A DNA stretch of 62,630 bases, counting the filler. It is 7 parts of 7 records of this genome, joined end to end, with 100 filler letters (N's around TTAATTAATTAA, not from the genome) between each part and the next. Parts side by side here need not be neighbours in the genome. Positions count along the whole stretch, not along the records: positions 13,723 to 23,487 come from SRR31156797_46812; 6 more parts are not named here. The stretch is one strand, 5' to 3'. A program made the position numbers and the translations under genes. Shown piece after piece: positions 1 to 62,630 of the stretch (positions are counted from its first letter, which is position 1; each line of letters begins with the position of its first letter). The notes under the pieces were generated by a model. The model was not told the origin of the DNA. It saw only the letters and a list, made by a program, of their open reading frames with translations, and ran no database searches.

Positions 1-1029
1 ATAGGTGGTCATGCTGTCCATGAGCATGGAGGAGAGCACGTCCCTGAGGGGTTCGTCATCCTCCACAAACACCTGGTAGGGTTCGGCCACGCCCGACACT
101 GGCCCTTCCTCAAATTTGACCAGGCGCGGGGTGACATACCCGATGGGCTTGTCGTCCTTGATCACGATGGCGGAGGCCCTGCTCTTTTCGGAAAAGAATT
201 TCACGGCTTCCTGGCAGGGGGTGTCGGCCCGGAGGATGTTTTTGGGGGTTTTGTTCATGGCGTCCCGGGCCCGGATCAGGCCCAGCACCTTGAGGGCCCG
301 GTCGGCCCCCACAAAATCGGAGACAAACTTATTTCTGGGCTGGGTGAGGATCATTTCCGGGGTGTCGTACTGGACCAGCTGTCCCGCCTGGAAGATGGCG
401 ATCCGGTCCGCCATTTTGATCGCTTCGTGGATGTCGTGGGAGACAAAGGCGATGGTCTTTTTCAGCCGGGCCTGGAGGCGCATGAATTCATCCTGGATCT
501 TGTCCCGGTTGATGGGGTCGATGGCCCCGAAGGGTTCATCCATGAGCAGGATCTTGGGGTCGGCCGCCAGGGCCCTGGCCACGCCGATGCGCTGCTGCTG
601 GCCGCCGGACAGCTCCACGGGGTAGCGGCTGCTGTACATGTCCGGGTCCAGCTTGACCAGCTCCAGAAGCTTTGCGACCCGTTCGTTGATTTTCTCCCGG
701 TCCCATTTCAGGACCCGGGGCACCATGGCGATGTTGTCAAAAATGGTTTTGTTGGGAAAGAGGCCGATCTGCTGGATCACATACCCCATGCTGCGCCGCA
801 GTTGGACCGGGTCGATCTCGCGGATGTTGCGGCCGCCCACCGAGATGGTGCCCCCGGTGACCGATTCCAGCTTGTTGGTCATCCGCAGCAGGGTGGTTTT
901 GCCGCATCCCGAAGGACCGAGGAAAACCACCACCTCGCCCTCGGCTATTTCAAAGCTGACATCATTGACAGCGGTGACGGCGGTTTCGCCATCGCCATAT
1001 ACTTTTTTTACATTTTGATATTCTATCAT
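1..1029 (-). CDS. Osmoprotectant (betaine/choline/proline) ABC transporter ATP-binding subunit, OpuCA/OsmV-like, 3'-truncated by the window edge
   Basis: Not in the ORF track because it has no stop. Manual translation from ATG 1029: MIEYQNVKKVYGDG...FLGPSGCGKTTLLRMTNKLE (Walker A), LSGGQQQRIGVARALAADP..LLMDEPFGAIDPINR, and a probable CBS-type tail. Confidence 0.9.
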   Translation of the reverse strand, partial: MIEYQNVKKVYGDGETAVTAVNDVSFEIAEGEVVVFLGPSGCGKTTLLRMTNKLESVTGGTISVGGRNIREIDPVQLRRSMGYVIQQIGLFPNKTIFDNIAMVPRVLKWDREKINERVAKLLELVKLDPDMYSSRYPVELSGGQQQRIGVARALAADPKILLMDEPFGAIDPINRDKIQDEFMRLQARLKKTIAFVSHDIHEAIKMADRIAIFQAGQLVQYDTPEMILTQPRNKFVSDFVGADRALKVLGLIRARDAMNKTPKNILRADTPCQEAVKFFSEKSRASAIVIKDDKPIGYVTPRLVKFEEGPVSGVAEPYQVFVEDDEPLRDVLSSMLMDSMTTY

Positions 1030-1232
1030 ATGGATTTGCTCAATACATTATAGCGTTCTAGCATTGTGAATGCTTATTTAAATGGTTCCTATGTGAAAAA
1101 AATGCTGATTTCAAAGGGTGTCAACATGATTGTCCCTGGTGAGCAATTGCCGGCGGGGACAAGTGATAATCAGATGTAATTCAGTAAAACCAAAACAACC
1201 AAACCTAAACATTTTAGGGTGAAAAAGTCAAA

Positions 1233-1258
1233 CTCAAAATATTTTGAGATCGAAATAT
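1233..1258. promoter_or_regulatory. Candidate MarR operator in a divergent intergenic region
   Basis: Perfect 16-bp palindrome CTCAAAATATTTTGAG (1233-1248) overlapping the near-palindrome ATATTTTGAGATCGAAATAT (1239-1258). Confidence 0.4.
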
Positions 1259-1421
1259 ATATTGTGAAATTATTTTTTTATGAACTTTATCTTCCATCCC
1301 CGCGCCTCTTTTTATTTGACAAGATCTCCCGGACATGACATTAGAATGGCAAGATCCTGCACTCCGCAGATCCAGATCTTGAGATTCGAAAACCAATGAA
1401 CAGGAGTTTGTAAAAGTTAGC

Positions 1422-1931
1422 ATGGCAGAACACGTTAGCATGCAGATCGTGATGAGACTGAGACAGATTGTCCAGGAGATGGCCAAGCATTCCAAGTATG
1501 TCCAGGATCAGTACGACATCACGGTCCCCCAGCTCATTTGCCTCAAGGAAGTTGCCAGCCATGGTCCCATTGCCATCGGGGTGTTGACCAAAATCGTATT
1601 CTTGAACAACAGTACGGTTACCGGCATCATCGATCGGCTTGAAAAGCGGGAGCTGGTTCGCCGTATTCGGGTCAGCAAGGACAGGCGCCAGGTCCATGTG
1701 GAGATCACGGATCAGGGCATGGAGTTCATCAAAAAGGCCCCCACCCCCATTCATCAGACCGTGATGGAAAAACTGGACGAAATCGATGAGAAGACCATTT
1801 CCATGATTCTCTGGTCCCTGGAGATGCTGGTGGATATTCTGGGGCAGACCGATCCGGCCGCAGAACCGCCCACGCCCCCTATCCATGTCTCCCAGGCCAA
1901 CGGCAAGATCTCAACCACTTCGGGGATTTGA
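1422..1931 (+). CDS. MarR-family regulator, EctR/CosR-like
   Basis: LRQIVQEMAKHSK..ITVPQLICL..STVTGIIDRLEKRELVRR..DRRQV..APTPIH resembles osmolyte-regulon MarR proteins; divergent from the osmoprotectant ABC gene. Confidence 0.85.
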   Translation: MAEHVSMQIVMRLRQIVQEMAKHSKYVQDQYDITVPQLICLKEVASHGPIAIGVLTKIVFLNNSTVTGIIDRLEKRELVRRIRVSKDRRQVHVEITDQGMEFIKKAPTPIHQTVMEKLDEIDEKTISMILWSLEMLVDILGQTDPAAEPPTPPIHVSQANGKISTTSGI

Positions 1932-1953
1932 TCCCATTCAATGGACGCGTTGA

Positions 1954-1983
1954 CTCATCCATGGGGGAAATTCCATGGATGAG
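1954..1983. terminator. Hairpin between convergent marR and glnA-like genes
   Basis: CTCATCCATGG-N8-CCATGGATGAG, 11-bp perfect stem. Confidence 0.6.
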
Positions 1984-1996
1984 CGTTTCCCGGGAA

Positions 1997-3322
1997 TTAG
2001 ATGGACAGATACTGCCGCTGCTCCCTGGCAGAGATATGAACCCTGTCATCTTCCCATTCCTGAATCTTCAGTGCCATGAAATTGTCATAGAGTTTTTCGC
2101 CCAGCACATCCTTCAAAAACGAACTGGTTTCCGCTTCCACCAGGGCTTCATAGAGGGTGCGGGGTAAAAACCGGTCGTCCCACACTTTCATTTTGTAATC
2201 CCGTTTATAGGTGCTGCCCGAGTCCGGTGTGGCGGGTGGCAGCTGCTCCCGGATGCCCTGGAGCCCCATGGCAATGAGGGTCGCCATCTGAAGATAGACA
2301 TTGCCCGCCGGATCGGGGTTGCGCAGCTCGATCCGGGTGGCCTGGGGACTGGTGGTGTAGGGCACCCGCACCATGGAGCTGCGGTTGCGAAACCCCCAGC
2401 CGCGAACGATGGGCGCTTCTTTTTCCACCACATAGGCTTTGTAGGAATTGACCGTGGACGCCATCACCACCGAGGTCTCCCTGGCATATTTCAAAATGCC
2501 GGCAATGAACTGGCGGGCCAGGTCGCTCAGGTTATGATCGGCATCGGCATCGTAAAAGATGTTGTTGCCGTCCTTGTCCTGGATGGACAGGTGCATGTGA
2601 AATGCGTTGCGGTTGTATTCCTTGAACGGTTTGGGCATGAAGCTGGCGTAATATCCGTTTTCCTGGGCAATCCGCTGGGCAATGTAGGTAAACAAAAGGG
2701 TTCGGTCGGCTGCATTGACAGGGTCGGTGCATTCAAGGTTGATTTCATGCTGTGAAGGTGTGACTTCATGGTGGGCTTTTTCATACACAATGCCGCACTG
2801 TCCAAGCACATCGGTGATCTGCTGGCGAATGACCTGCCCCCGGTCGTGGGGGGTGGAGTGAAAATACCCGGCCTTGTCCGAATGGACATCGGAGGGAAAC
2901 CCGTTTTTGGTTGTCAGGGCGAACTCATCCCCGTTCAGAATGAAAAATTCGTGCTCCGGTCCGACAAAGAAGCGGAAACCAAATTCCTCCCGGGCGGCCG
3001 TGACCATATCCTGGAGAATGTTCCGGGGATCCACCGCTGCGGGCGCGCCCTCTTCGTTGAGGACATTGGCGATGAAAAAACCCACGGTTTCATCGGAAAA
3101 GGGGATGTTGCGAAGGGTTTGGGGCTGGGGCATCAGGATTCGGTCGCTGTGCTCCACATTGGCAAAGCCGGCAATGGAGCTGCCGTCAAACCCGACGCCG
3201 TTGTCGAAAATATCTTTGATTTTGTGTTTGTTGACCGACAGGTTCATCAGCCGGCCGTTTAGATCAGTAAAAAATAGCTTGGTACAATCAACGTCTTTGA
3301 GGTGACTGTCTAAGTCGTCCAT
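1997..3322 (-). CDS. glnA: Glutamine synthetase type I family protein
   Basis: FDGSSIAGF, GPEHEFF, HHEVTPSQHEI, FMPKPF, EAP..WG.RNRSSMVRVP, RIELRNPDPAGNVYL. Start set to ATG 3322 after AGGAG. Confidence 0.85.
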   Translation of the reverse strand: MDDLDSHLKDVDCTKLFFTDLNGRLMNLSVNKHKIKDIFDNGVGFDGSSIAGFANVEHSDRILMPQPQTLRNIPFSDETVGFFIANVLNEEGAPAAVDPRNILQDMVTAAREEFGFRFFVGPEHEFFILNGDEFALTTKNGFPSDVHSDKAGYFHSTPHDRGQVIRQQITDVLGQCGIVYEKAHHEVTPSQHEINLECTDPVNAADRTLLFTYIAQRIAQENGYYASFMPKPFKEYNRNAFHMHLSIQDKDGNNIFYDADADHNLSDLARQFIAGILKYARETSVVMASTVNSYKAYVVEKEAPIVRGWGFRNRSSMVRVPYTTSPQATRIELRNPDPAGNVYLQMATLIAMGLQGIREQLPPATPDSGSTYKRDYKMKVWDDRFLPRTLYEALVEAETSSFLKDVLGEKLYDNFMALKIQEWEDDRVHISAREQRQYLSI

Positions 3323-3677
3323 GGTCTCCTTCCTGGGTTTTTTATCAAATGCGCCGTAACGTTCATTACTGCGCCCGTTGCCGAACAAAAACGTAATGAA
3401 CCTACCATGGAAATGTATTTGGTTCAATGGAATTTTTGAAAAAGAAAAATATGAAAATCCTAATCATATTAAGTCTTAATGCCGTTTTTGTGTTTGGTAA
3501 ATGCTTTGAGCCGTATGTATATAGGTGGGCGAAGGGATGCTTTGATGGGGCCGGGAAAAAGGTCCGCATCAAACGGGTTGATCTTGACAATTTGTTTGGC
3601 AGATGATTTGAACCTTTGGTGGTCTTGGGGGTGGGCGTTGTTTAAAAAAGGACAGCTTGCGACAGGGGAAAAACATT

Positions 3678-4145
3678 ATGATAGAGGCAATCACGGCTGA
3701 TCAACTGGGTGTAATCGCGCCGCTCTGGCGCCGGCTGAATGCCCTTCACCAGGAATTGGACCGGGTGTGCGGGGAACCGCCTCGAAAGACCACCTGGGAA
3801 CAGCGGCGCCTGGAGCTGCATGGGAAGGCCCAGGGCCGGAGCCTGGTGCAGATTGTACGATCCGGTGGGGAAATAGCGGGCTATTGTTTCTCCAGTATTG
3901 ACGGGGAAAACAGGGGGGAGATCGATTCCCTGTTTGTATCGCCTGAATGTCGGGGAAAAGGGTTCGGGAAACAGCTGGTTGAAAACGGTCTGAACTGGCT
4001 GGAAGCATCGGGGATTTCGGATATTGAGATCTGGGTGCATCCGGCAAATGTCAATGCCATCGCATTCTACTGGCGATTGGGATTCGCAACAGGCCCCATG
4101 ATGAAACGGGTGACCGGGAAGTCGTTGCAGGGCGGTCATCGGTGA
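3678..4145 (+). CDS. GNAT family N-acetyltransferase
   Basis: GEIDSLFVSPECRGKGFGKQL (acetyl-CoA motif A) and N..AIAFYWRLGF. Confidence 0.9.
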   Translation: MIEAITADQLGVIAPLWRRLNALHQELDRVCGEPPRKTTWEQRRLELHGKAQGRSLVQIVRSGGEIAGYCFSSIDGENRGEIDSLFVSPECRGKGFGKQLVENGLNWLEASGISDIEIWVHPANVNAIAFYWRLGFATGPMMKRVTGKSLQGGHR

Positions 4146-4264
4146 AGGCGGAAGCCTGTCGTCAGTCTGACCAATCCCCATGCTATTTTTTTGGGGGGCG
4201 CATCACGCCACCGGGAACTTTACCACCTTCCATTGACCCTTGGTCGGAATGAAAACATTTGTTC

Positions 4265-4292
4265 TTGACAATGTGGTTCGCATACGTAATAT
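4265..4292 (+). promoter_or_regulatory. Putative sigma70 promoter of the marR-dehydratase operon
   Basis: TTGACA-N16-TAATAT upstream of a GGAGG RBS. Confidence 0.45.
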
Positions 4293-4325
4293 TCGAATCA
4301 ATACTATGTCCCATGGGAGGATCTC

Positions 4326-4778
4326 ATGCTGTTTCGAGCGTTGGAGGATTGCCCATACTACCTTGTCTCCAGGGCCTATCTGGCCGTGACCTCTGCCCTG
4401 AAAAAGGGCATGGCGGCATCGGGTGTGCCCCATGTCAAGCCCGCCTACATTGGCGTGCTTTTCACCCTTTGGAGCGAAAAGGGCCTGCGGCCCAGTGAGC
4501 TCGGCAGAAAAGCGGGCCTTGAACCCTCGTCCATGACAGGGTTGCTGGATCGCATGGAGCGGGCCAATCTTGTGAAACGGACCCCGGACCCCCGGGACCG
4601 GCGGGCCAGCAGAATCGAACTCACCGCCGACGGCATCCACGCCCGGGAGCGGGTTCTCGAGGCGGTCACCCATATCCTCGACACCACCTTTGCCCATATC
4701 CCGGACAAGGATCTTCAAACTACCAAACGCGTGCTTCGCACCGTTCTTCTAAACTGCAGCAAGGAGGGGATGAAATGA
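4326..4778 (+). CDS. MarR-family transcriptional regulator
   Basis: SELGRKAGLEPSSMTGLLDRMERANLVKRTPDPRDRRASRIELT. Confidence 0.92.
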   Translation: MLFRALEDCPYYLVSRAYLAVTSALKKGMAASGVPHVKPAYIGVLFTLWSEKGLRPSELGRKAGLEPSSMTGLLDRMERANLVKRTPDPRDRRASRIELTADGIHARERVLEAVTHILDTTFAHIPDKDLQTTKRVLRTVLLNCSKEGMK

Positions 4779-5821
4779 AACACAAGCGCCTCGGGTTCAC
4801 CTGTGCCTATGCGCCGGTGCCCATCATCGAGGCGGCAGGATTCCAGGCGTTCCGGGTCCTGCCCCAGGGAGAATGCCCGGACCAGGCAGGCCAGCTTCTC
4901 CACGACAACCTCTGCCCCCATGTGAAACGGGTGCTTGACCGGGCCCTTGCCAGCGACTTGCCCGGGCTTGCGGGCATGGTTTTTGTCAACTCCTGCGACG
5001 CCATGCGCAGGGTCGCCGATGCCTGGCGGGCCGCACGGCCCCATGACAAGGTGATGGTCCTTGATCTGCCCTCCACCAATTCTTCTTCCAGTATCGCGTT
5101 CCTGGCTGCGGAATATGACCGCATGGCCAGGACCCTTTTCACGTGGAACAATCTGCCGTTTTCCCGGGCGCGGGTCCGGGTGCGGATCAAGGTGTGGAAC
5201 GCCCTTGGCCGAACCCTTGCCTTTCTTGGGACAAAGATGGGAGAGGCCTTTTATCCCGGGCTTGCCGCCGCTGTCCAGACGGCTGTCAACACGGCTGCCA
5301 CGGATTCCGTGGATGCCGCCCTTGCCATGGCCAACGGGATCGTGTCCAACGGGTGGACCGCCGCCCGGGGCCATGCGTCGGTGTCCCTGTTTGGGAATCT
5401 TTTGTTTGATCCCCAGGTGTTTGACCTGTTTGAAGCCTGGGGTATGCATGTGACAAACCTGGATTTCTGCACAGGGGCACGCTTTGTCTCTCCCGTGGAA
5501 CTCTCCTCGACGGCGGATCCCTTTGAGGCCCTGGCCAGTTCCTATATGACGGGGTCGCCCTGTGCCCGGACCATGGATACGACACGGCCCGGCGCCATCG
5601 CCCAAAGGATCGTTGAACGGGCTGCTGCGGGCAATGCCAGGGGCGTGATGGGATTTACCCTGAAGTTCTGCGATCCCTATCTTGCCAGGATTCCCGGGAT
5701 CCGGGAGGCCCTCCAGGGGGCCGGGCTGCCCTTTCTCATGTTGGAGGGGGACTGCACCATGGGCACCATCGGGCAGCAACAGACACGAATCGAAGCCTTT
5801 ACCGAAATGCTGGGGGTGTAA
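4775..5821 (+). CDS. 2-hydroxyacyl-CoA dehydratase / benzoyl-CoA reductase family subunit (HGD-D)
   Basis: GFTCAYAP, NLCPHVK, FVNSCDAMRR, KFCDPY, LEGD...GQQQTRIEAFTEML; ATGA-coupled to marR. Confidence 0.88.
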   Translation: MKHKRLGFTCAYAPVPIIEAAGFQAFRVLPQGECPDQAGQLLHDNLCPHVKRVLDRALASDLPGLAGMVFVNSCDAMRRVADAWRAARPHDKVMVLDLPSTNSSSSIAFLAAEYDRMARTLFTWNNLPFSRARVRVRIKVWNALGRTLAFLGTKMGEAFYPGLAAAVQTAVNTAATDSVDAALAMANGIVSNGWTAARGHASVSLFGNLLFDPQVFDLFEAWGMHVTNLDFCTGARFVSPVELSSTADPFEALASSYMTGSPCARTMDTTRPGAIAQRIVERAAAGNARGVMGFTLKFCDPYLARIPGIREALQGAGLPFLMLEGDCTMGTIGQQQTRIEAFTEMLGV

Positions 5822-5822
5822 G

Positions 5823-6875
5823 ATGATGCACGATCATTTCAGTTCCATCGTCGACGGGATCACGGCCAAACTCGAACAGGATCCCGGCGGCATCCATGCC
5901 CGGAAGCGCTACGCCCTGGCCGTTGCAAAGCTTGGACAGCGGCTCTATTCCGAGAACTCCTGCGCCTACCACCGGGCGGTCACCGGGGCCATGCTCAAAT
6001 CGGCCATGCCGGTGCCGGATTTCATCATCGGCACCAGCAGTCCCTGCACGGCAGGGCTTGCGGTGATGGAAAACATGGCCAAAGCCTATAACCGGGATCT
6101 GTTCGTGCTCAACGTTCCCCAGGAGGATTCCCCGGCCGCCGTGAGGTTTCTGGCCGGCCAGGTCGAGGAGATGGCCGGCTTTGTCACCGATCACATCGGC
6201 CAGGAGCTTTCCAGGAACCGCCTGGGAGAAGCCCTGGCCCTGACCAACGAGGCCACCGTGCTGATCCGGGAAATCTATGATCTTGCAAAGCAGAAGCCTT
6301 CGCCGGTGGATTCCCGGTTCTTAAGGGATTTCGGCGTGGTCATGGCGCTGTTCATGGGGACCCGGGAAGGGGTGGCGATCTGCCGGGCCTTCCGGGACGA
6401 GCTCCGCCACAGGATCGCCACGGGCGCCATGGATTCCTCAACGGAGCGGATGCGGCTCCTGTGGGTACAGAACAGGGTGCAGTATCCCTTCCCCATGGAG
6501 GCCATGCTGGCCGATTTCGGGGCCAAGATCGTGGCGGACGAGCTCAATGATGTCACCTGGGAGCCCATGGACCCGGATAATCCCTTTGATAGCATTGCCC
6601 GGCGGATCCTTTCCATTCCCTACAGCCGGAACGCCGCGTCCCGGGTCGCCCATCTTCAGGCCCTTGCCAGGGAGTACCGGATTGACGGGGCCGTCAACCC
6701 TTGCCATTGGGGGTGCCGCCAGGGAACCGGGGTGCGGGGGCTCATCTCCAACGGGCTCAGGGAGATCGGGGTGCCGGTGATGAACCTGGAGATCGATTGC
6801 ATTGATTCGCGCAATCTTGCCCAGGGGCAGATCCAGACCCGGATCGAGGCGTTCACGGAGATGATACAAGGTTAA
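5823..6875 (+). CDS. 2-hydroxyacyl-CoA dehydratase family subunit (second paralogue), possibly internally deleted
   Basis: SCAYHR, TSSPC, CHWGCRQ, LEIDCIDSRN..GQIQTRIEAFTEM. Start set to ATG 5823. Confidence 0.85.
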   Translation: MMHDHFSSIVDGITAKLEQDPGGIHARKRYALAVAKLGQRLYSENSCAYHRAVTGAMLKSAMPVPDFIIGTSSPCTAGLAVMENMAKAYNRDLFVLNVPQEDSPAAVRFLAGQVEEMAGFVTDHIGQELSRNRLGEALALTNEATVLIREIYDLAKQKPSPVDSRFLRDFGVVMALFMGTREGVAICRAFRDELRHRIATGAMDSSTERMRLLWVQNRVQYPFPMEAMLADFGAKIVADELNDVTWEPMDPDNPFDSIARRILSIPYSRNAASRVAHLQALAREYRIDGAVNPCHWGCRQGTGVRGLISNGLREIGVPVMNLEIDCIDSRNLAQGQIQTRIEAFTEMIQG

Positions 6876-7035
6876 GGAAGCATGGGCTGGGGCACTTCCC
6901 GGGACCTATCGGGATTTTTCGGGACACCGGGACACCGGCGCCATGTTGATGATATAAGGTTGAGACGCCATGGCCGGGGCATAGCCGGGGCGTGGCGGCA
7001 ATGATGGTTTTTTTATGAAAGAGGGAGACGAGCCA

Positions 7036-7824
7036 GTGTATTTTCTTGGAATAGATATCGGAAGCCTGTCCTGCGACGCGGTGCTCATTGATGAATCCAA
7101 AAACGTGGCGGCATCGTCGGTGGTGCCCACCGGGGTGAGAAACCTGGAAGCCATTGCCCGGGTCACCGCCGATGTGCTGGATCAATCCGGCATATCGGAG
7201 CAGGATATCGCCGCCACCATCTCCACGGGTTATGGCCGGACCCGGGTGGAAAACAGGGACGGGGCGGTCACCGAGATCACCTGCCATGCCCGGGGCATCC
7301 GGGAGGCGGTTCCCGGGACCCGCATTCTCATCGACATCGGCGGCCAGGACTCCAAGGCGATCCATATCGGTGAAAACGGCAATGTTCTGGATTTTGCCAT
7401 GAACGACAAGTGCGCGGCCGGCACGGGCCGGTTCCTGGAGGCCATGGCCAGGGCCCTGGAGGTGGATATCCTGGACCTGGGGGGCCTTGACAGGGGGGCT
7501 GAGAGCAATCTTGTCCTGAGCAGCATGTGCACGGTGTTTGCCGAGAGTGAGGTGGTGAGCCTCATTGCCAACGGCACCGAGCAGCGGGAGATCGCAAGGG
7601 GGATGAACCGGGCCATCGCGTCCAGGACCTTCTCCCTGGTCAAACGGGTGGCACAGAACATTGACGGCCTGACCGTGTCCATGTCCGGCGGAGTGGCATT
7701 GAACAGCGGGGTGGTCCGGGCCCTCCGGGAGAGCCTCAAGGTCGACACCATCCACATCCCGGACAAGCCCGACACCATGGGCGCCCTTGGTGCGGCCCTC
7801 ATCGCCCGGGAGAGACATGCATGA
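7036..7824 (+). CDS. CoA-substrate-specific enzyme activase (HgdC/BadG-like ASKHA ATPase, 4Fe-4S)
   Basis: LGIDIGS, STGYGR, TEITCHARG, DIGGQDSK, MNDKCAAGTGRFLE, CTVFAESEV, SGGVALN. Probable GTG start. Confidence 0.95.
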   Translation: MYFLGIDIGSLSCDAVLIDESKNVAASSVVPTGVRNLEAIARVTADVLDQSGISEQDIAATISTGYGRTRVENRDGAVTEITCHARGIREAVPGTRILIDIGGQDSKAIHIGENGNVLDFAMNDKCAAGTGRFLEAMARALEVDILDLGGLDRGAESNLVLSSMCTVFAESEVVSLIANGTEQREIARGMNRAIASRTFSLVKRVAQNIDGLTVSMSGGVALNSGVVRALRESLKVDTIHIPDKPDTMGALGAALIARERHA

Positions 7825-7832
7825 AAAAAGGG

Positions 7833-7866
7833 CACCGGGCGGTTTTTTTTCACAGGCCGCCCGGTG
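7833..7866. terminator. Hairpin after the activase gene
   Basis: CACCGGGCGG...CCGCCCGGTG inverted repeat between convergent gene ends. Confidence 0.5.
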
Positions 7867-7913
7867 TTTGGGGGAACGCTACATCAGGTCATACTTGAGG
7901 GTCAGGTAAAACG

Positions 7914-8013
7914 NNNNNNNNNNNNNNNNNNNNNNNNNNNNNNNNNNNNNNNNNNNNTTAATTAATTAANNNNNNNNNNNNNNNNNNNNNNNNNNNNNNN
8001 NNNNNNNNNNNNN
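7914..8013. other. Artificial contig spacer
   Basis: N run - TTAATTAATTAA - N run, 100 nt, stops in all six frames. Confidence 0.99.
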
Positions 8014-8035
8014 CGATTTAAAAAGCACAAAAACC

Positions 8036-8049
8036 TTGATCTGGATCAA
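8036..8049. promoter_or_regulatory. FNR/Crp-family (Dnr/HcpR-type) binding box
   Basis: TTGATCTGGATCAA, a perfect TTGAT-N4-ATCAA. Confidence 0.6.
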
Positions 8050-8167
8050 TTCACAAAGAAAAATATAGAAATTAATGAACGTCCGCTGGACAAAAGTTGT
8101 AATGGTGTATTGACTACTATCTAACACATTACAATTTAAAAATAAAATCGTTTGGTGAAAAAGCCCC

Positions 8168-8181
8168 TTGATATAGGTCAA
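8168..8181. promoter_or_regulatory. Second FNR-like box
   Basis: TTGATATAGGTCAA, one mismatch from consensus. Confidence 0.5.
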
Positions 8182-8190
8182 AGAGGGACA

Positions 8191-9492
8191 TCAAGGGGTT
8201 TTCTTTTCATTATCCTTTTTACCCGTCAGATCCGGCAGAAATCGGGCGGCAAGACGCGCCGGGTGCACCACGGTTAAGCCTGCGGCGTCATCAAGAGATC
8301 CCCCCAGGTTTATCCGGCATACCGGACAGTCGGTCACCCAGAGCTTGGCCCCTGTGGCTTTGGCATTGTTCACTTTTTTCTTTGCAATGCCCCTGGACAC
8401 TTCCGGATATTCATAGAAAAAGGTACCGCCTCCACCGCAGCAGGAATCCATATCCAACGCCGGTATATATTCAACACCCTTTAGTGCATTCAAAAGGGCC
8501 TGGGCGCTTCCCGGAGCGGGCATATGATTTCTCAAATGACAGGGCTGGTGATAAGTGACATGTATCCCCTCGTGATTTCGGGGAAAACCTTCGGGCCGGG
8601 CATGGGCCATAATAAAAGTGCTGATATCCACCACTTTCTCCGCCACACGATTCGCCGCCTCCTGATCCAGGCCAAATTCTTTTGCAAGCCCGGGATAATC
8701 ATTTTTCAATGCAGCACCGCAGGTGGGACAGTCAACGATGACGGCATCAATACCCTGGGCATCCAGGCAGGCAAGGTTGGTGTTGACATTGTTTTTTACC
8801 TCTTCCCGGCCGCCGTGGAAAAGCATGGGAAGACCGCAGCAGGTCTGGGTTTCGGGGATGACCACCTCAACCCCCATGTAGCGCAGAATATCCAGGACCG
8901 CAAAGCCGGTGTCATCAAAAAGATAGTTGGTGGCACAGCCTGTAAAATAGGCCACCCGGCCATATTTCAGAGCGGGAACACCTTTTGATTTCTGCCCGGG
9001 CATACGTTCCGTCGCTCTCCGGGCCGCTGTCCTGAACGGCACTTTATTCAAAACAGGAAACTGTTTTAACGCGATGTTGCCCAGCCGGTATTTTGAAGCA
9101 AACACCTTAGGAATAATTTTCTGGGCCATTCCGGCCGCACCCGCCGCCATCCGGATTCGGGACTCCTTTGCCAGAAGATAGACCAGGCTTTTGATCTCAG
9201 GTCTATCCCCGTGGTCCCGGATCATCTGTTCGCGCATGCGCACATACCGTTCGGGATGGTTGATGCCCGCAGGGCAGATATTGGCACAGCTGCCGCACAT
9301 CAGGCATTTGGAGATAATATCCTTGAGCTTTTCAGAGGAACCCAGCTTATGGTCTGAAAAAAAATCAATGAGCTGTATCCGGGCTCTTGGGGAGGCATCC
9401 TCGGTGCCCTGGGCCTGATATGTCGGGCACACAGACAGACAGAACCCGCACTTGTTGCAATTTTGTCCGTATGAATCAGCCATATTACACAA
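8191..9492 (-). CDS. glcF: Fe-S oxidoreductase subunit, GlcF-like (2x4Fe-4S plus two CCG domains)
   Basis: CNKCGFCLSVCP, CLMCGSCANICP, YFTGC, TCCG, YHQPCHL, SCCGGGG; overlaps the glcD end. Confidence 0.85.
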   Translation of the reverse strand: MCNMADSYGQNCNKCGFCLSVCPTYQAQGTEDASPRARIQLIDFFSDHKLGSSEKLKDIISKCLMCGSCANICPAGINHPERYVRMREQMIRDHGDRPEIKSLVYLLAKESRIRMAAGAAGMAQKIIPKVFASKYRLGNIALKQFPVLNKVPFRTAARRATERMPGQKSKGVPALKYGRVAYFTGCATNYLFDDTGFAVLDILRYMGVEVVIPETQTCCGLPMLFHGGREEVKNNVNTNLACLDAQGIDAVIVDCPTCGAALKNDYPGLAKEFGLDQEAANRVAEKVVDISTFIMAHARPEGFPRNHEGIHVTYHQPCHLRNHMPAPGSAQALLNALKGVEYIPALDMDSCCGGGGTFFYEYPEVSRGIAKKKVNNAKATGAKLWVTDCPVCRINLGGSLDDAAGLTVVHPARLAARFLPDLTGKKDNEKKTP

Positions 9493-10858
9493 ATTTCCCA
9501 GGATTCAGGATGCCGTCCGGATCCACTGCTTTTTTAATAACACCCATGAACTCAATGGCATCTTCATCCATGACCAAAGGCAAATATTCAGTCTTGGCAA
9601 GACCGATGCCGTGCTCACCGGACAGGGTGCCGTTCAGGGAAGCGGCGGCGGCCATAATCTCGTCGAAAGCGTTTTCCACCCTGGCCCACTCTTCTTTATT
9701 GGATTTATCCGCCGGAATCATGGGGTGCATGTTGCCGTCGCCGGCATGGGCCATCACCCCCACGATGAGCTTGTATTTATCTGCAATATCCACGATCATG
9801 CGGGTCATCTCCGGAATTTTACCGGCGGGCACCACAATATCTTCGGTGTACAGACTGGGTGAAAGCTTGGCAAAGACCCCATAGGCCGAACGTCTTGCCT
9901 GCCAGAGTTTTTCACGCTCATCCTCTGTTTTGGCAACCTCAATGTTCACAGCCCCGTTGGCCCCAAGCTTTTCGGTAATTTTTTTTATCTCTTTTTCACA
10001 CGCCTCTTTCACCCCGTCCACTTCAATCAGCAATGTGCCTTCGGCGTCCACGGGCAGCCCGATATGGGCCTTTTCTTCAATGGTCCGGATGGTGGTTTTG
10101 TCCATCAGCTCCAATGCCGCAGGCAAAATACCGGCACCAATGATATCGGCCACAGCTTTTGCCGTATTGTCCAGATCGTCAAAGGTGACGAGCAGCGTGG
10201 AGACGCTTTCCGGCAGGGGCAGTACCTTGAGAATCACCGAGGTGACCATCCCCAAAGTCCCTTCGGACCCACAGAACAGGCTGGAGAGCCGGTAGCCGGT
10301 GACATCCTTGACGTTGCGGCTGCCGAAGCGCACCACCTTGCCCGACGCCAGCACCACCTCCATGCCCAGGATATAATCAACGGTCACCCCGTATTTAAGA
10401 CACCGGGGACCGCCGGCATTCTGGGCCACATTGCCGCCAATGGTGGACACGGCCATGGAGCCGGGGTCCGGGGGATAAAAGAACCCGAAAGGAGCCAGGG
10501 CCCTTTGAAGATCAGCATTCACCACACCGGGTTCCACAATCACGTACCGGTCTTTGGTGTTAATCTCAAGAATCCGATTCATTTTTGAAAAGCACAGCAC
10601 CACACCACCCCTGGCCGGGATGCTGGCCCCGCACACCGAAGTGCCCGCACCCCGGGCCGTTACAGGGATATTATGGGCAGAACATATTTTTAAAATGCCG
10701 GACACGTCATCCCGGGTAGAGGGAAACAGAACCAGGTCGGGCATGGCCTCTTCAAAATAGGCATCATAACAATAACAGGCCAGTTGCTCGGGGGAATCGA
10801 AACACCTGTCCTTACCCACGATTTCTTTGAGGCTGCCTATGGCATCTGGGTTGATCAT
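9485..10858 (-). CDS. glcD: FAD-linked glycolate/D-lactate dehydrogenase subunit, GlcD-like
   Basis: RGAGTS, YPPDPGS..STIGGNVAQNAGGPRCLKYGVT, GSEGTLG, HAGDGNMHP, SGEHGIGLAK, LNPGK. Confidence 0.92.
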   Translation of the reverse strand: MINPDAIGSLKEIVGKDRCFDSPEQLACYCYDAYFEEAMPDLVLFPSTRDDVSGILKICSAHNIPVTARGAGTSVCGASIPARGGVVLCFSKMNRILEINTKDRYVIVEPGVVNADLQRALAPFGFFYPPDPGSMAVSTIGGNVAQNAGGPRCLKYGVTVDYILGMEVVLASGKVVRFGSRNVKDVTGYRLSSLFCGSEGTLGMVTSVILKVLPLPESVSTLLVTFDDLDNTAKAVADIIGAGILPAALELMDKTTIRTIEEKAHIGLPVDAEGTLLIEVDGVKEACEKEIKKITEKLGANGAVNIEVAKTEDEREKLWQARRSAYGVFAKLSPSLYTEDIVVPAGKIPEMTRMIVDIADKYKLIVGVMAHAGDGNMHPMIPADKSNKEEWARVENAFDEIMAAAASLNGTLSGEHGIGLAKTEYLPLVMDEDAIEFMGVIKKAVDPDGILNPGKFV

Positions 10859-10882
10859 CTTTGCATCATCCTATTTTGAATT

Positions 10883-11497
10883 CTATTGCTCTGTCATGGC
10901 CAGCCTTGCACCAAGGGCGGCAAAAATGGCTGCAAAGGATTTTTGCAGCCATGTGTTAACCCTTGGAGAGTTAACAATATATTTGCGCACATAATTAGCA
11001 AAAAGCCCATATAAAACAAAAACAACAAAGGTCATTGACATAAATGCCGCACTTAGAATCATCATTTGACACATTGGGGATGATGCGGTTGGCGAGACAA
11101 AAAGCGGTAAAAAGGCCAAGAAAAATATTGATAGTTTTGGGTTGAGAATATTGATTAAAAAACCCTTGGAAATTATTTGCCATAAACTTTTTCTTGAGTC
11201 AGTGGAGTTAACTTTTAACGAACCTGTTTCACGCCACATTGACCATGCCAGGTACATCAGATAAATAACACCGGCATATTTTACGAGTTGAAAGGCGATC
11301 GAACTCATGTGAAGAATGGCAGATAAGCCTAAAATGCTTGCTGTTAAGTGAGGGATGATACCAGTAGTGCAGCCAAATGCTGCGGCGACACTTGCACGCC
11401 AACCACAAAAAAGGCCCGTTGAGACCGTATATATAACACCCATACCTGGTATCAAAACGACCACCAGTGAAGTAAGTAAAAACTCCGAGCTAAACAT
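10883..11497 (-). CDS. LysE/RhtB family amino acid exporter
   Basis: LIPGMGV, VKYAGVIYLMYLAW, GFLINILNPKLSIFFLAFLPLF. Confidence 0.93.
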   Translation of the reverse strand: MFSSEFLLTSLVVVLIPGMGVIYTVSTGLFCGWRASVAAAFGCTTGIIPHLTASILGLSAILHMSSIAFQLVKYAGVIYLMYLAWSMWRETGSLKVNSTDSRKSLWQIISKGFLINILNPKLSIFFLAFLPLFVSPTASSPMCQMMILSAAFMSMTFVVFVLYGLFANYVRKYIVNSPRVNTWLQKSFAAIFAALGARLAMTEQ

Positions 11498-11537
11498 TAT
11501 TCAGTACCCTTTCTATTATATTTTCAGTAATTTTTTG

Positions 11538-11589
11538 ACATAACACAAAAGATATGCGGTTTACCCGTCAATATTTGTTGGAGTTATGT
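11538..11589 (-). mobile_element. Short attC-like hairpin upstream of lysE
   Basis: ACATAAC...GTTATGT ends with an imperfect inner stem; 52 nt, shorter than typical attC sites. Confidence 0.3.
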
Positions 11590-11952
11590 ATGCTGTTCCC
11601 TGATTTGTATATTTGTATGACATAGTACCGGGCATCAGGATACATTATGCACAATGATCCAGACGTGCAATTTTAATAGTCGAAGCGATAAAATAAGTCA
11701 AGATGCCCCCTTTACGATAATATTTTGCTTTCCTTCTAGTGCATTCTTTTCTATGGAGTTATTGGAAAAACGGCAGGTCTGTAAGTGCGATCAATAGTAT
11801 TGAATCATTATTTCCCCTGTGTTATTTATACATACATTATTTTGCGATAAAAAAGTTCTAATTACCTGCTGGAATACACTCTCCACGATATACAGGTTGT
11901 TTTTTACCGACAAATTACCTACTTAACCACCTTAAACGCTTGTATTTTTTCA

Positions 11953-13419
11953 ATGAGACGCATTAGATCACACTATAAGTTACCATTCTTGTTAGTCTTG
12001 GTTTTGGTCACAGGATTTGCGCTCATCAGTGTGATCAATTATCAGGTAACCAAAAAATCCGTGCACCGGTCGATTATTCAGCAGGACCTGCCTTTGACCA
12101 TGGACAACATATATTCGGATCTCAGCGCCGAACTGACCCGGCCACTGCTGGTGGCGTCAAGTATGGCAGCAGATACCTTTTTAAAGGACTGGGTGGTAAA
12201 AGGGGAAAAAGATGAATCCAAAATTCGAAGCTACCTATTTGAAATAAAAGAAAAATACGACTTTTTCTCCACTTTTTTTGTCTCAGCCAATACACTTAAA
12301 TATTATCACTTCAATGGTATCAATAAAGTGATAAGTCCCATGGACAGTCATGATGTCTGGTATTACCGGTTTATCAATCTGAAACAAAATTATGATTTTG
12401 AAGTCGATGTAAACCAAGCAAGCCAAAATACTCTGACCATATTTATTAACTACCGGCTGGAAGACGGAAACGGAAATTTGCTTGGTATAACAGGGGTGGG
12501 ACTGAAAGTAGACAGCGTGGCAGCATCCATAAAAGAATACAAAAAGCGATACAGCCGAAATGTATACTTAACCAACCGTAAAGGACTTATCCAGATTCAT
12601 CAGAATAGATCCTTTATCCAGCACAAGACGATTTCCCAGCTGACAGGTCTACGTAAAAAAGCTCTCGACCATTTATTAATATCAGATACGCCCTTTAATT
12701 TTGAATATTATGCCAACGAGGATAAAATATTAGCCAATGCCCGCTATATAGAAAAACTGGACTGGATACTATTTGTAGAACAGAATGAAGCCGCATCACT
12801 GGCAGAGGCAAGATTGAATTTATGGCGGACAATGATTATAGGCGGCATTGTGTCAGCCATTGTCATCGCCATTGTCCTTCTTATTATAAACCATTACCAC
12901 AGAGCCTTGGAAAAACTTGCCGTCTCAGATGCACTGACCGGGTGTGCAAACAGAAGAAAGCTTGAAGAGGAATTTATACGATTTGCCTATAGAAATGAAC
13001 GGTCCAATCTTCCTCTCTCCTTTGTTATGGTGGATCTGGATAATTTTAAACAAGTCAACGATACCCTGGGCCACCTTCAGGGAGATAAGGTATTGCAGAC
13101 AATTGCCCAATTAATCGCAGAAATAATCAGACCCACCGATATACTGGTTCGCTGGGGGGGAGATGAATTTGCTATTCTCACAGAGTGCGATGAAAATGAG
13201 GTAAGGGCTATTGCAGAAAGAATCCGAAAAATATTCTCTGAAATTCATTGGCCGAAGATAAAACATAACGGCAAAGACCCCAGAAAAAATGTCACAGCAT
13301 CCATCGGCATTGCAATTTTCCGCCCTGGCGATGACCTGACCAGTCTGCAGGAACGAGCGGATCAGGCGCTTTATCAGGGGAAACAGCAAGGACGAAACCA
13401 GGTAAACATTGCCTTTTGA
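11953..13419 (+). CDS. Membrane Cache-sensor diguanylate cyclase
   Basis: Two TM segments around a periplasmic domain; DALTGCANRR, DLDNFKQVNDTLGHLQGD, RWGGDEF. Confidence 0.93.
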   Translation: MRRIRSHYKLPFLLVLVLVTGFALISVINYQVTKKSVHRSIIQQDLPLTMDNIYSDLSAELTRPLLVASSMAADTFLKDWVVKGEKDESKIRSYLFEIKEKYDFFSTFFVSANTLKYYHFNGINKVISPMDSHDVWYYRFINLKQNYDFEVDVNQASQNTLTIFINYRLEDGNGNLLGITGVGLKVDSVAASIKEYKKRYSRNVYLTNRKGLIQIHQNRSFIQHKTISQLTGLRKKALDHLLISDTPFNFEYYANEDKILANARYIEKLDWILFVEQNEAASLAEARLNLWRTMIIGGIVSAIVIAIVLLIINHYHRALEKLAVSDALTGCANRRKLEEEFIRFAYRNERSNLPLSFVMVDLDNFKQVNDTLGHLQGDKVLQTIAQLIAEIIRPTDILVRWGGDEFAILTECDENEVRAIAERIRKIFSEIHWPKIKHNGKDPRKNVTASIGIAIFRPGDDLTSLQERADQALYQGKQQGRNQVNIAF

Positions 13420-13452
13420 CCCCCAACCCGGAATGGGATAGGATGGGCTGCC

Positions 13453-13622
13453 ATGGAAGAAAAAATCAAAATCATAGAACAGGGACAAGGCTGGATCTGC
13501 GCGGAAAAGCCCGGGGGCATCAGTGTCCATAACGATCCGGGCAGGGATATGATATCCGGACTCCAAAAAGAACTGGGCCCCGGGAGTACGGAAATACTCC
13601 AGCCCGTGCACCGCCTGGATAA
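13453..13622 (+). CDS. RluA-family pseudouridine synthase, 5' fragment
   Basis: EKPGGISVH and PVHRLD catalytic motif; cut at the contig end. Confidence 0.85.
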
Positions 13623-13722
13623 NNNNNNNNNNNNNNNNNNNNNNNNNNNNNNNNNNNNNNNNNNNNTTAATTAATTAANNNNNNNNNNNNNNNNNNNNNN
13701 NNNNNNNNNNNNNNNNNNNNNN
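13623..13722. other. Artificial contig spacer
   Basis: N/TTAATTAATTAA/N. Confidence 0.99.
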
Positions 13723-13723
13723 C

Positions 13724-14629
13724 GTGGTTTTTGCACTCCCCCTTGACCAGGAAAAGATTGAGCGATTCCTGAAAAAGCAGGACTTTTCCGCGCACTGCCT
13801 GGATAACGTTCGCACCAACACCCTTGCCAGCGGCATCGCCCTGGAACTGGCACGGTTTCTGGAAATGAAGGGGTATGCTGCCGTTCCGGTGGAATCCAAC
13901 TTCGTCTACCGGAAAGACACACCGAGGGGATTGCTTGACGAAAAACCGCCCATCTCCCATCGTTACCTGGCCGTTCGCGCCGGTATCGCTTACTTCGGGC
14001 TGTCCGGCAACGTTATCCGAAAAAAAGAAGGCGCCGCCATCATTCTGGGATCCGTGGTTACGGACGTCCAATTGACGCCCACCGACCCGCTCCCTCCCGA
14101 AGGGAACTACTGCGACACTTGCGGGTTGTGTCAGGCCGCCTGCGCCTCGGGCCTCATGCACCCGAACGAAAAGGCCACCGTCACCCTGGGGGGGGTGGCT
14201 TTTTCCTATGCCAGGCGGCAGAGCTACAACCGCTGTGACTACGTCTGCGGCGGGTTTACCGGGCTGTCCAGGTCGGGCAAGTGGTCCACCTGGTCGCCGG
14301 GCCGGTTTTCCATTCCGGAAAAAGACGCAGAATTTCTGAATGCCATACGCAGCACCGTCAAGGCATACGCCTTTCGGCCCAGAGCCGGCATCGGCTTTTA
14401 TAACGCTCTCCTGCCGGGCAACAAGGGGCAACTCACCTGCGGTCATTGCCAGCTCATCTGCCACCCGGACAAGGGCATTCGGAAAGAGCGTTTCAAAATG
14501 CTGACGGGCGCGGGCGTGGTCATCCAGTTGGAAGACGGATCGTTGAAGGCTGTTGCGCCCGAAGAAGCCCGGGAATACTTGGCTGCCATGAGCCCGGAAG
14601 TACGGACGTTGTATGAACGCATAACCTGA
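13724..14629 (+). CDS. Epoxyqueuosine reductase / reductive dehalogenase-like cobalamin 4Fe-4S protein, 5'-truncated
   Basis: SHRYLAVRAGIAYFGLSGNVI..GAAIILGSVVTD, CDTCGLCQAAC, CGHCQLIC. Confidence 0.75.
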   Translation: MVFALPLDQEKIERFLKKQDFSAHCLDNVRTNTLASGIALELARFLEMKGYAAVPVESNFVYRKDTPRGLLDEKPPISHRYLAVRAGIAYFGLSGNVIRKKEGAAIILGSVVTDVQLTPTDPLPPEGNYCDTCGLCQAACASGLMHPNEKATVTLGGVAFSYARRQSYNRCDYVCGGFTGLSRSGKWSTWSPGRFSIPEKDAEFLNAIRSTVKAYAFRPRAGIGFYNALLPGNKGQLTCGHCQLICHPDKGIRKERFKMLTGAGVVIQLEDGSLKAVAPEEAREYLAAMSPEVRTLYERIT

Positions 14630-14690
14630 TTGAGGTTTGCTTCAAAGGTTCCGGCAGCAAGCGGATTCATAAGTACGGAGGAGAAAGAAG

Positions 14691-15740
14691 ATGACACCTA
14701 AAGAACGCGTCATGAATATGTTTGAGCGAAAACCCATTGACACCATGCCGGTTTTCAGTGGATTGTCCATGCTGGCCAAACCGGCCCTGGACCAGGCCGG
14801 ATACGCCTTTTCGAGTATTCATGCGGATCATGAACGCATGGCATGGGCTGCCATTCGATCTTCAAAGATGATGGATGTTGATGGCATCGTGGTACCCTTC
14901 GACATCACCATGCAGTCGGAGGCGCTCGGAAACAAGGTCAATTTCTATGAAAATTCTTCGGACCCGGTTTTCCCGACAATCCCTGAAAAAATCTGGGAAA
15001 CCCTGGATGATGTGGAGATCCCGGACAATGTTCTTGATCTGGGGAGACATCATCTCATTCCAAAAGCGATGGAAATCATCAAACGGGAAGCGCCGGAATA
15101 CCCCATCGGCGTATGGCTCCGGGGTCCCTTGACGCAGTTGGGTCAGATTTTAGAACTGGAAACGGTTCTGAAAGCGCTCTTTAAGGAGAAAGACAAGATC
15201 GGTGCCATCCTGGACAAAGTGAGCCACATGGCCATTCAAATCGGCCGGGCCTGGCAGCGGGCGGGTGCGGATTACATTACGTTAAGCGAGCCCGGTGCCA
15301 ATGCGGAAGTCCTCCCCCCGAGGATGTTCAAAAAACTGATCCAGCCAAAGCTAACGCGAATCCTTCAGGCATGGGATTCTCCCAAAGTCCTGCATATTTC
15401 CGGTGCAAGCGATCCGCTGGTGGAAATGATGGGCCAGTGCAAAGCAGATGCCATCGGTGTGGACATCAAAAATTCGCTCTCTGAAACACGCGAAAAACTG
15501 GGCACTGATATGCTTCTGTTCGGAAATTTTGATGTTTACCATCTTCCCTGCAACCCGGAGACCCATGTCGATCAGGTTGTGGAAACCATCAAGGAGAACA
15601 TCGACGGGGGGGTCGACGCGGTCTGGCCCGGATCGGATTTGTGGCCGGATATCAAACCGGAAAACATTCGGGCCATCGTTGACACCGTACACGACTACGG
15701 TAGGAAACCAAGCCCTGCCGTGGGAAGAATTGATCCATAA
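14691..15740 (+). CDS. MtaA/CmuA-like methylcobamide methyltransferase (URO-D superfamily)
   Basis: MTPKERV, VPFDITMQSEALG, GPLT, AGADYI..EP, LHISG, LFGN, WPGSD. Confidence 0.82.
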   Translation: MTPKERVMNMFERKPIDTMPVFSGLSMLAKPALDQAGYAFSSIHADHERMAWAAIRSSKMMDVDGIVVPFDITMQSEALGNKVNFYENSSDPVFPTIPEKIWETLDDVEIPDNVLDLGRHHLIPKAMEIIKREAPEYPIGVWLRGPLTQLGQILELETVLKALFKEKDKIGAILDKVSHMAIQIGRAWQRAGADYITLSEPGANAEVLPPRMFKKLIQPKLTRILQAWDSPKVLHISGASDPLVEMMGQCKADAIGVDIKNSLSETREKLGTDMLLFGNFDVYHLPCNPETHVDQVVETIKENIDGGVDAVWPGSDLWPDIKPENIRAIVDTVHDYGRKPSPAVGRIDP

Positions 15741-15774
15741 GTTCTGTTCCATGGGGGCTGCTTTTTCCTCCCTT

Positions 15775-16764
15775 TCAGGAGATCCAGATCAGGGGAAGGG
15801 CGGCAAACCCCATTGCGACCCAGGCGGCACCGCAGAGAAGCCACATGGTTTTCACGATATCCGAGGGATTCCCATCCCCAAAGCCTCCTCCCAGCCACGG
15901 TTTTTCCTTACGGACATCCCCGTAGGTTGTGGGTCCGGCCAGGCGAATCCCCAGTGCTCCCGCCACAAAGCTTTCCCCATGGGCCGAGTTGGGGGACTCA
16001 TGTTTCAACCGGTCTCGAATGCCCGTTTTGATTCCTCGAACGCCGTCGCACCCGCATAAAATGCTCCCCAGAAACAGGAAAATAAAGGAGAGCCGCGCCG
16101 GAACAAAATTCATAACATCATCCAGTTTCGCACCGGCCCACCCCAATGCCTCATATTTCTCATTTTTGTAGCCCACCATGGAATCCATGGTGCTGGCAAC
16201 CTTGAACACCAGCATGGCCACAAGGGCAAAAATAACCGGGTCGAAACCCACAAGCCGACCCAACAGACCCCCTGCCAGATACCAGAAAAGGGGGGAAACA
16301 AACCCGTCCACAAAATTCTCGGCCAGGGTTTCAACCGCGGCCCGGCAAACCCCTTTTTCATCCAAAACCGTCACATCACGACCCACAACCCTTGAAACCC
16401 TCTGCCGGGCTGCTTGGAGATCCCCCGATTCCAGGGCATCCACCACCGGGTTCAGATGCACCGTCAAGTCCCGAAGTGCCAAGCAAGAGAAACACACATA
16501 AACCTCGAAAAGAAACGCCAGGGGTCCATAGATTTGGTTTAGTATCCGGGATAACAGCAAAAAAACAATGAGCGTTACGCCCATGAGCCCCAGTGCCAGG
16601 ATGATTCCGCCCGTCCGGCTCGCCATCCCCAGCTTTCTCAACCATTTCTCCCCGAGGGAGATACCGTGCCCCATCAACCGGATGGGATGGAAACGGTATT
16701 CCGGGTCCCCCAGAAAAACATCCAGCAGAAATCCCAACCACAACACCATAATGCATTCAAACAT
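15775..16764 (-). CDS. cbiB: Adenosylcobinamide-phosphate synthase CbiB
   Basis: LGDPEYRFHPIRLMG, VGRD, RAAVETLAENFVDGFVSPLF, STMDSMVGYKN, AKLDDVMNFVPARL, HESPNS. Confidence 0.95.
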   Translation of the reverse strand: MFECIMVLWLGFLLDVFLGDPEYRFHPIRLMGHGISLGEKWLRKLGMASRTGGIILALGLMGVTLIVFLLLSRILNQIYGPLAFLFEVYVCFSCLALRDLTVHLNPVVDALESGDLQAARQRVSRVVGRDVTVLDEKGVCRAAVETLAENFVDGFVSPLFWYLAGGLLGRLVGFDPVIFALVAMLVFKVASTMDSMVGYKNEKYEALGWAGAKLDDVMNFVPARLSFIFLFLGSILCGCDGVRGIKTGIRDRLKHESPNSAHGESFVAGALGIRLAGPTTYGDVRKEKPWLGGGFGDGNPSDIVKTMWLLCGAAWVAMGFAALPLIWIS

Positions 16765-16776
16765 GAATATTTCCTT

Positions 16777-17547
16777 TTATCGCAGCCAGAACCAACCGGT
16801 TACGGACATAATTTGATTTCCCCAGGCGGCGCAGAACAACAACAAAGCCAGGCTCACCAGTTCATTGGCGGTCCCCAGAAGGTCCCCGGTAATACCCCCG
16901 AACTGTTTCCGGCACCTTTTACCGTAAATGATGGTAAAACCCCATGCCAGAAAGAAAAGGCCCACGCCCAAGGGTCCGAAGAGCAGGCAGACCATCAGAC
17001 AGAGACAATGGGAAAAAAACCGGTGTTCCCTGGAAGCACCGGCCACAAAAGGACCCGCCATCCCTTCCCCGGCACGGGCATAGGGAAGGGCGGTGGTAAG
17101 GGCCACCAGCACGTCCCTGGATATAACGCTGACCGCCAGTATCCATATGAGGGAACCCGTTTTCATGAGTTGTGAAAATATGGCCACCCGAAGGACCAGG
17201 TCCAGTATCAGAGCCAGAGATCCGAAAGCGCCCACGGATACGTCTTTCATGATGGCCAGTCGCCTTTGACGGCCAAACCCGCCGATGGAGTCGGCCCAGT
17301 CGGCCAGTCCATCCATATGAAGACCGCGGGTCAAAATTATTTCCAGGGCAACCATCAACACGGCACCCCCCAACGGCCATGGGGAAGGCAACATCCACTG
17401 CCAGAGGGAACCGAATAAAAACAGGATAAGCCCCATCCCCAACCCTGTCGGAACAAACCAATAAAGGCTGTCCGATAGGTTTTCATTTTCACCGCCCCTG
17501 CACGGCAGAATGGTCAGGGTTCGGATAGCTGATCTGAGTCCTTTCAT
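16777..17547 (-). CDS. cobS: Adenosylcobinamide-GDP ribazoletransferase (cobalamin synthase)
   Basis: LTRGLHMDGLADWAD, IMKDVSVGAFG, FGGITGDLLG. Start set to ATG 17547. Confidence 0.95.
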   Translation of the reverse strand: MKGLRSAIRTLTILPCRGGENENLSDSLYWFVPTGLGMGLILFLFGSLWQWMLPSPWPLGGAVLMVALEIILTRGLHMDGLADWADSIGGFGRQRRLAIMKDVSVGAFGSLALILDLVLRVAIFSQLMKTGSLIWILAVSVISRDVLVALTTALPYARAGEGMAGPFVAGASREHRFFSHCLCLMVCLLFGPLGVGLFFLAWGFTIIYGKRCRKQFGGITGDLLGTANELVSLALLLFCAAWGNQIMSVTGWFWLR

Positions 17548-17798
17548 GAAACGGTCCTCGCCTTTAAGAAATAAAAATGCTCCATTCATATGACAGATGC
17601 ACCCTGGAATCAACCCCGATTCTGCTTTACAGGTGAAATCCTTTCCATTTGTGAAATTCAGGTGTTCGCCTGACCGCAAAAAGTGTACCGTAAAGCGACT
17701 TGACCTTTCACTATCAGAAAGGTATCAAATCCCAGGACCCGGTGAATGACGGGATGCAAAACGGGGTGTTTTTCAAAGACCTCTAAATGGGAAGAAGC

Positions 17799-19040
17799 AT
17801 GGACAATCACAAACCAGTGATCAGGAACCTGACGGAAGGGTTTTCCGAGGGTGAAAGATCCGTGTCAAAAAGCCGTGAGAAGGGTGCCATCAACTGGGAT
17901 CAGCTCATTCTGGGCATGAAAAGGACCACCAAGGAATTTATCGAAAATGTCCTGGAAAACATCATCGAGTCCATCGTGATCACGAATCTGGACGGATACC
18001 TGGTCTTTTTTAACAAATATTCGGAGGAGATCTTTGAATTTGAGGCCCGGGAAGTGCTCAATCGACACATCGTTATACTGGGCGTGAAAACCCCCGACGT
18101 TCTATACCACATTCGAAGGGATGAAACCTTTAACGGTGAAATCACGCTTAAAACCAAGTCCGGCAGATACTTTCCCGCCCATGTGAGGTGCGTTCCCCTG
18201 AGGGATGAGCGGGACAGGCCCATCGCCATGGTCGGGGTGGCAAGGGACTTGACCAAAGAAAAGGAAAAACAGCGGATTGACGACGAAATGAAGCGCCTGA
18301 AAGCGGAACTGTTTCAGTCTGAAAAGATGTCTCTCATCGGCACCCTGGCCGGTGAAGTGGCCCATGAAATCAATAATCCCCTCGGCGGCCTCATCATTTC
18401 GGTTCAAATGCTTCTGGAGGATATTGAAAAAGGGGAACTGGATCTCAAAATGGCCCTCGAAGAACTTCGGGGAATTGAAAATGACGCCCGACGCTGCAGA
18501 GAAATAACCCGAAAACTCCTTGATTTTTCTCGTCGTATGCCGGAAGGGCGAAATAATCTGGATCTTACACGGGTCATTGAAGACGCCCTGATCCTTGTTC
18601 AACGTCAGGCCGAAATCGAAAACATTTCCTTTTACAAAAAATACGCCCAAGACCTGCCGCCGGTCTGGGGAAATTCAAACAGTCTGCAACAGGTGATCAT
18701 CAATCTGGTCAAAAACGGTTGCGACGCCATGACGCAAGGTGGCCGGATTACCATTTCCACCCGAATTTCACATGTGGGAGAAAAAGAACCGATGATACGC
18801 ATTTCCATTGCGGATACCGGACCCGGAATTCCCCATGACCTTGTGGAGAAACTTTTTGACCCTTTTTTCACCACCAAGGAGGGGGGCAAGGGAACGGGCC
18901 TGGGTTTGGCCGTCAGCAAACGGATTGTGGAGGAGCAAGGAGGACGGCTCATGTGTGAAAACCTGGAAACGGAGGCCGGCGCCGTTTTTCACATTCTGCT
19001 TCCCGCTTCAAAGGCCCATAAGGCGGGTGGACGTCCATGA
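17799..19040 (+). CDS. PAS-domain sensor histidine kinase (NtrB-like)
   Basis: PAS domain, [10 protein letters not shown]-box, [32 protein letters not shown]. Confidence 0.95.
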
Positions 19041-20458
19041 CGAATAATTTCCGAATTCTGGTGGTGGATGATGAAGATTCCATGCGTAAACGGTGTGTCC
19101 GCCTTCTCTCCAGGCAGGGCTACCACGTGATCGGCGCCTCAAGCAGTCCGGCCGCATTGGATCTCATGCAAAAGGAAAGCGCATGGTTCGATCTATTGCT
19201 CGTGGATATCCGCATGCCCGGCATGGACGGCATTCAGTTGATGGAAAAGGTCAAGGCCCAACGGCAAACTGTCGAGGTCATCATCATGACCGGCTATGCA
19301 ACCGTGGAAACCGCGGTAAAGGCCATGAAAAAAGGCGCCTATGACTATCTTTCCAAACCCTTTGAAACGGATGAACTGCTCCACCTGGTGAAAAAAGTTG
19401 TTGAAAAACGGTCTTTGCAGCAGGAAATCAAGGAACTCAGGAACCAACTGAAGGACAGCCGTGAACATCCTCTGGTGTTCGGTAATTCCGAAGCCATGAA
19501 CCGGGTCATGCGGTTCATTGAAAAGGTGGCGCCCGTTGACTGCAACATATTGATCCACGGAGAAAGCGGCACGGGGAAGGGCTTGGCGGCCAAGGCCATT
19601 CACGCCCGCAGCAAGCGGGAAAATCAACCTTTTGTGGTGGCGGACTGTGCGGCCTTGGCCGGAAACATATTGGAAAGCGAACTTTTCGGGCATGTCAAGG
19701 GGGCTTTTACGGGCGCCCATGCGGACCGGGAGGGATACTTCCGAAAGGCCCACCAAGGCACGCTCTTTCTGGACGAAATCAGCGAAGTCCCCCTGGACCT
19801 GCAGGGGAAATTGCTCCGGGCCGTTCAGGATCAATCCGTGGTAAAGGTGGGCTCCGCGGAGGCATTGCGCGTTAACACGCGTATTATCGCCGCCACCAAT
19901 CGCAATTTAGAGGACCTGGTTGCACAAGGCCGGTTCAGGGAAGATCTGTTCTATCGGTTAAACGTGGCCGCATTGACCATGCCCCCATTAAGGGACCGAC
20001 GTGAGGACATCCCTTTGCTGGCAAGACACTTCCTGAAATGGTATACGGCCCGGCTCAACCTTGATCAAGTGGCTCTTCCGGACAAAATTCTGGACGTGAT
20101 GATGGCCCATAACTGGCCGGGCAATGTTCGTGAACTGGAAAATGCCGTGCAGCGCGCCCTTGTAATGGCGGATAACGGCGTCATTTCCGTTGAGGATTTA
20201 TTCCCATCCCGAGAAAGGAAAGATTCGGCCCCATTTAATCCTTCCGACCCCCCATACGGGAAAATGAGTTTTCAAGACATGAGACGGGAAGCCGTGCGCC
20301 ATTTCACCCAGCAATATCTGACCAGATGTCTCACCTTCCATAAGGGCAATATCACCAAGGCGGCAAAAGCCATGGGCATGCGCCGCACGTCCCTTCAAAG
20401 ACTCATCCGTCAAAGCGGCCTCAGCAGCCGGGACTTTAAGGGCCTCGGTAATAAATAA
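19037..20458 (+). CDS. Sigma-54-dependent response regulator (NtrC family)
   Basis: Receiver domain, GESGTGK, ESELFGHVKGAFTGA, LFLDEI, WPGNVRELEN, Fis-type HTH. Confidence 0.96.
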   Translation: MTNNFRILVVDDEDSMRKRCVRLLSRQGYHVIGASSSPAALDLMQKESAWFDLLLVDIRMPGMDGIQLMEKVKAQRQTVEVIIMTGYATVETAVKAMKKGAYDYLSKPFETDELLHLVKKVVEKRSLQQEIKELRNQLKDSREHPLVFGNSEAMNRVMRFIEKVAPVDCNILIHGESGTGKGLAAKAIHARSKRENQPFVVADCAALAGNILESELFGHVKGAFTGAHADREGYFRKAHQGTLFLDEISEVPLDLQGKLLRAVQDQSVVKVGSAEALRVNTRIIAATNRNLEDLVAQGRFREDLFYRLNVAALTMPPLRDRREDIPLLARHFLKWYTARLNLDQVALPDKILDVMMAHNWPGNVRELENAVQRALVMADNGVISVEDLFPSRERKDSAPFNPSDPPYGKMSFQDMRREAVRHFTQQYLTRCLTFHKGNITKAAKAMGMRRTSLQRLIRQSGLSSRDFKGLGNK

Positions 20459-20492
20459 TCGCCCGGGATTGCACCGAATGTGGGAAATGGGA

Positions 20493-21491
20493 TCATCCCT
20501 TCATGGCAATTTCTTCAAGGATGCGGCGATAAAACCTGTAACGGGTGAACGGAATGTTACTGCGGGGTCTGTCATCAAGGCAGGGAAGATAATGACCCTT
20601 TTCAAGCAGGCCCGGCACTGTTTCTTCCACAGCCTTTCGCACGGCCGTCTCATCCCGAGCCAGCGCCGTTGCGTCAATCCCCCCGATCAAAGCGACTTCG
20701 GCGCCAAATTGTCGGCGAAGTTTGGGATATTCCATGCGGGCACTTTGGATGTTACTGATCCAGAGGCCATTGATGCCGGCATCCATCAGAGAAGGCAGGA
20801 GACGCGTCAAGTCACCCCCCGTGGTACAGAGGATACGAAGCGGGATGTGATACTTCTCCAAGAGATTAATGACTTTCCGGTAGCCCGGTATGGCAAAACG
20901 CTTAAACATCTCAGGAGACACCAAGGATCCACTGTTGGACGCAATGGGTTCATAAAACGAGGCATAATCAACCGGCACCTTTGAAAGCACCCTCTCAAGG
21001 CAGACACAGTAAAAATCGATTGTTCTTTTAAGAAGGTCCTCCACCCTCTGCGGGCTTTCAACAAGCGCAAGGCAGGCAGAGAGCAGAGAGTCCCAATCTC
21101 CCACACCCAGCATCTGCAGAAGACCGCCACCCGACGCATCCACATAAAGGACCCGGCCTTCCTGATGAAGACGTTCGCTTCTCTCAGCAAAGCCCGTTGC
21201 ATAACGGGATCGTTGGTCAGGGTTGTAATGTCGTTTGAAAGAGGACGGGTCGTGGAGGAGATCCGACGCTTTTTGGAAAAAGGGGTAACTGCGGAGCATT
21301 AATCCCACGGAATGGTGCGTTTCCAGATTGAAAAACGTTCTAAAAGACTCCCGACGCGGCATTCCCTCCTTGACCCATCGCTTGAGGGTTTCTTCGTCGG
21401 GCTCAAGGTCGAAAAACGGAAACCGGTCGCCGCCACTGCCCGAAAGGGTTGCTAAAAACCGCTGTCTTTGGCTCATTTCATCCACGATCAT
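20493..21491 (-). CDS. URO-D/methyltransferase superfamily protein, divergent
   Basis: MSQRQRFLA, EPIASNSGSLVSPEMFKRF..PGY, LRRQFG..LIGGID, HYLPCLD. Confidence 0.75.
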   Translation of the reverse strand: MIVDEMSQRQRFLATLSGSGGDRFPFFDLEPDEETLKRWVKEGMPRRESFRTFFNLETHHSVGLMLRSYPFFQKASDLLHDPSSFKRHYNPDQRSRYATGFAERSERLHQEGRVLYVDASGGGLLQMLGVGDWDSLLSACLALVESPQRVEDLLKRTIDFYCVCLERVLSKVPVDYASFYEPIASNSGSLVSPEMFKRFAIPGYRKVINLLEKYHIPLRILCTTGGDLTRLLPSLMDAGINGLWISNIQSARMEYPKLRRQFGAEVALIGGIDATALARDETAVRKAVEETVPGLLEKGHYLPCLDDRPRSNIPFTRYRFYRRILEEIAMKG

Positions 21492-21629
21492 CCCCTGTCA
21501 TTTCTCAAAGATTTGAGGTGCTGCAACGCATGGGGTATCAGGCTAAAAAGTCCAGCAAGGCGTTGTTGAAACGCCCAACGGAACCTTCGCCAAAAAAAAC
21601 CCATCTTTGACGAAATCTTTTCATTTTTC

Positions 21630-21643
21630 TTGATTTAGGTCAA
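21630..21643. promoter_or_regulatory. FNR/Crp-family box upstream of a small Cys-rich gene
   Basis: TTGATTTAGGTCAA about 60 nt upstream of ATG 21706. Confidence 0.55.
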
Positions 21644-21705
21644 TTCATTTAACTTCCTTCCGGGTTAATGATGACACAAAATCAGGAAAAATGGAGGAAT
21701 ACATC

Positions 21706-21948
21706 ATGTATGACGCCTGTAGCCAAACATTTCAATCCGGGAAACAAATTGTGGATAAAATCAGGACCATGGGTTTTAACGTCAACCCCCTTGGCAAGGA
21801 ACTTGAGATTAAATGTACAAATTGTGACACGGTATTTCAAATGGCAACCATGGAATCACAATGCCCGTCCTGTAAAATGGTATATGGGGTAACACCCTGC
21901 CATTCCCATAGTGCGCAGTTTGTTAAAGCTGCCGGCGTAAATTACTAA
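21706..21948 (+). CDS. Small Cys/His-rich zinc-ribbon-like protein
   Basis: GGAGG RBS; MYDAC..KCTNC..QCPSC..GVTPCHSH. Confidence 0.8.
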   Translation: MYDACSQTFQSGKQIVDKIRTMGFNVNPLGKELEIKCTNCDTVFQMATMESQCPSCKMVYGVTPCHSHSAQFVKAAGVNY

Positions 21949-21983
21949 TGACAGACACGCGTACGGTGACTTTTGGAAGTATG

Positions 21984-23231
21984 CTATTTATTCATCATCG
22001 CTTCGATCAGCTCTATGGCTCGGGTAATGCCGTCTTCTTGTGCAATCTTCCGCGCAATCTCTCCAGCCCGTTCTCGGTAGGACGTCTTCCGGGTTAAATC
22101 TTCCAGTCCCCGTGCAAATCCGGCTGCTTTTATTCTCTTTAGAGACTGAGGTTTGGGCCCACACCCAAGAGAGCAGATACGGCGGCCCCAGTAAGGTTGA
22201 TCAAAGGCAGAGTGACAAATGAGCGTCGGGAGTCCGGCACGCAAACCTGCCGCCGTGGTACCCGCCCCGCCATGGTGGACAACAGCGCTGACGTACTCAA
22301 ACAGGGCATCATGCGGGGCGCCTTTGATCGCAAACATCGTCTCAGGCAGTTCCACCTCCTTTAATCCACCCCATCCAATGGCAAGTATCGCCCGAACATT
22401 TGCACGACGCGCCCCTTCAATTATTTCTTTGGTAAGCTTTTTAGGGTCCCATGACGGCATGGAACCAAAACCAATGTATATGGGTTTGTCTCCTGTCTTG
22501 AGAAACGCTGTGAGTGCAGCATCAGGCTGCCAATCCGTCCCTTCCTCCAAGAACCAGTAACCGGTTGTCTGAATGTTTTCCTCGGGATCATTTGGATATG
22601 GAATCAGAGCTGGTGAGGCCATACAAAGCTGTATGAAAGGACCCCCTTTTACACTGTTGATCGGCATGGAGGCGGGACTTTTTCCAAGCCCCAGTGTTTC
22701 TTTACGCCAACGGTTTATCATTTTAAAAAAAATCAACCGGGAAAAGATAAATGGCATGTACGAAATCCGGTTGAGCCTTGGCCCGAAATTACCCTTAAAT
22801 ACAAAAAACGGAAACGCTTTTGTCGGGAAGATCGGAAATGGCGCAGTACTGACGAGCGCTGCGCCTGTGGCCTCGGCAACATCGATAGCGCATGCAACTT
22901 TGGGATGATAAACGATTACGTCAGCGTCACGGGCCGACTTCCATGTGGCATCCAGGGTCCCGCGCATTAACGGGATGATGGTCTTCCGCCAGATCTTAAT
23001 TAACGTGAACGGATTGCCGGATAAAACCTCTCTTCCCTCGGGTGACTGCAGAAAAGCCTGCATATCAACACCAATAGAGCGAAACTCCAGCCCATGCCCC
23101 TCGACCCATGATGCGAAGTTGTCCGGGCACGCCAGCAAAACATCATGACCTCGAGTCCGAAGCGCCTTACCCAAAGCGATATAAGGTTGGACATCCCCTC
23201 TTGTCCCACTGGTAAGAATTGCAATCTTCAT
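21984..23231 (-). CDS. GT1/GT28-type glycosyltransferase (sterol glucosyltransferase-like), probable gene cassette
   Basis: GTRGDVQPYIALG, IYIGFGSM, VVHHGGAGTTAAGLRAG.P, DQPYWG. Confidence 0.93.
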   Translation of the reverse strand: MKIAILTSGTRGDVQPYIALGKALRTRGHDVLLACPDNFASWVEGHGLEFRSIGVDMQAFLQSPEGREVLSGNPFTLIKIWRKTIIPLMRGTLDATWKSARDADVIVYHPKVACAIDVAEATGAALVSTAPFPIFPTKAFPFFVFKGNFGPRLNRISYMPFIFSRLIFFKMINRWRKETLGLGKSPASMPINSVKGGPFIQLCMASPALIPYPNDPEENIQTTGYWFLEEGTDWQPDAALTAFLKTGDKPIYIGFGSMPSWDPKKLTKEIIEGARRANVRAILAIGWGGLKEVELPETMFAIKGAPHDALFEYVSAVVHHGGAGTTAAGLRAGLPTLICHSAFDQPYWGRRICSLGCGPKPQSLKRIKAAGFARGLEDLTRKTSYRERAGEIARKIAQEDGITRAIELIEAMMNK

Positions 23232-23257
23232 TTCGGTTTTTGCTTCACAGATTATTT

Positions 23258-23332
23258 GTATAACGCTTGGCTAACCCGCCACGCCCAGAGCGAGGAACGA
23301 GCGGCGGGTGTGGTCGGTGTTCAGCCACTTGT
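23258..23332 (-). mobile_element. attC: Integron attC site (R'' interrupted)
   Basis: Minus strand reads ..ACAAGT GGCTGAAC (L'') ... GTTAGCC (L') AAGC GTTATAC (R'). Extra G in L'', paired central stem, and R' lies 26 nt upstream of the GT start codon. Confidence 0.85.
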
Positions 23333-23413
23333 GTACGCCCGGCACGGGCGTGAACTCATGGGGTGTAAGTCCCCTGTGTGTGAATCCGGTTAATGAGTTT
23401 AAATCATTAGCCC
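23333..23413 (+). mobile_element. Group IIC(-attC) intron 5' fragment
   Basis: After TTGT| the sequence begins GTACGCCCGGCACGGGCGTGAACTCATGGGGTGTAAGTCCCC, matching class C intron 5' ends. Right end is approximate. Confidence 0.75.
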
Positions 23414-23456
23414 AAATACTAGTACTCTGTCATAACTGTAATGTCGTAAAGGTGCC

Positions 23457-23484
23457 GTCATTCCGGGCTTGACCCGGAATCCAG
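23457..23484. repeat. REP-like palindromic element
   Basis: GTCATTCCGGGCTTGACCCGGAATCCAG, hairpin ATTCCGGG/CCCGGAAT, at the contig end. Confidence 0.7.
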
Positions 23485-23487
23485 AAT

Positions 23488-23587
23488 NNNNNNNNNNNNN
23501 NNNNNNNNNNNNNNNNNNNNNNNNNNNNNNNTTAATTAATTAANNNNNNNNNNNNNNNNNNNNNNNNNNNNNNNNNNNNNNNNNNNN
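23488..23587. other. Artificial contig spacer
   Basis: N/TTAATTAATTAA/N. Confidence 0.99.
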
Positions 23588-23938
23588 GCCCTGATCATGA
23601 TGGTGATGGAAAAAACCCGGGACATCGCCGTGTTCAAGGCCATGGGCGCCACAGACGCCCTGGTGCGGAAGATTTTTATCGCCCAGGGTATGATCATCGG
23701 GCTTCTGGGGACTTCCCTGGGAACGGTCTCCGGCGTTGGCGTCTGTATGCTGCTTCAGAAATACAGGTTCATTGAACTGCCCCCGGCCTATCCCTTTTCG
23801 ACCATTCCCGTTCAGCTGGAATCCATGGATGTCCTGTTCATTGTGGTTTCCGCCATCCTGATCTGCTTTGTGTCGACCATTTATCCTTCTTACAAAGCAT
23901 CCAAAATGGATCCGGTGGAGGCCCTGCGTTATGGATAG
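23588..23938 (+). CDS. lolE: Lipoprotein-releasing ABC permease LolC/E, 3' fragment
   Basis: MVMEKTRDIAVFKAMGA...[19 protein letters not shown]. Confidence 0.9.
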   Translation, partial: ALIMMVMEKTRDIAVFKAMGATDALVRKIFIAQGMIIGLLGTSLGTVSGVGVCMLLQKYRFIELPPAYPFSTIPVQLESMDVLFIVVSAILICFVSTIYPSYKASKMDPVEALRYG

Positions 23939-24620
23939 AGACCCATTGACCCTGCTGGCCCTTGAGGGGATCTCCAAGGGATATAATACCACCCAGGCCA
24001 GGATCGATATCCTGAAACAGGTGGATTACACCATCTTCAAAGGGGATTCCATTGCCGTGGTGGGCGCTTCCGGTATCGGCAAATCGACCCTGCTTCAGAT
24101 CATCGGGACCCTTGACCGGCCCGACGAGGGCCGTTTGCTTTTTGAGGGCAGGGATCTTTTCGCCCTTGACCGGGAACGGCTTGCAAGGTTCAGGAACCGG
24201 TCCGTGGGATTCGTGTTTCAGTTCCACCACCTGCTCCAGGGATTCACTGCCATGGAAAACGTGATGATGCCCTGCCTGATCAGCAAGATGCCAAAACAGG
24301 AAGCAGAGAAACGGGCCGAAGCAATGCTTGCCCGGGTGGGCCTCCGGGAACGCCTTTTTCACCGGGCCGAGGATATGTCCGGCGGCGAGCAGCAGCGGGT
24401 CGCCCTTGCAAGGGCCCTTGTGCTGGAGCCGCTTTTGCTCCTGGCCGACGAACCCACCGGTAACCTGGATATAAAAAATTCCGAGGAGATTCATCAGCTG
24501 CTGATGGAGTTGAACAAGGAGCTTGGCATGACGGTCATTGTCGTAACCCACAACAACGACCTTGCAAACTTGATGAATCAGAGAGTGACCCTTAAAAATA
24601 GTGGAATAGTGCCGTTGTAA
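23931..24620 (+). CDS. lolD: Lipoprotein-releasing ABC ATPase LolD
   Basis: [40 protein letters not shown]. Confidence 0.92.
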
Positions 24621-27298
24621 TGAAAATTAAACCATCCAACCTAATCGAGACCTGTAAAATGAACCATGCTGATCTCAAGAAAGCATCCTTCCTAGCGATG
24701 CTTCTCATTCTATTTTGTTGTGTCAACGTTTCCGCCGAAGACAAGGTAACGGTGGGAATCCTTCCCTTTTCCGTCCATGCGGACCAGGGGATAAACCAGC
24801 TTGATAAAAGCCTGGCCAAGATGATGTCTGATAATTTCCAAAAGGACGGGGCCGCAACCGTGGTACTGGGCGAGGCGCCGGCTGGGACAGGTCTTGGATA
24901 TCAGAAGATCCGGGAGATCGGCATTCGGTACGGGGTGGATTACCTGGTGTGGGGCTCCCTGTTCATGGCCGGTGGACGATTGAGCATCGATGCCAAGATG
25001 GGAGCCACCTTTGACGCCAAGTCACCGGATTCTTTTTTTGCCGAAGCCAAGGGCGTTGAAAACCTGTACTCGGCCGTAAACAGTTTATCCCGTGAGATGG
25101 CCAGCGTCATCTTCCAGAAAAAATTCATCACCGGGGTCAGGCTCGAGGGAAACAGGCGGATCGAATCCGATGCCGTGCTCAGGATCCTCAATGTCAAACC
25201 CGGTGATATCTTTAACCCCGCCAAATTGTCGGATGATCTTAAGAAGATCTATAAAATGGGCTATTTCGATGATGTTCGGGTGGAGAGCAACCAGCAGGAA
25301 AAAGGGGTGGAACTTGTTTTCACCGTGGTTGAAAAACCCAGCGTGAGACGGGTGAAGGTCACGGGAAACCATGTCTATGAAGCCACCGAGATCACCGAAG
25401 TGATCCGGACAAGCACCGGCGCCATCCTGAATATTTTCAAGCTGGATGCCGATGTGGCCAGGATCAAGGCCATGTACACGGAAAAAAATTATCACAACTG
25501 CGTCATCCGCTATGAAATATCGCCCCTTGACAACAACCAGGCCGACATCCGGTTCGTTATCGAAGAGGGGAACAAGCTCAGGATCGAAAAACTCGAGTTC
25601 GAGGGCAACCAGTACTTTTCCGACAAACAGATCCAAAAGGTGATGAAGACGAAAAAGAAGGGCTGGTTCTACTGGCTCACCTCGTCCGGAGACCTTGACC
25701 GGAACGAACTTGAACAGGATGTGTTCAGGATCGAATCCCATTACAAGGACCAGGGATTTGTGGATGCCAGGGTCTCGGATCCGGAGATTGAACTTGGAAA
25801 GGAGAGCATCTCCGTCCGGTTCAAGATAGATGAAGGACTCCAGTACAGCATCGGAACCATCGAATTCAAGGGAGATATCATCGTTCCCGTCGAGAACCTG
25901 GAGCAGACCATCAAATCTTCCTCCTCCGAGCTTTACTCAAGGCAGCAGCTGAGAAGCGATGTGATCTCCCTTACCGACATCTACTCGGACAAGGGGTTTG
26001 CAAACGCGGATATCTCGCCGTCCATCACCCGGGACATTGAGAAAAAGCTTGTGAATATCACCTTTAACATTGAAAAAGGATCCCCGGTATATTTTGAACG
26101 AATCATCATTAGCGGCAATTCAAAGACCCGGGACAAGGTAATCCGGAGACAGCTCAAGATTTATGAGCAGGAGCTCTACTCCATGTCCAAGCTCCAGGCG
26201 AGCGTGAAAAACCTGAGAAGGATCGATTATTTTGAAAACGTGGAGGTCAACACCTCCAAGGGAAGCCAGGACGACCGGCTCAACGTTCACATCGGCATCT
26301 CTGAAAAGGCCACCGGCGCCTTCAGCTTTGGCGGCGGCTATTCCAGTGAAGACTCCATCTTCGGAATGGTTTCCATTACCGAGCGGAACCTCTTTGGCAA
26401 GGGCCAGATCCTCACGTTGAAGGCGGAGATTTCCGGGAACTCCAACAAATACACCTTGAGTTTCACAGAGCCCTGGCTCTTTGATATCCCCCTGAGCGCG
26501 GGTTTTGACGTGTACAACTGGGACAAGGAGTATGACTACTATGACAAGGAAAGCCGGGGCGCGGCCCTCAGGCTCGGGTACATGATCTTTGATTTCACCA
26601 GCATCGGCGTTAAATACGGATTTGAAGATTTTGATATCACCAATGTCCAGGATGAGTATACCTCGGTTGATGAGGGCCACTACGTGACAAGCAGTCTCAC
26701 CACTACCTTGAAGTACGATTCCCGGAACAAACGCTTCAACGCCACCAAGGGAATGCTGCACAGCCTGTCGGTGGAGTATGCCGGCGGTCCCCTGGGGGGC
26801 GAGATTGATTTCACCAAGTACGTTGCGGAATCGGGCATTCACTTTCCTATCTTCTGGAAGATCACCGGGATGATCCACGGCAAGACCGGATACCTGGACG
26901 ACAGTTCAGACCATGATATCGATATTGACTATGAGAAGTTCTACCTTGGCGGCATCAATTCCGTCCGGGGATATGACTGGCAGGATATCAATGCCGGAAA
27001 GAACGACGAGAACAAGATCCGGGGCGGAGAAAAGTTTGTCCAGTTCAACGCGGAGCTGAACTTTCCCCTGCTGGACGATGTGGGCCTTGCCGGCGTGGTG
27101 TTCTATGACGCCGGTGATGTGTTTGCAAAGGACGAAGATTATGCCGTGGATGACCTGTATTCAAGTTATGGCGCCGGCATCCGCTGGTATTCGCCCATGG
27201 GGCCCATCCGGATCGAGTACGGCATCACCCTGGATGATACGGAAGAATCCTCGGCAGGCGACAGCCGGTGGGAGTTTTCCATGGGCAGCTCTTTTTAG
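24620..27298 (+). CDS. bamA: Outer membrane protein assembly factor BamA with an extra N-terminal domain
   Basis: POTRA repeats (GNRRIE, GNSKTRDKVIRR), ERNLFGKGQ, VRGY motif, C-terminal F. Confidence 0.97.
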   Translation: MKIKPSNLIETCKMNHADLKKASFLAMLLILFCCVNVSAEDKVTVGILPFSVHADQGINQLDKSLAKMMSDNFQKDGAATVVLGEAPAGTGLGYQKIREIGIRYGVDYLVWGSLFMAGGRLSIDAKMGATFDAKSPDSFFAEAKGVENLYSAVNSLSREMASVIFQKKFITGVRLEGNRRIESDAVLRILNVKPGDIFNPAKLSDDLKKIYKMGYFDDVRVESNQQEKGVELVFTVVEKPSVRRVKVTGNHVYEATEITEVIRTSTGAILNIFKLDADVARIKAMYTEKNYHNCVIRYEISPLDNNQADIRFVIEEGNKLRIEKLEFEGNQYFSDKQIQKVMKTKKKGWFYWLTSSGDLDRNELEQDVFRIESHYKDQGFVDARVSDPEIELGKESISVRFKIDEGLQYSIGTIEFKGDIIVPVENLEQTIKSSSSELYSRQQLRSDVISLTDIYSDKGFANADISPSITRDIEKKLVNITFNIEKGSPVYFERIIISGNSKTRDKVIRRQLKIYEQELYSMSKLQASVKNLRRIDYFENVEVNTSKGSQDDRLNVHIGISEKATGAFSFGGGYSSEDSIFGMVSITERNLFGKGQILTLKAEISGNSNKYTLSFTEPWLFDIPLSAGFDVYNWDKEYDYYDKESRGAALRLGYMIFDFTSIGVKYGFEDFDITNVQDEYTSVDEGHYVTSSLTTTLKYDSRNKRFNATKGMLHSLSVEYAGGPLGGEIDFTKYVAESGIHFPIFWKITGMIHGKTGYLDDSSDHDIDIDYEKFYLGGINSVRGYDWQDINAGKNDENKIRGGEKFVQFNAELNFPLLDDVGLAGVVFYDAGDVFAKDEDYAVDDLYSSYGAGIRWYSPMGPIRIEYGITLDDTEESSAGDSRWEFSMGSSF

Positions 27299-27341
27299 CG
27301 ATTGACCGGGCAATATGCCCTCAACAAAATTATAATAAACC

Positions 27342-27452
27342 GTGGTCGGGCTCAGCGTATTGTTGATTGAGCCTTGAAACCGGGGTCCGGCTTAGCTTAT
27401 TGTTGATTAAGCCGGACCTCCTAAGGATTTTCAATAAGCTAAGCCTGACCCC
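27342..27452. repeat. Cluster of short palindromic REP-like units
   Basis: GGGGTCCGGCTTAGCTTATTGTTGATTAAGCCGGACCTC, a degenerate upstream copy, and an inverted half CAATAAGCTAAGCCTGACCCC. Confidence 0.7.
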
Positions 27453-27479
27453 TAAGGAATTACCTATCAGGAGGATACA

Positions 27480-28016
27480 ATGAAAGCATTGAATCGGATG
27501 GCGCTGACAACAGCAGCTCTCTTTATCTTCGGGACAGCAACGGCTGTCGCGGCGGATCTGCCAAAGATCGGAATTGTCAATTTCCAGAAGGTTCTCGCCA
27601 CTTCGAGCCCGGGCAAGATGGCCAAGACCGAGATAAACAAGAAGGGAAAAGAGTTGGAAGAGAGCCTCAAGGCGAAAGGGCTTGAACTTGAGGAGCTGAA
27701 AAAGACCATCGAGCGTGAGGCCCTGGTGATGAGCGCGGAGAAGCGCCAGGAAAAAGAGCGTGAGTTCAGGATCAAGGTCAATGATTTCAAGACCATGCAG
27801 GCAAAATACAAGGAAGACTTCAAGAACATGGAAGCCCGGCTTGTGTCAAAGATCAACCGGGATGTCCTGGAGCTTGCCCAAAAATTGGGGAAGGATAAAG
27901 GCTATGCGCTCATCCTGGAGCGAAATGCCGCCGGTGTCATGTATTTTGCTGAATCAATGGATATCACCGACGAGCTGATCACCGAGTTCAACAAGAGTTC
28001 CGTAAAGGCAAAATAG
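27480..28016 (+). CDS. skp: OmpH/Skp periplasmic chaperone
   Basis: Signal peptide, KIGIVNFQKVL, coiled coil, DITDELI. Confidence 0.93.
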   Translation: MKALNRMALTTAALFIFGTATAVAADLPKIGIVNFQKVLATSSPGKMAKTEINKKGKELEESLKAKGLELEELKKTIEREALVMSAEKRQEKEREFRIKVNDFKTMQAKYKEDFKNMEARLVSKINRDVLELAQKLGKDKGYALILERNAAGVMYFAESMDITDELITEFNKSSVKAK

Positions 28017-28027
28017 CAGACTGATCC

Positions 28028-29074
28028 ATGAAAATTACCATTAATGACCTGGCAACAGCCATTGAAGGTGAAGTCATAGGCGACGGAACCCTGGAAATAT
28101 CCGGGGTTTCCTCCTTTGACGACGCCGGTGCCGACGAGATCACCTTTGCCGTGGACCCCAAGTTCCTGAAACGATTGGGCGAAACCCGGGCCGGGGCCGT
28201 GATCGTGCCACAGGATTTTCCGGATGCCGAATCCGGTGATCTCACCTGCACCCTTGTAAAATCCGAGAATCCAAAGCTTCATTTTTTCAGGATCGTCTCC
28301 AGATTTCATCCTGTAAAAACGCCTGACCGTACTATTTCTCCCATGGCATGCATGGGCAGTAACCTTACCCTGGGAACGGATGTCACCATGGCCCCCAACG
28401 TTACGGTGGGCGACAATGTCACCCTTGGGGACCGTGTTTGCCTCATGCCCGGGGTTTATGTGGGGGATAATGTCGTCATCGGCAGTGATACCATCATCAA
28501 ACCCAATGTGACGGTGATGGAGAAGACACGGATCGGCCGGCGGGTCACCATCCACTCCGGCACGGTGATCGGCAGCGACGGGTTTGGTTTCACCCCCAAC
28601 CAGGGCGCCCATGAGAAGCTGATCCACGCAGGATTCGTCCAGATTGACGATGATGTGGAAATCGGCGCCTGCAACACCATCGACCGGGGAACCCTTGGGC
28701 GTACTTGGATCGGCAGGGGGGTCAAAACCGACAATCTTGTCCATATTGCCCACAACGTCACCATTGGTGAGAATTCCCTCATCGTCGCCCAGGTGGGCAT
28801 TGCAGGGAGCACCGCCATTGGAAAAAATGTAATTCTGGCCGGAAGAGCGGCGGTGTCAGGCCACCTTTCCGTTGGGGACGGCGCCATTGTCGGACCCGGT
28901 GCCGGCGTTCTTTCCAGCGTTGCTCCCGGGGATATCGTCTCAGGGCTTCCCGCCATCCCCCACAAAATATGGCTCAAGGTAGGGCGGATTATACCAAGGC
29001 TTCCGGATTTCAGGAAACGTCTTTCGGCCCTTGAAAAGCGGGTTGAGCGCCAGGAGGCGGATAAACGCGATTAA
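28028..29074 (+). CDS. lpxD: UDP-3-O-acylglucosamine N-acyltransferase
   Basis: Hexapeptide repeats, IGSDGFGF, TIDRG, DNLVHIAHNV. Confidence 0.96.
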   Translation: MKITINDLATAIEGEVIGDGTLEISGVSSFDDAGADEITFAVDPKFLKRLGETRAGAVIVPQDFPDAESGDLTCTLVKSENPKLHFFRIVSRFHPVKTPDRTISPMACMGSNLTLGTDVTMAPNVTVGDNVTLGDRVCLMPGVYVGDNVVIGSDTIIKPNVTVMEKTRIGRRVTIHSGTVIGSDGFGFTPNQGAHEKLIHAGFVQIDDDVEIGACNTIDRGTLGRTWIGRGVKTDNLVHIAHNVTIGENSLIVAQVGIAGSTAIGKNVILAGRAAVSGHLSVGDGAIVGPGAGVLSSVAPGDIVSGLPAIPHKIWLKVGRIIPRLPDFRKRLSALEKRVERQEADKRD

Positions 29075-29147
29075 GCGTTGCAAGATAGGTTGTCATGATT
29101 TACAATCATAATTGTTTCACAGTTTTACCACGAACGGAGTTTTTCAT

Positions 29148-29918
29148 ATGATTCATCCCACGGCAATAATTGATCCCAGTGCTGAGATCGATTCCAACGT
29201 CACCATCGGACCCTATGCCATCATCAAGGAAGATGTCCGCATCGGATCCGGCACCGAGATCGGTCCCCACGCCACCATCGATCAATACGTCACCATTGGC
29301 CCTGACTGCAGGATCTTCCAGTACGCCTCCATCGGTGGAGCGCCCCAGGATTTGAAGTTCCACGGAGAAAAAACCTACCTCAAGATCGGGCGGGGAACCA
29401 TCATCCGTGAATTTGTCACCATCAACCGGGGAACCGAGTTTGGCGGGGGATATACGGAAGTGGGGGAGGAAAACTACCTCATGGCCTATACCCACATTGC
29501 CCACGACTGCAAGACCGGAAACCGGGTCATCCTTGCCAACAACTCCACCCTGGCAGGACACATCGAGGTTGGGAACAACGTAACGGTGGGCGGCCTTGTG
29601 GCGGTTCATCAGTTTGTCAAGGTCGGTGATTATGCCTATATCGGCGGTAAATCCGCCGTTACCAAGGATATTCCCCCCTATGTGATTGCTGCGGGTGACC
29701 GGGCAACCCTTCACGGGCTCAACAATGTCGGCCTCAAGCGGCACAACTTTTCGAAATCCACCCTCCAGGAGCTTAAAAAGGCATACCGGATCGTATTTCG
29801 AATCGGACTCACCGTAAAGCAGGCGGCAGAACGGGTCAAGGCCGAGGTGGAGCAGATCCCCGAGGTGGTCAACTTCATGACCTTTATCCAGGAGTCCAAC
29901 CGGGGCGTGACAAGATAG
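29148..29918 (+). CDS. lpxA: UDP-N-acetylglucosamine acyltransferase
   Basis: MIHPTAII, PQDLKF, REFVTINRGT, HIAHDC, LAGH, VHQF. Confidence 0.97.
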   Translation: MIHPTAIIDPSAEIDSNVTIGPYAIIKEDVRIGSGTEIGPHATIDQYVTIGPDCRIFQYASIGGAPQDLKFHGEKTYLKIGRGTIIREFVTINRGTEFGGGYTEVGEENYLMAYTHIAHDCKTGNRVILANNSTLAGHIEVGNNVTVGGLVAVHQFVKVGDYAYIGGKSAVTKDIPPYVIAAGDRATLHGLNNVGLKRHNFSKSTLQELKKAYRIVFRIGLTVKQAAERVKAEVEQIPEVVNFMTFIQESNRGVTR

Positions 29919-29921
29919 GTT

Positions 29922-30758
29922 ATGAAGATCGGACTCATTGCGGGAGGGGGCCAGTTTCCCCTCCTTTTTGCTAAAAAGGCAAAGCGGAACGGATACGAGA
30001 TCCATGCCGCAGCCTATGTCAACGAAGCCTCGACCGAACTTGCCGACCATGTGGATTCCATTGAGTGGCTCCACCTGGGTCAGGTCGGACGCCTGTTGAA
30101 GCATTTCCGGAGCCAGGGGATCACCGAGGCGGTCATGCTCGGATCGGTGAAAAAAACACGGATCTTCACCGATATCAAGCCGGATCTCAAGGCCCTGGCT
30201 TTCATCGCCAGGATGGGGGCACAAACCCACGACGACTCCATATTGAGGGCCTTTGCGGATCTCCTCCAGAAAGAGGGGGTGTCCATCAGGCCGTCCACTT
30301 TTCTTCTGCCGGAACTCATTTCCCCAAAAGGATGCTGGACTAAGCGTAAACCCGGCAAGGCGGAAAAAAAGGATATTCGAATCGGCTGGCGCATGGCCAG
30401 GGAGATCGGAAGGCTGGACATCGGCCAGTGTCTTGTGATCAGGAACGGAACCGTGCTTGCCGTTGAGGCGGCGGACGGCACCGACGCAACCATTGCCAGG
30501 GGAGGAGAACTTGGCAAGGGGGTGGCCCCAGGTAAGGGAGGCACCGTGGTGGTGAAGCTGTGCAAGCCTGAACAGGACCAGCGGTTCGATCTGCCCTCCT
30601 CGGGTGTTGAAACCATCCGGACCATGCACGCCTCAGGGGTTTCGGTGCTGGTGCTCGAGGCGGGAAAGAGCCTCTCTTTTGACAGGGAAGAGATGATCGA
30701 ACTTGCCGACGAACTCGGTATCTCCATTGTGGCCATGGAAGAGGGAGATGCGGCATGA
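29922..30758 (+). CDS. lpxI: UDP-2,3-diacylglucosamine diphosphatase LpxI
   Basis: GLIAGGGQFP, LDIGQ, AVEAADGTD, KPEQDQRFDLP. Confidence 0.93.
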   Translation: MKIGLIAGGGQFPLLFAKKAKRNGYEIHAAAYVNEASTELADHVDSIEWLHLGQVGRLLKHFRSQGITEAVMLGSVKKTRIFTDIKPDLKALAFIARMGAQTHDDSILRAFADLLQKEGVSIRPSTFLLPELISPKGCWTKRKPGKAEKKDIRIGWRMAREIGRLDIGQCLVIRNGTVLAVEAADGTDATIARGGELGKGVAPGKGGTVVVKLCKPEQDQRFDLPSSGVETIRTMHASGVSVLVLEAGKSLSFDREEMIELADELGISIVAMEEGDAA

Positions 30759-31903
30759 CACCGATTCAACGGTCCCGGCACATCATGATCCTCGCCGGGG
30801 AACCCTCCGGGGATCTCCACGGCGCCAACCTGGTCAAAAGCCTGAAACAGACGGATCCCCGGATCAGGATCACCGGCATCGGCGGAGACGGGATGGCGGA
30901 TCAAGGCATGGAGCTGTTTTTCCACATCAACCGGCTCTCGGTCATGGGGGTCACGGAGGTGCTTCTCCAGTTCAGGGTCATCAAACAGGCTTTCGATTGC
31001 TTCAAAGGGCAGGTCAGAACCACGAAACCGGATCTTGTGATCCTGATCGATTATCCCGGGTTCAATCTCCGGGCCGCCGCATTCGCCAAAAAAGCCGGAG
31101 TGCCGGTCCTCTACTACATCACGCCTAAGGTGTGGGCCTGGAAGCGTTCCCGGCTCAAGACCATCAAACGGGTGGTGGACCATGCCGCCCTGATTTTCCC
31201 GTTTGAGCTGCCCATATTTCAAAAGGAAGGCATCCCTTCTACCTTTGTTGGCCATCCCCTCCTGGACTGCTATCCCGACACCATTATCCCCAATCGATCC
31301 GGGGAGGAAGGGGAATATATTATCGGTCTGCTTCCCGGATCCAGGGAGACGGAGATATCAGCCCTTTTAAAGACCATGGCTGAATCCGCCGTCCTTATCT
31401 CGGAACGTATCGGGAAAGTCCGGTTCCTTGTGTCCGCGGCCCCGACAGTGGACCACGGACGGATGGAAAAGATTATCGCCCCCCACAACCGCGACCGTCT
31501 GTTCACCCTTGTCAAGGGCACTCCCCAGGCGATTTTCGGCCGGGCGGACCTGCTGGTCGCCGCCTCGGGTACCGTGACCCTGGAAGCCGCCATCTGCGGG
31601 GTTCCCATGATCATTGTGTACAAGCTCTCCTCCCTGAGCTTTTTCATTGGAAAGATTTTTGTAAAACTCAAGCATGTTGGGCTTGCCAACATCATCGCGG
31701 GGCACGAAGTGGTTCCGGAACTGCTCCAGGACAAGGCAACACCGGAAACCATCGCCAACACCGCCGTATCTCTCCTGAACCCTGATAAACTCAGACGAAT
31801 GCGGGCAAAGCTGTTGATGATTCGAAAACTGCTTGGGGGCAGGGGAGCGTCCCTGCGCACTGCACGGCTGGCCCTGAAACTCATGGGACCCCGCGAACAT
31901 TGA
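30755..31903 (+). CDS. lpxB: Lipid-A-disaccharide synthase
   Basis: AGEPSGDLHG, IDYPGFN, PKVWAW, VGHPL, LLPGSR, ASGTVTLE. Confidence 0.97.
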   Translation: MTPIQRSRHIMILAGEPSGDLHGANLVKSLKQTDPRIRITGIGGDGMADQGMELFFHINRLSVMGVTEVLLQFRVIKQAFDCFKGQVRTTKPDLVILIDYPGFNLRAAAFAKKAGVPVLYYITPKVWAWKRSRLKTIKRVVDHAALIFPFELPIFQKEGIPSTFVGHPLLDCYPDTIIPNRSGEEGEYIIGLLPGSRETEISALLKTMAESAVLISERIGKVRFLVSAAPTVDHGRMEKIIAPHNRDRLFTLVKGTPQAIFGRADLLVAASGTVTLEAAICGVPMIIVYKLSSLSFFIGKIFVKLKHVGLANIIAGHEVVPELLQDKATPETIANTAVSLLNPDKLRRMRAKLLMIRKLLGGRGASLRTARLALKLMGPREH

Positions 31904-32000
31904 CAGAAAAACCCTTTTTCCCTTTGACATTTTTCGGGACTATGATCTAATACCAACGATATTCTGTCAAATTCCATGTTAAAGAGGTAAACACTACACC

Positions 32001-33245
32001 ATGCCAACCCAGTTGATTCTTCTTCTTCTCTGCTTATTTCTGTCTGCTTTTTTTTCCTCTGCCGAGACTGCGCTTTTTACCATATCAAAAATCCGGGCCC
32101 TTCACCTGGCCAAGGAGGGGACACGGTTCGACCGCCTCATCATGCGGATGAAGGAAGATTCCCACAGTCTTTTGACAACCATTCTCATTGGAAACAACCT
32201 GGTGAACATCGGCGGTTCCTCCCTTGCCACCGCCATTGTCATGGAGCAGTTCCAGTCCAACGCCGTGGGCATTGCCACCGGTATCATGACCTTTCTCATC
32301 CTCGTGTTCGGGGAGATCATTCCCAAATCCTTTGCCACCCAGAACAATGTGCTGGTTGCCAGGGTCGTCATTTTTCCCCTGTTCTGGCTTTCCAAGCTGT
32401 TTTATCCCATCATCGTGGTCCTCAATTTCATCCCCAGGATCCTTGGCGGCTATTCAAAACAACCCGCCGTTACCGAGGATGAGCTCATGACCATGGTGGA
32501 AGTGGTGGAGGAGGGCGGTGAGATCAAGGAGGAGGAACGGGAACTGATCTCCAACATTTTTGAATTTGACGATACCAGTTCCTCCGAGATCATGACCCCC
32601 AGGGTGGACATGTATGTCATCGATCTGGATGAACCCCTGGATATCAAGGAGATCATCAATTCCGGATTTTCCAGGATTCCCGTCATTGAGGAGAACATCG
32701 ACAACGTGGTGGGGATCCTGAACATCAAGGACCTGTTCGCCCATTACCATGAGCGCTGTCTCAGGGATGACGATTCAGCCTTTGATGTGAGGACGATCAT
32801 GCGGGAACCCCTTTTCGTTCCGGAATCGAAAAAGATCGATTCCCTGCTCCATGAGTTCAAGCAGTTGAAAAACCATATCGGTATCGTGATCGACGAACAC
32901 GGCGGCGTCGAGGGCCTGGTCACCATGGAGGATGTCCTGGAGGAGCTCGTGGGTGAAATCTCGGACGAGACCGACCAGCTCGACCCCCACCTGGTAAAGC
33001 TCAAGGATAAACGCTGGATCGTCCTTGGCAAGGCCGACATCGACGAGATCAACAAGAACCTGGATCTGAACATCGATGAATCCACCGACTATGATACCTT
33101 TTCAGGATATATCCTTGACCGGATCGGGAGGATCCCGGATGTGGGTGAGAGCATCGACATCGAACCCTATACGGCCACGGTCAAGGAGAAGGACGGGAAC
33201 CGGATAAAAACCTTTGTGTTGAAAAAAGAAGTAAAAAAGCCTTGA
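32001..33245 (+). CDS. HlyC/CorC (CNNM-CBS-CorC) Mg/Co transporter
   Basis: SAFFSSAETA, TILIGNNLVN, FGEIIPK, SRIPV, DEHGG..GLVTMEDVLEELVGEI. Confidence 0.95.
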   Translation: MPTQLILLLLCLFLSAFFSSAETALFTISKIRALHLAKEGTRFDRLIMRMKEDSHSLLTTILIGNNLVNIGGSSLATAIVMEQFQSNAVGIATGIMTFLILVFGEIIPKSFATQNNVLVARVVIFPLFWLSKLFYPIIVVLNFIPRILGGYSKQPAVTEDELMTMVEVVEEGGEIKEEERELISNIFEFDDTSSSEIMTPRVDMYVIDLDEPLDIKEIINSGFSRIPVIEENIDNVVGILNIKDLFAHYHERCLRDDDSAFDVRTIMREPLFVPESKKIDSLLHEFKQLKNHIGIVIDEHGGVEGLVTMEDVLEELVGEISDETDQLDPHLVKLKDKRWIVLGKADIDEINKNLDLNIDESTDYDTFSGYILDRIGRIPDVGESIDIEPYTATVKEKDGNRIKTFVLKKEVKKP

Positions 33246-33290
33246 CATTGACGAAAAGAGTCTATACGCTGTTACGAAATTATTAACCGT

Positions 33291-33390
33291 NNNNNNNNNN
33301 NNNNNNNNNNNNNNNNNNNNNNNNNNNNNNNNNNTTAATTAATTAANNNNNNNNNNNNNNNNNNNNNNNNNNNNNNNNNNNNNNNNNNNN
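33291..33390. other. Artificial contig spacer
   Basis: N/TTAATTAATTAA/N. Confidence 0.99.
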
Positions 33391-33391
33391 A

Positions 33392-34279
33392 AAAGCGCAC
33401 ACAATCTCAAAAAGTTGGAATATGAAAAAGATTGCTCTTGAAGGACATGTTTATGGTTTTAAAAAGGATTTTTTTGCAAAAACATCAGAGATAGAAGAGA
33501 TTGGTGTAAATAAGGCATCTACCTTTAATGGTTTTTGTGGAAAACATGATAGAGAGCTATTTTCTTGTATTGAAAATGATCCTTTTGTTGGAGAAAAAAA
33601 GCAGTTTTTTATGTTAGCATACAGGATAGTTGCAAGAGAGGTATATCTAAAGCTATCATCTATTGGCACATTTAAAGAAATATTAAAACATGAAGGTTAC
33701 AATTATAATATGGCGCAATTTATAGGGACAGAAGAACTGTCTAAAAATGATTTAGAAAATAATAAAAAGTTTCTAGATAACTTTTTTAAGCAAAGTGATT
33801 TCTCAAAAATAAAACACTTAACTATAGAATTTGATGGAAACCCAGATATTATGGCTGCTGGAACAATTCTTCCAGGGTATGCTTTTGATGGTAGTATACT
33901 TCAAGATAATTTTGATTTTTATAAATCAACGATTTTAGATCCGATTACGTTTACAACGTTTACTCTTGAAAATAGTTGGGCTTTTTCCTTTATATGGCTA
34001 GAAAATTTCGACAAGGTTTGTATTCCTTTTGTTCAGTCTTTCCTTGATTCTTTCTCAGATGATAGAAAAGGAAACGCAATTGTCAGATTTCTTTATGAAT
34101 ATTGTGAAAATATATTTTTTAGTCCTGCATGGTGGGATAGATTAGATAATTATATGCAACAAGAATTAAAAAAGCTATTTGAAGTAACTGTTTCAGAGGA
34201 AAAAAGATACAGGAACATTTTGGAAAACAATAGAAATTATGTTGATTGGAAAGTCAAAGGGGTGAAAAAAAATTACTAA
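33392..34279 (+). CDS. Hypothetical protein of the SEC-C-associated type, 5'-truncated
   Basis: Frame is open from the contig edge: KAHTISK...ASTFNGFCGKHDRELF His/Cys motifs. Confidence 0.65.
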   Translation, partial: KAHTISKSWNMKKIALEGHVYGFKKDFFAKTSEIEEIGVNKASTFNGFCGKHDRELFSCIENDPFVGEKKQFFMLAYRIVAREVYLKLSSIGTFKEILKHEGYNYNMAQFIGTEELSKNDLENNKKFLDNFFKQSDFSKIKHLTIEFDGNPDIMAAGTILPGYAFDGSILQDNFDFYKSTILDPITFTTFTLENSWAFSFIWLENFDKVCIPFVQSFLDSFSDDRKGNAIVRFLYEYCENIFFSPAWWDRLDNYMQQELKKLFEVTVSEEKRYRNILENNRNYVDWKVKGVKKNY

Positions 34280-34298
34280 ATACTTATAATAAAAAACG

Positions 34299-34498
34299 CT
34301 CTAACACCTAAAATTAACTTGCTTTTTAAAACTATAAACCCTTTTTTTTGCTTTAAAGATGAAGTTTAATAGGATAAGCAGGGATACATTCTCTGCAGTT
34401 GATTGAGTTGATAAAAACAAACCATAAAATACTTAAATAATTCATCCATTTTTATTGAATTCTATTTAAAAAACAGGATAATTAATTTCGTGTTATAT
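34299..34498 (+). mobile_element. Long attC-like element between two AT-rich ORFs
   Basis: CTCTAACACCTAAAATTAA 20 nt after a stop codon pairs with TTAATTTCGTGTTATAT 22 nt before the next start. Confidence 0.4.
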
Positions 34499-34520
34499 TC
34501 TTCAATAAAGAGGTTTTGTA

Positions 34521-35810
34521 TTGAGTCGGGAAATTGTTGGAATAATAGTTGTAATTCTCTCCTTTCTATTAGGTTCTGGAATATTTTGGAGGTTTTGGCC
34601 AAGTATTAAAAAATATTGTAAAAAGAAATTTTATAAGACGAAAACAAGCAAAATAAACGTTATATTTGCTTTTGAGATTCCTCAAGAAGATAAAAGAGCC
34701 AAAGGTTATTTTAATGAATTAAGGACCAGTGTAGTAACCCAGCTTAAAAAGTGCGGAATAACAGATGAATTTGTTATAGAAGATTTCTCTAATTGTTGTC
34801 ATTTTAAAAACAATAATGATGCTGAGAAGTATACTAAAGAAAAAAGTATTAATATATTAATTTGGGGAAGAATATCATCTTCAATGAAAGATAAAGGAGA
34901 AGAGATTAACATGATTGATCTTAAATTTTCCTTCAATCACAGAAGTGATGAAAAGGGCATTTTGGCAGCATTAATAAAATCAGATGTCAATAATGCACTG
35001 AAAGAATCTCCTTATGAGAAGTATAGTGGAAATAATTCAGAAAAGTTCATTACAATAAGTGAAAAGGATTCATTTAATGATATTCGTTTACTTTCAAAAA
35101 AAATATCTTTTTTGTCCCTTTATATTTCGACTTTAATATTAAAAATATCTGGAGCAGAAAACAGTATTGAAAGATGTATTAAAGTTTACGAAAAGGTTTT
35201 AGCGACAAATAAAAAATTTGAGAAAGAAAAAGTTTTGCCACATCTAATGGATTGTTATGAAGTTCAAGTATTAAAATTTAGCTCGCTTGAAAGAATAAAA
35301 GAAGCGTATGATATTTGCATAAAATTAGTTAAAATAAACCCAAGGAATCAAATTGCGTTATCTGGCATTTCATTATTTGCTTATAAATTGGAGAAATTAT
35401 CAGAATCAAAACAAGCTGTGAAAGAATGTTATTTATTTTATCCTCAGAGTACTGTTGCTGTAGTCAACTCAGCCTTTGTGGATATAATTGATAAAAAATA
35501 TAAAAATGCTTTCAAAAAATATAAAAAGATTGACGAGAGAAAACGGGCAGACATAAATTGGACTCAAGTTAATAAATTTTTTGAAGATGAGTTGTCAAAG
35601 AAAGATGTCGATCCTGCATTTTTATATGCAAATGCAATGGTGTATAAGTTTTCCGGGAATGATAGGGTTGCCGCCAATGATTTTTATAAATTCTTGAATA
35701 GAGTTGATGAAATCAACACACTAGATCGAAACAAGTATAAGGAAATGTATAGGGATACAAAAAAACAGATGAAAGAACTGAAAATTAATGTCATTGAAAA
35801 TAATGAGTAA
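34521..35810 (+). CDS. Membrane-anchored hypothetical protein with a TPR-like C-terminus
   Basis: N-terminal TM helix; helical repeats such as INPRNQIAL and YPQSTVA. Confidence 0.65.
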   Translation: MSREIVGIIVVILSFLLGSGIFWRFWPSIKKYCKKKFYKTKTSKINVIFAFEIPQEDKRAKGYFNELRTSVVTQLKKCGITDEFVIEDFSNCCHFKNNNDAEKYTKEKSINILIWGRISSSMKDKGEEINMIDLKFSFNHRSDEKGILAALIKSDVNNALKESPYEKYSGNNSEKFITISEKDSFNDIRLLSKKISFLSLYISTLILKISGAENSIERCIKVYEKVLATNKKFEKEKVLPHLMDCYEVQVLKFSSLERIKEAYDICIKLVKINPRNQIALSGISLFAYKLEKLSESKQAVKECYLFYPQSTVAVVNSAFVDIIDKKYKNAFKKYKKIDERKRADINWTQVNKFFEDELSKKDVDPAFLYANAMVYKFSGNDRVAANDFYKFLNRVDEINTLDRNKYKEMYRDTKKQMKELKINVIENNE

Positions 35811-35834
35811 ATGAGATTTGTATTAGCAGTGATG

Positions 35835-36515
35835 TTATTGCCATTCTCTAACTTTCTTAATTAAATATAATTCTTTATGTTTTACAATACTAGCAACGCC
35901 TGCCTCCCATTTACATAATTTATCATCGTGAAAGCCAAATACCGAAAAATTTTGAAAAGTAGCAATGACTTCTTCTACATTGGTATTTTTACAAACTTCT
36001 AAAGTTATTTCTTCGTGCATTTTTTCTGGATAGTCGGAAATTTGAGACGGGTCTGTTTTTACAGAATAATAAAAAGGAGAAACGGCAAAAACTCCTATAA
36101 TGTGGAAATCATCAACGATCCATTCATTATAACCGTTTTTCCTATTCAAAATACTGTGCTCAACGCTAATAAGTGTTGGCTTTTTTGACCAGTTGCTATT
36201 GCGCTCACCAAAACAAATATCTGAACCACAATCGTCACAACTCACTGCTTTTAAAGAAGAATCATTGTTAAGTCCAAGAACAACACCAATACAACCAGTA
36301 GCATTTATGTTTGGACCATCAAAACAGTCTCCAGGTTGCACTGTAGAACATGACAATCCTCCTTTTGTCTGGTTATTGAGCACACGTTTTAGATCATTGG
36401 GGTACATATTATCTTCTCGTGCTATTCCAGATCCTTTTGGACATCCCGAGAAATGAACTATTAATGCATTTTGTTTGTTTAAAAGATCGTAAATTTGAGA
36501 TTTTGTTATTGTCAT
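35835..36515 (-). CDS. Hypothetical protein, possible ADP-ribosyltransferase fold
   Basis: VHFS...LSCSTV...GYNEWIV spacing. Start uncertain (36515 or 36530). Confidence 0.55.
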   Translation of the reverse strand: MTITKSQIYDLLNKQNALIVHFSGCPKGSGIAREDNMYPNDLKRVLNNQTKGGLSCSTVQPGDCFDGPNINATGCIGVVLGLNNDSSLKAVSCDDCGSDICFGERNSNWSKKPTLISVEHSILNRKNGYNEWIVDDFHIIGVFAVSPFYYSVKTDPSQISDYPEKMHEEITLEVCKNTNVEEVIATFQNFSVFGFHDDKLCKWEAGVASIVKHKELYLIKKVREWQ

Positions 36516-36540
36516 ATTTTGAACCTTCATATTATTGAAA

Positions 36541-37383
36541 TCAACCAGTCTTAACTTCCTTCTTCTTCGGAACCTTAAATTCAAACTCTCTACTCAAAGC
36601 ATGAATCTTAGGCGGGCAGGCAGGAACACATTCACCACATTTGATGCAGTCAATTGAATTTATTCCTTCAGGCAGTTCAAGTCCCATTGGGCACGCTTTT
36701 GAGCATGCGTGGCAGTTGGTGCACGCAACTTTATCAAGTTTGATCTGAAGGAAAGATATCTTGTTGAAGAATCCGAGTATAAGTCCAAGCGGGCAGAAAT
36801 ATCTGCAGAAGGCTCTTTTCTCTCTGAATATCAAAACTAGGAAGAGAATGGAAAGGGCGACTTTCCAATAAAATGTGACTCCTATTGATGATCTGAGTCC
36901 TTCGTTTGCTGCAATTATTGGAATTCCTGCTGTGATCAGTCCGGAAGGGCAAATCCATGCACAAAATCCCTGAGCGAGTCCAAAAGCGGGAACGATTATC
37001 ACAAGGAGAATAAGATTTCCCCATTTGATATATCTAAGTTTTCCGGGAAGTTTCGCTGCGTTATTTTTTATTGGTGAAATACCGTAAAGCAGTTCCTGGA
37101 AAAATCCAAAAGGACAGACATAGGCGCAGCTTGCTGATCCAAAGATCGATCCAACTGCTGCAAGAGTTCCAAGAGCGAGATAGGGGATCATCGTCGCATA
37201 TTTTATTACATATTGGATCGTTCCAAGCGGGCATCCAAAAGCCATTGAAGGACAGCTGTAGCAGTGAAGCCCAGGTGCGCAAAATGATTTGGTCGGACCG
37301 TTGTAGGGTCTTCCGGTAAGGAAATTAGAAATAAAAGGATTCTGGACAATAAGAAAGATAAGCTGGATAAGTCTTCTACTCAT
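36541..37383 (-). CDS. Membrane 4Fe-4S binding protein (NapH/MauN/YccM-like)
   Basis: CAPGLHCYSCP, CAYVCPFG, CAWICP, FCRYFCPLG, CTNCHACSKACP, CIKCGECVPACP. Confidence 0.9.
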   Translation of the reverse strand: MSRRLIQLIFLIVQNPFISNFLTGRPYNGPTKSFCAPGLHCYSCPSMAFGCPLGTIQYVIKYATMIPYLALGTLAAVGSIFGSASCAYVCPFGFFQELLYGISPIKNNAAKLPGKLRYIKWGNLILLVIIVPAFGLAQGFCAWICPSGLITAGIPIIAANEGLRSSIGVTFYWKVALSILFLVLIFREKRAFCRYFCPLGLILGFFNKISFLQIKLDKVACTNCHACSKACPMGLELPEGINSIDCIKCGECVPACPPKIHALSREFEFKVPKKKEVKTG

Positions 37384-37591
37384 TTTCCACCTCCTCTTCA
37401 TCACTTCCAAAAAGCTTTTCAAAAATGTTCTCATCACTTAGCCCGATACAGCTCATGCACACATTTTTGCCGGCAGCTTCAACAAGGTTTATTTCCTTTG
37501 TGCCGTACTCATCTATTTCATGAGTCCATGCTTTGAAAATAAAGATCGCAGAAATGACAATAATGATCGAAACGATGATAATTCTTTTCAT
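37376..37591 (-). CDS. Small membrane CxxC protein (CD1871A-like)
   Basis: TM helix followed by AGKNVCMSCIGL; overlaps the 4Fe-4S gene start. Confidence 0.75.
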   Translation of the reverse strand: MKRIIIVSIIIVISAIFIFKAWTHEIDEYGTKEINLVEAAGKNVCMSCIGLSDENIFEKLFGSDEEEVENE

Positions 37592-38361
37592 TTTTCCTCT
37601 TTTTTCAAATTGTATAAAGCTGCACCGAATGCTCCCATGAACTGGGAAAAGTCATCGGTCTTTATCTGTGCTTTAAGGATCTGTTCAAGATGAAATTTTA
37701 CAGGATTCATTTTTGATACTCCGCCTGACATGAAAAACGGTCCGGTCGGATGTATCCTTCCAGCCATAAAAGCAACGTTAAGTGCAACCATTTTTGCAAT
37801 TGAAGAAGCAATAACAACAGGATCAACATCATTAGCCATCAGCGAAACAACCTCGCTTTCTGCAAAAACTGTGCAAGTTGAATTTATTTCCTTAGCCTCA
37901 ACTTTAGAAACATCAAGATTTGCAAATTCTTCAATGCTCATGCCTAATCTTGAGCACATAACCTCAAGAAAACGTCCTGTTCCGGCGGCACATCTATCAT
38001 TCATGATGAAATCAGCTATCCTGCCGGACTCATTAATAGTTATGATCTTACTGTCCTGTCCGCCGATATCAATTATAGTTGCAGTTTGAGGATGCTTTTC
38101 AAAAACGCCCATGTAATGACATGTTATTTCAGTTACAGCACTTCCAGTCAAAGGTTTAACGGATTCTCTGCCATATCCGGTCACTGAGCTTGAGAGTTTT
38201 TTCCTTTCAATACTTGCTGGAATTGTCTCGACAAGTTTTTCATAGGTCGCAGTTGCAGATTTTACAGTTTCAATTATGGTTTTAAAGAGAACTTCTTTAT
38301 CTTCATTAATTATTACGATCTTTCCGGTTCTTGAACCGATATCAATTCCTAAGTAAAACAT
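37588..38361 (-). CDS. CoA-substrate-specific enzyme activase
   Basis: LGIDIGS, TGYGR, EITCH, DIGGQDSK, MNDRCAAGTGRFLE, CTVFAESEV. Confidence 0.95.
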   Translation of the reverse strand: MFYLGIDIGSRTGKIVIINEDKEVLFKTIIETVKSATATYEKLVETIPASIERKKLSSSVTGYGRESVKPLTGSAVTEITCHYMGVFEKHPQTATIIDIGGQDSKIITINESGRIADFIMNDRCAAGTGRFLEVMCSRLGMSIEEFANLDVSKVEAKEINSTCTVFAESEVVSLMANDVDPVVIASSIAKMVALNVAFMAGRIHPTGPFFMSGGVSKMNPVKFHLEQILKAQIKTDDFSQFMGAFGAALYNLKKEEK

Positions 38362-39110
38362 CAGCTGTTATTTAGTTTCCTTTTAGCGGATTGCCAGAGT
38401 TCTTCAAGCTCATCAAGAGGTTTTCTCTCATCAACAAAAGTCGGATCGATGTTTTCCATTTCATCAAAACGATCCTTAAATCTACGAGCGCAGGATTTGA
38501 GAGCTTTTTCACTATCAACTCCAAGTTTTCTTCCAAGATTTATGACAGCAAAAAGAAGGTCGCCAAGTTCGTGTTCCATCTCTTCTTTTTTTCCACCGTC
38601 TATTGCTTCAATAAGTTCTGTTCTCTCTTCATCGATCTTATCAAGAACATCTTCCCACTTTTCCCAGTCAAAACCAACTGTGGAAGCACGAGAAGTATAA
38701 CGCTGAGAAAGGTTGATAGCAGGCATCGCAACAGGAATTCCATCAAGAAGATGCTTGCGGTTCTCTTTAGATTTCTTTATCTGATTCCATTTTTCAAGAA
38801 CCTCTTCGCTTGTATCAGCTTTATCATCGCCAAAAACGTGAGGATGTCTTGTCACAAGTTTATCTGAAAGTGCCTTTGCAACATCTTCAAAATTAAAAAG
38901 CGTCTCTTCTCCAGCCATTTGAGAAACAAATACAACCTGAAGGAGGAGGTCCCCCAACTCTTTTTTGAGCGTGTCAACGGAATCCTTGTCTTCTCTATCA
39001 AATTCATCAAGAGCTTCAACAGTTTCAAAAGCTTCCTCAATAATATAAGGGCGAAGGGAAGTGATAGTCTGTTTTTTATCCCAGGGACATCCATTTTCCG
39101 AACGAAGTGT
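38361..39110 (-). CDS. mazG: Nucleoside triphosphate pyrophosphohydrolase MazG, 5'-truncated
   Basis: Frame extends to the contig edge: LRSENGCPWDKKQT..EEAFE..ELGDLLLQVVF, RHPHVFG, GFDW, ELGDLLF. Confidence 0.95.
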   Translation of the reverse strand, partial: TLRSENGCPWDKKQTITSLRPYIIEEAFETVEALDEFDREDKDSVDTLKKELGDLLLQVVFVSQMAGEETLFNFEDVAKALSDKLVTRHPHVFGDDKADTSEEVLEKWNQIKKSKENRKHLLDGIPVAMPAINLSQRYTSRASTVGFDWEKWEDVLDKIDEERTELIEAIDGGKKEEMEHELGDLLFAVINLGRKLGVDSEKALKSCARRFKDRFDEMENIDPTFVDERKPLDELEELWQSAKRKLNNS

Positions 39111-39111
39111 C

Positions 39112-39211
39112 NNNNNNNNNNNNNNNNNNNNNNNNNNNNNNNNNNNNNNNNNNNNTTAATTAATTAANNNNNNNNNNNNNNNNNNNNNNNNNNNNNNNNN
39201 NNNNNNNNNNN
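39112..39211. other. Artificial contig spacer
   Basis: N/TTAATTAATTAA/N. Confidence 0.99.
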
Positions 39212-39511
39212 CGCTTTAATAATGGCCGGCTTGGTTTGGGAGGTCTGAATTTTGTCTGCCAGATTTTGAAATTCGATCTTAATTTTTATTTCTCGGGCGA
39301 CCAGCAGGCTGTCTTCTAAGCGGATCAAATCAGTTGTCCTATGCTTGGGGTATCCGTCAAATTATACGCTATAAAAATGTGGGCAAATAGCCTATTGTCA
39401 ATACACTCTTTTAAAAATTTAATCTTGGTATAATATCCGGGGAAGGGCAATTGCTCATTGAATCCAAGGGGTTTGATGGAATAAGGATGAACATATCAAT
39501 AAAAATAAACA

Positions 39512-40030
39512 TCAGGTTTTATTTGTGAGTGGAGAATATTTCATACTCCATACAATGATTGCGGCAGAAAATGCCGATACCATTCCAGCACCGGTAATGT
39601 CGGCTGGAAAGTGGATACCGCAAAAAATCCGGGCAAGACCGCATAAAAATCCAAGAATTAAAAGCCGGGTACCCACGGCTCTTGTTTCCTTATTATAAAA
39701 GAAGACAAAGGCAATCGACAGAACAAAGGTGGTATGATCCGAGGGAAAGGAAGCATCCGGTGCATGCTTGATCAACAGGATTGCCGGAGTCTGTATAAAG
39801 GGCCGGGGCTGGAACCATATTAAAGCAATGGCAAAATTTATGGACAGACCGAGGGCGGCCGCACCCAAGGCGAGGCAGGGCAGTTTTTTTTCGCAGTTTT
39901 TCCACCAGAGATAACCAAGCCAAAGGATAAAGGCAAAGGGCATGGCTTCCGCTGCAGTAACAGCAAGACCATCCAGAACAACACTTTTTCCTGCCAGTCC
40001 GTTGATAGTGATAAATAATGCGGTGTTCAT
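39512..40030 (-). CDS. Undecaprenyl-diphosphatase, BcrC/YbjG-like PAP2
   Basis: PRPF, SFPSDH, ARIFCGIHFPADI. Confidence 0.88.
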   Translation of the reverse strand: MNTALFITINGLAGKSVVLDGLAVTAAEAMPFAFILWLGYLWWKNCEKKLPCLALGAAALGLSINFAIALIWFQPRPFIQTPAILLIKHAPDASFPSDHTTFVLSIAFVFFYNKETRAVGTRLLILGFLCGLARIFCGIHFPADITGAGMVSAFSAAIIVWSMKYSPLTNKT

Positions 40031-40043
40031 TTGTTTGATGGGA

Positions 40044-41426
40044 TCAGGCGGTCAGTGGAAAAAAAATTTTGACCGTTACATATCCTTTGGGCTCATTGGC
40101 AATTTTTATGGTTCCGTCATGGAGCTGAACTATTTTTTGTGCGATGGCCAGGCCGAGCCCTGAGCCGCCGTGGGTTGTGGAACGGGATTTCTCCACCCGG
40201 TAAAATTGTTCGAACACCCGTTCAAGATCCTTATCCGGAATCCCGGGTCCGGTGTTGGAAATTTCCAATAGGATCTCTGAGGCTGTTTTACAGCCGGTTA
40301 TCATCAATCTGCCCTTTTTTTCCAAATTATACCGGATGCCGTTGTCAATAAGATTGATCAGCAGGCGGTATAATTTTTCAGGGTCGCCGGATAAGGGCAG
40401 GGTGTCTGGAATACGGATCTGTAGTCGGATATTTTTTGCAGAAAATAGGTCGCTATAGTCATTTATGGTCCGTTTTACCAACATTGTCAGGTCAATGGGT
40501 TCCCTGCCAAGTGTTTCTTGTTGCTCGAGCCGAGACAGGTCCAGTAGGTGCTTTACCAGGTGGCTCATCCTGCGGGTGGTATCCAGCTGTTTTATTATGC
40601 TTTTACCGGCTGATGGCGGTAGAGTCTGATTCATTACCAGTTCTTCCTGGGCCAGTAAGAGCAGGGTTATGGGACTTTTAAGTTCATGGGATGCATTGCC
40701 GATGAATTCCTTCTGCCGCTGAAAAGAGTATTGGAGCCGGTCAAACATTCTGTTCAGGGAGACGGATAAATCATATAATTCATCTTTGGTGGGGCTTAAG
40801 GGAATCCGTTTGTCCAGAGATTTGTCACTGATTTCGGTAGCCAGCCGGGTAATTGAAGAAACCGGAGACAGGATTTTTCCGGCCAGATGGTAGCTTAAAA
40901 AAATAATGACAAGAGAGCACAGGGTAAGGCCTATGGCAAAACGGCCGATGAGTTCTATCAATTCTTTTTCGAATTTTTCAATGGGCTTGGCAATATGGAC
41001 GATTGCGGGCAGGGAACCAATAGTTACCTTCATTTCCATTACCCTGAAAAACACCTCGTCCCGGCTGTCCTGGCCCAGCCGGATTTTGGACCTGGGTATG
41101 ATTTTTTCCGTGATGTAGGCGGTTTTATTTTTTGAAAGGGGTATATCGGTGAACCGGGCAATCCGGGAGCGATACAATACCCGGGAGCCGCGGCTTACCT
41201 TAATCCAGTAATGATCGGGATTATAGGGCATTTGGGATAAATCATATTGGTCTGTGCCTGCTGCTTCCATCCGGGTGACAAGGGACTCAACCATATGTGC
41301 CAGTTCTTTGTCAATGAGCAGAAAGGATTCTTTAACCATTTCAAAAAAGACAAAGGAAGAAAACGCAATTGTGGCCAGAACCGAGGCTCCGGAAATCCAA
41401 AGGGTGATTTTTTTTCGTATTTTCAT
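40044..41426 (-). CDS. HAMP sensor histidine kinase
   Basis: ASHELKSP, NLIDNGIRYN, FYRVEKSR, GSGLGLAI. Confidence 0.95.
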   Translation of the reverse strand: MKIRKKITLWISGASVLATIAFSSFVFFEMVKESFLLIDKELAHMVESLVTRMEAAGTDQYDLSQMPYNPDHYWIKVSRGSRVLYRSRIARFTDIPLSKNKTAYITEKIIPRSKIRLGQDSRDEVFFRVMEMKVTIGSLPAIVHIAKPIEKFEKELIELIGRFAIGLTLCSLVIIFLSYHLAGKILSPVSSITRLATEISDKSLDKRIPLSPTKDELYDLSVSLNRMFDRLQYSFQRQKEFIGNASHELKSPITLLLLAQEELVMNQTLPPSAGKSIIKQLDTTRRMSHLVKHLLDLSRLEQQETLGREPIDLTMLVKRTINDYSDLFSAKNIRLQIRIPDTLPLSGDPEKLYRLLINLIDNGIRYNLEKKGRLMITGCKTASEILLEISNTGPGIPDKDLERVFEQFYRVEKSRSTTHGGSGLGLAIAQKIVQLHDGTIKIANEPKGYVTVKIFFPLTA

Positions 41427-41432
41427 CTTGTT

Positions 41433-42107
41433 TTATTGGTGGTCAATGATAAACCCGATCCCCCTTACAGTCCTGATCAGAGGATTGTCTTTGGGGGTGT
41501 GTATTTTATTGCGCAGGTTTTTGATGTGGACATCCACAAAGTTTGACATGGAAAACGGGTCAAAGTCGCTCCCCCATACATGCTCGGCCAGATTAAATCT
41601 TGAAACCACGCTTCCTTTGTTGTGGAGCAGAAACTCAAGGATGGAAAATTCCTTGGCCGTCAGTTTTACCAAGGTTTTATCCAGGGTAACCCTGCGGCTT
41701 ATTGTATCCAGGCTGAGGGCCCCGGCTCTCAGGACCGGGTCTTTATGCCCGTTTCTTCGGAGCATTGCCCGTATTCTTGCCATGAGTTCTGCCATGGAAA
41801 AGGGTTTGGCCAGGTAATCATCCGCACCGTGATCAAGACCTTTGACCCGGTCCTCTACATCCCCCCTGGCGGTTAGCATGAGTATAGGCATGTCAAGGCC
41901 TGCCTGTCTGGTTTCCTTAAGGACGCTGAGTCCGTCACGCCGGGGCAGCATCACATCAAGGAGCACAAGGGTATAGGCATTGTCGAAAATTTTGTCCAAT
42001 GCCGTTTCACCGTTTTCTGCGGTATCGACCCGGTAATTCTTTTCTTCCAGAGCCTTTCGCAGCTGTTCCAGCAGCTCAAGGTCGTCGTCAACAACGAGAA
42101 TATTCAT
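41433..42107 (-). CDS. OmpR-family response regulator
   Basis: LLDVMLP, GADDYLAKPF, VDVHIKNLRNKI, IRTVRGIG. Confidence 0.96.
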   Translation of the reverse strand: MNILVVDDDLELLEQLRKALEEKNYRVDTAENGETALDKIFDNAYTLVLLDVMLPRRDGLSVLKETRQAGLDMPILMLTARGDVEDRVKGLDHGADDYLAKPFSMAELMARIRAMLRRNGHKDPVLRAGALSLDTISRRVTLDKTLVKLTAKEFSILEFLLHNKGSVVSRFNLAEHVWGSDFDPFSMSNFVDVHIKNLRNKIHTPKDNPLIRTVRGIGFIIDHQ

Positions 42108-42172
42108 ATGTTGATCCGCTTTCTTTGTTTGTCCTGTTTCAGAATATAATGTTTGGGGGCAAAGGACAATTT

Positions 42173-42523
42173 TTAAATAAGGATCAATGTCCAGATAAGT
42201 ACAACTGCGGCAAGACTGACAAATACAGCCGCAGATCCCATATCCTTTGCCTGTTTTGCCAGGGGGTGGTATTTTTTCCCCATGCGGTCTACTGCCGCTT
42301 CAATGGAAGAATTCAAAAGCTCTGCAACCAGCACCATGATCAGTGGCAGTATTAACAGGGCTTTTTCAATTCCGGTTTCTCCCATAAAGAGTCCCGCCGG
42401 CATCAAGACCCCGGCCAAGAAAAGTTCCTGTCTGAATGCCGCCTCATTGACCAGGGCTGCCTTGATTCCGGCCAGGGAATATCCCGCCGCTTTAATGATC
42501 CGTAACAAGCCTTTTGTCTGCAT
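42173..42523 (-). CDS. dgkA: Diacylglycerol kinase
   Basis: EAAFRQE, ELLNSSIEAAVDR, AKDMGSAAV. Confidence 0.95.
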   Translation of the reverse strand: MQTKGLLRIIKAAGYSLAGIKAALVNEAAFRQELFLAGVLMPAGLFMGETGIEKALLILPLIMVLVAELLNSSIEAAVDRMGKKYHPLAKQAKDMGSAAVFVSLAAVVLIWTLILI

Positions 42524-42542
42524 TTTATCTTTCCGATGCGCG

Positions 42543-44495
42543 TTAATTGGTTTTTATCCATCTGTTGAGCCGGTTTCTAAAGACATAATCCGCGCCCTGG
42601 TAATAAGCCATCAATTCGTCAACAAAGGGATAGGTCGGTTTTATTTTTTTCAGGGAGGGATTTTTTGTCCCCCTTTTAACCAGGTTGATTGTTTTTCCCG
42701 GTGAGAGGAATAAAAGGGTTTCTTCATTTAGAAACCCAAGTTTTTGATAATTGGCGATCAGGGCCCTCCCCTTAAAACCGGGAGCCAGGATATTTTTTCC
42801 GAAAAAAAAGCTGTCATAGGGAAAATTCAACACGGACAGCAGGGTCGGGGCCAGATCTATTTGGCTGGACAGCCTGTCTATTTCCCCGGCCTTAATGTGG
42901 GCGGGCCCATAGATGAAAAGAGGGATATGGTATTTTTCCACTGGAAGGCCTATTTTTCCTGCACTGGCGGCGCAATGATCCGCAACCACGACAAAAATCG
43001 TATTTTTAAACCAGGGCTGCTTTTGGGCTCTGCCCATTAATCGACCCAGGGCATAATCCGTATATTTAACAGCGCCGAACCGTCCGCTGCCCTTGCCTCC
43101 TTCGCCTGGAATCAGGTCTATTTTTCCCTCGGGAAACGTGAAGGGGCGGTGATTGCTGGTGGTCATGATATGATAAAAAAACGGGGTCTTTGATTCATGT
43201 GCCCGTCCGGCTTCACGGATGGCGCGTTTGTAAAGGTCTTCGTCCGACACCCCCCAGGCATTTTTAAAGGAAATCTCGTCTTTGCCCAGCCGGGTCTGAT
43301 CCACAATCCTGTATCCGTTTTCGGTAAAAAAAGCATTCATATTATCAAAATATCCCCGCCCTCCATATAGAAAGGCTGTGTCATACCCCCTGTCCTTGAA
43401 TACCTTGCCCAGGTTGTACATATTGGCATTATCCGGTCGTTTGACAATGGAACGGCCCGGCGTAGGGGGAATGGAGAGAGTAATAGCCTCAAGCCCCCTT
43501 GTGGTCCGGGTTCCGGTGGCATAAAAGTTAGTAAATAATTTCCCCTGTTTAAACCATTCATCCATAAACGGGGTGATATTTTTTTTTTGGCCGAAACGGG
43601 TGAGAAACTTTGCACTGAGGCTTTCAACAGTGATAAGCATGATGTTTAATTGTTGAGGCGGCCTGTGGGGCTCAATTGTCCTGGCGATGTTGTATACACC
43701 TTTGCCGTAAAACCGGCCGTTTTTTTCAAAAATTGCTTCCTTAAGCCTTTGGGAGAGAATTGCATCATCCCCTGTTTTGTAAAATTGGTGATAATCAAGC
43801 GTATTGTTCTTGAATGCGGCAAATAATTGGTAAGGTCCGTTGGATGCCAGTTCATTGACATAATTATTGTCTGAAAAATCCCGAAGGGATTGATCTATAA
43901 GAAAAAATGATATGCCGGCAACTAAAAGCAGACTCAGAGCAGCTACAGTCCGTTGGAGACTTTTTTCCTTAATGGCTGCAGCCTTGAGAACAGAAGGACG
44001 AAGCCTTAAGAAGGTGAATAGGGTTAAGGCCACTAAGAGGGATAGTATCCAGAAGACTGGGTAGGATTCAAGGATATTGTCGGTGACCTCCCGGCGGTAG
44101 ATAAGGTAATCAACGGAAATGAAATTAAATCTCACCCCAAATTCCTCCCAGAATAACCATTCGGCAACGATACAGAATCCAAGGCCAAACAGCACTAGGA
44201 AAACGGCAACCTGAACCAGATTTCCAATGAGCCTTGTATTCATCCATTTATTAGGCAGAGCCCAGAGCAGAAGGACAAAGGGTAGTATGGCATAGGAGAT
44301 GAATGCGATATCAAATATCAATCCCTGACCAAATATATAGGCCAGGTCCACAAAGGTGACATCTATGAGGTTCCAGGCCACGGCCCTAAAAAACAGGGCG
44401 GCACGAAAGATTCCGAAACCTGTAAGTGCAATTATGCAAGGCTGGAATATCAGGGCGAAACGTGTTTTTGGATTAAAGAAAATTTTATTGAACAT
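42543..44495 (-). CDS. LTA synthase family / phosphoglycerol transferase-like sulfatase
   Basis: About five TM helices, then VESLS, GTRTTRG (Thr nucleophile), TTSNHRPF, VADH. Confidence 0.9.
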   Translation of the reverse strand: MFNKIFFNPKTRFALIFQPCIIALTGFGIFRAALFFRAVAWNLIDVTFVDLAYIFGQGLIFDIAFISYAILPFVLLLWALPNKWMNTRLIGNLVQVAVFLVLFGLGFCIVAEWLFWEEFGVRFNFISVDYLIYRREVTDNILESYPVFWILSLLVALTLFTFLRLRPSVLKAAAIKEKSLQRTVAALSLLLVAGISFFLIDQSLRDFSDNNYVNELASNGPYQLFAAFKNNTLDYHQFYKTGDDAILSQRLKEAIFEKNGRFYGKGVYNIARTIEPHRPPQQLNIMLITVESLSAKFLTRFGQKKNITPFMDEWFKQGKLFTNFYATGTRTTRGLEAITLSIPPTPGRSIVKRPDNANMYNLGKVFKDRGYDTAFLYGGRGYFDNMNAFFTENGYRIVDQTRLGKDEISFKNAWGVSDEDLYKRAIREAGRAHESKTPFFYHIMTTSNHRPFTFPEGKIDLIPGEGGKGSGRFGAVKYTDYALGRLMGRAQKQPWFKNTIFVVVADHCAASAGKIGLPVEKYHIPLFIYGPAHIKAGEIDRLSSQIDLAPTLLSVLNFPYDSFFFGKNILAPGFKGRALIANYQKLGFLNEETLLFLSPGKTINLVKRGTKNPSLKKIKPTYPFVDELMAYYQGADYVFRNRLNRWIKTN

Positions 44496-45150
44496 GGGTG
44501 AAACCTCTTTTTTTTTCAGGATAAAAAATAATATGAATGATGAGTGCCGCATACCAGCAAATGACCATGGAAAAAAGGTCGTGGCTTGGAAAATGAGCGC
44601 CCCTGACCTGCTGGCCTACCCCGAATAAAAGGCCAAGTCCCAACCCGAAAAAAAGCCCTGACTTTTTGTATTGGGAATTACATTGGGACAGAACAAAATA
44701 CAGACTGAGCCAGGCATAGCCTCCTGATGCATGGCCCGAAGGAAAACCCAGTCCGGTGGGGGCCCCCACCGGAACCGGGTCAAACAATCTGATATAGGGC
44801 TGGGTACCAGAAAAGAGCGCCAGATCCCATGGGGTGTATATATGGGTCAGGTTCTTCCCTGCCCCGACGACCAGAGGGCCTCCTGTCGAAGCCGCCAAAA
44901 AGTAGGCCAGAATTTTTCTATGGGGTTTAAACGGTTTCAGGCAAAACGTCAGGGAAAAACAGGCCAGCCAGAGAATGGCTGTCCCCATATTAAAATACCG
45001 CCCCCCCTCATGGATAATCGTGTTGAAAAGCCAGTGGTCACGGTAGGGCCAGGTTCTGCTTGCCTGGTCGTAAAAATGAGAGATCCACCAGATGTCCAGT
45101 CCGGTGTATTCCAAGCCGATTCCGGCCAGGATAAGGAACAGGGGTAACAC
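44485..45150 (-). CDS. PAP2 family phosphatase
   Basis: K..T....PWD, FPSGHASGG, QQVRGAHFPSHD. Confidence 0.88.
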   Translation of the reverse strand: MLPLFLILAGIGLEYTGLDIWWISHFYDQASRTWPYRDHWLFNTIIHEGGRYFNMGTAILWLACFSLTFCLKPFKPHRKILAYFLAASTGGPLVVGAGKNLTHIYTPWDLALFSGTQPYIRLFDPVPVGAPTGLGFPSGHASGGYAWLSLYFVLSQCNSQYKKSGLFFGLGLGLLFGVGQQVRGAHFPSHDLFSMVICWYAALIIHIIFYPEKKRGFTHVQ

Positions 45151-45299
45151 TATCCGGGAACAGGGAAGGGAGACGCGTCTGTTTATATGAACGAGTGCCC
45201 GCCTGAACGGCCTTTTTTTTCTATAGGGTTTTTAAAGGGTGCCTTCATCTGCCTTTTCTTTTTGTTTGTTATGGAATGGCTGGAAAAGATAGCACCCGG

Positions 45300-45320
45300 A
45301 TTATGAAGAAATTATGAAGA
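45300..45320 (-). promoter_or_regulatory. Tandem direct repeat, probable OmpR-family binding site
   Basis: ATTATGAAGA twice with an 11-bp period, just upstream of a minus-strand TGcTATCTT -10-like box. Confidence 0.6.
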
Positions 45321-45396
45321 TGAGTCGGAATTTAAATACGGACCGGTTTGTGGTATGAGTATGATAATTTTTATTGATTTTTCACCATGGAACCAA

Positions 45397-45528
45397 ATGA
45401 TATACTTACTTCGTATAATTATTATTCTTATATGGGCCTTGTTGTTTTTCAGTTCCACTGCAGGGGCCGGTCCTCCGGGGTTGACCCAGGAAGAAAAAAA
45501 CTGGCTGTCTGAGCATGATGGAAAGGTC
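45397..45528 (+). CDS. N-terminus of a substrate-binding-domain sensor protein (fragment)
   Basis: Signal peptide followed by LTQEEKNWL, typical of BvgS/EvgS-like periplasmic domains. Confidence 0.55.
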
Positions 45529-45628
45529 NNNNNNNNNNNNNNNNNNNNNNNNNNNNNNNNNNNNNNNNNNNNTTAATTAATTAANNNNNNNNNNNNNNNN
45601 NNNNNNNNNNNNNNNNNNNNNNNNNNNN
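45529..45628. other. Artificial contig spacer
   Basis: N/TTAATTAATTAA/N. Confidence 0.99.
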
Positions 45629-45941
45629 ACGCCGTGACTTCAAACCTTCCGGCCCCGATGCGGGACTTGGCGGCACCGTGGTGCCGATTATCGAAATAAG
45701 ACATCATCACCTTATCAAAACTCCATGACCAAATTGGATGCGGGCGTATGGCCCGTTTTTCCCCGCATGACTGTGATCTAGTCCGGGACGGGTGCCCTTT
45801 CAAGCCGAAGGACTGTCCGCGGACGCTGCGTAATATCGGTTCCAATTATGAAAAACCTCGGTCCGGAATATGGTTTTCCTGTGGCAATATATCCCTTCAC
45901 TCATTCGTGAAGACCTACGCCGCCATCCCATTGCCGGAAAA

Positions 45942-46127
45942 TCAACCACGAACCATCCAGACGATGCCGACGCCGACGACGGCGGCCGCCAAGCCGGCAA
46001 TCCGAATATTCTGCCCGGGTTGTTCAAGCACGCGGGCCATCATGCGTTTCATGGCATCGGGGAAAAGCGCGTAAAGCACTCCTTCGATGGCAATCGCCAA
46101 ACCGATGGCGACGACAAAATCGGACAT
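45942..46127 (-). CDS. DUF2065 (YjeT-like) small membrane protein
   Basis: IEGVLYALFP..MKR; usual position downstream of hflKC. Confidence 0.9.
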   Translation of the reverse strand: MSDFVVAIGLAIAIEGVLYALFPDAMKRMMARVLEQPGQNIRIAGLAAAVVGVGIVWMVRG

Positions 46128-46157
46128 AGCCTCCCCTCTGATTGCCTAACAATAAAA

Positions 46158-46188
46158 GAAGGGGCGCCGAATGGTCCAGCGCCCCTTC
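46158..46188 (-). terminator. Rho-independent terminator after hflC
   Basis: GAAGGGGCGC/GCGCCCCTTC stem followed by TTTTATT on the minus strand. Confidence 0.65.
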
Positions 46189-46207
46189 CCGTCAATTTCG
46201 CCGCTGC

Positions 46208-47116
46208 TTACTTGAACGATTTCGCGGCATCACGGCCTTTCACCGCGCCGCCGGTGATGTCACCAAAGTAGCGGAAAAAGTCGTTGTCGGGCGGACCGAC
46301 ATAACGGGTCGATTCACCCTGCAGGCCCGTTCGCATCGCATCCATGGAAACCCAGAAATCGAAGAACTGCTGGTCGCGGCCGTAGGCATCGTTGTAGATG
46401 CGCTGGGCCTCGGCCTCGCCTTCACCGCGAAGGATCTCGGATTGCTTCTGAGCATTGGCTTCAATGATGGTGCGCTGCTTATCGGCATCGGCCTTGATTT
46501 TCCGCGACTCGGCCTCGCCCTCGGCCCTGATCTTACGGGCTTCCTGCTCGCGCTGGGTCTGCATGCGCCGGAAAATGGCCTGGCTGTTTTCTTCGGGCAG
46601 GTCGACGCGCTTGATGCGCACGTCGATGACATCGATGCCGAAGGGTTTGCCCTGGTCGTTGACACGTTGGGCGATGACCTGCATCAGTTCCGAGCGTTCC
46701 TTGGTCAACAAGCGGGCCAGTTCGACCTCGCCAAACACGGCGCGAAGGTTGGCGTTGATGACGTTGCCAAGGCGTACGCCCATGCCGCCCTCGTTGGTCG
46801 CTGTCTGGAAGAACAGCAACGGGTTGGTGATGCGGTAACGGGCGAAGGCATCAACGACCAATTGCTTCTGATCACGGGTCGGCACTTCTTCGGCTTCGGC
46901 ATCAAAATCCAGAACCCGCCGATCAAATTTCTGTACATTCTGAACGATCGGCATCTTGAAGTGCAGGCCCGGCTCCTGAACCGTTTTTATCGGTTCGCCG
47001 AACTGCAGCACAAGCGCCTGTTCGTCCTGACGGACCGTAAATACCGCCGAAAATCCAACGATGCCGGCGACGATGATCAGGATCCCTAATAGTACCATTG
47101 ACGTACGCATGATCAT
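46208..47116 (-). CDS. hflC: FtsH protease modulator HflC
   Basis: SPFH domain: QFGEP..EPGLHFKMP, DVRIKRVDLP, GEGEA. Confidence 0.96.
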   Translation of the reverse strand: MIMRTSMVLLGILIIVAGIVGFSAVFTVRQDEQALVLQFGEPIKTVQEPGLHFKMPIVQNVQKFDRRVLDFDAEAEEVPTRDQKQLVVDAFARYRITNPLLFFQTATNEGGMGVRLGNVINANLRAVFGEVELARLLTKERSELMQVIAQRVNDQGKPFGIDVIDVRIKRVDLPEENSQAIFRRMQTQREQEARKIRAEGEAESRKIKADADKQRTIIEANAQKQSEILRGEGEAEAQRIYNDAYGRDQQFFDFWVSMDAMRTGLQGESTRYVGPPDNDFFRYFGDITGGAVKGRDAAKSFK

Positions 47117-48237
47117 TGCCCTCCCGTCTGGGCGCGGCCGCCGCGCGTCAACTCATTGAGCGGCAGATAGGGAACGACGCCCGAACCGCCGACATTGCTG
47201 TCGATCAGCACCTTGTCCATGCCTTCCATGATGGTTTTCATGGTTTCGAGATAAATGCGACGTGTCGTCACATCCTTCTCGTTCAGGTATTCCGCATAAA
47301 CAGACAGGAAGCGCTGTGCTTCACCGGAAGCCACAGCGATTTTTTGTTCGCGGTAACCTTCGGCACCCTTGATGATGCGCTGGGCTTCGCCTTCGGCCTT
47401 CTGAACGTTTTCGTTGAAATAGGCGGTTGCCTCGTTGACGGCGCGCTCCTTATCGGCGCGAGCCGCCTGCACGTCGCGGAAGGCATCCAGCACAATCCCC
47501 GGCGGGTCGATCTTCTGCAACTGGACATCGGTTATTTCGATACCGGCGCCGTAGCTGTCGAGGATCTGTTGAATCAGATCCTTGGCTTCGGTCTCGATCC
47601 TGACGCGGCCCTGGGTACGAGCGAATTCGAATTCGTTCTTGCCGATGATCTCGCGCAATGCCGCCTCGGAGGCGTCCTTGACGGTGCCGTCCGGATTGCG
47701 GATGTTGAACAGGAATTCACCCGCTTCCTTGATGACCCAGAAAGTCACCGATTGCACGTCGATGATATTTTCATCGCCGGTCAGCATCAGGCTTTCCTGC
47801 GGCACCGCCCGGTTGGCGCTGCCGCGCTGTCCCGGCGTACTGGTGCGGAAACCGACCTGGGTACGATTGACCCGGGTCACGTTCGGCACGAAGACCTCGC
47901 CAATCGGCGAAGGTGGCCACCAATGCAGTCCTGGTCCAGTAATTCCGCGGACGGGGTCATATTCCCCGAACAATAGCTGCACCCCCTGTTCTGCGGGCTG
48001 CACACGATAGAAACCGCTGGAAAGCCATAGGCCGGCCACGACAATCAACGCAACTATCAGACCCTTGCCGGCACCCATGCCGCCGGGCAGAAAGCGTTTG
48101 AAACGGTCCTGACCGCGTTTGATCATTTCTTCGATATCTGGCGGGCGCGGTCCGCCGGAGGGTCCACGACCCCAAGGGCCCTGGCCGCCACCGCCGCCAC
48201 CGCCCCATGGTCCGCCGCCTTGGGGATTCCATGCCAT
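47113..48237 (-). CDS. hflK: FtsH protease modulator HflK
   Basis: MAWN..GPWG, PPDIEE, MLTGDENI, DAFRDVQAARAD, VVPYLPLNEL. Confidence 0.97.
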   Translation of the reverse strand: MAWNPQGGGPWGGGGGGGQGPWGRGPSGGPRPPDIEEMIKRGQDRFKRFLPGGMGAGKGLIVALIVVAGLWLSSGFYRVQPAEQGVQLLFGEYDPVRGITGPGLHWWPPSPIGEVFVPNVTRVNRTQVGFRTSTPGQRGSANRAVPQESLMLTGDENIIDVQSVTFWVIKEAGEFLFNIRNPDGTVKDASEAALREIIGKNEFEFARTQGRVRIETEAKDLIQQILDSYGAGIEITDVQLQKIDPPGIVLDAFRDVQAARADKERAVNEATAYFNENVQKAEGEAQRIIKGAEGYREQKIAVASGEAQRFLSVYAEYLNEKDVTTRRIYLETMKTIMEGMDKVLIDSNVGGSGVVPYLPLNELTRGGRAQTGGQ

Positions 48238-48412
48238 AACTTTGCGTCCCTTTCGCGTCCGCTAATTCACAAAATTCGATTGGGCTTTGTTTTTGTGTAA
48301 CAGGTTCGTATATCTTCCGCGTGCCTTATAAGACAGCTTGACGGGCCGCGCAACGCGCAGGTGTCAATCTTACTGCCTATTTGATAACGCCTTATTTGTG
48401 GAGTTTTACCCG

Positions 48413-49525
48413 ATGGCGCAAGTCACAGAAGAACAAGTTCTTGATGCCCTGGCCGGTGTCATGGACGAAGAAAAGAACCAGGACATCGTCAGCCTCGGCA
48501 TGGTTACGGGCCTTCAGGTCCGTCAGGGCCATGTCTCTTTCGCCATCCAGGTCGAGCCCGAACGCGGCCCCCACATGGAGCCGTTGCGCAAAACCGCCGA
48601 AAAAACCGTGCATGATTTGCCCGGCGTTTTGACCGCCACCGTCGTGCTGACCGCCGAGCGTACGGCCGAAGCCGAACAGCCGCAGCAACGGCCCTCGGCC
48701 AATCAGGAGCACGGACCGCTTCTGCCGCAGGTCAAATCGATCATCGCGGTGGCGTCCGGCAAGGGCGGCGTCGGCAAATCGACGACGGCGGTCAACCTGG
48801 CCCTGGCTTTGGCCGCGAAGGGGCTCAAGGTCGGCGTCCTGGACGCCGATATTTACGGCCCGTCGATCCCGCGCATGCTGGGCATCACCGGCCAACCCGG
48901 TTCCAGCGACGGCCACACCATCAACCCGATGCGCAACCACGGCATCGAATGCATGTCCATGGGTTTCCTGGTCGAAGAGGAAACGCCGATCATCTGGCGC
49001 GGACCGATGGTAATGAGCGCGCTCGAGCAAATGATGCGCGACGTTGCCTGGAGCGATCTTGACGTCATGGTCGTCGACATGCCGCCGGGTACCGGCGACG
49101 CCCAGTTGACGATGGCGCAGCGCGTGCCGCTGACCGGTTCCGTCATCGTTTCAACGCCTCAGGACATCGCCTTGGCCGATGCGCGCAAGGGCATCAACAT
49201 GTTCCGCAAGACCAACGTCCCGGTGTTCGGCATCATCGAAAACATGAGCCATTTCACCTGCCCGCATTGCGGCGAACGGACCGACATCTTCAGCCACGGC
49301 GGGGCGCGGGCCGAGGCCGGCGTATTGGGCGTCGACTGTTTGGGTGAACTGCCGCTGGCCGTGGCGATTCGCGAAACGTCCGACACCGGCAATCCGATCG
49401 TCGTATCGGACCCCGGCTCGGCCCTGGCCAAGGCCTATCTGGATATCGCGGAAGCGGTCTGGCAGAAGGTCGAAGTCGAACTGTCGGGACGGGAAACCGC
49501 CGCGCCCCGGATCGTCGTGCAATAG
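48413..49525 (+). CDS. apbC: Mrp/ApbC Fe-S cluster carrier ATPase
   Basis: ASGKGGVGKSTT, DADIYGPS, DMPPGTGD, ENMS..CPHC. Confidence 0.95.
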   Translation: MAQVTEEQVLDALAGVMDEEKNQDIVSLGMVTGLQVRQGHVSFAIQVEPERGPHMEPLRKTAEKTVHDLPGVLTATVVLTAERTAEAEQPQQRPSANQEHGPLLPQVKSIIAVASGKGGVGKSTTAVNLALALAAKGLKVGVLDADIYGPSIPRMLGITGQPGSSDGHTINPMRNHGIECMSMGFLVEEETPIIWRGPMVMSALEQMMRDVAWSDLDVMVVDMPPGTGDAQLTMAQRVPLTGSVIVSTPQDIALADARKGINMFRKTNVPVFGIIENMSHFTCPHCGERTDIFSHGGARAEAGVLGVDCLGELPLAVAIRETSDTGNPIVVSDPGSALAKAYLDIAEAVWQKVEVELSGRETAAPRIVVQ

Positions 49526-49575
49526 GCGAAACCGCGACGGCTGGAGCCCGGCTTCGTTCGGCGCGCTATATCCGA

Positions 49576-50436
49576 TCAGATCTCCAGGTCCAATCCGACG
49601 TCGAGGTTGCGGACCGAATGGGTCAACCAGCCCAGTGAAATCAAATCGACACCCGTTGCCGCGACCTGTGCCGCGGTAGCGGGTGTGATTCCCCCCGATG
49701 CTTCGGTCAACAGGCGGCCTCCGACACGGGCGACCGCGGCATGGAGCGTTTCGACATCCATATTGTCGAGCAATACGGCATCGACTCCGCCAATCGACAA
49801 CACACGGTCCAACTGATCGATGGTATCTACCTCGATCTCGACCTTCACCATATGGCCGCCGCGTCTCTTGACCCGTTCCAGGGCGACTTCGATTCCGCCG
49901 ACCGCGGCGATATGGTTGTCCTTGATCAATATGCCGTCATCCAGGCCAAATCGATGGTTGCCGCCACCACCCATTCGTACCGCGTACTTCTCGAGGGCAC
50001 GAAATCCGGGCACCGTTTTGCGGGTACAAACGATCGACACCGCCGTTCCACGGCAGGCCTCCACTACGTTCCCCGTGGTCGTCGCGATTCCGCATAGACG
50101 CCCCAACAGATTGAGGGAGACACGTTCACCGGAAAGAATGGTCCGGGTCGCGCCGCATACGGTTGCCAATCTGGTCCCCGCCTCCACAGGCGTGCCATCC
50201 GAAACACCGATATCGAATTCGATTGCATCGTCGAGCATCCGAAACGCCGAAATTGCCGGATGCAGTCCCGCAACGATTCCCGATTCCCGAGCGACGATGT
50301 GACCGGTGGATCGGCTCGACGGGTCAATCAGCGCATCCGTGGTCAGATCGCCGGCACGGCCGAGATCTTCCTCCAACGCGCGGCGGACCAGGGGTTCGTA
50401 TTGGAGAGGGCGAAGCGACGGTCTGTAGGTCATCAT
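49576..50436 (-). CDS. nadC: Nicotinate-nucleotide pyrophosphorylase (quinolinate PRTase)
   Basis: EDLG..GDLTT, TRKT.PG.R, HRFGLDDGILIKDNH, EASGG. True start at 50436, overlapping the nadB stop. Confidence 0.96.
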   Translation of the reverse strand: MMTYRPSLRPLQYEPLVRRALEEDLGRAGDLTTDALIDPSSRSTGHIVARESGIVAGLHPAISAFRMLDDAIEFDIGVSDGTPVEAGTRLATVCGATRTILSGERVSLNLLGRLCGIATTTGNVVEACRGTAVSIVCTRKTVPGFRALEKYAVRMGGGGNHRFGLDDGILIKDNHIAAVGGIEVALERVKRRGGHMVKVEIEVDTIDQLDRVLSIGGVDAVLLDNMDVETLHAAVARVGGRLLTEASGGITPATAAQVAATGVDLISLGWLTHSVRNLDVGLDLEI

Positions 50437-52109
50437 TCGCCAGCCCCCGCCCGCGCCGTTCCGGCCGGAGCGCGCCAACGCGACGCCATGGCGTCGATTT
50501 CGCGCAACGTCAGGAAATTGCGGACGGCGGCCGTCCCGGTATCCCGAAAATCGGACCGGAAATGGCCCCCCCGGCTTTCCCGGCGTTGCAACGCGGCAAT
50601 CAGAATCGCCCGCGATACAGCCACCATGTTCGACAGCTCGACGGCAGTCCGAATCCGGTGTGGTTCGGACGCGGTCGAACCTTGGCGGGCACCGATCAGC
50701 GCGGCCTCGATCCGTTCGACGGCCTGCAATGCCGCAACCATTCCCTGTTCGTCGCGTACCAGACCGGCGCCCCGGTACATTTCCGACGCCAATTCGTCGC
50801 GCAAACGAGTCAGGGTGGGCGCCGCGAGATCCGGAATCCGAGGCGGTACCGGAATTCCTGTGACCGGGCCGACCGCCGCGTCGGCCGCCGCCAGATCGGC
50901 GGCAACTCGACGCCCAAAAACCAAGGCCTCCAGCAGCGAATTGCTGGCCAGGCGATTGGCGCCGTGTACACCGGTACAGGCTACCTCGCCACAAGCCCAC
51001 AGTCCCGGTATTCCGGTCCGGCCATTGGCGTCTGTCGCCACGCCACCCATGTGATAGTGCGCCACCGGTTCCACCGGCACCGGCGCCAGGAACGGATCGT
51101 ATCCCGCCTTACGGCAGATTTCGACGACGGTGGGAAAACGCGACGCACCATCATCGCGCATGACCGGTCGAAGATCGAGAAACACCCGGCTTCCCCGCGA
51201 AATGACCTGCCAGATCGCCTTCGCCACCACATCGCGCGGAGCCATCTCGCAATCGGGATGCACCTCCTCCATGAATCGGCGACCTTCGTCATCGACCAGA
51301 ACGGCACCTTCGCCACGAAGGGCCTCGGTCAGAAGCGCCCGTTGCCGCGTCCCATTGTCGGCGGCCAGGGCCGTGGGATGAAATTGGACGAATTCGATAT
51401 CGACGAGTTGACAGCCTGCCGCGGCGGCGAGAGCCAGCCCATCGCCCGTGCATTCGGTGGGATTCGTGGTTCGCCCGAAAACTTGCCCGGTTCCGCCGGT
51501 CGCCAGAACGACACGCGGGGCGCGATGGAAAACCCACCCCACCCGGGCGTCGTGCGCCATGATACCGACGACGCGTCCGTTCTGGCAGACGATTTCGACG
51601 GCAATGGCGTCTCCGGCAACGGTAATGCGCGGATGCCGTTCGACATGCGCCGCCAGAAAGGCCGCCAGATGGCGCCCCGTCGAGTCGCCGCCCGCATGGA
51701 CGATGCGTCGGCACGAATGGGCCGCCTCGCGCGACAGAAGCGGCCGACCATCGGATCCGAGATCGGCCGGGAATCCTTTGGACAGCAGATTTTCGATCGC
51801 ATCCTTGCCTTCCGAGGCCAGAAGCTTCGCCAATGTCGGCTCGACGAGATCATGGCCGACGGCAACCGTGTCGGCGGCATGAAGGCCCGGATTGTCATCG
51901 GCTCCGATGGCAGCGGCTATTCCGCCCTGGGCCCAATGGGTCGATCCCCCGGTCAACCGGTCGATCTTGTTCAACAGGGTGACACGCCCGAGCCGGCTCG
52001 CCAGGGCGACAGTCATACCGGCGGCGCCGGAGCCGACGACCAGGACATCGGATTCGGTGATGCTTGTTACGCTGTTTCCCCGACCGGCCGGGTCGCTGAA
52101 ATCCGTCAT
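50433..52109 (-). CDS. nadB: L-aspartate oxidase
   Basis: VVGSGAAG, AQGGIAA, EAAHS..RIVH, VQFHPT, HYHMGG, HGANRLASNSLLE. Start at 52109. Confidence 0.96.
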   Translation of the reverse strand: MTDFSDPAGRGNSVTSITESDVLVVGSGAAGMTVALASRLGRVTLLNKIDRLTGGSTHWAQGGIAAAIGADDNPGLHAADTVAVGHDLVEPTLAKLLASEGKDAIENLLSKGFPADLGSDGRPLLSREAAHSCRRIVHAGGDSTGRHLAAFLAAHVERHPRITVAGDAIAVEIVCQNGRVVGIMAHDARVGWVFHRAPRVVLATGGTGQVFGRTTNPTECTGDGLALAAAAGCQLVDIEFVQFHPTALAADNGTRQRALLTEALRGEGAVLVDDEGRRFMEEVHPDCEMAPRDVVAKAIWQVISRGSRVFLDLRPVMRDDGASRFPTVVEICRKAGYDPFLAPVPVEPVAHYHMGGVATDANGRTGIPGLWACGEVACTGVHGANRLASNSLLEALVFGRRVAADLAAADAAVGPVTGIPVPPRIPDLAAPTLTRLRDELASEMYRGAGLVRDEQGMVAALQAVERIEAALIGARQGSTASEPHRIRTAVELSNMVAVSRAILIAALQRRESRGGHFRSDFRDTGTAAVRNFLTLREIDAMASRWRAPAGTARAGAGE

Positions 52110-53110
52110 CGGCTCAACTCGAGCATGCGGGCAACGGCACGCCGCGCGGGCTCCGCCATCTGCAAGGGAACGGTCACTTCGGGGGCAAGAGTTTCCAGGG
52201 ATATCCGGATCTTGTCCAAGGTTATGCGCTTCATATGCGGGCATAGATTGCAGGGGCGCACGAATTCGATATCGGGATGGGCGGCGGCAACGTTGTCGCT
52301 CATCGAACATTCCGTTACCAGAAGAACGCGTTGCGGTCGTTTGGTGGCGACCCGGTCGATCATCTGGGCGGTGGATCCAACGTAATCGGCGACATCCAGA
52401 ACGTCGGGAGGGCATTCCGGATGGGCCATCACGAACAGGCCGTCCCAGGATCGGCGGTATTCCTCGATCTCCTCGCCCGTAAAGCGCTCATGGACCTCGC
52501 AATGCCCCCTCCAGGGAATGATCTCGACATCGGTGTTGCAGGTCACGTAATGAGCAAGGAATTCGTCGGGAAGAAAGATGACGCTTGGAACGCCGAGCGC
52601 TTCGACAATCCTGACGGCGTTGGAAGATGTGCAGCAAACGTCCGTTTCGGCCTTTACCTCTACGGACGTATTGACATACGACACCACGGGAATGCCGGGA
52701 TAACGCTCCCGCAGCCGCCGCACATCGGCGCCGCTGATCGAATCGGCCAACGAACAGCCGGCATCCAGATCGGGAATCAACACGGTCTTGCAGGGATTCA
52801 ACAACTTCGCCGTTTCGGCCATGAAATGAACGCCGGCCACAACGATGACTTCGGCGTCACATTGTTCGGCCTGTTGCGCCAGCGCCAGGGAATCGCCGAC
52901 GATATCGGCAACCCCGTGGAAGATTTCGGGCGTCTGGTAATTGTGTGCCAGGACGACCGCATTCCGTTGCGCCTTCAGCTCCTCTATCCGTTCGATTAAA
53001 GGAGCATGGGCCAGCCATTCCGCCTCGGGCAAGACGGGTTTCAGACGTTCGAGGATATCGTGGACGGGCGTCCGCCGCTTCGGCGAACGGTCCATGTCGA
53101 CACAGGCCAA
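52106..53110 (-). CDS. nadA: Quinolinate synthase
   Basis: LAHNYQ, GDSL, VHFMAETAK, GCSLA, YVNTS, CEVH, HPEC, CPHMK. Confidence 0.97.
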   Translation of the reverse strand: MACVDMDRSPKRRTPVHDILERLKPVLPEAEWLAHAPLIERIEELKAQRNAVVLAHNYQTPEIFHGVADIVGDSLALAQQAEQCDAEVIVVAGVHFMAETAKLLNPCKTVLIPDLDAGCSLADSISGADVRRLRERYPGIPVVSYVNTSVEVKAETDVCCTSSNAVRIVEALGVPSVIFLPDEFLAHYVTCNTDVEIIPWRGHCEVHERFTGEEIEEYRRSWDGLFVMAHPECPPDVLDVADYVGSTAQMIDRVATKRPQRVLLVTECSMSDNVAAAHPDIEFVRPCNLCPHMKRITLDKIRISLETLAPEVTVPLQMAEPARRAVARMLELSR

Positions 53111-53138
53111 CGCAATGACCCTCCCTTGATCAACCGCT

Positions 53139-53196
53139 TAATATACTCGATATGAGTATATTATTTATGCTATATATGAGCATAAAGGTTTGTCAA
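53139..53196 (-). promoter_or_regulatory. Two tandem NadQ operators overlapping the nadA promoter
   Basis: TAATATACTC-gatat-GAGTATATTA and TTTATGCTA-tatat-GAGCATAAA (ATRCTC-N5-GAGYAT type); minus-strand TTGACA at 53191-53196. Confidence 0.8.
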
Positions 53197-53241
53197 GAGG
53201 CTATTCCGAGGTAGAGGCGCGTAAACCCCGGAAAGTTACGG

Positions 53242-54297
53242 TCAGTCGCCCACCCGGACGGCCGGAATGCCCACGCCCGGGGCGACGCGTTCGTGCAGGA
53301 CTTCGCGACGGAAACGGAAAAGCTCGGCCGGCCGGCCGCGACCGGCCGTATCGAATTGTCCGGTCGGTTCGACCAGTCTTCCGGATTGCAGGAGGCGGCG
53401 GAAATTCTGTTTGTGCAGGCGTTTGCCCGACAGGGCCTCGACGACGCGCTGCAAGCGAAGAAGCGTGAAACTGGACGGCAGCAGTTCGAACACCAACGGC
53501 CGGTATTTCAGCTTTCCCCGCAAGCGACCCATGGCGGTCGCCAGGATCCGCCGATTGTCCAGGGCCATCGACGCCCCGACATAGGGTAGTATCGCAGGCT
53601 CGACGCCGTCGGCAACGACGCTGTCGCAATCCAGCAGGCTTTGTTTCAATTCCTTGTCCCGTATCGCTTCGGGCAGCAATCCGGCTTCATACAACAGCTC
53701 ATAGCGGTCCAGGGTGCGCTCGATATCCCAGGATTCGTTGTCGCTTCCGAAACACTCGGCCAAGCGGGCGGTACGGGCGCGCCTTTCGTCACCGTTCGCC
53801 GAGTTCGAGGCCCATTCCTCCAGGCGGGGCAGGAGGATACGGTTCAAAAAAGCGGGACGGCCGTCGCGCCAATCCTCCCACGGAAAGAATTCGTACCAGT
53901 TGCGCCATTCGGCGTCGCCGGTGCCGGTAAGCGGCGCCTCGCGCACCAGAGCGAGATAGCCGACCGAAACCACCCTCGGACCGCCGGACAGTTCCCGAAG
54001 ATCGCGCCCCCGGTCGCCGAAGGTATAGAGCTGTTCGACATAGCGCAGCCGCTGTCCTGTCAGTTCGTCGACCCAGGACCGCAACCCCAGTTCCAGGGTC
54101 CGGTGTCTCTCGGGTTGAAACGGTCCGAACGGCAAAGCAACTGTCGGTTCGACGCCGCTCGAAACCGCCTCGCGCTGGTCCGGCATCGCCAACTCATGGG
54201 TCATTCGCCGTACCACCAGAACGCGCGGGACCTCGTCTGTCACGGCAAGGATCACCGCCGACAGTCCCAACGCAGTCTGGTGGTCTGTTTCTCCCAT
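53242..54297 (-). CDS. nadQ: NadQ (NrtR-like Nudix + wHTH) NAD-synthesis repressor
   Basis: YVEQLYTFGDRGR, FFPWEDWR, RLRGKLKYRPLVFELL, LHKQNFRR, GRPAELFRF; adjacent to nadABC. Confidence 0.9.
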   Translation of the reverse strand: MGETDHQTALGLSAVILAVTDEVPRVLVVRRMTHELAMPDQREAVSSGVEPTVALPFGPFQPERHRTLELGLRSWVDELTGQRLRYVEQLYTFGDRGRDLRELSGGPRVVSVGYLALVREAPLTGTGDAEWRNWYEFFPWEDWRDGRPAFLNRILLPRLEEWASNSANGDERRARTARLAECFGSDNESWDIERTLDRYELLYEAGLLPEAIRDKELKQSLLDCDSVVADGVEPAILPYVGASMALDNRRILATAMGRLRGKLKYRPLVFELLPSSFTLLRLQRVVEALSGKRLHKQNFRRLLQSGRLVEPTGQFDTAGRGRPAELFRFRREVLHERVAPGVGIPAVRVGD

Positions 54298-54362
54298 TGT
54301 CGGTTTCCCATGCTTCCGGCAAGACGTCGGAAGGTCCGACACGCCCCCTTCGCCGGCGTCGG

Positions 54363-55301
54363 CTATTCTTCGCGACCGAGCATACCCATCAGCTCGCGCC
54401 ATTCGCGGGCGCTCATGCCGCTTTTTTCGCGCGACACGTCTTCGCCGGCGGTCAGGCGTTTCAGCACCTCGATTCCGGACCGCGAGACCATGGCGCCGCC
54501 GATGCGATAATCGGCAAAGGCCTCATAGGTGACCGGCACCCAGCGTTTCAGCGTTTCCAGCATGGCGTCGGCATAGACGCGGATTTCGTACTGGGCATGC
54601 GGGTCGGCCCGCAAGCTGAGGAAATGCAGAAGATTGTGCAGGTCGATCTTCCAGTACCATTGGGTATAGGTGCCGAGCGTCAGGTTCATGCGGGCCAGTT
54701 CGCGGGCCAGGCCCTGGCGGTCGTCGTCGACCGGTTCGCCGGACTCGTCCTCGTTCAGCATGCGTTCGTAGTTGGCGTAACAGCGTTCGGCGTCGTCGCG
54801 AAGGATTCCCAGCACCTCGGCGGCCTCTTCGCCCTCAAGCACGGCGCCCCTGCCCTGCCGGTTCGAGCGCGACTGCGTTCCCAACTGGTCGGGCGCCGGG
54901 ACGTAGTATTCGCGATCGAGGATGGAATAGCGGGCCGAATATTCGTTGACGTTGGCGGTGCGGTGCCGGATCCACTGCCGGGCCACGAAAATCGGCAGTT
55001 TGACGTGGTACTTGATTTCGCACATTTCGAACGGCGTCGTGTGCCGGTGCCGCATCAGATAGCGGATCAAACCGGCGTCGCCACGCGTCTTCTTGGTGCC
55101 CTTACCGTAGGAAACCCGGGCCGACTGAACGATAGCCGCGTCGTCGCCCATATAATCGATGACACGGACGAAACCGTGGTCGAGCACGGGGATCGGTTCG
55201 TACAGCACCTCTTCCAGCGCCGGCACCGTCACCCGGCGCGTTTCAAATTTCTGGGCGCGGGCTTCTTCGATTTCGGCGCGTTGTTCCGGCGTCAGATCCA
55301 T
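54363..55301 (-). CDS. thyX: FAD-dependent thymidylate synthase
   Basis: [43 protein letters not shown]. Confidence 0.97.
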
Positions 55302-55435
55302 GCGGGCGTCTCCCATCCCCTGAGTGTCGTGGCGGAGCCAATTTAACCGCTCGCGCGGCGCTGGCATAGACCGCCGACCTGTTTTTTACGCAAGTCCCGC
55401 CCCTTCCCTCATCGCGCCCAACGGACTATATTGAA

Positions 55436-55720
55436 GGGGTCGGGAAACCGACTATGGCGATAAACGCCTTATGGAATAAGCGTAGCGGACCCGGGGGCAG
55501 TACCCGGCGCCTCCACCAAACCTCTTTTTCCGCCGAAGGGCGGGATCGTTCAAGGGGGCGAACCAGGATCGACGCGCGTGGTAAAGGTAAGGTTTTTGCC
55601 CGGCATGGTACCGCCGTTATCGGGCCGATTCTACAAATGCCAATGATAACGAGGCGTTTGCTGTAGCCGCTTAGTCGGCAACGGGGTTCGGGGGGCACCT
55701 GGCAACAGAAGCCCCCCACT
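55436..55720 (+). ncRNA. ssrA: Two-piece (circularly permuted) tmRNA
   Basis: T-arm and CGCCTCCACCA (ends 55518) precede an intervening segment and GGGGGCG (55554; G3:U pair). Tag reading frame 55639-55674 encodes ANDNEAFAVAA*. Outer ends approximate. Confidence 0.93.
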
Positions 55721-55787
55721 TTACCGTCTGCGATGCGGACGGTCGGTGAAACAGACAAACAAACCGTCGCCACCAAGGACGGAGAAA

Positions 55788-56387
55788 ATGACATCCGACC
55801 CTCTTTGTTATGATCAGTGGATCGCCGACGCCCTTCTCAGCGTCGTCACCCGGTCCCTCACCGTCGCCGCTGACGAGGGGCTTCCGGGAGAACATCATTT
55901 CTACGTGACGTTCAGCACCAATGCGCCCGACGTCGAATTGCCGTCGCACATCAAGGCGCGCTATCCGGAAGAAATGACCATCGTCCTGCAGCACCAATTC
56001 TGGGACCTGCTTGTCGACGAAGACGTTTTCGAGGTGACGCTGAAGTTCCAGGGCCGCAATACCCGCCTGCGTGTACCAATGGCCGCGGTCACCGCATTCG
56101 CCGATCCGTCGGTGAATTTCGGCCTGCAATTGAAGGCGGTCGACCTGTCCGAACCGGCCGAGATTTTCGACATCGACGAAGCGGAAGGCGCTTCGTCCGA
56201 CGCGGTTCCGTCCGACACGGTTCCGCCCGACGCCATCCCGGCCGAGGCCGTTCCGGCCGAACCCGCCCTGGCGGCAATCCCGGCGGAACTGGCCCCCGAG
56301 GATGCGGCCGAGGCCGCCGACGAGGCCGACGAAGACGAACCGAAAAAAGGCGAGGTCATTACGCTGGACGCCTTTCGCAAGAAATAA
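55788..56387 (+). CDS. sspB: ClpXP adaptor SspB (alphaproteobacterial)
   Basis: GLPGEHHFYVTF, YPEEMTIVLQHQF, F.DPSVNFGL, C-terminal VITLDAFRKK. Confidence 0.95.
   Translation: MTSDPLCYDQWIADALLSVVTRSLTVAADEGLPGEHHFYVTFSTNAPDVELPSHIKARYPEEMTIVLQHQFWDLLVDEDVFEVTLKFQGRNTRLRVPMAAVTAFADPSVNFGLQLKAVDLSEPAEIFDIDEAEGASSDAVPSDTVPPDAIPAEAVPAEPALAAIPAELAPEDAAEAADEADEDEPKKGEVITLDAFRKK
56199..56260 (+). repeat. 15-bp degenerate tandem repeat in the sspB linker
   Basis: Encodes DAVPS-DTVPP-DAIPA-EAVPA. Confidence 0.7.
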
Positions 56388-56462
56388 CCGCCCCGCCGAC
56401 GATCGCCCGCACGCCCCATTATCCGACACCAATCCCCGTGCACAGGACCGAAGGTTCGAGCC

Positions 56463-58085
56463 ATGACCGACTACGTTCACCACGAGATTTTCCCCCTGGG
56501 CGACGATGCCACCGAATACCGCCTGCTGAGTACCGATCATGTCGGCATGATCGAGGTCGACGGCCGGACCGTGCTGAAGATCGAACCGGCCGCCCTGACG
56601 AAACTGGCCGAAGCCGCCCTGCACGACATCCAGCACCTGCTGCGCCCGGCCCACCTGGCGCAGCTTCGCAAGATCCTCGACGACCCCGAGGCGTCCGACA
56701 ACGACCGCTTCGTGGCGCTCGAATTCCTGAAGAACGCCAACATCGCCGCCGGCGGCATCCTGCCGATGTGCCAGGACACCGGCACCACCATCGTCATGGG
56801 CAAGAAGGGCGAGAACGTCTGGACCGGGGCTGACGACGAGGCCGCCCTGTCGGAAGGCATCCGCAACATCTTCCAGAAAGACAACCTGCGCTATAGCCAG
56901 GTGTCGCCGCTCGACATGTTCGAAGAGGTCAACACCGGCGACAACCTGCCGGCCCAGATCGACCTCTACGCCACCCCCGGCGACGCCTACAAGTTCCTGT
57001 TCATCGCCAAGGGCGGCGGGTCGGCCAACAAGACCTTCCTCTATCAACAGACGAAGGCGCTTCTGAACCCGGATTCGCTGCTCAAGTTCGTCGACGAAAA
57101 GATCCGCACGCTGGGCACCGCGGCCTGCCCGCCGTATCACCTGGCGCTGGTCATCGGCGGCACCTCGGTCGAGATGAACCTGAAGACCGTGAAGCTGGCC
57201 AGCACGCATTACCTGGACAACCTGCCGACGACGGGCGGAAAGTTCGGCCAGGCCTTCCGCGACACCGAATGGGAAGAAAAGATCCACAAGCTGACCCAGG
57301 ACATGGGCATCGGCGCCCAGTTCGGCGGCAAGTATTTCTGCCACGACGTCCGGGTCATCCGCCTGCCCCGGCACGGTGCCTCGTGCCCGGTCGGGATCGG
57401 CGTTTCGTGCTCGGCCGATCGCCAGATTATGGCCAAGATCACCGCCGAGGGTATCTTCCTCGAGCGTCTCGAAACCGACCCGGCCAAGTACCTGCCGGAG
57501 GTGCAGGCCGGCGGCGCGGCGCCGCACGACATCATTCAGATCGACCTGAATGCGCCGATGAACGAAATCCGCGCCAGCCTCGCCAAGGTGCCGATCAAGA
57601 CCATCGTTTCCTTGAACGGCCCGATGATCGTGGCCCGCGACATCGCGCATGCCAAGCTCAAAGAGCGCCTGGACGCCGGCGACGGCCTGCCGCAGTATTT
57701 CAAGGACCACCCGGTCTATTACGCCGGCCCGGCGAAAACGCCGGAAGGTTACGCCTCGGGGTCATTCGGGCCGACCACGGCCGGCCGCATGGACAGTTAC
57801 GTCGGCGAATTCCAGGCCGCCGGCGGCAGCCTGGTCATGGTCGCCAAGGGCAACCGGTCGAAACAGGTCACCGATTCGTGCGCCCAGCACGGCGGTTTTT
57901 ACCTCGCTTCCATCGGCGGCCCGGCGGCGCGCCTGGCCCACGACTGCATCAGGAAGGTCGAGTGCATCGAGTACGAGGAACTCGGCATGGAAGCGGTCTG
58001 GCGCATCGAGGTCGAGAACTTCCCGGCGGCGATCTGCGTCGACGACAAGGGCAACGACTTTTTCGCCGAACTGATCGGCGGCTGA
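56463..58085 (+). CDS. fumA: Class I (Fe-S) fumarate hydratase
   Basis: [47 protein letters not shown]. Confidence 0.96.
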
Positions 58086-58163
58086 GGCCCCCGTTACGGG
58101 CAAAAATGACCCGGCTGAAATCCGGGCCGAACAAGGACAAATAACCAAGAACGAGGAGGAAAC

Positions 58164-58607
58164 ATGTCCGCAAGAATCGACAAGGCGATCGAAATTTTCA
58201 CGCCCGACAAATGCAGCTGCAGCCAGGCCATCGCCTGCGCCTTCGGCCCGTCGGTCGGCCTCGACGAAAAAACGGCGATGGGCGCGGCCCGCGGTTTCGG
58301 CGGCGGCATCGGGTCGCACGGCCTGACCTGCGGGGCGGTCACCGGCGCCGTCATGGTGCTGGGATTCCGGGCCGCCGAGCTGGACCCCGAAAGCCATAAT
58401 CCGAAGGCAAAGGCGGCCGAGCTGGTCAAGCAGTTCACAAAGGAATTCACATCCCGGCACGGCACCATCGAATGCAGGGATTTGATCGGCATCGACCTGT
58501 CGACCGAGACAGGCCAGCAGATCAACAAGGACAAAAAGATCACCCGCCAGAATTGCCCGGCCTTCGTGAAGACGGCGGCCGAGATCCTCGACGAGATACT
58601 CGACTAG
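58164..58607 (+). CDS. C-GCAxxG-C-C family putative redox protein, copy 1
   Basis: CSQA, GFGGGIG..TCGAVTGA, CRDL, CP.FV. Confidence 0.9.
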   Translation: MSARIDKAIEIFTPDKCSCSQAIACAFGPSVGLDEKTAMGAARGFGGGIGSHGLTCGAVTGAVMVLGFRAAELDPESHNPKAKAAELVKQFTKEFTSRHGTIECRDLIGIDLSTETGQQINKDKKITRQNCPAFVKTAAEILDEILD

Positions 58608-58703
58608 CAGAACCGGCCGCCGCGCACTGGCAGGTTGCACCGCCCGGTTCCGGGGCCGATAATGATTGCCTGCATATCCGGCCATGCGGAAGGAGGATCC
58701 GCG

Positions 58704-59144
58704 ATGACGGACCGCGTGCAAAAAACCGTCGACGCCTTCGATAGCGACAATTGCAACTGCTGCCAGGCCATCGCGCGCATCTTCGGCCCCCCGGTCGGCC
58801 TCGACGAGCGTTCCGCCATCCGCGCCGGCTGCGCTTTTGGCGGCGGCATCGGGCGGACCGGCAAGGTCTGCGGCGCCGTCACCGGCGCCGTCCTGGTCCT
58901 GGGCTTCAAGGCCAACGAGGACGAACCCGACACGCAAAAGGCGATGGAGAACAGCATCGAGCTGGTCGACACCTTCATGACCCGCTTCTCCGACACCCAC
59001 GGCTCGCTCGATTGCAAGGACCTGCTCGGCCTCGACCTGTCGACGGAGAAAGGCCGCCGCATCAATGACGAGGACCGTGTCAGCGCCGTCACCTGCCCCG
59101 CTTTCGTGCGTACCGCGGCGCAAATCCTCGACGGCATGATGTAA
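58704..59144 (+). CDS. C-GCAxxG-C-C family putative redox protein, copy 2
   Basis: NCCQA, FGGGIG..VCGAVTGA, CKDLL, CPAFV; GGAGG RBS. Confidence 0.9.
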   Translation: MTDRVQKTVDAFDSDNCNCCQAIARIFGPPVGLDERSAIRAGCAFGGGIGRTGKVCGAVTGAVLVLGFKANEDEPDTQKAMENSIELVDTFMTRFSDTHGSLDCKDLLGLDLSTEKGRRINDEDRVSAVTCPAFVRTAAQILDGMM

Positions 59145-59194
59145 CCGGCCCGGCGGACAGGAAGGCGGACGGAAAAAGGCGGAACGAAAAAACC

Positions 59195-59809
59195 ATGGAC
59201 CTGATTTTCGACGGACCCGAGGACGCGCCGAAAACCGTCGCGCTCGCCCACGGCGCCGGCGCCGCCATGGACACGCCGTTCATGACAAGTTTTGCGCACG
59301 GTTTGGCCGCCTGGGGTTTCCGGGTGGCGCGCTTCGAATTCCCCTATATGGCGGCACGCCGCGAAACGGGAAAAAAGCGCGGGCCGGACCGGCCCATCGT
59401 GCTGCTGGAAACCTGGATGGCGGTCATTAACGGGCTGGGCGATCCGGGGCGGCTCATCATTGGCGGCAAGTCGATGGGCGGACGCATCGCTTCGATGGTC
59501 GCCGACGAAGCGCAAGTCGGCGGGCTGCTGTGCCTGGGCTACCCGTTCCATCCGCCGGGCAAGGAACCGGGGGCGCGGATCGCGCACCTGGCCGGGATGC
59601 AAACGCCAACGCTGATCGTGCAGGGAACGCGCGATACCTTTGGAATCCCCGAAGAGGTCGCGGAGTATCCGCTGTCACCCAACATCCGCGTGCATTGGCT
59701 GGAAGACGGCGATCACAGCTTCAAACCGCGCAAGAAATCCGGCCGGACGGAAGAGCAGAACCGGGCCGAAGGCATTGAGGCCGCCGCGAGCTTTGTGGCT
59801 TCGCTTTAG
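59195..59809 (+). CDS. Alpha/beta hydrolase (KANL3/Tex30-like)
   Basis: AHGAGA.MD, GGKSMGGR, LGYPFHPPG, QGTRD, GDHSF. Confidence 0.92.
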   Translation: MDLIFDGPEDAPKTVALAHGAGAAMDTPFMTSFAHGLAAWGFRVARFEFPYMAARRETGKKRGPDRPIVLLETWMAVINGLGDPGRLIIGGKSMGGRIASMVADEAQVGGLLCLGYPFHPPGKEPGARIAHLAGMQTPTLIVQGTRDTFGIPEEVAEYPLSPNIRVHWLEDGDHSFKPRKKSGRTEEQNRAEGIEAAASFVASL

Positions 59810-60365
59810 GCGCCGCCGCCCTTCGATCGGCGCAATGGCCGCGCGCAGCGCAATCTTCCTTCTCACCGCCTCTGAGCCTCTATGGTTTTTCTTTCTTTTT
59901 TCACCACAGAGACAGCGAGACACAGAGAAAATACCCGGAAAAATGACGATTTTCCGGCCTCGCCTTTTATCCGCCGAACGCCGTCAGACGCCTGAATTAT
60001 ATGGATAAATTCCCAACCGCGCCGAACCGCGCATCGCGTTTCATGGAGTTTACTCGTCATTAATCGTCATTTTGACGTTTTTTCATTTGTTTTCAGCGAA
60101 CTAGCCGCCCCCTCCGCAGGCCATCCGGCGCCGACACCGCGCAAGCGCGCACCAGCACAAGCTTGTGGATATTCACCTTTAAAAGAGCAAAAGATGATTT
60201 TATTCCTTTTTTGGGAGAATGTCAATTGATTTGAGAGGAAGGCTGGCTAAACCACGAAAATCGGCCTCAGTTCAGCCCGGCCAGGGACCGGCTACGACCA
60301 GCCGAAATGTGCCAGAAGGGAACATACGCCGGGTTAGACGGTCGCACGGTCTGATGAATACGAAC

Positions 60366-61508
60366 TCAGAAATTGAGCCTGATGCTTGTTTCAGGTTGCG
60401 GAAGGCGTTTACGTGGCGGCAAGTCAAAATCGACGACACCCTGATCCTTTAGCTCACTGACGAGGCTTTTCACTTGCGTCAGTCGCATTGGAACTTCCTC
60501 CATCACGTCGGTCGCAATGGCACTGAACAAAGTGAATGGGCGATCAGTCAACACTTGCCTTATGAGTTCTGCAGCCTCGCGCTGATACTTCGGACAGCCA
60601 ACGCCAGCAGCGCTCTGATCCATTTCAGCAACCTCAGAATCAGAAAATAGACCAACATCTTGATGATTGGATTTACGCAGTTGGTTCCGTGTTTCGATTT
60701 CGGTTCGCTCTACTTTCCACTGAACGTCTCGGAATACCTCCAAACCTTTAGCGGAATGGGTACCTAGCAGGAGGCGCATCTTCACGCGCTCTTCTCGTGG
60801 CTTCATAATCGGGAAGTCAGGCAGGTAAGAAGCTGAACCGACCTTCTTTATTTTGCGTTTGAGAAGGTGCAATACGCGTTTTTCGTTTCCCCAATTGGAC
60901 GGAAGAGAGTCAAAATCCGCGCCCCATTCGGGATCAGCTAGAAAGCGCCCAAAGGATGCGGCTACTTTCGGATATTCAGCGTGGCGGTTGACGTCTTCCG
61001 CCATGAAATTCAGAAGGAATTCTCCTTTCTGATCCCTTAAAAATTGGAACACCGGTTCCGATCGTATGTTCCATCCTGTCGGATCGATGAAAGTGAATGT
61101 GAACCCGTCCTGACACTTAGAAGCGATGCCGTCTAGGTGGTCCTCGAACGATCCATGAAACACATGGATTTTAAATTTACTTTTTTGCTCCGCATATCGG
61201 CGAAGTTGGTCAACTGCGTGGCCGCGCTTCTCACAAAAACAAAATCGAATCTTTAGGCCATCTAGTCCACGTTTGCCGAGATCGGCTCTTACTGACTCGA
61301 GAATCCGCAAAGCTTGGTCGAACGAGGCGTCGGAATAGTTTGAGTCGTCTGAGACCTGCCAAGGTCCAGCGAACGCATCGACAAAATTGAAGATCGGCGA
61401 CCGCCCCTGCATAGTTTTATAGGCTGCGGCTCGAAGATACTGAGTCAAAAAGCTGTGCTTAATGAAGGATTGTTCGCGTCCAAAGTACCTTTGCAGATCT
61501 ACGACCAA
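60366..61508 (-). CDS. tcmP: Three-Cys-motif partner protein TcmP (SAM methyltransferase-like, probable C-terminal wHTH)
   Basis: KHSFLTQYL, FVDAFAGP, FCE, FIDPTGW, EFLLNFM; 9 nt downstream of the DUF5131 gene. Confidence 0.85.
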   Translation of the reverse strand: MVVDLQRYFGREQSFIKHSFLTQYLRAAAYKTMQGRSPIFNFVDAFAGPWQVSDDSNYSDASFDQALRILESVRADLGKRGLDGLKIRFCFCEKRGHAVDQLRRYAEQKSKFKIHVFHGSFEDHLDGIASKCQDGFTFTFIDPTGWNIRSEPVFQFLRDQKGEFLLNFMAEDVNRHAEYPKVAASFGRFLADPEWGADFDSLPSNWGNEKRVLHLLKRKIKKVGSASYLPDFPIMKPREERVKMRLLLGTHSAKGLEVFRDVQWKVERTEIETRNQLRKSNHQDVGLFSDSEVAEMDQSAAGVGCPKYQREAAELIRQVLTDRPFTLFSAIATDVMEEVPMRLTQVKSLVSELKDQGVVDFDLPPRKRLPQPETSIRLNF

Positions 61509-61517
61509 CTTGTTAGC

Positions 61518-62276
61518 CTACCTCTGCAGTGATTCGACTATTACTTGTGGCACGATTTGCCACGGGAATCCGTTCCATTCTTCGCCATCGAGAAGTCGAC
61601 CACCTGATTTTGGTCTGGCGCCCCCCCACTGCTTGAAAAAGAAGGCGACACCTTCGGTTTCACATTTATCCCGTAGTTCTATTGCCCACGAAGGCGCCAT
61701 CGGGCGTGCTTTTGGTCCGCTTTCACCGCCCACAATTGCCCAAGCAATACCGGATAGCTCAACTGGACCAATTGGTCCAAGCAGCGGTTCAAAGGATATG
61801 AAGCGGGCTTCCGAATTGATCTGCCGCAGATGGTGAATCCGGCCTTTGTGCGCCCCATCTTCCACAGATACACCGAGCCAGATGTGCCTTGGCACTTGGC
61901 CTCCGTGATAGCGGTCGCGCACATAACAGCGCATAAGCGAACTACGCTTTGTGAGAACCTGAAAAACGTGCCAATCCGCGGCTTCCATCGCATCAAAGAC
62001 CTTGTCGATGAAATGACGATCCACATGCTTGTGGAACAGATCACTCATCGAGTTGACGAAGATCATCCGCGGTTTTTTCCACTGAGATGGTTGGTGTAGA
62101 CGCGACGGCCACAACCGCAAGTCAAATCCCTGTTCGTAGGGATGTCCTGGGATACCACGCCAACGCTCTGCGAACCTCTGCGCATAACAATTGTCACATC
62201 CCGGCCCAATTTTCGTGCAGCCGGTGACGGGATTCCAGGTGGCGTCGGTCCATTCTATTTCTGATATTTGTGCCAT
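61518..62276 (-). CDS. DUF5131 / phage Gp37-Gp68 family protein (radical-SAM-like three-Cys motif)
   Basis: IEWTDATWNPVTGCTKIGPGCDNCYA, FVNSMSDLFH, QVLTKR, SFEPLL, VGGESG, FFKQWGG. Confidence 0.93.
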   Translation of the reverse strand: MAQISEIEWTDATWNPVTGCTKIGPGCDNCYAQRFAERWRGIPGHPYEQGFDLRLWPSRLHQPSQWKKPRMIFVNSMSDLFHKHVDRHFIDKVFDAMEAADWHVFQVLTKRSSLMRCYVRDRYHGGQVPRHIWLGVSVEDGAHKGRIHHLRQINSEARFISFEPLLGPIGPVELSGIAWAIVGGESGPKARPMAPSWAIELRDKCETEGVAFFFKQWGGARPKSGGRLLDGEEWNGFPWQIVPQVIVESLQR

Positions 62277-62530
62277 GCTTCGTATCTACCTCAAATAGAA
62301 TCTACACGATGAAGATTTGGAAACAAAGGGGGAACTTCGAAACCTCTATAGAAGGTGGAGCATTTCCACAACGCGGAATTAGTGGCCCTCATCTCCCTTT
62401 GGCGACAGCGTCGAACTTCCCGGCCGGCGGTTTCGCTCGTTTGCCGAATTTGAAGGAAAAGGCGCCGCCGGGGCTGGTCGCGGCCAGCGGCCACCGCCCC
62501 ATCCCGCCCCCCCGAGTCAAAAGGCCGGCC

Positions 62531-62629
62531 CTACTTGTGCTTGCGCTTGCGGGCGCGGCGCAGGATCGGGCCGATCCGGAAGAAACTACCCGGCGCAACC
62601 CGGCTGCGCGAGCGCAGGACCGGCGTGTT
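62531..62629 (-). CDS. Possible 3' end of an unknown gene entering from the window edge
   Basis: Open frame ...GSFFRIGPILRRARKRKHK* in GC-rich host-like sequence. Confidence 0.25.
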   Translation of the reverse strand, partial: NTPVLRSRSRVAPGSFFRIGPILRRARKRKHK

Positions 62630-62630
62630 C

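Follow-up and report, generated by a model that had tools for sequence, protein, structure and literature searches.

A chromosomal attC site split by a group IIC-attC-type intron 5′ end beside a glycosyltransferase gene in a Desulfatiglandales-like bacterium

Introduction

At the end of one metagenome contig, a hairpin that resembles an integron attC site lies between a glycosyltransferase gene and what looks like the start of a group II intron. This raises the question of whether the hairpin is an attC site that was invaded by an intron and, if so, to which gene the site belongs and whether the glycosyltransferase gene arrived as a cassette. An attC site is built on an imperfect L''/L' stem, with short unpaired spacers leading to the R box and extrahelical bases on the L'' arm, and its R'' box has the consensus RYYYAAC and is complementary to R'. 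In the available sections of PMC7923331, the R'' consensus is printed as RYYYACC, and group IIC-attC introns are described as inserting at R'' of the bottom strand, with the consensus TTGT/T and in the orientation opposite to the cassettes. Class C introns usually follow palindromes or terminators, an ability that the IIC-attC introns retain, according to the same sections and those available of PMC3001079. The latter also place the introns of integrons mostly in the last cassette. An earlier reading made from the sequence alone had proposed that R'' was split at the bottom-strand TTGT| by a decayed intron of this type, and that the attC site marked a stranded glycosyltransferase cassette with no integrase in view.

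Results

The contig and its surroundings

The window, which is the whole stretch of DNA that was analysed (62,630 nt), consists of seven contigs with GC contents from 0.34 to 0.60, joined by six N linkers. The contig that carries the attC site, the intron end and the glycosyltransferase gene spans 13723-23487 and stops 155 nt past the attC site, where an N-TTAATTAATTAA-N linker follows (Table 1). In a repeat search, the linkers were the sole window-internal repeats, and the hairpin and the intron end were single copy in the window. The contig comes from an uncultured Desulfatiglandales-like bacterium of a sulfate-reducer-like lineage (the order of a Desulfatiglandales MAG). Synteny with the nearest available genome, G001, covered HemE, CobD, CobS, a histidine kinase and NtrC and ended at window positions 20458-20483; the syntenic G001 locus lacked the glycosyltransferase gene and its two neighbours. 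A 14,530-nt Logan contig, made by a different assembler but perhaps from the same reads, covered 22700-23483 with 0 differences from the window contig and stopped at 23483, within a multi-copy repeat. Sequencing runs other than X1 held a share of at most 0.26 of the stretch, in parts only.

Table 1. Positions of the features discussed, counted along the window
Feature	Position	Strand	Basis or remark
Rest of segment missing from the syntenic G001 locus	20484-21983	.	Synteny comparison
MtaA/URO-D-like gene	20493-21491	-	In the segment without G001 counterpart; family by profile search
85-aa CxxC ORF	21691-21948	+	In the segment without G001 counterpart
GT1-family glycosyltransferase gene, 415 aa	21984-23231	-	ORF; Pfam PF03033 (E 4e-16), PF06722 (E 6e-13)
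26-nt leader, R' to glycosyltransferase start codon	23232-23257	-	Conserved with L005, L006, L010 and L007 (alignment A2, BLASTN)
attC	23258-23332	- (top strand)	Sequence, fold, two covariance models
attC R' core GTTATAC	23258-23264	-	One deviation from GTTRRRY; sequence and R2 alignment
attC body: 5-nt spacer CAAGC, L' ...GTTAGC, variable loop, L'' GCT-G-AAC-A-CCG-A-CCAC..., 5-nt spacer AAGTG	23265-23330	-	Fold and covariance-model alignments
Final two R'' bases (AC)	23331-23332	-	Remaining R'' displaced by the intron
5' 90 nt of group IIC-attC-type intron (start of domain I)	23333-23422	+	Homology
Non-intron tail with REP-like palindromic repeat (~23456-23484)	23423-23487	.	Diverges from all canonical copies after ...CCCAAATACTAG
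Artificial linker	23488-23587	.	N44-TTAATTAATTAA-N44 between unrelated contigs

Anatomy of the attC site

The arms L' GTTAGC(C) and L'' (G)GCTGAAC differ by one additional G on the L'' side. Three single-base bulges were found, all on the L'' arm (the 3' arm of the bottom strand), the first of them after a 3-bp stem base. In classical attC sites the first bulged base is a G on the bottom strand; here it is a C. Both spacers are 5 nt long, the same geometry as in 11 attC sites of G001 (alignment A7). The 3' exon lies off the contig, and AC (23331-23332) is all that is visible of an R'' box expected to be complementary to R'. The register of R'' matches that of intron-split attC sites from class 1 integrons and from G001 (GGCGUAC-ac-AA... 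in the R2 alignments; R2 is described below).

Intact relatives supported this register. The 44-nt loop core was 93% identical to an intact G001 attC site (L052, 9973-10051) that has both R boxes and lies in an array of eight sites. In this site, as in the homologous site of a second genome of the order, G199, and in that of a metagenome locus (L010, TCATAAC...GTTATAC), an R'' box occupies the position where the intron begins here. An alternative in which GGCTAAC/GTTCAGCC is an intact R box and the intron sits 6 nt outside the site was rejected on the evidence of these intact homologues and of the covariance-model register. The plain DNA fold of the hairpin was not significantly more stable than that of shuffled sequences (z -1.19, with 21 of 200 shuffles as stable), and a search of the window for the L'-spacer-R' pattern gave nothing above chance.

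Two sets of homologous loci met at the R' core or within ~12 nt of it. Homology to other glycosyltransferase loci began, by BLASTN limits, at 23263/23264 (L007, L005) or 23276 (L006, L010), and homology to the G199 locus, 83% over attC plus intron, ended at R' (query 29-191, which is 23260-23422; alignment A10).

Covariance models of attC

Two attC covariance models were built from the integron arrays of G001. The first, R1, was trained on 11 attC sites, none of which resembles the site in the window. The broader R2 has 25 training rows, which include two attC sites with a window-like loop and one intron-split attC. The attC alignment was rebuilt from 11 sites since a MAFFT alignment of 18 had misplaced L' in the short ones. 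Two hand-written attC detectors were too noisy (the stricter gave 117 matches compared to ~63 in shuffled sequence) and served only for picking seeds, which were then checked by eye and with the models.

R1 matched 23258-23336 on the minus strand with 15.5 bits (E 0.41 in 325 kb), its sole match in the window at E<=10 and a score that is persuasive only because it falls on the predicted site and strand. R2 scored this site at 28.5 bits (E 6.7e-5 in 146 kb), again as the sole match in the window, where the higher score is partly non-independent owing to the two training rows with a similar loop and the one with a split site. When run unfiltered on the 9.8-kb contig, R2 found the site at E 4.5e-6 and no second attC on 13723-23487; the next best candidate was 17572-17653, at 9.1 bits and E 0.71. 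Among the class 1 controls, R1 scored 39.3 bits for the cmlA5 attC and 31.2 and 24.1 bits for the intron-split dfrA14 and blaIMP-4 sites, and R2 had no match in 35.5 kb of non-integron G001 DNA (L013 plus L036). When applied to 13 other intron 5' junctions, R2 recognised an attC in the same register at seven and none at E<=1 at the other six, so an attC that R2 recognises does not adjoin every intron of this kind.

The intron 5' end and its tail

On the plus strand the junction reads CTTGT|GTACG at 23328-23337. The intron follows the bottom-strand TTGT (23329-23332), its first G is position 23333, and it continues as GTACGCCCGGCACGGGCG...GGGGTGTAAGTCCCC. Because the attC top strand lies on the minus strand, the intron is, as judged from the two orientations, antisense to the cassettes.

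A BLASTN search with 23330-23487 against plasmids matched 353 records, all over the first 48-49 nt only (best 93.8%, E 7e-11). The six plasmid comparators that were fetched all had Rfam group II intron matches downstream of the BLASTN match. In G001, seven intron copies matched 23331-23422 at 83-98% identity, the best at 98% over 92 nt (E 5e-39). The bases that come next in the 98%-identical copies match Rfam RF02001, and copies homologous to the 5' 90 nt carry RF02001, RF01998 and RF00029 matches. In the window itself, Rfam models had no match in 23240-23487 (E<=10), in a 6-kb stretch, or in the whole window at the gathering threshold. The Rfam group II models start ~104 nt into the intron, past the part that is retained. 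The assignment to group II introns came from homology. The same 5' end was found at E<=1e-6 in 62 of 201 sampled genomes of the order of G001, and the summed contig depth in run X1 was ~1200 at the intron 5' end compared to 39.7 in the flank.

The intron copy is truncated or interrupted, with 90 nt of canonical sequence and a REP-like repeat next. No reverse transcriptase or maturase ORF and no domains V/VI were found on the contig. The tail had a depth of ~850 in X1, and its repeat occurred at seven or more unrelated places in G001. Since the contig ends 65 nt after the canonical part, an element may instead have inserted into an otherwise whole intron, and the description of the intron as decayed held to this extent: the canonical sequence stops, by loss or by interruption. 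The copy as it stands is very probably incapable of splicing or moving.

The glycosyltransferase gene

The closest solved relative of the encoded enzyme was sterol 3-beta-glucosyltransferase (5xvm/5gl5, E 6e-62 over residues 2-409). The NCBIfam models for antibiotic-inactivating glycosyltransferases scored far below their cut-offs (Rgt 114.7 bits compared to 800, MGT 65 to 260 and Mgt 35.9 to 700), leaving the antibiotic substrate that had been suggested unsupported. The start codon lies 26 nt from R'.

The attC site had been taken for that of the glycosyltransferase cassette, but it is the 3' end of a missing upstream cassette, and the glycosyltransferase gene is the next unit downstream, starting with the leader and the TTATAC of R'. 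The favoured reading, at about even odds, is that this unit came in as a cassette or a portion of one and that it lost its own attC or never had one here. Its 5' boundary at G|TTATAC behaves like a cassette junction, with homology to glycosyltransferase relatives from 23263-23276 and homology to attC relatives ending at 23260. G|TTRRRY in the attC that precedes it is likewise where a classical cassette begins. The six metagenome loci with homologous genes (83-90% amino acid identity) share with the window the gene and at most 45 nt upstream, starting at R' or L'. They have no flanking synteny and four different downstream contexts, and R2 found attC matches adjoining the gene in these loci. 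Relatives of the gene stand within attC arrays or at their ends. Unlike a classical cassette, the gene has no 3' attC on this contig, and since a cassette is defined as an ORF followed by its own attC, it is not a cassette by definition here.

A plausible alternative, which we hold to be somewhat doubtful, is that the attC and the intron are as described and the glycosyltransferase is an ordinary chromosomal gene flanking the distal end of the array that never was a cassette. This would account for the missing downstream attC, and the class 1 gene in the same position, qacEdelta1, is not a cassette either. In two of the metagenome loci (L008/L009), the gene overlaps the upstream ORF, to which it is translationally coupled, and heads a sugar ABC-transporter operon, as an ordinary chromosomal gene would. 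Such a gene fits less well with its absence, together with two neighbours, from the syntenic G001 locus and with its sporadic occurrence. No close homologue was found in the 201 genomes of the order, where four had a match at E<=1e-60 and the best identity was 42%, and a first search of genome contigs had found no relative. It also leaves the start of homology at the R' core and the four downstream contexts to be accounted for. At L007, moreover, an attC lies downstream of the gene, with an R'' (GTATAAT) exactly complementary to the ATTATAC at the 5' boundary of the gene.

Other readings of the junction

Much less probable is that the hairpin is a terminator-like or REP-like stem-loop behind which a class C intron homed. 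Such introns usually follow palindromes or terminators (the available sections of PMC7923331 and PMC3001079), the fold energy of the hairpin is unexceptional, R2 gave no attC match at six of 13 comparator junctions, and the contig holds neither a second attC nor an integrase. A terminator or REP element would not be expected to be matched by both R1 and R2 at this site only and in the correct strand and register, to share its loop core with an intact attC of an eight-site array, or to have a homologue within the attC array of G199. The hairpin has no plus-strand gene ending ahead of it that it could terminate, the minus strand lacks a T-run behind it, and a terminator scan was empty there. An assembly chimera at repeated sequence is exceedingly improbable. 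In its favour, the intron end and the terminal repeat are multi-copy and the contig ends inside the latter. Against it, the Logan contig agreed with the junction, 4-9 differences over 50-65 nt separate the other copies from this one, which would leave no long exact words in common, and G199 has the same attC-intron junction independently.

Discussion

The split attC is confirmed as a genuine event, of an already well-described kind. The features given by the sequence-only reading for an R'' box split at TTGT| by a group IIC-attC-type intron are all present, both covariance models picked out the predicted site and no other in the window, and the matches exceed chance expectation. We consider it likely that the contig end is the distal edge of an integron array, that the attC is that of a lost cassette, and that the intron retro-homed into R''. 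The array would be either an integron's or an attC cluster that lacks an integrase, and the attC on the minus strand would belong to a cassette past the contig end. The intron would have recognised the folded bottom strand by its bulged stem-loop and a short IBS1, TTGT, and have inserted between the two T bases of the R'' GTT; insertion into the bottom-strand GTT would in itself set the intron antisense to the cassettes. The absence of an integrase from view, which had been read as a sign of a stranded cassette, is uninformative because the contig ends at 23487 and the integrase side would lie beyond. With its R'' box split, the attC should no longer be an integrase substrate, and its junction with the next unit would be frozen.

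A further idea, speculative and rather unlikely, is that the intron stub acts as a lock. The splitting of R'' and the loss of the ribozyme and reverse transcriptase would permanently disable the last attC, freeze its junction with the glycosyltransferase gene and lead to domestication. The cassette upstream of the stub would be out of reach of an integrase for excision or reshuffling, and mobile cassettes would turn into fixed genes of the chromosome. An outward promoter reading into the glycosyltransferase gene might, in addition, come from the stub and the adjoining repeat. In PMC3001079, as far as its available sections go, P1out lies at intron positions ~66-119 in nearly all copies of its Table 3. 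The -35 part of P1out would lie past the truncation point here, and since a promoter scan of 21900-23487 found no sigma-70-like promoter on either strand, an outward promoter stays conjectural. If the stub does act as a lock, cassettes would be domesticated recurrently by this route, given that 62 of 201 genomes of the order carry the intron family and that arrays contain truncated copies.

The closest known parallel is found in class 1 integrons (S.ma.I2 / Kl.pn, described in the available part of PMC3001079). The group IIC-attC introns in the dfrA14 attC (OW968333.1) and the blaIMP-4 attC (NZ_CP021328.1) share the 5' end with the window (85-94% identity over 48 nt). They also share the insertion point in the bottom strand of R'' after (T)TGT and the antisense orientation. 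The layout is shared as well, with an intron in the last attC and a gene that does not look like a cassette on the 5'-exon side, the glycosyltransferase holding the position of qacEdelta1 behind the class 1 intron-split sites. Unlike the class 1 copies, the intron here has only 90 nt of canonical sequence and no reverse transcriptase or domains V/VI on this contig, a GT1 glycosyltransferase takes the place of qacEdelta1, and the host is Desulfatiglandales-like.

No new mechanism emerges from the locus, nor any evidence of an antibiotic-resistance function. What it adds to the known partnership of group IIC-attC introns and attC sites is an example on the chromosome of an uncultured, sulfate-reducer-like lineage, in an order where the intron family is common. 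It is also a concrete case for asking how cassettes stop moving, in which an attC split by a truncated intron is followed by a sporadic glycosyltransferase gene that begins at the recombination point but lacks its own attC.

The arrays of G001 and G199 hold the same intron family (83-98% identity) and attC sites of the same family as the one in the window, and truncated and ORF-less intron copies occur in them as well. They differ in having other cassettes after the attC and no close homologue of the window glycosyltransferase. G001 has four integron integrases above the TIGR02249 cut-off, compared to none in any of 14 control genomes. In G199, the homologous attC has its intron after TTGT and lies in an array of five attC matches and three introns, all of which are antisense to the cassettes. 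The G001 copies differ from the window in that they mostly follow GGT, not TTGT; at L038 the intron has the R'bs GCTAAC upstream, and the junction reads GT|intron|TAGC.

An attC site split by a group IIC-attC-type intron

At the right-hand end of contig 13723-23487, the GT1-family glycosyltransferase (GT) gene is preceded on the minus strand by the elements of an integron attC site. On the plus strand, which is the bottom strand of the site, CTTGT follows the stem-loop at 23328-23332 and GTACGCCCGGCACGGGCG... starts at 23333. The sequence-only reading had interpreted this arrangement as an attC split by a group IIC-attC intron; every motif that it named was found, and the observation as a whole was correct and careful. 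Such introns insert into the attC bottom strand at R'', with the consensus TTGT/T and in the orientation opposite to the cassettes (PMC7923331).

Features of the contig and attC matches in metagenome loci carrying GT relatives
Feature	Position	Strand	Remarks
HemE, CobD, CobS genes	contig 13723-23487
PAS histidine kinase and sigma-54 response regulator genes	contig 13723-23487
MtaA/URO-D-like gene	20493-21491	-
85-aa CxxC ORF	21691-21948	+
GT gene	21984-23231	-
attC R' (GTTATAC)	23264-23258	-	followed by 26 nt, then GT ATG
attC L' (...GTTAGC)		-	past loop; then spacer CAAGC
attC L'' (GCT-G-AAC-A-CCG-A-CCAC...)		-	after spacer AAGTG; then loop
Outermost part 5' of GT (...CGTAC/AC)		-	then spacer AAGTG
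L010 attC matches	822-908, 3179-3267, 4220-4275		a further weak match (11.6 bits) immediately 5' of GT
L008/L009 attC match	9147-9274		then 210-aa ORF, then GT
L007 attC match	257 nt past GT stop codon		R'' GTATAAT complements ATTATAC at GT 5' boundary

Two self-built attC covariance models both matched the predicted attC and no other site in the window. R1 was trained on 11 aligned attCs, none like that of the window, from G001, the nearest available genome, with a structure of seven R pairs and nine L pairs around a bulge. On controls it scored 39.3 bits for the cmlA5 attC, 31.2 for the intron-split dfrA14 site and 24.1 for the intron-split blaIMP-4 site; its sole window match at E<=10 was 23258-23336 on the minus strand (15.5 bits, E 0.41 for 325 kb). 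The second model, R2, used 25 hits for its rebuild and is not fully independent, because these included two sites with a window-like loop and one intron-split site; its only match in the window was 23258-23339 on the minus strand (28.5 bits, E 6.7e-5), and G001 DNA outside integrons (35.5 kb) gave no match. When the contig was searched with filters off, the attC site was recovered at E 4.5e-6 and the second-best match, at 9.1 bits, was noise. In the model alignment the first bases of the intron and AC were read as a pseudo-R'' (GGCGUAC-ac-AA...). Of 13 other intron junctions, seven, including those of both class 1 integrons, showed this register too, and six had no attC match. A plain test of the DNA folding energy of the hairpin was not significant, a result that counts for little beside those from the covariance models and from homology. 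attC sites follow an extrahelical-base rule, and a bulged stem-loop is reportedly required for intron mobility.

A BLASTN search of 72,556 plasmids gave 353 records matching 23330-23487 (80-94% identity, best E 7e-11), all limited to its first 48-49 nt. All six plasmid records that were opened had Rfam group II intron matches just 3' of the shared part, several of them with reverse-transcriptase/maturase ORFs. At the intron site of the window (23240-23487) Rfam gave no match; its domain I-IV model starts about 104 nt into such introns. The junction TTGT|GTACGCCC was common to all of these plasmid copies. Seven copies in G001 matched window 23331-23422 at 83-98% identity. The best-matching G001 copies continued from ...CCCAAATACTAG into CCGAAGGCAAGGG..., and G199, another genome of the same order, had CCAAAGG... 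at this point, while the window copy had TACTCTGTCATAAC... instead; only its first 90 nt (23333-23422) are therefore canonical.

The arrangement is that left by retro-homing of a IIC-attC intron, with the intron truncated after 90 nt. Such a stub would have lost both splicing and mobility. An attC whose R'' is interrupted would not be recombined, so the junction between attC and GT would be frozen. In nearly all copies in Table 3 of PMC3001079, the outward promoter P1out, documented for this intron lineage, lies on the complementary strand at intron positions ~66-119 (one outlier, 168-195), and the -35 element occupies the distal portion of this interval. The truncation removes this -35 part here, and a consensus scan found no sigma-70-like promoter. 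According to the same source, integron-borne introns mostly occupy the last cassette. Two of the six opened plasmid records are textbook cases, class 1 integrons with dfrA14 or blaIMP-4: the intron occupies the last attC in antisense orientation relative to the cassettes, with qacEdelta1 on the side of its 5' exon. The phenomenon is a known one in a new host lineage, and the intron family is common in that order, its 5' end being present in 62 of 201 sampled genomes at E<=1e-6.

Downstream of the stub, the tail at 23423-23487 contains a short palindromic repeat, CGTCATTCCGGGCTTGACCCGGAATCCAG (window 23456-23484), REP-like in look. It is dispersed over many unrelated places in G001 (loci L026-L033), is multi-copy in sequencing run X1 and ends the contig. 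In X1, the probable source, a 14.5-kb Logan contig equalled 22700-23483 without difference and stopped there, and summed depth, 39.7 in the flank, rose to ~1200 at the intron start and ~850 at the terminal repeat. It is therefore a repeat that broke the contig here, and the earlier remark that no integrase was in view says nothing.

Integrons in related genomes

A HemE search identified G001, a Desulfatiglandales MAG, as the nearest available genome (84% amino acid identity). Synteny spanned window 14688-20483, from HemE through the whole NtrC-like gene, and ended there; nothing in the 14 kb of G001 that follow corresponded to the final 3 kb of the contig, GT included. Across G001 the best GT match was 40% identical. 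Compared with the window contig, G001 carried a ~4.6-kb insert that separates CobS from the gene for the histidine kinase (L013 12835-17442 versus window 17549-17781). Four integron integrases scored above the TIGR02249 cut-off in G001, and none in 14 control genomes.

The G001 site at L052 9973-10051 had a 44-nt loop core 93% identical to the window hairpin. It was intact (TGCTAAC, 5 nt, bulged stem, 5 nt, GTTGGCT) and had an ORF on either side, both in the same direction, within a series of about eight such sites. The G001 intron copy in L038 still had the two parts of an interrupted R box, with GCTAAC upstream and GT|intron|TAGC. The G199 homologue of attC plus intron was 83% identical over 163 nt, with the intron beginning after TTTTGT; in its minus-strand array, three of five attC matches each lay 0-13 nt from a predicted plus-strand intron start. 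Both genomes were integron-rich (G001, L052 5964-15960 and L055 1712-19447; G199, L075 6630-14361). A hand-written detector gave ~8 and ~11 candidate attC sites in the G001 arrays, most confirmed by the models; the G199 array of five attC matches held three introns, and several intron copies in these genomes were ORF-less or truncated.

Origin and function of the glycosyltransferase gene

The attC precedes GT in the cassette direction (minus strand) and therefore closes a cassette beyond the contig end, so GT is the next unit. GT relatives 83-90% identical occurred in six metagenome loci, whose DNA homology to the window ran only from 23240-23276 to 21980-21996 and which had no flank in common with it at the protein level; one downstream gene was common to L006 and L008. 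Homology to the attC relatives stopped at ~23260. Both breakpoints thus coincide with the R' core or fall no more than ~12 nt from it, which is what exchange at G|TT would be expected to give. Among 201 genomes of the order no close GT homologue was found, four having a match at E<=1e-60 with identity <=42%. Against cassette status, the contig lacked an attC after GT in the filters-off R2 search, and in L008 GT has the look of an operon gene. We consider the chances about even that GT is a former or partial cassette; that it is a flanking chromosomal gene is possible but less likely. Over some 25 nt following the GT stop codon, a patchy motif, AAAAG..CGTA, was common to three loci (window 21940-21983; L006 1470-1530; L007 1800-1830). 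Its L007 version is GTATAAC, the complement of GTTATAC, and the motif may be a remnant of GT's own R''.

On a Candidatus Methylocalor plasmid (OZ026885.1, 1441-2935), a GT1 gene with the annotation gtfB has attC matches on both sides (2846-2935 and 1441-1503) and adjoins a IIC-attC-type intron. Its C-terminal half shows 37% identity to the window GT, and this gene does look like a complete integron cassette.

GT contains Pfam domains PF03033 and PF06722, and its best solved relatives were sterol 3-beta-glucosyltransferases (E 6e-62, full length). Of the antibiotic or lipid substrate proposed earlier, antibiotic inactivation has no support, scores against the Rgt and Mgt models being far under the cut-offs; a lipid or a sterol-like molecule seems the likelier acceptor.

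Several weak, far sub-threshold Rfam matches (Phe leader, opuB) on both strands of the AT-rich stretch 21590-21713, upstream of the CxxC ORF, are most likely due to chance. The seven contigs of the window (1-62630, 62,630 bases; joints N44-TTAATTAATTAA-N44) range in GC from 0.34 to 0.60, with 0.525 for the contig of the attC site. They probably come from different organisms, because the last carries an alphaproteobacterial-type tmRNA (55400-55720, 264 bits) whereas contig 13723-23487 is Desulfatiglandales-like.
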